This document shows positions 1-25,559 of a DNA stretch of 25,559 bases, in pieces. This stretch comes from Propionibacterium ruminifibrarum (lineage in GTDB: Bacteria > Actinomycetota > Actinomycetes > Propionibacteriales > Propionibacteriaceae). The DNA is taken from the NCBI RefSeq assembly GCF_900289195.1, contig NZ_OMOH01000005.1, positions 265,930-291,488 of the forward strand, in the 5' to 3' direction. The notes under the pieces are model-generated. The model saw only the letters and a program-made list of their open reading frames with translations, searched no databases and was not told the DNA's origin. Positions within the stretch are counted from its first letter, which is position 1, and the number at the start of each line of letters is the position of its first letter. The translations under genes and the position numbers were made by a program.

Positions 1-136
1 TTGTGGCGGGTGTGGTTGCTGGTGGTGGTGTTGTGGCGGGGTCGGTTGTTGTGGCGTCGGACCAGGTGTGTCCGTCCCAGTAGCGGTAGCTGCCGGGTGT
101 GCCTGCTGGGTCGGGGTACCAACCGGGGACGGGCAT
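1..136 (-). CDS. DUF2510-domain protein, N-terminal part only (gene runs off the left edge of the window)
   Basis: Not in the ORF track because it is truncated. Reverse-strand ATG at 136..134 has GAGGAG 5-6 nt upstream. Translation is MPVPGWYPDPAGTPGSYRYWDGHTWSDATTTDPATTPPPATTPAT, i.e. the canonical GWYPDP...RYWDG..W DUF2510 motif followed by a Thr/Pro linker. Confidence 0.7.
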   Translation of the reverse strand, partial: MPVPGWYPDPAGTPGSYRYWDGHTWSDATTTDPATTPPPATTPAT

Positions 137-283
137 GCGCACTCCTCAACGACGGTGAACCGGGCGAACCCCTGTCCGCGCGGCGGCCTGTCATGGCCGA
201 GACGGTGGCTCACAGTGGAGTTTATCGCCTCGGCCCCCCGGTCGCGTCGGCGTTGGGCGGTGCGCGCTGGCACACTTGGGGGC

Positions 284-1618
284 ATGGATCGTCAAACCGA
301 GTTCGTCCTGCGCACTGTCGAGGAACGCAATGTGAAGTTCATTCGGCTCTGGTTCTCCGACGTGCAGGGCTTCCTGAAGTCGGTGGCCATGGCCCCGGCC
401 GAACTCGAGAGCGCCTTCGACGAGGGCACCGGTTTCGACGGCTCGTCCATCGAGGGCTACGCCCGCGTGTACGAGTCCGACATGATCGCGCACCCCGATC
501 CGTCCACCTTCCAACTGCTGCCGTGGCGCACCCACGCCAACACGGCACGCATGTTCTGCGACATCACCATGCCCGACGGCTCGCCGGCGATGGCCGACCC
601 GCGGCAGGTGCTCAAACGGGCCCTGGGCAAGGCCGCCGACATGGGGTTCACCTTCTACTGCCACCCCGAGATCGAGTTCTTCCTGCTCGAGAAACTGCGC
701 CAGGGCGACTTCGAGCCCAAACCGCTCGACAACGCCGGCTACTTCGACCACACCACGATGGACGACGGCACCGATTTCCGCCGCGACGCCGTGATGATGC
801 TCGAACAGATGGGCATCTCGGTCGAGTTCAGCCACCACGAGAGCGCGCCGGGCCAGCACGAGATCGACCTGCGCTACGCCGACGCCCTGTCGATGGCCGA
901 CAACATCATGACCTTCCGGGTCGTCGTGCGTGAGATCGCAGCCGCCCAGGGCATCCAGGCGTCCTTCCTGCCCAAGCCGTTCACCGACGCCGCCGGCTCG
1001 GGCATGCACACCCACATGAGCCTGTTCGAGGGCGACCGCAACGTCTTCTTCGACGCCGCCGACGAGGTGCGCCTGTCGAGGACCGGCAGGCGTTTCGTGG
1101 CCGGCCTGCTGGCCCACGCCCGCGAGATCACCGCCGTCACCAACCAGTTCGTCAACTCGTACAAGCGCCTGTGGGGCGGCGGCGAGGCGCCCGCCTACAT
1201 CTGCTGGGGCCGCAACAACCGGTCGGCGCTGGTACGGGTGCCGCTGTTCAAGCCCAACAAGCAGTCCAGCGCCCGCATCGAGTACCGGGCCATCGACTCG
1301 GCCTGCAACCCCTACCTCACCTACGCCCTTCTCCTCAACGCCGGGCTGGACGGCATCGAACGCGAACTGCCGCTGCCCGACGAGGCCGAGGACGACGTGT
1401 GGGCCCTGACCCACAAGGAGCGCCACGCCCTCGGCATCGCCCCGCTGCCGCGCAGCCTCGACGAGGCGATCGAGGCCATGGAGTCCAGCGAGCTCGTCGC
1501 CGAGACCCTCGGCGAGCACGTCTTCGACTACTTCCTGCGCAACAAGCGCGCCGAGTACTTCGAGTACGCCCAGCAGGTCACCCCGTGGGAACTCAAGCGG
1601 GGCATCGGCCGGATCTGA
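284..1618 (+). CDS. glnA2: Glutamine synthetase family protein, GlnA2 type (GS-I beta-like paralogue)
   Basis: ORF 68..1618 trimmed to ATG 284 (MDRQTEFVLRTVEERNVKFIRLWFSDVQGFLKSV...). As I recall it, this is collinear from residue 1 with M. tuberculosis GlnA2 (Rv2222c). GS motifs present: FDGSSIEGY, HHESAPGQHEIDL, NSYKRL, NRSALVRVP. The position equivalent to the adenylylated Tyr of GlnA1 is Trp here (DDVWALTHKE). 445 aa. Confidence 0.93.
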   Translation: MDRQTEFVLRTVEERNVKFIRLWFSDVQGFLKSVAMAPAELESAFDEGTGFDGSSIEGYARVYESDMIAHPDPSTFQLLPWRTHANTARMFCDITMPDGSPAMADPRQVLKRALGKAADMGFTFYCHPEIEFFLLEKLRQGDFEPKPLDNAGYFDHTTMDDGTDFRRDAVMMLEQMGISVEFSHHESAPGQHEIDLRYADALSMADNIMTFRVVVREIAAAQGIQASFLPKPFTDAAGSGMHTHMSLFEGDRNVFFDAADEVRLSRTGRRFVAGLLAHAREITAVTNQFVNSYKRLWGGGEAPAYICWGRNNRSALVRVPLFKPNKQSSARIEYRAIDSACNPYLTYALLLNAGLDGIERELPLPDEAEDDVWALTHKERHALGIAPLPRSLDEAIEAMESSELVAETLGEHVFDYFLRNKRAEYFEYAQQVTPWELKRGIGRI

Positions 1619-1643
1619 ACCAGCGAAGCGGAGGAGGCCTGCC

Positions 1644-2741
1644 ATGATGTTCGTCTGCTCGTCATGCGGGGCCCGCGAGCCGGCCACCACCCGGGCGTCT
1701 GGGTGCGCCTGCGGCGGCCTGTGGGACCTGGAACACGAGCACCCGCCGTTCGGCCTCGACGCCGTTGACCGCGGCGAGTGGAGCATGTTCCGCTACCGGG
1801 CCTTCATGGGGCTCGACGACGATACCGCCTGGCGGTCCGTCACCATGGGCGAGGGCATGACCCCGATCATCGACTTCGACGACGACCTGGCGCTGAAGAT
1901 GGACTACTTCATGCCGACCCTGTCGTTCAAGGACCGCGGGGCCGCGGTGCTCGTCGCGCACTGCGTCTCGATCGGGGTCGAGAACGTCGCGCAGGACTCC
2001 AGCGGCAACGCCGGCCACGCCGTGGCCGCCTACTGCGCCCGCGCCGGGATCGGCTGCGAGATCTTCGTGCCCGAGGGCACCTCACCGAAGAAGATCGACC
2101 TGATCAGGGCCTGCGGCGCCACGGTCAACGTCGTGCCGGGCAACCGCGACCACTGCGCGGAGGTCTGCCGCGCCAAGGTCGCCGACGAGGGCGTCTACTA
2201 CGCCAATCACGTCTACAACCCGGTCTTCTACGAGGGCACGAAGACCTTCGCCTACGAGATCTACGAGCAGCTGGGGCGCGTCCCGGCGAACATCCTCGTG
2301 CCGGTCGGCAACGGCACACTGTTCCTCGGCCTGATGAAGGGCCTGGAGGACCTGCTGCACGCGGGACTCATCGAGACGATGCCGCAGATCATCGCCGTCC
2401 AGGCGCAGGGCTGCGACCCGCTGCTGCGGGCTGCCGAGGCCGGCGCCTCGCAGCCGGTGACGGTCACGCCGGAACCCACCCTCGCTGAGGGCATCGCCAT
2501 CGGAGCGCCGATGCGCGGAGCGCAGATCCTCGCCCACGCCCGCAGGTACGGCGTGCGTTTCGTCCACGCCCCCGAGGACGAGATCCTGCGGGCCCGCGCG
2601 GCGCTCGCCGCCAGGGGCGTCTACTGCGAGCACACGACGGCCGCGAACCTGGCCGCCTACTGGCAGTACTGCCGGCAGTGGGGACCCACCCCCGACTGCC
2701 TCACGGCCATGTGCGGGGCCGGCCTCAAGTCGGACCACTGA
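1644..2741 (+). CDS. Threonine-synthase-like PLP-dependent enzyme (fold type II) with N-terminal Cys4 zinc ribbon
   Basis: GGAGGAGG lies 6 nt upstream of ATG 1644, which is 25 nt after the glnA2 stop. N-terminus CSSCG...CACGG. PLP-lysine motif PTLSFKDRG, then SSGNAGHAVAAYCARAG and VPVGNGTLFLG. It differs from canonical actinobacterial ThrC at the N-terminus, so I call it ThrC-like rather than thrC. Confidence 0.8.
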   Translation: MMFVCSSCGAREPATTRASGCACGGLWDLEHEHPPFGLDAVDRGEWSMFRYRAFMGLDDDTAWRSVTMGEGMTPIIDFDDDLALKMDYFMPTLSFKDRGAAVLVAHCVSIGVENVAQDSSGNAGHAVAAYCARAGIGCEIFVPEGTSPKKIDLIRACGATVNVVPGNRDHCAEVCRAKVADEGVYYANHVYNPVFYEGTKTFAYEIYEQLGRVPANILVPVGNGTLFLGLMKGLEDLLHAGLIETMPQIIAVQAQGCDPLLRAAEAGASQPVTVTPEPTLAEGIAIGAPMRGAQILAHARRYGVRFVHAPEDEILRARAALAARGVYCEHTTAANLAAYWQYCRQWGPTPDCLTAMCGAGLKSDH

Positions 2742-2896
2742 GCCCGGGCCGGGGCATCACTCCGGCGCTCGGGTGCCGGCCGCCCCGTGCCGGTACCCGA
2801 CTCTTCCCAGACCCGCCCGGGGGGCCTGCGCGACCGGGCGCCGCCTCGCATGTTTCGCGTTCCTCCCCGATCCGCCGGGGGGCGGACCAGCCCGGA

Positions 2897-3634
2897 TCAG
2901 CGCGGGGCGATGACCGGCAGCATCTGCCGCACCTCGGCGGCGTGCACGCCCGAGACGCGCAGCAGGTGCCGTTCTCGCGCGGCGGTCCAGTCCAGCATGC
3001 CGGTGCACAGGGCCCAGAAGGTGTCCGGGTCGGTCTCGACGACGTTCGGCGGGGTGCCGCGGTGGTGCGTCGGGCCGCCGGTGAGCGCTCCGAGCTGCAC
3101 GGCCGTCACCGGGGGCACCCGCAGTTCGATGCTCTGGCCCGGGTGGCGTTCGCTCAGCGCCTGCGCGCAGGCCCGCAGCGCCTCGGCCGTGCCCGCCCGG
3201 TCGAGTCCGGCCCCGCACCGCTCGGCCAACAGGCGGGCCTCGATCGTCGCGGCCCGGATGACGTCGGGCAGCCTGACGGGCCCCTGGTCGGTCTCGACGA
3301 CACCCGTACCGGCCCCGTCCAGCGCCCGCCCGCACGCGGCTAGGGCCTCGTCCGCGTGGGCGGCCAGCTGCTCCGGCGACTCGTCGGCGGCGAGACGGTC
3401 GACCCGATCGTCGCGGGCCGGGCGGTCCTGCTCCAGGGCGGTCAGGTAGTCGGCCAGCGACATCGGGGTTGCGCGCAGCGGGGCAGTGGCCGCCCGCTCG
3501 ACGACCTCTGTCTGCCAGATGAGCTCGGCCAGGGCGCGGGCTCCGTGGGCTTCCGCGGGGTCTCTCAGCGCCCTCAGCCGGGTGAGATGGGCGCCTGCCG
3601 ATCTGCGTGCTGCCGCTTCGGCGCGGGTTGCCAT
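2897..3634 (-). CDS. Sterol-carrier (bacterial SCP orthologue, SCP_3-like) family protein
   Basis: ORF 2897..3775 trimmed to ATG 3634 (MATRAEAAARR...), which has GGGAGGG 6 nt upstream. The C-terminal SIELRVPPVTAVQL...GGPTHHRGTPPNVVETDPDTFWALCTGMLDW matches the conserved VRVPP..AVQ...HRRGTPPNVVETD..TWL.LATG core of actinobacterial sterol carrier family proteins as I recall it. Confidence 0.7.
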   Translation of the reverse strand: MATRAEAAARRSAGAHLTRLRALRDPAEAHGARALAELIWQTEVVERAATAPLRATPMSLADYLTALEQDRPARDDRVDRLAADESPEQLAAHADEALAACGRALDGAGTGVVETDQGPVRLPDVIRAATIEARLLAERCGAGLDRAGTAEALRACAQALSERHPGQSIELRVPPVTAVQLGALTGGPTHHRGTPPNVVETDPDTFWALCTGMLDWTAARERHLLRVSGVHAAEVRQMLPVIAPR

Positions 3635-4036
3635 GCGATCCCTCCCGCCTCGTTGGTCCTCATCGTCGCCCACCTGACGCGTGGACGGCAGGTCAGCGCG
3701 CTGCGAGACTACCCGCTCATCGGCTGTCGAGGCGCGGAGCTCGGGACTGAAGACCCCACGTCCCGCGGTGGCCACGGCCCGGCGGGATCACGAGGCATCC
3801 GCATTGCACCAGCAATCACTGAGCAGAGCAGTGTTTCTGCGCAGATCTATGATGCGGCACGAACTGGCCGAGGTTCGAGTAGGCTCCTGACGAGGGCAGT
3901 GGGGTTGGTCTCGAGACCGGCCCAGCATGTGGCGTGCTGTTCTGCGCGTCCGGCTCGGGCGGAAGCCGCCGAGAGCCCGATGACGTGCGCTCTGAAGAGG
4001 CGCTGTCGGCTGCGCGAGGGTCTCCAGGAGGCGGGT

Positions 4037-5668
4037 GTGAGTGACGAAGAGGACGAAGGCGCCGGCGCGGCTGACTTCTGGGCCATGACGCCTCCGCCGG
4101 AGCCTGATGACCCGGTGGAGCAGGATGCGTTGACCGATGAGTTGATTGACCGTGATCTGCTCGATCCGGTGACGGGGGCCGGACTTGCGCCGATGGGCGT
4201 AGCGACCCCGGTGCCGGAGGAATACTTCGAGCGGTTCGCGCAGATCTTCCCCCGGTCGATTCTGCGGGTGTGGCGGCGGTTCGGGTTCGAGGGCTTCGGT
4301 GACGGCCTGTTCTGGATCACCGACCCGCTGGAGTGGGCGCCGGTGGTGCAGATGTGGCTGGAGCCGGTGAGGGATCGGCTTCCGTTCACGGATACCTGGT
4401 ACTGCCTTGCCCGTGACGCCATGGGGAACCTGTTCCTGTGGGGTGAGAAAACCGGCCGCAGTCTGGAGGTCGACCCCACTCGTGTCGAGGTGATCATCGA
4501 CCAGCTCGCCTTACTGTCCTTCGACGATCCGGCGGTCCGTGAACGAGCCGGACGTGTCCGGTTCATCGGTCCCGCTGGCCGGATCGTTGAGGATCCTGAG
4601 GACGACGAGGATGACATGGAACCGCTGTTGGCGCCGCAGGCCCTTGAACGACTGGGCCCGGTCGACTCGGGGCAGGTGTACGGTTTCGTACTGCCACCGG
4701 CGCTGGGCGGGCAGCTCAGCGTCGACAATCTGCGGATCGTTGACGCGCAGACCTACCTGACCCTGCAGGCGCAGCAGGACGAGATCACTGTGAGCGATCC
4801 GGTCGGCGCCAACTGGGGGCAGGTCTCCACGCTCATCGGTGCCGATCCAGTGGCTCCCCCGGTTGAGCAGATGGGTGAGGAGAACGGCGGGGCGGCCGGT
4901 GCCGGGCAGGGCGATGCCGGCTCGGCGATCCCGTGGCACATGGTTCCTGAGCCGTCCGATCCGGCCGCGCAGGATGCGCTGACCGATGAGGTGATCGACC
5001 ACGATCTACTGGGGCCCGGGGGCGCGAACCTCAAGCCGATGGGTGTGGCCGTACCGGTGCCCGAGGAGTACTTCGAACGGATGGCAGTTTTTGTCCCGCG
5101 GTCGGTGCTGAGGGTGTGGCGGCGGTTCGGGTTCGAGGGTTTCGGCGATGGCCTGTTCTGGATCACCAATCCGTTTCAATGGATGACGGTGGTGAAGATG
5201 TGGCTGGACCTGGTCTGGGACCAGCTGCCGTTCGCGGACACGTGGTTCTGTGTGGCTCGCAGCGCCATGGGGGATCTGTTCCTGTGGGGGGAGGACAGCG
5301 GCAGAAGCCTGACGATCAATCCCGCCTACGGAGAGGTGATCATCGATTGGCCCGCCATATTGTCCTCCAGCGATCCTGATCCCGCGGCGCGACAGCGGGA
5401 CGGTCGCGCAGTTTTCACTTCTGCGGCGGAATGGAGTGTGACGGAGCCTGCGGATGATCTGGAGCGACCGCTGGCGCCGCAGGCACTCAAGCGGCTGGGT
5501 CCGGTCAATTCAGGGCAGATGTACGGGTTCGTCGTGCCGCCGACGCTGGGCGGGCCACTCAGCGTGGAGAATCTGCACATCGTCGACGCCATCACCTACC
5601 TGACCGCGCGGGTATGGCAAGGTGGGATCAGGGTGGATGATCCGATGAGTGACTACGACAACAGCTGA
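4037..5668 (+). CDS. Tandem-duplicated Tdi1-like protein: two complete GAD-like + DUF1851 (T6SS_Tdi1_C) immunity-type modules in one polypeptide
   Basis: The track ORF 3356..5668 overlaps the SCP gene on the other strand, so I reset the start to GTG 4037, which has AGGAGG (4026-4031) 5 nt upstream. Alternative starts are ATG 3980 and ATG 4085. Each half contains PVPEEYFER...LRVWRRFGFEGFGDGLFWIT(D/N)P (GAD-like) and DTW(Y/F)C(L/V)AR.AMG(N/D)LFLWGE...LAPQAL.RLGPV.SGQ.YGFV.PP.LGG.LSV.NL.IVDA (DUF1851). There is no stop codon between the halves. 543 aa. Confidence 0.8.
   Translation: MSDEEDEGAGAADFWAMTPPPEPDDPVEQDALTDELIDRDLLDPVTGAGLAPMGVATPVPEEYFERFAQIFPRSILRVWRRFGFEGFGDGLFWITDPLEWAPVVQMWLEPVRDRLPFTDTWYCLARDAMGNLFLWGEKTGRSLEVDPTRVEVIIDQLALLSFDDPAVRERAGRVRFIGPAGRIVEDPEDDEDDMEPLLAPQALERLGPVDSGQVYGFVLPPALGGQLSVDNLRIVDAQTYLTLQAQQDEITVSDPVGANWGQVSTLIGADPVAPPVEQMGEENGGAAGAGQGDAGSAIPWHMVPEPSDPAAQDALTDEVIDHDLLGPGGANLKPMGVAVPVPEEYFERMAVFVPRSVLRVWRRFGFEGFGDGLFWITNPFQWMTVVKMWLDLVWDQLPFADTWFCVARSAMGDLFLWGEDSGRSLTINPAYGEVIIDWPAILSSSDPDPAARQRDGRAVFTSAAEWSVTEPADDLERPLAPQALKRLGPVNSGQMYGFVVPPTLGGPLSVENLHIVDAITYLTARVWQGGIRVDDPMSDYDNS
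4085..4801 (+). repeat. Intragenic duplication, copy 1 (Tdi1-like module 1, MTPPPEPDDPVEQDALTDE...ITVSDP)
   Basis: Aligns codon for codon with 4940-5644, at roughly 60% aa identity by eye. The run 4266-4293 (gggtgtggcggcggttcgggttcgaggg) is identical to 5112-5139. Confidence 0.9.
4940..5644 (+). repeat. Intragenic duplication, copy 2 (Tdi1-like module 2, MVPEPSDPAAQDALTDE...IRVDDP)
   Basis: See copy 1. The copies are joined by a Gly/Ala-rich linker (4802-4939). The duplication is mirrored in two spurious antisense ORFs that both contain VIQNRPSPKPSNPNRRHT. Confidence 0.9.
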
Positions 5669-5685
5669 TATGACTAGGGGTTTTG

Positions 5686-6011
5686 TCACGTGGGAAGGAC
5701 GAGGAGCCGCCGGACGGGGTGCCTGGCGGCGCCTGTCTCGTGTTGGCCCGGGGTGGTGCCGGCGAGGTCCCGGCGGTCGCGGATCGTCTTACCGGGAACG
5801 TAGCGGTGCTGGTGGTGCCGGGCCCGCATCAGATCCGAACGGCAGTCCTCACACGCCCTGAAGATCTCTCCGGTCCACACATCCACCGCATGCGCCACCA
5901 CACAGCGGGCGTGCACATCCTGACCATCACTCGTACGCCCGCGTGAACAACCGGGGCCTCCCACACATGACCGCGTGAGGCCGGACAAGCCCGCCCTGCC
6001 CGGCAGCCCAC
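5686..6011 (-). pseudogene. Relic of an IS3-family transposase (rve integrase core), frameshifted and truncated
   Basis: Two reverse frames read together: ...RGHVWEAPVVHAGV... (5829-6011) then ...DVHARCVVAHAVDVWTGEIFRACEDC..MRARHHQHRYVPGKTIRDRRDLAGTTPGQHETGAA (5686-6033). This tracks the IS3 OrfB pattern QLWVADFTYV...DVFSRRIVGW....T.L..DALE.A...R....HHSDRGSQY.SIR.TERLAEAGI.PSVGSVGDA. The second catalytic Asp position is lost (HHQHR), and there is no OrfA and no C-terminal third. Confidence 0.4.
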
Positions 6012-6130
6012 GCATCGTTACGCGGCAAGCCACCGGCCCACCAGAACCTCACCACAACCCGGGGCCACCCACATACCGTCTAGGCTCGTGTGCAGCGGAC
6101 CGCGACACGGGTGTGCGGTGAGGAGGGGCC

Positions 6131-9097
6131 ATGGCAGCACGCAGGACGACACTGGCGGGCATCCTGGCGCGGCGCGGGTTCACCGGCGCCGCCCACGCCG
6201 CCGAGGTGCTCGAGTCGCTGCCGGTCGACCCGGCCGGGCTCATCGACGAGCTGGCCGCCACGGCCGACCCGGACCTCGCCCTCACCGCCTTCGCCGAACT
6301 CCTCGACAAGGACCCCGAGCTCATCAACGAGGTCATGGGCGACGGCGACTGGCGCCGCCGCCTGGTCACCGTCATCGGCTTCAGCCAGGCCCTCGGCCGC
6401 CACCTGGGCGCCCACCCGCAGGATGTGCGCGTCCTCGCCGACGAGCCGCAACGGTGGACCGCCGCACGCATCCGCGCCGACCTGCTCACCGCCATCGGGC
6501 TGGGCGAACTCGTCGACGCCCGACCCGACGAGCTGGCCTGGGCCGTCGCCACCGAACCCGATGCCGCCGACCGGCTGCGCCTGGCCAACAAGCGCCACCT
6601 GCTGCGGATCGCCGGGCGTGACCTGTCGGCCGACGACCCCCCGGAGATCGTGAGCTCGGTCGCCTCCGAACTCGCCGACCTCGCGGACGCCATCATGGGC
6701 TGCGCACTCGCGATCGCCCGCGGGCAGGTCACCGAGCAGGCAAAGGCCAGGCTGGGGGTCATCGCGCTCGGGAAGTGCGGAGCCCAGGAGCTCAACTACC
6801 TGTCCGACATCGACGTGCTCTTCGTCGCCGAACCCGCCGACGAGTCGGTCCCCTCCTCGGAGGCCACCGCGGTGGGCAATCTCATCGCCGCCGCCATGAC
6901 CCGCATCTGCTCGGCCCACTCCGCCAGCGGCACCATCTGGCAGGTCGACGCGGCACTGCGCCCCGAGGGCAAGAAGGGCCCGCTCACCCGCACCCTGTCC
7001 GGGCACCGGGCCTACTACGAGCGCTGGGCCAGGAACTGGGAGTTCCAGGCCATGCTCAAGGCCCGCCCCATGGCCGGCCACCCCGAGCTGACGGCCGGTT
7101 TCTGCCGGATCGTCGAACCCCTTGTCTGGCAGGCCGGCGGCCGCGACGACTTCATGAGCGAGGCGCAGGCCATGCGCCGCCGGGTCGTCGACCTCATCCC
7201 GGCCAAGGACACCGAGACCGAGATCAAGCTCGGCGCCGGCGGCCTGCGCGACATCGAGTTCAGCGTGCAGCTGCTCCAGCTCGTCCACGGCCGTGTCGAT
7301 GAGCGGCTGCGCCTGCGCGGCACCCTGCCCGCCCTGCGGGCACTGGCCCAGCACGGCTACATCGGCCGCGGTGACGCCTCCGAGCTCGACCGGGCCTACC
7401 GGTTCGAGCGTGTCGTCGAGCACCGCATCCAGCTGTTCAACCTGCGCCGCAGTCACCTGATGCCGCTGTGCGACGACGACCGACGCCGCATCGCCCGCTC
7501 CCTGGGCATGCACGAAGGTGAGGAACTGTGGCACGCCTGGCGCAGCACGGCCCGTGACGTCGAGCACCGGCAGCGCCGCATCTTCTACTCGCCGCTGCTG
7601 GAAGCCGTCTCGCAGCTGTCCGACGAGGAGCTGCGGCTGTCCCCGCAGGCAGCCCAGGACCGCCTCAAGGCCCTCGGCTTCGCCGACCCGCGCTCGGCGC
7701 TGGCCCACATCGAGGCGCTCACCAAGGGGGCCAGTCGCACAGCTGAGATCCAGCGCCAGCTCATGCCCGCCATGCTCGGCTGGTTCGCCGAGGGCCCCAA
7801 CCCCGACCTCGGCCTGCTCAGCTTCCGTCAGCTGTCCGAGGCGATGGGCGGCACCAGCTGGTACATGCGCGCCCTCCGGGACGAGGGGCAGATGGCCGAG
7901 TCCCTGGCGACGATCCTGTCGAGCAGCCGCTACGTCATCAAGATGATCGGCTACGTGCCCGGCGCGGTGCAGATGCTCGCCGACAGCTCCCAGCTCGCCC
8001 CGCGCAGCCGCGAGAGCCTCTCCGAGACGATGAGCGCCGCAGCCCGCCGCCACGACGACACCGAGGAGGCGATCGAGGCGCTGCGCACCATACGGTGCCG
8101 CGAACTCACCCGCCTGGCCCTCGGCGACGCCCTCGGCCTGGTCACCACCCAGAACGTGGGCGCCGGACTGTCGTCGGTCATGGCCGCGACCATCGAGGTC
8201 GCCCTGGCCATCATCGGGCGCGAGCAGATCGACCCGGTGCCGCCGATCGGGGTCGTCGCGATGGGACGCTGGGGCGGCGCCGAACTCAGCTACGGTTCGG
8301 ACGCCGACGCCATGTTCATCGTCCCCGACGGCACGAGCAGCGAGCAGCTGGCCGTCGCCACCCGCGTCGTGGCCCGCCTGCGCGCCCTGCTCAACGCGCC
8401 GGGACGCGGCCCCGCCCTGCGGGTCGACGCCGACCTGAGGCCCGAGGGCAAGGAGGGTCCGATGGTGCGTACCCTGTCCGGCTACCTGACCTACTACGAG
8501 CGGTGGTCGAGCACCTGGGAGCACCAGGCCCTCGTGCGGGCCGACTACGGCGCCGGCGACCGCGGACTCGTCGACGCCCTGCTGGACGGCATCGCGCCGC
8601 TGCGCTACCCGCCCGGCGGTCTCAGGGCCGAGCAGGTGACCGAGATCCGCAGGCTCAAGGGGCGGATGGAACGCGAACGCATCCGGCGCGGCACCGACCC
8701 GCACCGCAACCTCAAACTCGGCCCCGGCGGCCTGTCCGACGTCGAGTGGACCGTCCAGCTGCTGCAGATGCAGCACGCCGGCGACCTCGAACAGCTGCGC
8801 ACCCCGACGACGATGACCGCGCTGGCCGCCCTGCGTGAGACCGGTCTCGTGGGCGAGCACGACGCCCAGGTGCTCGGGCGGGCGTGGCGGCTGGCCAGCG
8901 CGCTGCGCGACCACACGATGCTCGTCAGCGGCCGCTCCAGCGACCTGCTGCCCTCGGACCCGCGCGACCTGGCGGCCATCGCCCTGCAGATGCGCCGGGA
9001 CATGAAGAACGCCTCCGAGCTCATCGAGGACTGGGAACGCACCTCGCGGCGCGCCTCGAACGTCGTCGACCGCATCTTCTGGGAGCGTGACGCATGA
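6131..9097 (+). CDS. glnE: Bifunctional glutamine synthetase adenylyltransferase / adenylyl-removing enzyme
   Basis: 988 aa with GAGGAGG upstream of ATG 6131. Two homologous nucleotidyltransferase halves are present: LGKCGAQELNYLSDIDVLFV...DAALRPEGKKGPL and MGRWGGAELSYGSDADAMFIV...DADLRPEGKEGPM. This is the typical GlnE architecture and size. Confidence 0.95.
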   Translation: MAARRTTLAGILARRGFTGAAHAAEVLESLPVDPAGLIDELAATADPDLALTAFAELLDKDPELINEVMGDGDWRRRLVTVIGFSQALGRHLGAHPQDVRVLADEPQRWTAARIRADLLTAIGLGELVDARPDELAWAVATEPDAADRLRLANKRHLLRIAGRDLSADDPPEIVSSVASELADLADAIMGCALAIARGQVTEQAKARLGVIALGKCGAQELNYLSDIDVLFVAEPADESVPSSEATAVGNLIAAAMTRICSAHSASGTIWQVDAALRPEGKKGPLTRTLSGHRAYYERWARNWEFQAMLKARPMAGHPELTAGFCRIVEPLVWQAGGRDDFMSEAQAMRRRVVDLIPAKDTETEIKLGAGGLRDIEFSVQLLQLVHGRVDERLRLRGTLPALRALAQHGYIGRGDASELDRAYRFERVVEHRIQLFNLRRSHLMPLCDDDRRRIARSLGMHEGEELWHAWRSTARDVEHRQRRIFYSPLLEAVSQLSDEELRLSPQAAQDRLKALGFADPRSALAHIEALTKGASRTAEIQRQLMPAMLGWFAEGPNPDLGLLSFRQLSEAMGGTSWYMRALRDEGQMAESLATILSSSRYVIKMIGYVPGAVQMLADSSQLAPRSRESLSETMSAAARRHDDTEEAIEALRTIRCRELTRLALGDALGLVTTQNVGAGLSSVMAATIEVALAIIGREQIDPVPPIGVVAMGRWGGAELSYGSDADAMFIVPDGTSSEQLAVATRVVARLRALLNAPGRGPALRVDADLRPEGKEGPMVRTLSGYLTYYERWSSTWEHQALVRADYGAGDRGLVDALLDGIAPLRYPPGGLRAEQVTEIRRLKGRMERERIRRGTDPHRNLKLGPGGLSDVEWTVQLLQMQHAGDLEQLRTPTTMTALAALRETGLVGEHDAQVLGRAWRLASALRDHTMLVSGRSSDLLPSDPRDLAAIALQMRRDMKNASELIEDWERTSRRASNVVDRIFWERDA

Positions 9098-9927
9098 GGC
9101 GCCCGAGATTCCCGCAGGGCACCGGCCGGAACCCCGGTGCCGGGCGACCGGAGCCGGGCCGGGGCGCCGACCGCGATGACGGCGCCCTGGTCGTCTTCGG
9201 CGGGACGAGCGACATCGGCCTTGCCATCGCGGCGGAGCTGCTGGCGAGCGCGCCCCGACCCGTCGTCCTCGTGTGCCGGGCGGGCGCGCCCCGGCTGCCC
9301 GCGGCCCGCCGGGCGATGCTCGACGCGGGCGCGACCCGCGTGCGGGTCATCGACCTCGACGTCACCGACCTGGGGGCCCACGAGAGGGCCGTCGACGAGG
9401 CCTTCGCCGACCCGGTCGGCCGTGTCATCGTGGCCTTCGGGGTGCTCGGCGACCAGGAGCGGGCCTGGCAGGACGCGGACGCCGCCGTCAACGTCTTCAC
9501 CGTCAACACGACGGCCGCGGTGAGCATCGGCGTGCTCGTCGCCCAGCGGCTCCGCGGGCAGGTGTGGGCGACCGGGCGGCGCGGCCGCATCATCGCGATC
9601 AGTTCGGTGGCGGCCGAACGGGTGCGGCGCTCCAACTTCGTCTACGGCGCCTCCAAGGCCGGTATGGACGGCTTCTTCACCGGCCTGCGGGAGGCCCTGC
9701 GCCCCGACGGCATCGGCGTGCTCCTCGTCCGCCCGGGCTTCGTGCGCAGCGCGATGACGGCGGGGCGTCGCGTCGCGCTCGCGGTCGACCCTGAGCAGGT
9801 CGGCCGGGCCGTGGCCAGGGCCGACGAGGCCGGCCGCGAGCTGGTGCGCGTGCCGGCCGTCTTCGGGCCGCTCATGGCGGTCTTCACCGTGCTGCCGTCG
9901 TCGCTGGCACGCCGACTGCCCTGGTGA
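9094..9927 (+). CDS. Short-chain dehydrogenase/reductase, DprE2-like (decaprenylphospho-D-erythro-pentofuranosid-2-ulose 2-reductase family)
   Basis: ATG 9094 overlaps the glnE stop (ATGA at 9094-9097). Motifs VVFGGTSDIGLAI (dinucleotide binding), ISSVAAERVRRSNFVYGASKAGMDGF (Ser...Tyr-x3-Lys) and LVRPGFVRSAMT. As I recall, these are collinear with M. tuberculosis DprE2/Rv3791. The 30-aa Arg/Pro/Gly-rich N-terminal extension is of uncertain reality. Confidence 0.85.
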   Translation: MRRPRFPQGTGRNPGAGRPEPGRGADRDDGALVVFGGTSDIGLAIAAELLASAPRPVVLVCRAGAPRLPAARRAMLDAGATRVRVIDLDVTDLGAHERAVDEAFADPVGRVIVAFGVLGDQERAWQDADAAVNVFTVNTTAAVSIGVLVAQRLRGQVWATGRRGRIIAISSVAAERVRRSNFVYGASKAGMDGFFTGLREALRPDGIGVLLVRPGFVRSAMTAGRRVALAVDPEQVGRAVARADEAGRELVRVPAVFGPLMAVFTVLPSSLARRLPW

Positions 9928-9951
9928 TGATCTGCTGAACGGCGGTGGTTC

Positions 9952-10512
9952 TCAGCCGGCCCCGGCGGCGATGCCGTCCAGGAGCAGCTGGACGCCGGCG
10001 CGGAAGTCCGTCTCGCCGTCCTCGGCCGCGAGGGCCGCGCCCCCGTCCGCGCCGGCCAGCGGGGACAGTTGGGCGCGCTGCTGCTCCTCGTTGACGTGGC
10101 CGATGACCAGATGGACGAGTGTGCGGGCGCCCAGACCGGCCCGCGCCTGGTCGAATCCCGCCGCGATGAGCGCCGCCGCGGGCCCCTCGGCCAGGTCGGT
10201 GGCCGCCATGTTGATGGCTCGCATGCTGGCGAGCAGATCGGCTGAGTCGCGGTGGGCCAGCAGGCGGGCCCGCAACTCGTCGGCCCACGCGGCCAGGGAC
10301 TGGCGCCACGGCCCGGCGGGGACCTCGAGGCCGTCGAGAATGGTCGCGACGAGTCTGGCGAGCAGGGTCTGCTTGTTGGCGACGTGCCAGTAGAGCGCCC
10401 CTGCCTTCACGTCGAGGGTCCCGGCCAAGCGGCGCATCGTCAGATCGGCCAGGCCGTACTCGTCGAGAATGCTCAGGGCCGCGTCGATGACGTCCTTCTC
10501 GGTCAGTGCCAT
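9952..10512 (-). CDS. TetR/AcrR family transcriptional regulator
   Basis: The N-terminal HTH (IDAALSILDEYGLADLTMRRLAGTLDVKAGALYWHVANKQTLL) is classic TetR_N. 186 aa. Confidence 0.9.
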   Translation of the reverse strand: MALTEKDVIDAALSILDEYGLADLTMRRLAGTLDVKAGALYWHVANKQTLLARLVATILDGLEVPAGPWRQSLAAWADELRARLLAHRDSADLLASMRAINMAATDLAEGPAAALIAAGFDQARAGLGARTLVHLVIGHVNEEQQRAQLSPLAGADGGAALAAEDGETDFRAGVQLLLDGIAAGAG

Positions 10513-10519
10513 GCTGCGA

Positions 10520-11050
10520 TCAGCCCAGCGCGTCGTAGAGGTCGTTCGTGAAGGCGCCGAGCTCTTCGGCGGTCGAGCCGGTCGCGGTGACCTGGATCAG
10601 CCCGCCGGTCAGCTCGCGGGTGCAGGTGGTGGCGTCCGGTACGTCCTGGGGCGTGCCGCAGTGGGAGGCGCCGACCGTCGTCGAGCCGGTCGTCCTCCTG
10701 CGCTGCGACTCCAGGTAGCCCTTGTCCCGGGTCGCGATGAGGGTCACGAGACGGGTGCCGGTGCCGTCGGTGTAGAGGCCGGTCTGCAGGACGGCCGACG
10801 AGTTGTCGATGGTCGTCGGCGCCGGGGTGGGGGACTCCCGGGTGCTCCAGCCCGCGATCTGTGCGGGAAGGACGAGTCCCTCGGCGGCCAGGGGCGACGG
10901 GCTGCCCGATGCGCTCGAAGCCGGGCTGGAGGGGCTCGCTGCGGTGGAGCTCGCCGAGGGCTCCGGTGCCGGCGGATCCGCGCACCCGGCAAGCGCCAGC
11001 ACGGCCAGTGCCGTGCCGCCGATCGCGAGTGAGTGCTTCAGGAAGCCCAT
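10520..11050 (-). CDS. Putative secreted lipoprotein, unknown function
   Basis: Signal peptide MGFLKHSLAIGGTALAVLALAG|C with a lipobox, then a Ser/Pro/Ala-rich linker and a small Thr/Gly-rich domain with 2 Cys. Its stop is 7 nt before the TetR start, so the two probably form an operon. Confidence 0.7.
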   Translation of the reverse strand: MGFLKHSLAIGGTALAVLALAGCADPPAPEPSASSTAASPSSPASSASGSPSPLAAEGLVLPAQIAGWSTRESPTPAPTTIDNSSAVLQTGLYTDGTGTRLVTLIATRDKGYLESQRRRTTGSTTVGASHCGTPQDVPDATTCTRELTGGLIQVTATGSTAEELGAFTNDLYDALG

Positions 11051-11099
11051 GAGGCCAAGTATGGCAGTCCCGATGGGCTGAGAAACGAGCGTCTAGAAC

Positions 11100-11128
11100 T
11101 TGCAGATACAAGTGAAAGCTCTTACTGT
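11100..11128 (+). promoter_or_regulatory. Candidate sigma-70-type promoter of the HTH/PIN module
   Basis: TTGCAG (11100-11105), a 17-nt spacer, then TACTGT (11123-11128) in a roughly 50% GC intergenic island. The small palindrome CTGTtACAG (11125-11133) overlaps the -10, and CTCGCGAG (11150-11157) lies downstream; both are possible autoregulation operators. Confidence 0.35.
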
Positions 11129-11200
11129 TACAGATGATGTCGAGGACTTCTCGCGAGGGCTCTCGCATCAACTCGGCAGGGTGTTCAAGGGAGGAAGCCG

Positions 11201-11611
11201 ATGGCCATCGTGACCGACGCCGAACATGTCCTGACAACTGCCGAGGATGCGCGGGCAGCCGAAACCGTGGCCGAGGAGATGCGTCGTCCCAAGGCCGTTC
11301 TGCACATTGAGAACCTGCCGCTGCGAACCGTGGAGCTCATTCTCCGGGTACTCGACGTGACGGCAAGGGGAGGGACTCTCAGTGTCACCGCTCTGCCCGA
11401 AGAGCTGACGACGTCCACCGCGGCCAAGATCCTCGGCATCTCGCGCCCCACCCTGATGAAGATGATCCGTGAAGGCCGGATCCCGGCCCACGAGGTGGGG
11501 ACGCACCACAGGCTGAGGACCGAGGACGTCTTCACGGAGCTGCATGAGCGCCGTGAACGCCAACGCGCAGCCTTCGCCGAACTCCTCGAACTGGAAGGTG
11601 ATGAACTGTGA
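11201..11611 (+). CDS. Excisionase/MerR-type helix-turn-helix protein, putative type II antitoxin
   Basis: GGGAGGAAG upstream of ATG 11201. The C-terminal half LTTSTAAKILGISRPTLMKMIREGRIPAHEVGTHHRLRTEDV is an HTH_17-like DNA-binding domain, followed by an acidic tail. It sits directly upstream of a PIN gene. Confidence 0.75.
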   Translation: MAIVTDAEHVLTTAEDARAAETVAEEMRRPKAVLHIENLPLRTVELILRVLDVTARGGTLSVTALPEELTTSTAAKILGISRPTLMKMIREGRIPAHEVGTHHRLRTEDVFTELHERRERQRAAFAELLELEGDEL

Positions 11612-11725
11612 CCCTCGTCCTGCCGCTCTGCGTGGAAGGACGTTCTTCTCGTGAACAGCATGCCGAAGGATGTGCTGTTACGCTTGGCGAGTGATGACCC
11701 TTGGGGGAACCTCGATCTTCCCTGA
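11608..11725 (+). pseudogene. Possible ghost of a displaced PIN-toxin 5' end (non-functional)
   Basis: GTG 11608 overlaps the antitoxin stop (GTGA) and reads VTLVLPLCVEG... before stopping at 11692. The frame continuous with the antitoxin, past its TGA, reads PSSCRSAWKDVLLVNSMPKDVLLRLASDDPWGNLDLP*. As I recall, this resembles the LLDT.VL....RD.LL.LA..GL..P.W N-terminus of this PIN family. KDVLL is encoded twice (11636-11650 and 11666-11680) with different synonymous codons. Confidence 0.3.
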
Positions 11726-12305
11726 CGCCAACTTCTGGATGTCCAGGACACTTCGGGACTGGCTGATCCAGATTTATTTGGTGCCAGAGCATGCCCCTTT
11801 CATGGTCTACTGGACTGAGGATGTTTACGCTGAAACCGCTTATCACCTGCGACGGAAACACCCTGAGTGGGATGGCAAGAATGTCGCAAAGTTTCGGGAA
11901 AAGTTTGAGGTCGTGTTCCCGGCGGGACGGCTGGATGATTTCGATGGGCGGCCTGACAACGTTGTTCTTGCAGATGAGAACGATCAACACATTCATGCGG
12001 CAGCGGTTGCTTGCCGGGCTGATTACGTGGTGACCAGTGACAAGGGTTTTCACGCTGTGAACCGGGATGAGCTTCCTTACGAGGTCTATACCCCAGACGA
12101 GTTCTTCACGCTTGTCGACGAGTCGATGCCATCTGTCGTACGGGCGGCGGCTCTACTTCAGTTCAGATACTGGGAGGGTAATACCGACGAACCTGATATC
12201 GCGGCTCACCTGAGGAAAGCAGGGTGTCCAGAGTTTGCGTCACGTGTCGGTCGGCACTTGTACTTAGCGTTGAGCGGCTCGAGCCATGGCCATGCCCCTA
12301 TCTGA
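11694..12305 (+). CDS. PIN-domain (PIN_3-like) ribonuclease, putative type II toxin
   Basis: Track ORF is 11670..12305; I prefer ATG 11694 (MTLGGTSIFPDANFWMSRTLRDWLIQ...), though 11670 and GTG 11691 are possible. It has an N-terminal acidic PIN residue in FPDAN and a C-terminal ADENDQHIHAAAVACRADYVVTSDKGF...YTPDEFF block, typical of the PIN proteins that pair with excisionase-type HTH partners. GC is visibly lower (low to mid 50s % by eye), with many A/T-ending codons. Confidence 0.75.
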   Translation: MTLGGTSIFPDANFWMSRTLRDWLIQIYLVPEHAPFMVYWTEDVYAETAYHLRRKHPEWDGKNVAKFREKFEVVFPAGRLDDFDGRPDNVVLADENDQHIHAAAVACRADYVVTSDKGFHAVNRDELPYEVYTPDEFFTLVDESMPSVVRAAALLQFRYWEGNTDEPDIAAHLRKAGCPEFASRVGRHLYLALSGSSHGHAPI

Positions 12306-12396
12306 CGCTGAGAGGTTAATTTAGCCCAGATCAGTACGGAAGTGACCGGGGGTGGGCAAGGGTCCTTCGAACGGGCTTCTGGATGGCTTAAAGTGC

Positions 12397-12447
12397 CTTC
12401 GGGCCCGCCTCGGTTGAGACGGACCCGAAGACGTGGATTCGAGGCGG
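12397..12447 (-). terminator. Candidate intrinsic terminator of glnA1
   Basis: Immediately after the glnA1 stop there are alternative stems: CCGCCTCG (12405-12412) with CGAGGCGG (12440-12447), and CTTCGGG (12397-12403) with CCCGAAG (12424-12430). On the minus-strand RNA the second is followed by GCACUUUAAG, a weak U tract. Confidence 0.4.
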
Positions 12448-12451
12448 CGGA

Positions 12452-13873
12452 TCAGATCTGGTAGTACAGGTCGAACTCGTAGGGGTGCGGGCGCTGCTGC
12501 AGCTCGGCGATCTCCTCGCGCTTCATGTCGATCCAGGTGTCGATCAGGTCGGGCGTGAAGACGTCACCGGCGAGCAGGTACTCGTTGTCCTCCTCGAGGG
12601 CGTTGAGCACCTCGGCCAGGGAACTGGGGACCTGGTCGACCTCGTCGTACTCTTCGGGCGGCAGCTCGTAGAGGTCCTTGTCGATGGGCGCCGGGGGCTC
12701 GATCTTGTTCTGGATGCCGTCGATGCCGGCCATCAGCTGGGCGGCGAAGGCCAGGTACGGGTTGGAGCTCGGGTCGGGGCAGCGGAACTCGATGCGCTTG
12801 GCCTTCGGGTTCGGGCCCGTGACGGGGATGCGGATGCAGGCCGACCGGTTCCCGTTCGAGTAGACCAGGTTGACCGGGGCCTCGAAGCCCGGCACCAGCC
12901 TGTGGTAGCTGTTCACCGTCGGGTTGGTGAAGGCCAGCAGGCTGGGGGCGTGCTTGAGCAGGCCCCCGATGTAGAAGCGGGCCATGTCGGACAGCTGGGC
13001 GTAGCCGTTCTCGTCGAAGAACAGGGGCTCGCCGTTCTCCCAGATGGACTGGTGGCAGTGCATGCCCGAGCCGTTGTCGCCCGCGACGGGTTTCGGCATG
13101 AAGGTGGCGCTCTTGCCGTGCCGGTAGGCCGTGTTCTTCACGATGTACTTGAACTTCATCGTGTCATCGGCGCTGGCGAGCAGCTCGTCGAAACGCCAGT
13201 TGATCTCGGCCTGGCCGGCCGAGCCGACCTCGTGGTGGGCGCGTTCGATGTCGAGGCCGGCCTTGAGGCAGTACGTGACCATCTCGTCGCGCAGGTCGAC
13301 GTAGTGGTCGGTGGGGGCGACGGGGAAGTAGCCGCCCTTGACGCGGACTTTGTAGCCCTGGTTGCCGCGTTCCTCCTCGCGTCCGCTGTTCCAGGCGGCC
13401 GCCTCGGCGTCGACCGAGTAGAAGGACTGGTGGCCGTTGGTCTCGTAGCGCACGTCGTCGAAGACGTAGAACTCGGCCTCGGGGGCGAAGTAGGCGGTGT
13501 CCCCGATGCCCGTGGTGCTGAGGTAGGCCTGGGCCTTGCGGGCGATGTTGCGGGGGTCGCGGCTGTAGGGCTCCTTCGTGATGGGGTTGTGCACGAAGAA
13601 GTTGACGATGAGAGTCTTGTGATCGCGGAAGGGGTCGAGCCAGGCGCTGGACGGGTCTGGCATGAGGGCCATGTCGGACTCGTTGATGGTGGCGAAGCCC
13701 TTGACCGAGGAACCGTCGAAGGCGAGGCCCTCGGTGAAGGCCTCGGGGCCGAAACCACTGGCCGGGACGACGAAGTGCTGCATGACGCCGGGCAGGTCGC
13801 AGAAGCGTACGTCGATGAACTCGACGTGCTCGTCCTCGATGAACTTCAGCAGGTCGTCGGCGCCTTTGAACAT
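12452..13873 (-). CDS. glnA: Glutamine synthetase type I (GS-I beta, adenylylation-regulated)
   Basis: 473 aa with GGAGGG 5 nt upstream of ATG 13873. N-terminus [29 protein letters not shown], followed by [25 protein letters not shown] and NRSACIRIP. The adenylylation motif [10 protein letters not shown] is present with the Tyr402 codon at 12668-12670. C-terminus is [12 protein letters not shown]. Confidence 0.97.
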
Positions 13874-13960
13874 GATGTCCCTCCGGGAGAGTCGAGCGCG
13901 GCCCGGTGCCGTGCTCGTGCGGTGTCGGGGATCACGCTACTAGCAGTTGAGTCTCCCCGT

Positions 13961-13987
13961 GTTGCACGCGTGTTTCACCAAGGTATC
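13961..13987 (-). promoter_or_regulatory. Candidate GlnR-type box upstream of glnA1
   Basis: Read in the glnA1 direction the sequence is GATAC-n6-GAAAC-n6-GCAAC: three 5-mers ending in AC with 11-bp phasing, 90-115 bp upstream of the start codon. A possible -10 TAGCGT lies just downstream (complement of 13934-13939). It resembles the actinobacterial GlnR gTnAc-n6-GaAAc / AC-n9-AC pattern. Confidence 0.3.
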
Positions 13988-14338
13988 GGTTCGGTCCGGG
14001 CGGCCTTGACGAGACCCCGGTCAATGCCGGGAGGGCTGCCGCGGTGGGGGCGGTGCGGGCCCGGTGGTCTCCTCGGCCGTGCCGGCATGCTCATGGGCCC
14101 GACCGGGCAGGGTTGTGCTCGCCGGTATTTCTTTAGGAAAGCCTTCCCAATATATGTGCTTGAATGTTAGCCTCAGTGCGCCTGAGGCCTCGGGTCATGC
14201 TGCGGCTCGGACCCCACACGGGAGCGGCACCGGGATTCGAGGCCGATGGTCCAGCTCGGGTCGGATCCTGCTGTGTTCGGGACGACGAGGCCCGCGGCGC
14301 ATCATGCATCAGGCCCATAGCGAGAACCGGGGAAGGTC

Positions 14339-16159
14339 ATGGCCGACAACGAACCGACAGGGCAGCCGGGGCAGGAGACGCGGAACGGTTCGGCCCCGTC
14401 TCCTGGCGCCATTGCCGTACTGACACGCTTCATGCGCCCCGTGAGACGCACCATCGCCCTGGGCGTGCTCCTGACGGCACTGTCCTCGGCGTGCACCTTC
14501 GTCCCGTACCTCGTCATCACCCGCATCGCACAGCAGGCGCTCTCCGGCCGGATCCCCTCGCCGGGGGCACTCGCCGGCCCGCTGGCCGCAGCCGCCGTCG
14601 CCGCGTTCCTGGGCCGGGCGCTCTTCGGCATGGGAACAGGCATCTGCCACTACGCCGACGCGGACTTCCGAGTCGGCGTACGAGAGGAACTCATCCGGCA
14701 CCTGTCCCGGGTGCCCCTGGGGTGGTTCCTCGACAACCCCTCCGGCCAGGTGAAGCAGGCCGCCTCCGACGACGTGCTGTCCATGCACCAGGCGGTCGGA
14801 CACGCCCCGGCGGACATCACCGCGGCGCTCCTGTCCCCGCTGATCCCGCTGGTCTACCTGTTCACCGTCGACTGGCGGTTCGCGCTCATCCTGCTGCTGT
14901 ACGTCCTGGTTGGCCTCGGCGTTTCGCTCATCCCGATGAGCAAGGACCACGATCGCCTGAACCGCGAGTACAACAACGCCATCGTCGAGCTGTCCGCCGC
15001 CTCGGTCGAGATGATCGACGGCGTCGAGGTGGTGAAGACCTACGGCACCTCGGCCCGCGCCAACCGGCGTTTCACGCAGGCCGTCGATCGCTTGGCCGAC
15101 ATCGCCTATCGCTGGGGCATCAGCACCGCGGGGCCGTTCAGCACGGTCGCGGCCCTGTTCTCGCCGGCCGTCATGCTCATCCTGCTCTGTGCACTCACCA
15201 TCTTGTTCGTCACACGGGGCTGGCTGGGGCTCGTCGACTGCGTCCCCTTCCTCATCCTCGGCGTCGGCATCCCCAGCGCCCTGTTGAACATGGCCACATC
15301 CCTCGGCTTCCTGCGTCTGGCCCTGCAGAGCAGCGGGCACTTGGGCACCGTCCTGGCCGCAGAGCCCCTGACCGAGCCCGACGAACCCGGCGAGTTCCCC
15401 GACGGCGAGCTGAGCGTGCAGATGGAAGGGGTGAGCTTCGCCTACGGCACGCAGTCGGCGCCGGTGCTCACCGACGTCGACATCACGCTGCGCCCGGGCA
15501 CGGTGACGGCACTGGTCGGGGACTCGGGCAGCGGCAAGACGACCCTTGCGCGCCTCATCCCGCGCTTCTGGGACCCGACGTCGGGGGTCGTCAGGATCGG
15601 GGGAGTGGACCTCCGCGACGTGACGACCACGCAGGTGCTGTCGAGGACTGCCGTGGTGCTGCAGGACAGCATGCTGCTGCGTCAGAGCATCCGCGACAAC
15701 ATCCGCCTCGCGCGGCCCGACGCGGACGACGACGAGGTCGTCGCGGCGGCCCAGAACGCCCAGATCCACGACCGCATCATGGAACTGCCCCACGGCTACG
15801 ACACCATCATCGGCTCCGACGACGGCGAGCTCTCCGGCGGCGAGGCCCAGCGCGTGGCCATCGCCCGCGCCATCATGCAGGACGCGCCGATCCTCATCCT
15901 CGACGAGGCCACCGCTCACGCCGACCCCGAGAACGAGGTGGCCATTCAGGACGCGCTCGCGCACCTGGCCCGGGGCCGTACGACCGTCGTCATCGCGCAC
16001 CGACTCAACACCATCACCCACGCCGACCAGATCCTCGTCGTCGAGCGCGGGCGCATCGTCGAACGCGGCACCCACGACGAACTGCTCGCCGGAGGCGGAC
16101 GGTACGCGGCGCTGTGGGACAAGCAGCAGGTCAAGGATGAGGAGGGACTGGCGCGATGA
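14339..16159 (+). CDS. ABC transporter, fused permease/ATP-binding subunit (type I exporter fold), partner 1
   Basis: 606 aa with GGAAGG upstream of ATG 14339. The N-terminal 6-TM region is followed by an NBD with Walker A GDSGSGKTT, signature LSGGEAQR, Walker B ILILDEAT and H-loop AHR. Confidence 0.9.
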   Translation: MADNEPTGQPGQETRNGSAPSPGAIAVLTRFMRPVRRTIALGVLLTALSSACTFVPYLVITRIAQQALSGRIPSPGALAGPLAAAAVAAFLGRALFGMGTGICHYADADFRVGVREELIRHLSRVPLGWFLDNPSGQVKQAASDDVLSMHQAVGHAPADITAALLSPLIPLVYLFTVDWRFALILLLYVLVGLGVSLIPMSKDHDRLNREYNNAIVELSAASVEMIDGVEVVKTYGTSARANRRFTQAVDRLADIAYRWGISTAGPFSTVAALFSPAVMLILLCALTILFVTRGWLGLVDCVPFLILGVGIPSALLNMATSLGFLRLALQSSGHLGTVLAAEPLTEPDEPGEFPDGELSVQMEGVSFAYGTQSAPVLTDVDITLRPGTVTALVGDSGSGKTTLARLIPRFWDPTSGVVRIGGVDLRDVTTTQVLSRTAVVLQDSMLLRQSIRDNIRLARPDADDDEVVAAAQNAQIHDRIMELPHGYDTIIGSDDGELSGGEAQRVAIARAIMQDAPILILDEATAHADPENEVAIQDALAHLARGRTTVVIAHRLNTITHADQILVVERGRIVERGTHDELLAGGGRYAALWDKQQVKDEEGLAR

Positions 16160-17886
16160 TCATCGACCAGATGGACCGGCTCGCCGCCGGCCGCACCGGT
16201 GTCCTGCCGCAAGCCGGGGTCTACGTCGGCACCGGCCTGCTCGAGGCCGCCATTTTCGCGCTGCTGTTGCCGCTGTTGCGCGCCCTCGTCGGCGGCGACG
16301 TCGCCCGGGCGCTCGTCCTGCTCGCCGCGGGGGCCGGGGTGGCCCTCGTCTACGGCGTCGTGCTGTACTGGGCTGACAACCGCGGCTATCTCATCGGCAT
16401 CAAGCACGTGCTCCGGCCGATCCAGCACCGGCTGGGCGACCACCTGGTTCAGCTGCCCCTCGGCTGGTTCACCAAGGAACGCAGCGGCCAGATGTCGACC
16501 CTGCTCACCCACGACCTGCAGATGGTCATGAACATGCCCAGCATCTTCATGCGCCAGCTCATCTTCTCGGTACTGACCCCGGTGACGGTCGCCGTCCTGT
16601 TCTTCGTCGTGGACTGGCGGGTGGGGCTCTCGTTCCTCGTCCTCACACCCGTGCTGTACGCCAGCTCCCGCTGGATGGCCAGGGCCGTGGGCGACGGGCA
16701 CTTCGAGGAGGAACGGGCCGGCGCGGAGCTGTCGTCCCGCATCCTGGAGTTCGCTCAGGCGCAGCCGGCCCTTCGCTCGGCGAACCGGAACGAGTCGGCC
16801 TGGGGAGCCCTGGGTGAGGCCATCGGGACCGACCGGCACGCCACAGTCCGCACCCTGCGCATGACGGGCCTGCCCATGTGGACGCACACCCTGCTCGTGC
16901 AGAGCATCTTCGCCCTGGTGCTCGTCACGGCGGCACTCGTCCTGGCCACCGGCGGCATCGGCGTCGCCGACTTCGTCTTCGTCGCCGTGCTGGCGCTGCG
17001 CGCCGTCGACGCCCTCAACAGCATCGGGCAGCAGGGCATGAGCATCCGCGTCACGCAGAACGCCCTCGACGCCGTGCAGCGCGTCCTGGACGAGGAGCCC
17101 CTTCCCCAGCCCGAAACGCCGAACCGGGCCGACGGTTCGGGCATCACGTTCGACCACGTGAGTTTCTCCTATGACGGCGAGCGCACAGTGCTGGACGACG
17201 TGAGCCTTGACATCCCTGAGCGCACGCTCACGGCGCTGGTGGGCCCCAGCGGTTCGGGCAAGACGACACTCACCCGTCTCATTGCGCGCTTCTGGGACGC
17301 GACGGGCGGCAGCGTGCGCATCGGCGGCACCGATGTGAGGGAGCTGAGCACCGAGGAGCTCATGAGTCGCATGGCCCTCGTGTTCCAGGACGTCTACCTG
17401 TTCGACGGCACCATCGAGGAGAACATCCGTCTCGGCCGGCCCGACGCCGACGATGAGCAGGTGCGCCATGCCGCCCGCCTGGCCCGGCTGGACGAAGTGG
17501 CCGAGCGGCTGGAGGACGGCTGGGACACCCGCGTCGGCGAGGGCGGCAACCGTCTGTCGGGCGGCGAACGCCAGCGCGTGTCCATCGCCCGGGCGCTCCT
17601 CAAGGACGCACCCATCCTGCTCTTCGACGAGGCGACCGCCGCGCTCGACGCCGAGAACGAGGCGGCCGTCGTCGAGGCCATGCACGAGCTGGCACGCGAC
17701 CGCACCGTCGTGGTCATCGCGCACCGCATGTCCACCATCGCCGCAGCCGACCAGATCGCCGTCCTCGAGGACGGGCGCATCACCCAGCTCGGAACCCACG
17801 AGGAACTCGTCGGTCTGCCCGGCCGCTACGCAAGCTTCTGGGAGGAACGCCTGAAGGCGCAGGGCTGGCACATCACCAACGACTGA
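16156..17886 (+). CDS. ABC transporter, fused permease/ATP-binding subunit, partner 2
   Basis: 576 aa. Its ATG overlaps the upstream stop (ATGA at 16156-16159). Walker A GPSGSGKTT, signature LSGGERQR, Walker B ILLFDEAT, H-loop AHR. Both NBDs look catalytically canonical, so this is probably a heterodimeric exporter. Confidence 0.9.
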   Translation: MIIDQMDRLAAGRTGVLPQAGVYVGTGLLEAAIFALLLPLLRALVGGDVARALVLLAAGAGVALVYGVVLYWADNRGYLIGIKHVLRPIQHRLGDHLVQLPLGWFTKERSGQMSTLLTHDLQMVMNMPSIFMRQLIFSVLTPVTVAVLFFVVDWRVGLSFLVLTPVLYASSRWMARAVGDGHFEEERAGAELSSRILEFAQAQPALRSANRNESAWGALGEAIGTDRHATVRTLRMTGLPMWTHTLLVQSIFALVLVTAALVLATGGIGVADFVFVAVLALRAVDALNSIGQQGMSIRVTQNALDAVQRVLDEEPLPQPETPNRADGSGITFDHVSFSYDGERTVLDDVSLDIPERTLTALVGPSGSGKTTLTRLIARFWDATGGSVRIGGTDVRELSTEELMSRMALVFQDVYLFDGTIEENIRLGRPDADDEQVRHAARLARLDEVAERLEDGWDTRVGEGGNRLSGGERQRVSIARALLKDAPILLFDEATAALDAENEAAVVEAMHELARDRTVVVIAHRMSTIAAADQIAVLEDGRITQLGTHEELVGLPGRYASFWEERLKAQGWHITND

Positions 17887-17898
17887 CCTGCGCTCGTC

Positions 17899-17959
17899 CT
17901 GCGGTTGTCGTGGGAAGACGCACAACAACCGCAGGGCGATGCTGGTCCTGCGGTTGGGG
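17899..17959. repeat. 61-nt hairpin-containing intergenic repeat, copy 1
   Basis: CTGCGGTTGTCGTGGGAAGACGCACAACAACCGCAGGGCGATGCTGGTCCTGCGGTTGGGG. The internal hairpin pairs CCTGCGGTTGT (17898-17908) with ACAACCGCAGG (17925-17935). Confidence 0.85.
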
Positions 17960-18005
17960 TGCTGCTCGTTCTGCTGTGTGGATGATCCTGCGGTCTGCGT
18001 TCGGG

Positions 18006-18066
18006 CTGCGGTCGTCGTGAAAAGACGCACGAGAACCGCAGGGTGAGACTGGCCCTGCGGTTGGGC
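18006..18066. repeat. 61-nt hairpin-containing intergenic repeat, copy 2
   Basis: CTGCGGTCGTCGTGAAAAGACGCACGAGAACCGCAGGGTGAGACTGGCCCTGCGGTTGGGC, about 10 mismatches out of 61 against copy 1 and offset by 107 nt. The hairpin pairs CTGCGGT..TCGTG (18006-18019) with CACGA..ACCGCAG (18028-18041). Confidence 0.85.
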
Positions 18067-18107
18067 GGAGGTTCACCCTGCGGTTCTCGGCGGACGTCGG
18101 CGCGTCG

Positions 18108-18995
18108 TCACGAGGTGGTGCGGGGGAAGCGCTGCGCGAAGTCGAGGGCGACGTCCTTCATGTAGGCGAACTCGACCCCGTCGGCCTCACGCATGTGCGC
18201 GATGAGCCTTTCCAGCATGAGCAGGTTCTGCGGGTGGCCCGACACGTCGGGGTGGATCGTGATGGGGAACACCGCGTAGTCCATCTCCCGCTGCACCCAG
18301 TCGAACTGGTCGGTCCACAGCTGCTCGATGTCCCGCGGCGACACGAAGCCGTGGCTGGTGAAGCTCGACTTGATGAACATCATCGGCGGCAGGTCATCCA
18401 GGTACCACGACGCCGGCAGCTCGATGAGGTCGGTCTCCTCGCCCCGGACGAGCGGTTTCATCCACTCGTAGGCCGACTCGGCCTCGTAGTCGATCTTCGT
18501 CCAGGTGTCACCCACCCTGACGTAGTAGGGGGTGTGGTCGTTGTGCATGAGCGAGTGGTCGTAGAGGAAGCCCCGCTCCACGAGCAGTTCGTTGGTGATG
18601 GGGGAGAACTCCCACCACGGCGCCACGTACCCGACCGGGCGGGTGCCCGACCGCTTCTCGATCAGGTCGGTGCAGTAGTCCAGGATCTCGGTCTCCTGGC
18701 GGCGGGTCATCGCGATCGGGTTCTCGTGCGAGTAGCCGTGCACGCCGATCTCGTGGCCGGAGGCGACAACCTGGTCGAACTGCTCCGGGAAGGTCTCGAT
18801 CGAGTGCCCCGGCCAGTACCAGGTGACGGGCAGTTCCTGCTGCTCGAACAGTTTCAGGAGCCGTGGCACGCCGACCTCGCCGGCGAACATGCCGCGCGAG
18901 ATGTCGCCGGGGGAGTCCTGGCCTCCGTAGGACCCCAGCCAGCCGCCGACCGCGTCGATGTCGATGCCGAACGACACGTAGATCTTCTTCGACAT
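18108..18995 (-). CDS. Polysaccharide deacetylase / NodB-homology (CE4) family amidohydrolase
   Basis: ORF 18108..19259 trimmed to ATG 18995 ([18 protein letters not shown]...), which has AAGGAG 8 nt upstream. Motifs include FGIDID (the Asp-Asp metal/catalytic region) and [12 protein letters not shown] (the His-His metal motif). 295 aa. Confidence 0.85.
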
Positions 18996-19023
18996 GGTGA
19001 TCACTCCTTGTCCACTCGTGGTG

Positions 19024-19995
19024 TCAGACGTAGCAGTAGAACTGCTCGCGGAAACCGTCGGCCGATGCCCCGTTCGCGACGAGCAGGGCCGACAGGATCC
19101 GGGCCTGGTATGCGTTGAGGTCGCCGGAGGGGACCGCGCCGGCGTCCACCAGGTCGACCCCGCCCCCGTTGCCGTAGACCGGCACCGTGGGACCTGATGC
19201 CACCCGGGTGGACAGGACGACGGGGATCTGGGCCCTGGTGGCGCGTTCAACCTGCTCACCGAAGCCGATACCGGCGTTGCCGATGCCGGTGCCGGCGAGC
19301 ACGATCGCGTCGGCGCCCTCGTCGATCACGTGGGAGAGCACGCCCGGCGTCGCGCCGAGGTAGCAGGGCACGACCTCGACCCTGGTCCGGTCGAAACGTT
19401 CACCCGGAGCGGGCAGCGGCGGGAACCTGCGGGGGACGGCGACCTGGTGCAGCTGCTGGTCGCGGACGGTGGCCACCACGGTGCCGCCGTCGAACGCCGA
19501 CAGCGACCAGGTGCGGGCCTTCCGGGTGCCGCGGGCGGAGCGGACCTCGCCGGCGAAGCAGATCAGTACGCCGCAGCCGCGCATCGCCGGGGAGGCCGCA
19601 ACGGTGATCGCGTCGTTGAGATTGCCCGGCCCGTCCGGGGCGGGGGAGTCCGCGGTGCGCTGGGCGCCGGTGAGCACCACGGGCTTGGGACTGTCGTGCA
19701 CCAGGTCGAGCAGGAACGCCGACTCCTCCATCGTGTCGGTGCCATGGGTGATGACGACACCTGCGCAGTCCTCGTCGGCGAGGGCCTCGGCGACGGCCCG
19801 TTGCAGCACCCGCAGATCTGCGAACGTCAGCAGATAGCTGCCGGTCTTGAGCACGTCGGTGGCGCACACCTCGATCCGGCCGCCTGCCTCGCCCACGAGC
19901 AGGGCGGCGTCATCGCTGGCCGTCGCGCCACGGTACTCCTCGCCGGATCGCGACGAGATCGTCCCGCCCGTGCCGAGAACCCGCACATGAGACAC
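19024..19995 (-). CDS. ansA: L-asparaginase
   Basis: GTG start at 19995 with GGAGGAAGGAG 6 nt upstream. [10 protein letters not shown] (catalytic Thr), [15 protein letters not shown] and VVLTGAQR are asparaginase hallmarks. The stop is 28 nt before the deacetylase start, so the two probably form an operon. Confidence 0.9.
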
Positions 19996-20024
19996 CTCGT
20001 GCTCCTTCCTCCGGAAGTGCGCAC

Positions 20025-20044
20025 CGCGGTCACCATTGACCGCG
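20025..20044. promoter_or_regulatory. Perfect 20-bp palindrome, candidate operator upstream of the ansA-deacetylase operon
   Basis: CGCGGTCA-ccat-TGACCGCG has 8-bp perfect arms. It lies 30-50 nt upstream of the ansA GTG and about 13 nt beyond its RBS. Confidence 0.35.
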
Positions 20045-20264
20045 ACATGACGGACCCGTAGGGGGCGAGGCGCCGCCGGCCCGGCCGACGCCGGATGGCC
20101 GGGGCCTGCCCGGCGGTGGTCCCGATGACCGGCCGCGCGGCCGCCTCAGCAGCCCGCCCTGGAGGTTCGTTGCAACTCACGATACGGTCCTGCCGGCCCC
20201 GAAGTCCATGGATCCGGTGGCCCAGTTGCGTCCCGGCCGCTCCGGCCCCGACCGGCACCGCGTC

Positions 20265-22052
20265 TCAGCCCAGCTGCTCGGCCAGTTCCAGCCAGCGTTC
20301 CTCGAGTTCGGCCATCTCGGCGTCCATCGCGTGCAGCTGCCCGGTGAGTTGCGTCAGCGCCTCGTAATCGGACGGTTCGACGCCCGCCATCTGCTCCTGC
20401 AGCTCCTGACGCGCCAGGGTGAGCTTGTCGATGCGCCGCTCGATGGCCCTCGACCGTTTCTGCATGGCTCGAAGCTCCGCGCCCGAAACCCCGGAGGAGC
20501 CGGCGGCTGCCGGCGTGGCCCCGGCGCTGGCGGCCGCGGCGGCCTTCTCCTCCGCGCGCAGCCGAAGGTACTCGTCGACGCCGCCGGGCACATGACGCAG
20601 CCGCCCGTCCAGCAGCGCGTACTGCTGGTCGGTGACCCTCTCGACGAGGTAACGATCATGCGAGACGACGATGAGGGTGCCCGGCCAGGAGTCGAGGAGA
20701 TCCTCCAAGGCCGCGAGCATGTCGGCGTCCACGTCGTTGGTCGGCTCGTCAAGGATCATGACGTTCGGTTCGTCCAGCAGCAGGAGCAGGATCTGCAGGC
20801 GCCGCTTCTGGCCGCCGCTCAGCTCGCCGACACGGGTGGCGAGGTGCTCGTGGGCGAACCCGAGACGCTCCAGCAGCTGGGCGGGGGTCAGGTCGTGTCC
20901 CTCGACGCGGAAAGTCGTCCGGGTCCGGGCCAGCACCTCACGGACGCGGTCGCCGGCGATCTCGGCGAGCCGGCGGAACTGCTGGTCGAGGATGCCGATT
21001 CTGACGGTCTTCCCCCGCCGGACGCGGCCGCTCGTCGGTTCCAGCGAGCCGCTCACCAGGCCCAGCAGCGTGGACTTACCGGCGCCGTTCACGCCGAGCA
21101 CACCGGCGCGTTCGCCGGGGCCGATGCGCCAGGTGATCTCGTGCAGCACCTCGTGCCCGTCGAAGCTGACACTCGCGTCCTCCAGGTCGACGACGTCCTT
21201 GCCCAGCCGTGCGACGGCCAGCCGCTGCAGTTCCAGCGGGTTGCGCACGGGCGGCACGTCCGCGATGAGCGCATTGGCCGCCTCGATGCGGAACTTCGGC
21301 TTGGACGTGCGGGCCGGTGCGCCACGGCGCAGCCAGGCGAGTTCCTTGCGCATGAGGTTCTGCCGTTTGGCCTCGGTGGCCGCCGCGATGCGGTCGCGCT
21401 CGACGCGGGCCAGGACGTAGGCCGCGTAGCCGCCCTCGAAGGGCTCGACGATGCCGTCGTGCACCTCCCAGGTGGCGGTGCAGACCTCGTCGAGGAACCA
21501 GCGGTCATGGGTGACGACGAGCAGGCCACCGGCGTTCGGCGGCCAGCGGTGCGTGACGTGCCCGGCCAGCCAGGTGATCGCCTCGACGTCGAGGTGGTTG
21601 GTGGGTTCGTCGAGGATCAGCAGGTCCCACTCGCCCACGAGCAGCGCCGCGAGTTCGACGCGGCGGCGCTGGCCCCCGCTGAGGTCGCCGATCGGCGCGT
21701 GCCAGTCGAGGTCGGACACCAGCCCGGCGATGACGTCGCGGATGCGGGCCTGCCCGGCCCACTCGTACTCGGCGCGGTCGCCGACGATGGCGTGGCCGAC
21801 GCTCTCGGCGGGGTTCAGCCCGTCGGACTGGGACAGCATGCCCACGCGCAGGCCGTTGCGGTGGGTGACCTGGCCGTCCTGGGGCGTGATGGTGCCGGCG
21901 AGCAGTCCCAGCAGGCTGGACTTGCCGTCGCCGTTGCGACCGACGATGCCGATGCGGTCGCCCTCGTTGACCCCGAGCGTCACCTGGTCGAGGACGACCC
22001 GGGTGGGGTACTCCAGGTGCAGGTCCTCCGCGCCCAGCAGGTGCGCGCCCAT
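20265..22052 (-). CDS. ABC-F family ATPase (Uup-like; two NBDs, no TM domain, C-terminal coiled coil)
   Basis: 595 aa. NBD1 has GRNGDGKSS, LSGGQRRR and LLILDEPTNHLD. An inter-domain linker follows. NBD2 has GVNGAGKST, LSGGQKRR and VMILDEPTNDVD. The tail is Ala-rich followed by a coiled coil (ELQEQMAG...MAELEERWLELAEQLG). Confidence 0.9.
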   Translation of the reverse strand: MGAHLLGAEDLHLEYPTRVVLDQVTLGVNEGDRIGIVGRNGDGKSSLLGLLAGTITPQDGQVTHRNGLRVGMLSQSDGLNPAESVGHAIVGDRAEYEWAGQARIRDVIAGLVSDLDWHAPIGDLSGGQRRRVELAALLVGEWDLLILDEPTNHLDVEAITWLAGHVTHRWPPNAGGLLVVTHDRWFLDEVCTATWEVHDGIVEPFEGGYAAYVLARVERDRIAAATEAKRQNLMRKELAWLRRGAPARTSKPKFRIEAANALIADVPPVRNPLELQRLAVARLGKDVVDLEDASVSFDGHEVLHEITWRIGPGERAGVLGVNGAGKSTLLGLVSGSLEPTSGRVRRGKTVRIGILDQQFRRLAEIAGDRVREVLARTRTTFRVEGHDLTPAQLLERLGFAHEHLATRVGELSGGQKRRLQILLLLLDEPNVMILDEPTNDVDADMLAALEDLLDSWPGTLIVVSHDRYLVERVTDQQYALLDGRLRHVPGGVDEYLRLRAEEKAAAAASAGATPAAAGSSGVSGAELRAMQKRSRAIERRIDKLTLARQELQEQMAGVEPSDYEALTQLTGQLHAMDAEMAELEERWLELAEQLG

Positions 22053-22098
22053 CAGCGCCGGCCCCCGGCTGGGGACACGGCAGCGGCCGCTCGGCGGC

Positions 22099-22860
22099 TC
22101 ATCCGCGCATGGCGCGGCGCGACACCTTCATGTTGCCGCTGGTGGGGAGGGGGCCCTTGGGCAGCGGGACGCGCGAGTGCATCCGGTCGAGGCCCTTGAG
22201 CCGGTAGGCGATCTCCTCGATCTGCTCCTTGTTGAGGGTCTTGGGGAGCTTCTTGATGTGAGCGGTGAGGTCCTCGAGCGGCACCTGGCCCTTCTTGTCG
22301 CCGATCATGATGGTCTGCACCTCGACGCCGTAGAGCACCTGCTTGTAACGCTTCGCCTCGGCGCCGAGCAGATTGTGGGCGCCCTTGCCGTCGCCGATGA
22401 GGATGAGACCGCCGGGGCCGACGGCGCGGTGCACGCAGTTCATCTGACGGTCGACCGCGACGGCGGCGGTGTAGTGCCACTTCTTCTTGTCGAGCATGCT
22501 CAGGGCCATCTCGCCGCCGCCGGGCTGGTCGACGGCGCGGGCGAACGCGGCCTTCTTGACGACGCGCTGCATCACGTACATGGCCAGCGTGAGGCCGCCG
22601 AAGAAACCGACGATGATCCACATCACCATCGGGTCGAGCAGCAGCCCGAGTACCACGCCGACGGCGGTGCAGCCGAGCACGCAGGCCAGCAGGATCCACG
22701 GGGTCGACGACTTGTACTGGGCGGCGAGCTTGTAACTCTCGCGCAGCTGCCGGACGGTGCCCCAGTCGGAGGGATTGTCGGAGTGCTTCTTGGCTTCCTT
22801 GAGGGCCTTGGCCTCGGCCTTCTGCTTCCGGGCCAGCTCCTTCGCCCGCTCACTCGCCAT
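22099..22860 (-). CDS. DUF4191 family membrane protein (Rv2219-like)
   Basis: ORF 22099..23022 trimmed to ATG 22860 (MASERAKELARKQKAEAK...), which has GAGGAG 6 nt upstream. A Lys-rich N-terminus is followed by two TM helices (WILLACVLGCTAVGVVLGLLL / WIIVGFFGGLTLAMYV) and a conserved C-terminal domain. As I recall, it has the same synteny partner role (glnA side of the lipoate/E2 cluster) as in mycobacteria. Confidence 0.8.
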   Translation of the reverse strand: MASERAKELARKQKAEAKALKEAKKHSDNPSDWGTVRQLRESYKLAAQYKSSTPWILLACVLGCTAVGVVLGLLLDPMVMWIIVGFFGGLTLAMYVMQRVVKKAAFARAVDQPGGGEMALSMLDKKKWHYTAAVAVDRQMNCVHRAVGPGGLILIGDGKGAHNLLGAEAKRYKQVLYGVEVQTIMIGDKKGQVPLEDLTAHIKKLPKTLNKEQIEEIAYRLKGLDRMHSRVPLPKGPLPTSGNMKVSRRAMRG

Positions 22861-23145
22861 GTCCGTCTCCTCGCCCTCGTCCCGGGTGATGCCGCGCCCC
22901 TCGCTGCCAGCGGTGCAGCGTGAACGGTTGTGCCGGGCACATTTTAGTCCAGGGCACGGTCGCCCCGAAGACATCTCGCTCGGGGCCGCCCCGGAGACCC
23001 CCGTGCGTCGCCGAGGAGACATCGGCCCGACACGCCGTGACCGAGGGGACCGCCGGGATCGTCGCGCCGGCCGTGCCGCTGACCCCGCGGCCTCCGGCCG
23101 TCGTCGGCCCGTCCGGCATCATCCCTGGTCGCGCCGCACACGCCG

Positions 23146-23175
23146 TTGACTCCCCGCAGGACCGCTCCCTAAGCT
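23146..23175 (+). promoter_or_regulatory. Candidate promoter of gldA
   Basis: TTGACT (23146-23151), an 18-nt spacer, then TAAGCT (23170-23175). The inverted repeat ACCGCGC-gcg-GCGCGGT (23185-23201) lies just downstream of the predicted +1. Confidence 0.4.
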
Positions 23176-23245
23176 GACAGCTGAACCGCGCGCGGCGCGG
23201 TCGGCTTCCGGCGGCATGTCAACGACGACAGGCAGGAGACACATC

Positions 23246-24334
23246 ATGAGCAGGATTCTGGCCTCTCCCGGCAGCTACATCCAGGGTCCCGGCGAGATGG
23301 CCCATCTCGCCGAGTACTGCCGGCACATCGGCGCCACGAGCGCCTACCTCATCGTCGGCCCCTTCGTGAACACCACGTACAACACCCGGATCACCGCCTC
23401 CTTCGAGCCGGCCGGCATGTCCTGCACCCTCGCGGTGTTCGGCGGGGAGTGCTCGCGGGAGGAGTTCGCCCGCCACGCCGAACCGGTCCGCCAGTGTGAT
23501 GTCGTCGTCGGCATCGGCGGCGGCAAGACGCTGGACACCGCGAAGGCCGTGGCCCACTACGCGGGTCTTCCCGTCATCATCGCGCCGACGACGGCGTCCA
23601 CCGACGCCCCCTGCTCTCGTCTCAGCGTGGTCTACACCCCGGGCGGGGCGTTCGAGTCCTACCTGTTCCTGCCCTCCAACCCGGTGATGGTCGTCATGGA
23701 TCTCGACATCATCGTGCAGGCACCGGCTCACTTCCTCGTGGCGGGCATGGGGGACGCCCTCGCCACCTTCTACGAGGCCGACGCCTGCCGCCGGGCCGAT
23801 GCCCGGACGATGGCGGGCGGACGCTCCACCAATGCGGCGCATGCACTCAGCAGGCTGTGTCTGGACACCCTGCTCGACCAGGGCGACGAGGCGCGGATCG
23901 CGGCTGAGCAGGGCGTCATCACCAAGGCCTTCGAGGCCGTGGTGGAGGCCAACACGCTGCTGTCCGGGATCGGTTTCGAGTCCTCCGGGCTGGCTGCCGC
24001 CCACGCCATCCACAACGGACTCACGGTGCTGGAGCAGACCCACCAGCAGCTCCACGGCGAGAAGGTGGCCTTCGGCACCCTCACCCAGCTCATCCTCGAG
24101 AACGCGCCCCGCGAGGAGTTCGAACGGATCGTGCGGTTCTGCCGCACCGTCGGCCTGCCCACCCGTCTGGCGGATCTCGGTCTGGACGGAGTGGGCGACG
24201 ACGACCTCATGACGGTCGCCGAGGCGGCGTGCTCGCCAGCGGACACCATGGCCAACATGCCCTTCGCAGTCAGCCCGTACGACGTGTTCGCGGCTCTCCG
24301 CGCCGTCGATGCGCTCAGCGCCGCCGTGAAGTAG
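23246..24334 (+). CDS. gldA: Glycerol dehydrogenase (iron-containing ADH family III)
   Basis: ORF 23216..24334 trimmed to ATG 23246 (MSRILASPGSYIQG...), which has AGGAGA 6 nt upstream. It is collinear with E. coli GldA (MDRIIQSPGKYIQG...): GIGGGKTLDTAKA, IAPTTASTDAPCS, GMGDALATFYEA, GLAAAHAIHNGLT, HGEKVAFGTLTQLILEN. Confidence 0.93.
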   Translation: MSRILASPGSYIQGPGEMAHLAEYCRHIGATSAYLIVGPFVNTTYNTRITASFEPAGMSCTLAVFGGECSREEFARHAEPVRQCDVVVGIGGGKTLDTAKAVAHYAGLPVIIAPTTASTDAPCSRLSVVYTPGGAFESYLFLPSNPVMVVMDLDIIVQAPAHFLVAGMGDALATFYEADACRRADARTMAGGRSTNAAHALSRLCLDTLLDQGDEARIAAEQGVITKAFEAVVEANTLLSGIGFESSGLAAAHAIHNGLTVLEQTHQQLHGEKVAFGTLTQLILENAPREEFERIVRFCRTVGLPTRLADLGLDGVGDDDLMTVAEAACSPADTMANMPFAVSPYDVFAALRAVDALSAAVK

Positions 24335-24396
24335 GGCGCTGCTCCTCCAGCTCCGGCCCTCTGCCGGGGACGGCCGAGCCCCGGTTGCACCAACGA

Positions 24397-24435
24397 CGAT
24401 GCGGGGCGGTGAGACGATCTCACCGCCCCGCATCG
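24397..24435. terminator. Strong bidirectional hairpin between convergent gldA and sucB
   Basis: CGATGCGGGGCGGTGAGA-cga-TCTCACCGCCCCGCATCG forms an 18-bp perfect GC-rich stem. A second perfect palindrome, CCCTGCTAGCAGGG (24451-24464), abuts the sucB stop. No strong U tract is present, as is common in high-GC actinobacteria. Confidence 0.65.
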
Positions 24436-24467
24436 GGGGTTCACCGCGTGCCCTGCTAGCAGGGGGA

Positions 24468-25559
24468 CTACTGCGCCTGGCCGAACTCCCCGCCGAAGTC
24501 ACCGGCCTCGAGACGAGCCTTGACGGCCGACAGGAAGCGGCTGGCGTCGGCGCCATCGACGAGACGGTGGTCATAGGTGAGCGACAGGTACATCATCGGA
24601 CGGATCGCGATGGTGTCGTTGCCGAAGCCGTCGGTGACGACGACCGGACGCTTGACCATCGCGCCGGTGCCCAGGATCGCCACATTGGGCTGGTTGATGA
24701 TCGGGGTGTCGAACAGGGTGCCGGTGGAGCCGTAGTTCGTGATCGTGAACGTGGCGCCGCTCAGCTCGTCGGGGCCGATCTTGTTGTCGCGGGCGCGGGC
24801 GGCCACGTCCCCGATCTTCTTCGCGATTCCACCGACGTTGAGGTCCCCGGCCCCCCTGATGACGGGCACCAGGAGGCCCCGGGGGGTGTCGACGGCGATG
24901 CCGATGTCCTCCGACTCGTGGTAGGTGATCGTGCCGGCCTCCGAGTCGATGCTGGCATTCACCTTCGGGAAGTCACGCAGCGCCTCGGTGGCTGCTTTCG
25001 TGATGAAGGCCAGGTAGGTCAGGCCCACGCCCTCGCGCTTGCGGAACTCGTCCTTGGCCTTGGCACGCACCCGGGTGACGGCGGACAGGTCGACCTCGAC
25101 GGTTGCGGTGAGCTGAGCCGAGACCTGCAGCGACTCGCGCATGCGGGTGGCGACGATCGAACGCAGCTTCGTCATCTTCTCGGTCGTGCCCTTCTTGGCG
25201 GCCTCGGGGGACGGGGCCTTCTCGGCAGCAGGTGCCGGGGCCGCTGCGGCGGCCTGCTGAGCTGCCGCGGCGGCCTTCTGCGCCTCGATCGCGTCCTCGA
25301 CGTCCTGCTTGCGGATACGGCCGCCGACTCCCGTGCCCGTGACGGTGGCAAGGTCGATGCCGTTGTCGCGGGCGAGCTTGCGGACAAGCGGGGTGACGTA
25401 GCCCTCGAACTCGGGCAGCGTGGCCCGCGGCGCGGCGGGTGCGGGGGTCGTGCCGGCGGCGGGCGCGGCGGCTGCTGGTGCCGGTGCTGGCGGTGCGGGT
25501 GTTTCGGCCGGGGCGGCTGGTGCTGGTGCGGCGGGTGTGGCCGGTGCCGGGGTGGCTTC
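24468..25559 (-). CDS. sucB: Dihydrolipoamide acyl(succinyl)transferase E2 component, C-terminal part (gene runs off the right edge)
   Basis: The track lists only 24468..25175. The same frame stays open to the window edge and reads an Ala/Pro linker, then the peripheral-subunit-binding domain YVTPLVRKLARDNGIDLATVTGTGVGGRIRKQDVEDAI, another Ala-rich linker, then the catalytic domain (MTKLRSIVATRM...LSLTYDHRLVDGADASRFL with the DHR active site). Confidence 0.9.
   Translation of the reverse strand, partial: EATPAPATPAAPAPAAPAETPAPPAPAPAAAAPAAGTTPAPAAPRATLPEFEGYVTPLVRKLARDNGIDLATVTGTGVGGRIRKQDVEDAIEAQKAAAAAQQAAAAAPAPAAEKAPSPEAAKKGTTEKMTKLRSIVATRMRESLQVSAQLTATVEVDLSAVTRVRAKAKDEFRKREGVGLTYLAFITKAATEALRDFPKVNASIDSEAGTITYHESEDIGIAVDTPRGLLVPVIRGAGDLNVGGIAKKIGDVAARARDNKIGPDELSGATFTITNYGSTGTLFDTPIINQPNVAILGTGAMVKRPVVVTDGFGNDTIAIRPMMYLSLTYDHRLVDGADASRFLSAVKARLEAGDFGGEFGQAQ

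Follow-up and report, generated by a model that had tools for sequence, protein, structure and literature searches.

A two-module Tdi-family protein in a toxin-less island of Propionibacterium ruminifibrarum: a probable, possibly bivalent, orphan immunity protein

The stretch of DNA analyzed here (25,559 nucleotides of the genome of the rumen bacterium Propionibacterium ruminifibrarum, hereafter the window) raises the question of what role a single open reading frame (ORF) with two immunity-like modules, and without a toxin gene beside it, could play in its host. An earlier note on this DNA, made from the sequence alone, had described one polypeptide with two complete Tdi1-like modules in a high-GC genome of the Gram-positive type. 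Both points hold. An exact-sequence cluster look-up identified the protein encoded by positions 4037-5668 as SPF68668.1 / WP_182858640.1 of P. ruminifibrarum. According to the ORF list, the translation and the Pfam matches, the gene is located on the plus strand and consists of a single uninterrupted frame of 543 aa, closed by a stop codon at 5666-5668, with 2+2 domains of the Tdi family.

The GTG at position 4037 is the likely start codon of this double-Tdi ORF. A Shine–Dalgarno-like AGGAGG (4025-4030, plus strand) was read 6 nt 5′ of it, whereas direct reading of the sequence ahead of the internal ATG at 4871 revealed no comparable motif. The resulting N-terminus, MSDEEDEGAG, agrees with those of the homologues (MSDDDD... 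and MNDNGEE...), and the same start was chosen by gene callers in other assemblies. Provided that SCP_3 starts as called in L001, about 420 nt of non-coding DNA precede the ORF, close to the 400 nt estimated before. A scan for promoters and terminators yielded nothing useful.

Based on the Pfam search, PF08887 (GAD-like) matched in two stretches (E 1.4e-39) and so did PF08906 (T6SS_Tdi1_C, E 3e-27), in the GAD-like then DUF1851/T6SS_Tdi1_C order expected by the note for each unit. Each half alone exceeded both gathering cut-offs (25 bits for PF08887 and 27.4 bits for PF08906), with scores, in the same order, of 71.4 and 51.0 bits for module 1 and 66.6 and 46.3 bits for module 2. Module 1 (4037-4870, plus strand, aa 1-278) comprises an acidic/Gly N-terminal segment, the GAD-like and Tdi1_C core and the C-terminal tail VGANWGQVSTLIGADPVAPPVEQ, as delimited from Pfam, homologues and the structural model. 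Module 2 (4871-5665, plus strand, aa 279-543), delimited from Pfam and homologue alignment, begins with the former start codon and the N-terminal segment MGEENGGAAGAGQGDAGSAIPWHM..., followed by a full GAD-like and Tdi1_C core; the alignment with homologues showed that it is devoid of the C-terminal tail of about 20 aa. The two meet at ...PPVEQ|MGEENGG.... Similarity had been seen even ahead of the methionine of each unit as originally drawn; it is real and arises because the true modules extend beyond those units.

The halves share 64% identity over 250 aa (BLASTP, E 1e-105), slightly above the 60% estimated by eye, so that 36% of positions differ. At the DNA level they are 75–77% identical with a spacing of 843–849 nt, and the identical 28-nt run mentioned in the note was located at 4266-4293 and 5112-5139, where it codes for RVWRRFGFEG. 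The NCBIfam equivalog model NF041834 (immunity_TaeI) gave 167.3 bits over two stretches against a cut-off of 450; the protein is thus a relative of this family and does not qualify as an equivalog. It should be noted that the C-terminal MSDYDNS of the protein resembles a module N-terminus, and that a 13-nt repeat is present at 4038-4050 and 5646-5658. A third module did not align to the DNA downstream of the ORF.

The AlphaFold2 model of module 1 had a pLDDT of 90.6. In the Foldseek search, its top three matches were 6ITW, 8G0K_B and 8FZZ_B (E 3.7e-12 to 2.5e-8), and the next match had an E-value of 0.2. For 6ITW, E was 3.7e-12 and TM 0.74. Sequence identity to the solved Tdi proteins was 15–25%. 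The family profile also matched, by sequence, Atu4351/Tdi1 (6ITW) and, in 8FZZ and 8G0K, the DUF1851 chains. The predicted fold of module 1 is therefore that of the solved Tdi proteins, and module 2, from its identity to module 1, presumably adopts it as well. The full-length model reached a pLDDT of only 36 (36-sequence alignment), as the homologues all aligned to module 1.

The linker (4802-4939, plus strand) was defined by alignment to L010, L012b/c and P0002. It is formed by the C-terminal tail of module 1 and the Gly/Ala-rich N-terminal segment of module 2, joined in frame at 4870/4871. Compared with relatives in which the genes are separate, about four codons, the stop and any spacer are missing here, as judged from the alignment and the junction DNA. 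A stop codon or frameshift between two genes could have been masked by a sequencing or assembly error, since tandem repeats with 75% identity can be mis-assembled, and the equivalents in Actinomyces ruminis, the tandem Tdi genes b and c, are indeed separate with a one-base overlap (TAGTG). However, the same open linker was present in all seven population variants, recovered from an isolate genome, two metagenome-assembled genomes (MAGs) and JGI, ENA and Logan assemblies. These variants are independent sequences, because they carry point differences elsewhere in the gene. Hence the stop-free Gly/Ala-rich linker described in the note withstood the check for a hidden stop, and the fusion is almost certainly no artefact. 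Common ancestry of this duplication with that of the A. ruminis b/c genes was also considered and rejected: a four-point comparison of dN grouped module 1 with module 2 and b with c, which means that Propionibacterium and A. ruminis underwent independent duplications.

Both modules are maintained, and the gene is intact across the sampled strains, among which divergence is small. The core of module 2 was invariant in the seven population variants, with 0 non-synonymous and 3–4 synonymous differences between strains. Amino-acid changes between strains were more common in module 1 than in module 2, in counts too small to prove selection. The dN/dS ratio was 0.2–0.36 for the modules and 0.29–0.36 for module 2 versus relatives, at a dS near 1, close to saturation. 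Columns invariant across the 20-sequence family alignment are, by definition, all kept in both modules.

The gene lies in an island of 2356 bp (3724-6079, GC 0.66), delimited by blastn against the P. australiense locus (L029), junction alignment and composition. The island replaces 41 bp of the intergenic region between SCP_3 and glnE of the otherwise collinear P. australiense, and the surroundings include the conserved nitrogen-metabolism genes glnA-like, glnE and glnA. The GC content of the double-Tdi gene is 0.651 against 0.705 and 0.730 in the flanks, in line with the slight drop noticed before, and its GC3 is 0.79 compared to 0.88–0.95 in the neighbouring genes. The insertion sequence relic reported downstream proved to be of the IS110 family. 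It covers about 5797-6082 on the minus strand, reaches the right island edge, and includes the non-coding region upstream of the transposase and two short transposase fragments (aa 5-32 and 126-149). It was recognized by distant blastn matches to plasmid IS110 copies, the annotation of Gordonia pGKT2 and tblastn. The relic had no Pfam match, and the Rfam search over 3600-6200, which contains no model for the IS110 non-coding region, returned only a sub-threshold chance match. The small ORFs in the island flanks had no Pfam matches, and the island edges displayed no convincing target-site duplication or terminal repeats. Absence in P. australiense, foreign composition, the IS110 relic and the Actinomyces relatives described below establish that the island was horizontally acquired and is associated with mobile DNA.

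The statement that no toxin gene adjoins the ORF was borne out on both strands. Neither tblastn with four long and three short Actinomyces Ntox15 proteins nor a custom HMM applied to all six-frame ORFs detected Ntox15 or a remnant of it in the window; the best matches were of low complexity, with E ≥ 0.01. A candidate vestige, ATGACTAGGGG just 3′ of the stop, was rejected because its loose resemblance to ATGACGGGG, the start of the toxin in L010, was not significant. A search with the closest toxin, whose reach is fairly close relatives, matched only proteins of Actinomyces and metagenomes and none from any Propionibacterium. Since Ntox15 accompanies the closest relatives and is absent from the window, the Propionibacterium copy is an orphan, a status that holds for the window around 4037-5668 and for close toxin homologues.

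The closest relatives are single-module genes of rumen Actinomyces, located on conjugative elements, with 70–71% aa identity to module 1 and 70–75% identity at the DNA level. In A. succiniciruminis, A. glycerinitolerans and A. ruminis, such 70%-identical genes are followed by an Ntox15 gene (Pfam E 1e-16 to 2e-13), in which the HxxD motif appears as LHNPDQ; the immunity gene comes first and overlaps the toxin gene by ATGA (stop/start). A metagenome scan with the full protein found nothing, and the scan with the family profile gave matches. Among loci with enough downstream DNA, an Ntox15 ORF was found within 1.5 kb downstream in 32 of 47 metagenomic and 8 of 12 genomic arrays. A. ruminis carries two tandem Tdi genes ahead of a single toxin gene, and therefore two modules need not mean two targets. 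The Actinomyces toxins are short, with an N-terminal Ntox15 domain, a C-terminal tail that is long and Pro-rich or basic, and no recognizable secretion or trafficking domain. Around the cassettes, genes for VirB4-like, TrbL, CHAP, coupling, SCO6880-family and DUF4913 proteins were found, and Zeta-toxin-like genes adjoin. In some Actinomyces proteins, a Tdi module is fused to TPR repeats or, in one case, to a conjugative coupling protein. A. lilanjuaniae contains a degraded Tdi+Ntox15 pseudogene.

This pairing supports the tie to Ntox15 proposed in the earlier note and speaks against its alternative suggestion that the fold does something unrelated in actinobacteria. A non-immunity role, for example in housekeeping or regulation linked to the glutamine-synthetase regulation genes, could be read from the position among glnA-like, glnE and glnA and from the fusions to coupling protein or TPR repeats. 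We consider it very improbable: the sister species P. australiense lacks the gene at this position, so that it does not belong to the conserved locus; the gene is foreign in composition; and an Ntox15 gene consistently accompanies the closest relatives.

Based on the above results, we suggest that the double-Tdi protein is probably a captured, toxin-less and possibly bivalent Ntox15 immunity protein, that is, a homotypic polyimmunity protein whose single cytoplasmic chain holds two complete modules of Tdi, the family that neutralizes Ntox15/Tde DNase toxins. The fusion may have arisen from a tandem Tdi gene pair when the first gene lost its last codons and stop, whereby the flexible tail of module 1 and the Gly-rich N-terminus of module 2 would have come to act as a linker. 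The pair would have moved horizontally from Tdi-Ntox15 cassettes on conjugative elements of rumen Actinomyces and landed, without the toxin gene, in a small island beside an IS110 element upstream of glnE. Tdi proteins are known to split the Ntox15 fold, and orphan Tdi proteins, which bind Tde at about 20 nM, are protective (PMC10470768). AlphaFold-Multimer reportedly does not predict the Tde/Tdi interface reliably (PMC10470768). By analogy with the solved Tde/Tdi complexes, each module may bind an incoming Ntox15 DNase 1:1, wedge into its core, split the nuclease fold and disorder the HxxD site. One chain could then neutralize two toxin molecules, or two variants, from competing Actinomyces. 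The modules may thus differ in specificity, and the protein may confer a protective benefit in the rumen.

The origin of the threat may be different. The lack of a trafficking domain and the immunity-first, overlapping gene order suggest that it may be plasmid or ICE addiction and not an outside attack. Two features typical of type II toxin-antitoxin loci, namely the antitoxin gene first and the ATGA overlap, are seen in the Actinomyces relatives, and the window is without a toxin. The gene could be the leftover antitoxin of an addiction cassette whose toxin was lost, perhaps by IS110 insertion or deletion. It would then be either a neutral remnant or an anti-addiction factor that acts on incoming elements, and would not serve to fend off neighbouring cells. 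The location of the cassettes among conjugation genes with Zeta-toxin-like neighbours, the IS110 relic in the downstream toxin position, the lost tail of module 2 and the A. lilanjuaniae pseudogene agree with this origin. Nevertheless, the island bears no trace of toxin sequence, a good ribosome-binding site has been kept, and intactness in 7/7 variants with purely synonymous changes in the module 2 core is unlike decay, though the sampled divergence is small. We regard this origin as possible but somewhat unlikely.

The immunity protein proposed here resembles the solved Tdi1/Tdi2 proteins (Agrobacterium Atu4351, 6ITW; Bacteroidales 8G0K and 8FZZ) in the Pfam pair, the predicted fold and the pairing, in relatives, with Ntox15 of the HxxD type. 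It differs in having two modules per chain, in an identity of only 15–25%, in the extra acidic/Gly N-terminal segment of each module and in the C-terminal tail of module 1. Furthermore, its host is a Gram-positive actinobacterium without a T6SS, and its relatives have the immunity gene ahead of a toxin gene that encodes an N-terminal toxin domain.

The earlier note knew of no described head-to-tail fusion of this kind. The two-module Tdi1-family chain, the toxin-less locus and the Ntox15 tie were upheld, but the implied uniqueness was not. In the passages of PMC3482391 considered here (Zhang, de Souza, Anantharaman, Iyer and Aravind, 2012), polyimmunity proteins are described as chains with several immunity domains, usually in toxin-less operons, and are interpreted as a polyvalent pre-emptive defence; same-domain tandem repeats are reported for SUKH. 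The double-Tdi protein likewise has two modules in a single chain, at a locus (SCP_3, glnE, IS110 relic) that is toxin-less. In those passages, however, the terms GAD-like and DUF1851 are absent and Ntox15 is paired only with Imm-SUKH; compared with the proteins described there, what is repeated in the double-Tdi protein is an entire Tdi unit made of two Pfam domains, which was duplicated once. The orphan Tdi genes of the AID clusters of Bacteroidales (Bosch et al., 2023, PMC10470768) are also toxin-less, horizontally acquired and near mobile DNA. In contrast to these arrays of diverse immunity genes, the double-Tdi gene is a single fused gene without an intact recombinase, in another phylum and with Actinomyces conjugative elements as the likely source. 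Nine further stop-free ORFs with 2–3 Tdi modules were found, in A. acetigenes (L022) and in metagenomes (L037, L045, L046, L054, L055, L059, L064 and L086). The multi-module ORFs of Actinomyces-type loci also join their modules in frame, with Gly-rich tails as joints, but they belong to a different subclade (about 40–45% identity), and several adjoin an Ntox15 gene in arrays. Because many of them come from short contigs, it is uncertain whether these ORFs are complete. The analysis also turned up a double GAD-like protein that is unrelated.

A more far-reaching possibility, which we consider quite unlikely, is that the Actinomyces cassettes use the conjugation machinery to inject Ntox15 into recipients, Tdi serving as a chaperone or adaptor for the handover. 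The double-Tdi protein would then be a chromosomally fixed bivalent "vaccine", taken from the element of the attackers themselves, each module being tuned to a different rumen toxin variant. This proposal is based on the immunity-first order, the N-terminal toxin domain, the C-terminal tail, the T4SS-type elements and the fusion of Tdi to a coupling protein. If true, it would represent an undescribed mode of delivery for Ntox15 DNases.

The concepts of orphan immunity and polyimmunity are established, and therefore the captured double-Tdi protein adds to known biology and changes none of it. The Tdi/Ntox15 system, which previous work had examined in Proteobacteria and Bacteroidales with a T6SS, is extended to rumen Actinomycetota. 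The island is a clean and datable example of how an immunity gene moved between genera sharing a habitat, from Actinomyces to Propionibacterium, and was kept without its toxin, and tandem Tdi genes collapse repeatedly into single multi-module chains.

The reading frame of the target gene (4037–5668, + strand) is open throughout and is ended by a stop codon at 5666–5668. On the whole protein, Pfam assigned two stretches each to PF08887 (GAD-like, E 1.4e-39) and PF08906 (T6SS_Tdi1_C, E 3e-27), and either half alone exceeded both curated cut-offs, which bears out the single polypeptide with two Tdi1-like modules proposed in the earlier note. The halves share 64% identity over 250 residues (E 1e-105), and their DNA is 75–77% identical at a spacing of 843–849 nt, with the previously noticed identical 28-nt run located at 4266–4293 and 5112–5139. 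Based on the alignment to relatives, module 1 occupies 4037–4870 (+) and module 2 occupies 4871–5665 (+). These limits are wider than the units first proposed, which were a little too narrow, and this explains the similarity already seen upstream of each Met. GTG at 4037 is most likely the start codon, because AGGAGG is located 6 nt upstream and the N-terminus MSDEEDEGAG... agrees with those of single-module relatives. The end of module 2, MSDYDNS followed by the stop codon, and its DNA (5646–5668) resemble the module start MSDEEDE (4038–4050). This stretch may be all that is left of a third copy, joined at the point where the 20-aa tail of module 2 was lost; no more similarity to a module was found downstream of 5646–5668.

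The family profile matches Atu4351/Tdi1 (6ITW) with E 2e-5, and it also matches the DUF1851 chains of 8FZZ and 8G0K. The model of module 1, predicted from a deep alignment, had a pLDDT of 90.6, and a Foldseek search with it returned only these three entries (E values of 3.7e-12, 1.7e-8 and 2.5e-8), with no other entry below E 0.2.

The fusion is not an artefact. All seven full-length variants (7/7; isolate, two MAGs, JGI, ENA and Logan assemblies) read through the linker and show point differences outside it, which disposes of the assembly-hidden stop considered earlier. By definition, the invariant columns of the 20-sequence family alignment are preserved in both modules. The dN/dS values were 0.2–0.36 in all comparisons. 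Between strains, module 1 is more variable than module 2, the core of which shows 3–4 synonymous and 0 non-synonymous changes. These data, with their small counts, are compatible with function in both modules and do not amount to proof. In the MAG GCA_040307615.1 (L032), codons 174–182 of module 1 encode SLFVESACW in place of VRFIGPAGR; this 9-codon patch in a low-confidence loop has the look of a frameshift that was compensated, and it is either genuine variation or an error in the MAG consensus.

The GlnE, GlnA and PLP enzyme encoded in the window match Propionibacterium ruminifibrarum exactly, and the target gene product is SPF68668.1/WP_182858640.1, with GAD-like/DUF1851 protein as its sole annotation. 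Its neighbours are housekeeping genes (glutamine synthetase, PLP enzyme, SCP_3, glnE, SDR, TetR, glnA and ABC transporters). In the sister species P. australiense, the DNA is collinear with the window at 91–92% identity, and only 41 bp correspond to 3724–6079; therefore, the target gene lies in a 2356-bp island that is absent from P. australiense. The GC content of the island is 0.66 versus 0.70–0.73 in the flanks, and the GC3 of the target gene is 0.79 versus 0.88–0.95 in its neighbours. The IS relic noted downstream of the gene belongs to the IS110 family and takes up 285 bp at the right end of the island (about 5797–6082 (-)), comprising the non-coding region 5′ of the transposase and two short transposase fragments. 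In the non-coding stretch upstream of the transposase, about 145 bp are preserved with 72% identity to a Gordonia plasmid copy. IS110 elements encode a guide ('bridge') RNA in this region; the relic gave no Rfam match. There is a second island at 11070–12401, between the TetR-side genes and glnA, where 1332 bp with a GC of 0.58 replace 50 bp of P. australiense. It includes a PIN_3-domain gene (11670–12305) and, according to the gene calls of the Propionibacterium locus L001, an HTH_17 gene, and looks like a small toxin–antitoxin-type insertion.

Homologues were searched for in a protein collection clustered at 90%, where the remaining matches were all single modules of 290–345 aa. The closest relatives (70–71% aa and 70–75% nt identity) belong to the rumen species Actinomyces succiniciruminis, A. 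glycerinitolerans and A. ruminis, in which a Tdi gene or gene pair is followed by the gene for an Ntox15 protein of about 300–360 aa (Pfam E 1e-16 to 2e-13) with the catalytic HxxD present as LHNPDQ. The toxin ATG and the immunity stop overlap as ATGA in one of these loci (L010), and the A. glycerinitolerans copy is found among conjugation genes (VirB4-like, SCO6880 family and DUF4913). In a distant clade (about 42% identity), an array of two or three Tdi genes precedes the gene for a 600–760-aa protein, which has its Ntox15 domain at the N-terminus and ends in a long Pro-rich tail, all within a T4SS-type conjugative element (VirB4-like, CHAP, TrbL and coupling-protein genes). Among all fetched loci with sufficient downstream DNA, an Ntox15 ORF was located ≤1.5 kb downstream of 32 of the 47 metagenomic and 8 of the 12 genomic arrays. 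As the earlier note had stated, no toxin gene accompanies the target: the window contains no Ntox15 sequence, and a search with the closest toxin matched only Actinomyces and metagenome proteins.

The Actinomyces cassettes (L005–L008, 8081–16993; L010/L011, 9977–11703) are situated within T4SS-type conjugative elements, with the immunity gene(s) first and the toxin second, and their toxins carry the toxin domain at the N-terminus, ahead of a tail that is Pro-rich or basic. In contrast, the usual polymorphic toxins have a C-terminal toxin domain and are followed by the immunity gene. A decayed locus in Actinomyces lilanjuaniae (CP032514; L003, 10001–10879), with glgE on one side and a tRNA-synt_1b-family (class I aminoacyl-tRNA synthetase) gene on the other, is annotated as a 'hypothetical protein' of 292 aa and consists of a truncated GAD-like fragment, out-of-frame sequence and then an Ntox15 fragment. 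It is a Tdi–Ntox15 cassette midway through erosion.

Module 1 ends with ...GADPVAPPVEQ, where the relatives run on for about four residues and then stop, and module 2 starts with MGEENGGAAGAG..., equivalent to the MNDNGEE/MSDDDD N-terminus of the relatives. The two tandem Tdi genes of A. ruminis (L012b and L012c) overlap by one base (TAGTG); therefore, a very small change is enough to fuse such a pair. In a four-point dN comparison, module 1 paired with module 2 against both L010/L012b and L012b/c, so the duplication is lineage-specific, and module 2 had the longer branch. The dS between the modules, about 0.9 and thus close to saturation, is four to five times that of housekeeping genes between P. 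ruminifibrarum and P. australiense (0.18–0.21), from which we infer that the modules probably diverged before the island arrived.

The fusion is not unique within the Tdi family. Three modules share one frame in A. acetigenes (L022, 1–1575), and eight metagenomic loci (L037 (274–3789), L045, L046, L054, L055, L059, L064 and L086) contain a stop-free ORF with two or three Tdi modules. Tandem Tdi genes have therefore collapsed in frame recurrently; several of these ORFs lie on short contigs, whose assembly needs checking. The modules of these ORFs are joined via Gly-rich tails, e.g., ...GGQGGSVGFVRDEDLEW... Two GAD-like domains are also present in an unrelated 541-aa protein. Hetero-fusions include SUKH (SMI1_KNR4) with Tdi (P0187, 873 aa), Tdi with TPR repeats (P0150, 577 aa) and Tdi with a coupling protein, and an Actinomyces ORF (L005, 8081–9940, 619 aa) has a 360-aa unknown N-terminal region before Tdi. 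Protein P0036, of 747 aa and with 57 member sequences, is a T4SS coupling protein (T4SS-DNA_transf, TraG-D_C, TrbL-type context) that has a Tdi-like module fused to its N-terminus, which suggests that Ntox15 immunity and the conjugation machinery are physically linked. Zhang et al. defined 'polyimmunity proteins' as polypeptides that combine several immunity domains, tandem SUKH repeats among them, and that are usually encoded in toxin-less operons (PMC3482391). The earlier note was right in the kind of gene it proposed, a two-module immunity protein of the Tdi type that is orphan at this locus. Its novelty was overstated in view of polyimmunity proteins and the other multi-module Tdi ORFs.

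Bosch et al. showed that Tdi binds Ntox15 1:1 and inserts into its core, which splits the toxin fold and disorders the HxxD site, and that orphan Tdi homologues bind with an affinity of about 20 nM and are protective in competition (PMC10470768). By homology, each module should bind and split Ntox15 like the solved Tdi, and a single fused chain could then neutralise two molecules of toxin, or two toxin variants. What is least certain about the target gene is its ecological role. No export domain is recognisable in the Actinomyces toxins, and their genes follow and overlap the immunity gene, an arrangement shared with toxin–antitoxin modules. The target gene may therefore act against element addiction and not against attack from outside, or it may have been left behind when the toxin was lost next to the IS110 insertion. 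The target gene is of a kind already known, has a well-documented horizontal origin and is modest in significance. The more unusual biology lies outside the window, in the Ntox15 cassettes of the Actinomyces conjugative elements.

Follow-up and report, generated by a model that had tools for sequence, protein, structure and literature searches.

A low-GC islet beside glnA reads as one copy of an old, conserved HTH/PIN nuclease module of Actinobacteria

The low-GC islet between a lipoprotein/TetR gene pair and glnA in the window (the 25,559-nt stretch of Propionibacterium ruminifibrarum DNA analysed here) is, as judged from sequence comparison, one copy of a two-gene HTH/PIN nuclease module that is old, conserved and common in Actinobacteria. 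The data support a toxin-antitoxin (TA)-like pair, made of a putative PIN_3 nuclease that retains its acidic residues and an excisionase-type winged HTH protein. We infer that PIN is toxic and that the HTH protein neutralises it; protein-protein neutralisation is assumed by analogy with the family type. In the mechanism we propose, PIN would act as an RNase that depends on Mg2+, restrained by the HTH protein through binding, promoter repression or both, and the pair would behave as a VapBC-like type II toxin-antitoxin. We consider it rather probable that the islet combines a conserved VapBC-like module with split expression, repeated loss of PIN, re-import of PIN and AT-shifted silent sites.

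Two genes of atypical composition beside glnA

In 200-nt windows GC dropped to 0.52-0.65 at positions 11000-12499, compared with 0.70-0.80 at 8000-10999, which confirms the low-GC islet that an earlier note on this DNA had placed at 11051-12451. Its features are as follows.

11098..11133, + strand: predicted HTH promoter (read from sequence, conserved in relatives; presumed function)
11187..11197, + strand: Shine-Dalgarno site of HTH, AAGGGAGGAAG (from sequence; GGAGG 6 nt before ATG 11201)
11201..11611, + strand: HTH gene, 136 aa, putative antitoxin and/or repressor (PF12728, TIGR01764, AlphaFold)
11614..12398, + strand: presence/absence segment of 785 nt with spacer, PIN and 3' tail (blastn against L023, L024, L095 and L096)
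11615..11697, + strand: imperfect RNA hairpin over the spacer (MFE -35.8 kcal/mol; z -3.15 against 200 dinucleotide shuffles)
11676..11684, + strand: predicted -10 box of PIN, TGt-TACGCT (family motif statistics; ends 6 nt before GTG 11691)
11691..12305, + strand: PIN gene, putative toxin (PF13470; 204 aa from GTG 11691, 203 aa from ATG 11694)
12398..12430, strand unassigned: GC-rich hairpin CTTCGGGCCCG...CGGACCCGAAG (from sequence; just past the glnA stop at 12452)

As the earlier note had stated, the HTH gene is intermediate and the PIN gene lower in GC (GC/GC3 0.637/0.752 and 0.549/0.603, respectively), the GC3 of neighbouring host genes being 0.915-0.960. Among 612-nt windows across the 2.78-Mb genome, PIN ranks in the lowest 1.7% for GC. 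The codon check that had been proposed found PIN codon usage to be atypical, with a CAI of 0.249 (1st percentile, 0.42; HTH, 0.465; neighbours, 0.67-0.86) and 60 rare codons out of 203. The compositional break claimed between the two genes is real by GC3 and CAI, but it does not fall sharply at the gene boundary, as the first ~40 PIN codons have a GC3 of 0.75-0.80.

Comparison of 49 homologous pairs placed the GC3 of the window PIN 3.2 sd below the expectation from flank GC; GC1 and GC2 of PIN and the composition of HTH were normal. The amino-acid composition of PIN is normal for the family, and the shift is confined to GC3 (z -3.2). PIN minus HTH GC3 is -0.149 in the window, the most extreme of the 49 pairs (mean +0.029, sd 0.052), and one other pair (L059) shows a difference almost as large (-0.13). 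Protein-level decay was rejected as a cause of the AT shift, since of 44 conserved columns PIN departs at just 3, each time conservatively. HTH GC3 is 0.75-0.85 within the genus. In the genus and across the family, both module genes have a lower GC3 than their host, and the order core genes (0.93), HTH (0.75), PIN (0.60) parallels the breadth of sharing. We attribute the low GC3 of PIN to its status: the AT-shifted silent sites would mark an accessory gene that is weakly expressed and seldom shared, and would not point to a foreign origin.

The GC-rich hairpin is the glnA terminator region and the right edge of the PIN segment, and alignment to all relatives restarts there. An Rfam scan of 10900-12600 returned no relevant match and one chance snoRNA match (E 0.14), which ruled out the spacer as a known RNA element. 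In a sister species a BREX cluster adjoins glnA, suggesting that the site is a variable, defence-prone spot.

Domain content of the two proteins

Profile searches upheld both domain assignments of the earlier note. The PIN ORF matched PF13470 PIN_3 at 35.6 bits (cutoff 27; 1.8e-8) and is the sole PIN_3 match in the genome. Its PIN_3 domain (~6-125) is followed by a conserved four-helix C-terminal extension with the motif AGCPxFAxRV. Across 55 PIN homologues D11, E47 and D94 are invariant, and at least 90% of the homologues share D97, H99, H101 and T114; in PIN, T114 is followed by D116, where family members have D or N. The acidic catalytic residues on which a functional nuclease would depend (D11, E47, D94 and D116) are thus all retained. 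The AlphaFold model (pLDDT 92.4) had PIN domains as its best Foldseek matches (PAE2754, VapC20 and Utp24); a PDB sequence search with the PIN profile, PADLOC (defence systems) and a phage collection each gave no match for PIN. The predicted leaderless start is GTG 11691. ATG 11670 lies in an open frame, yet it misfits the family N-terminus and was rejected as a start.

The HTH ORF matched PF12728 HTH_17 at 45.3 bits (cutoff 27; 1e-11) and TIGR01764 'excise' at 52.2 bits (cutoff 28.8; 5.8e-14). It consists of two N-terminal helices, an excisionase/MerR-type winged HTH (~66-110), a long C-terminal helix and an acidic tail. The top fold matches of its AlphaFold model (pLDDT 86) were Pukovnik Xis, BldC, RacA, RdfS and MerR-type domains, and PADLOC gave only a weak match, to mad1. 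We rejected a functional excisionase, as the locus has no integrase or attachment sites and the same site in relatives is also without an integrase.

HTH and PIN have diverged as a pair

An HTH homologue lies directly upstream of, and on the same strand as, a PIN homologue in 58 of 60 actinobacterial loci. The pair also occurs on plasmids, including small ones, and the family comprises 208 cluster representatives at E<=1e-30. PIN is almost never found without HTH and HTH is often found without PIN, as would be expected if PIN were harmful alone. A truncated or frameshifted PIN stands beside an intact HTH in about 6 of 59 other loci.

The earlier note had proposed a mosaic module whose genes have different histories, which incongruent phylogenies would betray. 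We found the HTH and PIN trees to be congruent (a common placement was not rejected by the AU test, p 0.22-0.26), and pairwise HTH and PIN distances were correlated (r 0.747, Mantel p 0.001), with a window residual of 1.5 sd. The expected incongruence is therefore absent. For the deep origin, the pairing in 58 of 60 loci, these trees and a PIN remnant in a sister species (below) speak against the mosaic; at the strain level it finds shallow support only.

These data also bear on the idea that a resident HTH gene gained a separate, lower-GC foreign PIN with which it never co-evolved, which we regard as very unlikely. Such a chimera would fit the GC3 gap between the genes, the long terminal branch of PIN (1.11, where the median is 0.29) and the identity of the closest PIN among 5.8 billion proteins, which is 55% while HTH relatives reach 77-99%. 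However, the close HTH relatives, numerous as they are, are simply orthologues without PIN, the two families travel together, PIN placement fits HTH placement, and GC1, GC2 and amino acids of PIN are normal for the family.

The pairing had been described as uncharacterised. A literature search found no experimental paper on this HTH/PIN subfamily and nothing useful on PF13470+PF12728, PF26343 or RSP_2648, in agreement with that view. Annotation pipelines do, however, already recognise excisionase-type HTH/PIN pairs, and VapBC50, similar by description, has been tested (PMC5175181).

The two genes are probably expressed separately

The promoter that had been read upstream of HTH is present, with a -35 box TTGCAG (11100-11105), a 17-nt spacer and a -10 box TACTGT (11123-11128). 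The block TTGC(A/G)GAT(A/G)CA(A/G)(G/A)TGAAAG...TA(C/T)nGT is kept in four relatives (HTH identity 99, 87, 80 and 77%); a generic sigma-70 scan did not call this promoter. The small palindromes described with it were likewise found, and they are short: ACTTG-N6-CAAGT (11098-11113) and CTGTTACAG (11125-11133) overlap the two promoter boxes, a third, CTCGCGAG, lies at 11150-11157, and none of the three reached the threshold of the repeat finder. The HTH mRNA would run from this conserved promoter through a ~70-nt leader with the Shine-Dalgarno site. In the family, about 55 of 59 HTH genes have a Shine-Dalgarno-like site and one has a leaderless-type TANNNT box.

The predicted -10 box of PIN has an extended -10 TG at 11676-11677 and its hexamer at 11679-11684. 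When PIN starts were picked from the protein alignment only, TANNNT ended 6 or 7 nt before the start in 46 of 59 loci, without a Shine-Dalgarno site, and each other offset occurred at most three times; the count rises to 53 of 59 with neighbouring in-frame starts allowed. The hexamer is preceded by C/G-n, like the mycobacterial CGNTANNNT (PMC3898074), and mapped leaderless promoters of Mycobacterium tuberculosis and Cutibacterium acnes share the motif and the spacing (PMC3898074, PMC3848588). A box at this distance and the lack of a Shine-Dalgarno site suggest that the toxin gene is probably transcribed separately, as a leaderless mRNA, across the family. The window PIN mRNA would use the -10 box in the spacer and a leaderless start at GTG 11691. 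Family comparison revealed no conserved -35 box before PIN genes. Operator words common to the HTH upstream region and the spacer reached p<0.05 at 3 of 48 loci, which equals chance.

The 82-nt gap noted between HTH and PIN was confirmed (to ATG 11694; 79 nt to the in-frame GTG 11691). It had been called unusual, wrongly so: none of the 59 family pairs overlaps, and the median gap is 41 nt. One autoregulated bicistronic operon with overlap or coupling, the arrangement held typical of type II modules, thus does not seem to be what this family has. The lack of overlap is probably due to PIN's own -10 box, which the spacer would hold. A 28-codon frame runs from a GTG overlapping the HTH stop (11608) to a TGA overlapping ATG 11694 and could couple translation. 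As a coupling device we rejected it, as the GTGA overlap is missing in the sister species and the length is unsurprising.

The 3' strand of the spacer hairpin covers the GTG/ATG start of PIN, so start occlusion is possible on read-through from the HTH promoter; the folding model gives a weak hint that it acts in this way on read-through transcripts. The hairpin was rejected as a family feature, because the median z over 54 spacers is 0.05 and strong folding is found mainly in longer ones. In actinobacteria that are not growing, leaderless mRNAs have a relative advantage in translation (PMC3898074, PMC8485053). We tentatively raise the possibility of a split-wired PIN TA family, in which HTH is Shine-Dalgarno-led, the toxin is leaderless, and their ratio would be set by translational state, not by antitoxin proteolysis. 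If this were true, the hairpin in the spacer would shut off the toxin start on any read-through RNA.

Separate expression also bears on a reading in which the pair is no strict TA system: HTH would only repress a separately transcribed PIN that serves anti-phage or anti-plasmid defence or RNA processing, with no protein-protein neutralisation. PIN has its own predicted promoter and no translational coupling, and the modelled HTH has the complete winged-helix/MerR-like fold of a DNA binder, together with a long helix of the dimerisation type. Rv3749c, a PIN protein beside an excisionase-like gene and thus similar by description, is not toxic in E. coli (PMC5175181), and BREX lies beside glnA in the sister species. 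We nevertheless consider this reading unlikely, as PIN is rarely without HTH (58 of 60 paired) while HTH is often without PIN, the two co-diverge as interacting partners do, occurrence on small plasmids fits an addiction role, and PADLOC finds no defence match for PIN. The points raised against it are compatible with pure transcriptional control.

Repeated loss of PIN and strain-level polymorphism

The islet site has an atypical composition. Both genes are absent from the closest species (G004), and HTH is found at the site in four other lineages, one of which has a PIN remnant. A solo HTH occupies the same site in G002, L025 and L028-L033. In L028-L033, 24 PIN codons are retained (67-71% identical, E ~1e-7), fused to the glnA terminator. 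This remnant after an orthologous HTH in a sister species indicates that the pair is ancestral here; with the module old at the site, its absence in relatives would reflect loss. It also speaks against a foreign PIN joined to a resident HTH, as its divergence matches. HTH dN/dS is 0.04-0.24, PIN-less lineages included. Such strong purifying selection on an orphan HTH suggests a function of its own, and favours an HTH protein that acts only as a repressor. From these comparisons, PIN appears to have been lost repeatedly while HTH stayed under purifying selection. We propose that a common ancestor of several species in the genus already had the module at the lipoprotein/glnA site, and that PIN would have been deleted independently in most lineages, with HTH kept as an orphan.

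Within the species, PIN is polymorphic. The PIN-minus strains (L023, L024, L095 and L096) share one common junction with an unrelated 40-nt filler, which aligned poorly to the spacers of the window, G002 and L028. The PIN-plus haplotype is known from the window and a metagenome contig (L094, 99.8% identical). Identity boundaries against the conspecific strains are sharp, at 11613 and 12399, as a chimera would also predict. Across the six sampled sequences that define the conflict, the flank tree (L096,(window,(L023,L095))) has 96% support and is at odds with PIN status, since PIN-minus strains lie on either side of the window in it. SNPs private to the window number 5 in the last 208 nt of HTH, compared with 5 in the other 1240 nt.

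The conflict between the PIN genealogy and that of HTH and the flanks points to recombination. The HTH end of the putative import tract differs by only ~2.4%, which suggests a close donor and argues against acquisition of PIN from a foreign source. Most sampled strains would carry the old PIN-minus haplotype, and a close PIN-plus lineage would most likely have returned the PIN-plus haplotype to the window strain through homologous recombination; we infer this direction.

The haplotype conflict could also come from a spreading PIN-minus allele. PIN would then be vertical in the window strain, PIN-minus alleles would have spread elsewhere, and the low GC3 would have arisen in place through weak codon selection or GC-biased gene conversion. 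We give this account a lesser, though real, chance. Silent sites alone are shifted, the PIN protein is intact and conserved, both module genes fall short of host GC3 in the genus and the whole family, and the GC3 order (0.93, 0.75, 0.60) tracks the breadth of sharing, all as it would predict. Against this, the flank tree demands at least two transfers of the PIN-minus junction versus one of PIN-plus, taken alone the account offers no reason for the private SNPs to cluster by the junction, and it leaves the GC3 of 0.75-0.80 in the first ~40 PIN codons unexplained. Re-import from a close lineage is the reading we prefer.

Discussion

In isolation, the pair simply adds a further predicted PIN TA locus to a pairing that pipelines already recognise. 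Its interest lies in a toxin-loss series at one site, which runs from the intact pair through the 24-codon remnant and the solo HTH to the empty site. The orphan HTH under strong purifying selection bears on the role of orphan antitoxins. The family-wide leaderless-type -10 box of the predicted toxin, set against a Shine-Dalgarno-led partner, makes a regulatory layout that can be tested and has apparently not been described before. The islet also calls for caution in composition-based calls of horizontal transfer, since the silent-site shift is strong, yet protein, partner and position all appear old.

Comparison with known systems

Matelska et al. 2017 (PMC5499597) classed the PF13470 PIN_3 branch among the TA toxins. 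The pair resembles VapBC in that a PIN fold with acidic residues has a small DNA-binding partner directly upstream on the same strand, in that both occur on plasmids and at variable chromosomal spots, and in that the toxin gene decays first and orphans its partner. It differs in the partner, which here is an excisionase/MerR-type winged HTH with a central DNA-binding domain in place of an N-terminal RHH, AbrB or Phd domain; PIN_3 of Tn3 transposons pairs with RHH_6 (PMC7157771). The PIN protein here has ~200 aa and ends in the conserved four-helix extension, overlap of the two genes is never seen, and PIN has its own leaderless-type -10 box. The window PIN is also similar to the NF046100 (RSP_2648 family) PIN proteins in its long architecture, and its residues 15-183 align to positions 8-174 of the 177 in the model; at 42.7 bits against a 170-bit cutoff, however, it is a distant cousin and a non-member.

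By description only, the pair resembles M. tuberculosis VapBC50 (Rv3750c/Rv3749c), where an excisionase-like HTH gene beside a PIN-like gene is counted as VapBC. We take Rv3750c to be annotated as a 'possible excisionase', and VapBC50 presumably adjoins an integrase fragment. In contrast, the window pair has no integrase nearby. VapBC50 was named in Sala et al. 2014 (PMC3968373), and its PIN protein, Rv3749c, is the one found non-toxic in E. coli (PMC5175181).

With regard to expression, axe-txe of Enterococcus faecium likewise makes its toxin transcript from a start that does not depend on the main antitoxin promoter, but its toxin is of the RelE type and the internal promoter lies inside the antitoxin gene (PMC3760812). 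Leaderless mRNAs are common among actinobacterial TA genes, where TANNNT lies 6-7 nt ahead of the start (PMC3898074). In M. tuberculosis the leaderless start normally belongs to the first (antitoxin) gene, whereas here it would belong to the toxin, and the antitoxin-like gene is Shine-Dalgarno-led.

The HTH core superimposes on Pukovnik Xis (4j2n) and Streptomyces BldC (6ama) with an rmsd of 1.1-2.3 Å (best chains, ~46-59 residues), and TM scores against Xis, BldC and MerR-type domains, normalised by target length, are 0.65-0.80. The window HTH differs from these proteins by its extra N-terminal helices and long C-terminal helix, by a locus without integrase or attachment site, and by its constant companion, which is a PIN gene and not recombination genes.

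A conserved module

We found that the HTH gene and the PIN gene form a conserved module and are not a chance combination. The host is an actinobacterium with a 2.78-Mb genome of 68.9% GC, and the genes concerned lie in the window as follows.

9952-10512, minus strand, TetR gene, part of the divergent lipoprotein-TetR pair
10520-11050, minus strand, lipoprotein gene, divergent pair with the TetR gene and left neighbour of the islet
11201-11611, plus strand, HTH ORF of 136 aa, scoring above the curated cutoffs for Pfam HTH_17 and TIGR01764 ('excisionase family DNA-binding')
11694-12305, plus strand, PIN ORF of 203 aa, above the Pfam PIN_3 threshold
12452-13873, minus strand, glnA, right neighbour, its 3' end facing the islet

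The host genome has no PIN_3 gene other than this PIN gene. The NCBIfam RSP_2648 PIN family aligns with its product end to end, with a score far under the family cutoff.

When one genome of each prokaryote species was scanned with a pattern, relatives of the window PIN appeared at 60 loci (33-50% identity) in Pseudonocardiaceae, Propionibacteriaceae, Microbacteriaceae, Micrococcaceae, Nocardioidaceae, Corynebacteriaceae and others. A homologue of the window HTH stood directly upstream on the same strand in 58 of them, the two exceptions being truncated matches. Among actinobacterial plasmids, 37 carry the pair as well, some of them 14-kb Prescottella plasmids, and RefSeq labels one copy 'VapC family toxin' adjoining 'HTH domain-containing protein'. 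On the 14-kb Prescottella equi plasmid pRSRe2287 (L097, 4530-4558 onward) the pair lies near annotated TIR-domain and TPR-domain genes, which may point to a neighbourhood of defence genes. Searching 1.84 billion cluster representatives with a profile yielded 208 matches with E<=1e-30, rising to 2,099 with E<=1e-10.

The earlier note had proposed a mosaic of an HTH and a PIN gene with different histories. At the gene-family level this is not supported: besides the pairing, the trees of the two proteins recovered the same groups, the HTH protein falling with Propionibacteriaceae/Micropruina sequences, and the PIN data were compatible with this HTH-based placement (AU p 0.22-0.26). Furthermore, HTH and PIN pairwise distances were correlated (r 0.747, Mantel p 0.001), the window's residual being just 1.5 sd.

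Predicted structures

The PIN model (pLDDT 92.4) consists of a PIN fold followed by four helices bearing the family motif AGCPxFAxRV. Its closest structures are PIN domains (PAE2754, M. tuberculosis VapC20 and VapBC26, and Utp24), with high probability and modest E-values; a search of the PDB for sequence relatives found none. As the earlier note had anticipated, both proteins passed their HMM thresholds and the acidic residues are kept: D11, E47 and D94 are unchanged across 55 PIN homologues, and the fourth acidic position is T114-x-D116. The window PIN deviates at only 3 of 44 highly conserved columns, each time conservatively, and thus looks functional from its sequence. In the HTH model (pLDDT 86), two helices form the N-terminal part and a long helix with an acidic tail end the C-terminal part; the winged helix between them superposes on mycobacteriophage Xis, BldC, RacA and MerR-type domains.

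History of the pair beside glnA

The closest species (G004, lipoprotein 90% identical) has neither gene, just 50 nt separating the lipoprotein gene from the glnA terminator. The HTH gene occupies exactly the same site, without a PIN gene, in a more distant species (G002) and in metagenomic and genomic relatives whose HTH is 87%, 80% and 77% identical. The 80% group retains the spacer together with 24 codons from the 5' end of PIN, RAMIFGSGSV(L/F)PDANFWMSRTPRD (67-71% identical to the window, E 4e-7 to 6e-8), joined to the glnA terminator. The shared site and this remnant indicate that the pair was already present in the common ancestor, and several PIN deletions with differing end points have occurred here. 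Truncated or frameshifted PIN genes also stand beside an intact HTH at about six other family loci. In one relative of the same family (G016, L003 965-1848) a 163-aa HTH homologue is followed by a PIN frame matching residues ~80-199 only, an N-terminally truncated toxin next to an intact partner. Orphan HTH genes are under strong purifying selection (dN/dS 0.04-0.24, PIN-less lineage comparisons included), and their promoter and SD are conserved.

The PIN gene is also polymorphic among strains of the species. It is missing from four sequences whose flanks are 95-99% identical to those of the window (L023, an NCBI assembly, and L024, L095 and L096); these share an identical junction, with a 40-nt filler in place of 11614-12398; a metagenome contig (L094) is PIN-plus and 99.8% identical to the window. 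Because the left-flank tree placed L096 outside (window,(L023,L095)) with 96% support, the PIN-minus junction predates the window's split from L023 and L095. Among these six sequences, fewest events are required if the PIN-plus segment was re-imported once by homologous recombination; the alternative is that the PIN-minus allele spread repeatedly. Five window-private substitutions fall in the final 208 nt of the HTH gene vs five in the other 1,240 nt, a cluster consistent with a recombination tract whose donor was close, ~2.4% diverged. At this shallow, strain level the idea of different histories does have support, the flank tree disagreeing with PIN status (n=6).

Two further features of the surroundings were seen. 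The motif CCAAGTATGGCAG (plus-strand reading, 11051-11075), immediately upstream of the lipoprotein gene start, is invariant in all relatives, the species without HTH and PIN included, and probably belongs to the leader or ribosome-binding region of the lipoprotein gene itself. Beyond glnA, sister species carry a BREX cluster (BrxA, BrxB, BrxC; L025 4096-6372, L026 3360-5636) where the window has an ABC-exporter pair, indicating that the glnA neighbourhood is variable and defence-prone in this genus.

Composition of the islet

The low-GC islet described earlier is real, GC falling from 0.70-0.80 to 0.52-0.65 over 11000-12500, and the HTH gene is indeed intermediate.

Codon composition of the module and its neighbours (genome 1st percentile of CAI, 0.42)
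Host neighbours: GC3 0.915-0.960, CAI 0.67-0.86
HTH: GC3 0.752, CAI 0.465
PIN: GC3 0.603, CAI 0.249

By overall GC the PIN gene ranks among the lowest 1.7% of windows in the genome, and 60 of its 203 codons are rare. Its sole TTA is codon 191 (12264-12266), near the 3' end; host genes use TTA at 0.05 per 1000 codons, and a tRNA-Leu(UAA) gene was found in the genome. The claimed compositional break between the genes is confirmed, though not exactly at their boundary: the first ~40 PIN codons still hold a GC3 of 0.75-0.80, which falls only beyond them.

Across 49 pairs compared, HTH and PIN were both under host GC3. The window HTH was as predicted from flank GC (z +0.45), and the window PIN was 15 points low (z -3.2) with normal GC1, GC2 and amino-acid make-up. 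The relatives' HTH GC3 of 0.77-0.85 indicates that the module has been below host composition throughout species-level time. A shift confined to silent sites in a well-conserved protein counts against both protein decay and a distant donor. We instead favour, as the probable cause, that codon selection or GC-biased conversion acts only weakly on an accessory gene that is seldom shared and little expressed, and that would ride on a PIN-plus haplotype recombining between backgrounds.

Predicted expression of the two genes

The HTH gene does have the proposed promoter sequence, whose core is also kept in four relatives; the small palindromes there are real, with arms of just 4-5 nt. The gap of 82 nt (79 nt to an in-frame GTG) was measured correctly, but the lack of overlap is not unusual for the family: none of 59 measurable pairs overlap, and gaps range from 3 to ~126 nt (median 41), which puts the window in the upper tail, with Micrococcus similar at 78-79 nt.

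With PIN start codons picked from the protein alignment alone, a TANNNT hexamer had its end exactly 6 nt upstream of the start at 34 of the 59 loci and exactly 7 nt upstream at 12, every other offset occurring at most three times. Once a neighbouring in-frame start was allowed, as in the window's GTGATG, the count was 53/59. Ahead of the hexamer, C was frequent at -3 (0.57) and G at -2 (0.68). HTH genes served as the internal control, with a leaderless-type box in 1/59 and a GGAGG-like site 5-10 nt upstream in ~55/59. The window's element is:

11676-11684, plus strand, predicted PIN -10 element TGt-TACGCT, with 6 nt between it and GTG 11691

In the sister species with a dead PIN, the hexamer at the matching position lacks its A. 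Hexamer and distance match CGNTANNNT, the -10 element mapped in M. tuberculosis, and its spacing from the start site there, where leaderless mRNAs dominate the toxin-antitoxin genes (PMC3898074), and they match the TAnnnT box mapped in Cutibacterium acnes, where AUG/GUG leaderless mRNAs are frequent (PMC3848588). These comparative motif statistics make it fairly likely that the PIN gene has its own promoter and a leaderless mRNA, and that the HTH gene is SD-led.

A long hairpin is predicted in the window spacer (-35.8 kcal/mol, z -3.15). Its 3' strand overlies the PIN start and could silence it on read-through RNA; a strong hairpin was not found as a family-wide trait among family spacers. Four loci of other genera (L043, L073, L076, L093) have long spacers with near-perfect GC-rich hairpins directly downstream of the HTH stop codon (z -2.4 to -4.4), which look like terminators and would further part the two transcripts. 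A 28-codon frame (11608-11694), running from a GTG overlapping the HTH stop (GTGA) to a TGA overlapping the PIN ATG (TGATG), could couple translation across the spacer; the sister-species spacer lacks the GTGA overlap, and a frame of this length is unsurprising by chance.

Comparison with known systems

We found no description in the literature of this split layout for PIN modules; axe-txe offers a precedent for an internal promoter specific to the toxin (PMC3760812). M. tuberculosis VapBC50, which was non-toxic in E. coli (PMC5175181), matches the module by verbal description (PMC3968373, PMC5175181). The module is best filed with the type II systems of VapBC type that have PIN_3 toxins (PMC5499597) and, by analogy, is predicted to work like them. 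Unlike those systems, whose partner is an RHH or AbrB domain, it has an excisionase-type wHTH partner, a long PIN protein, genes that are never coupled and a predicted split expression.
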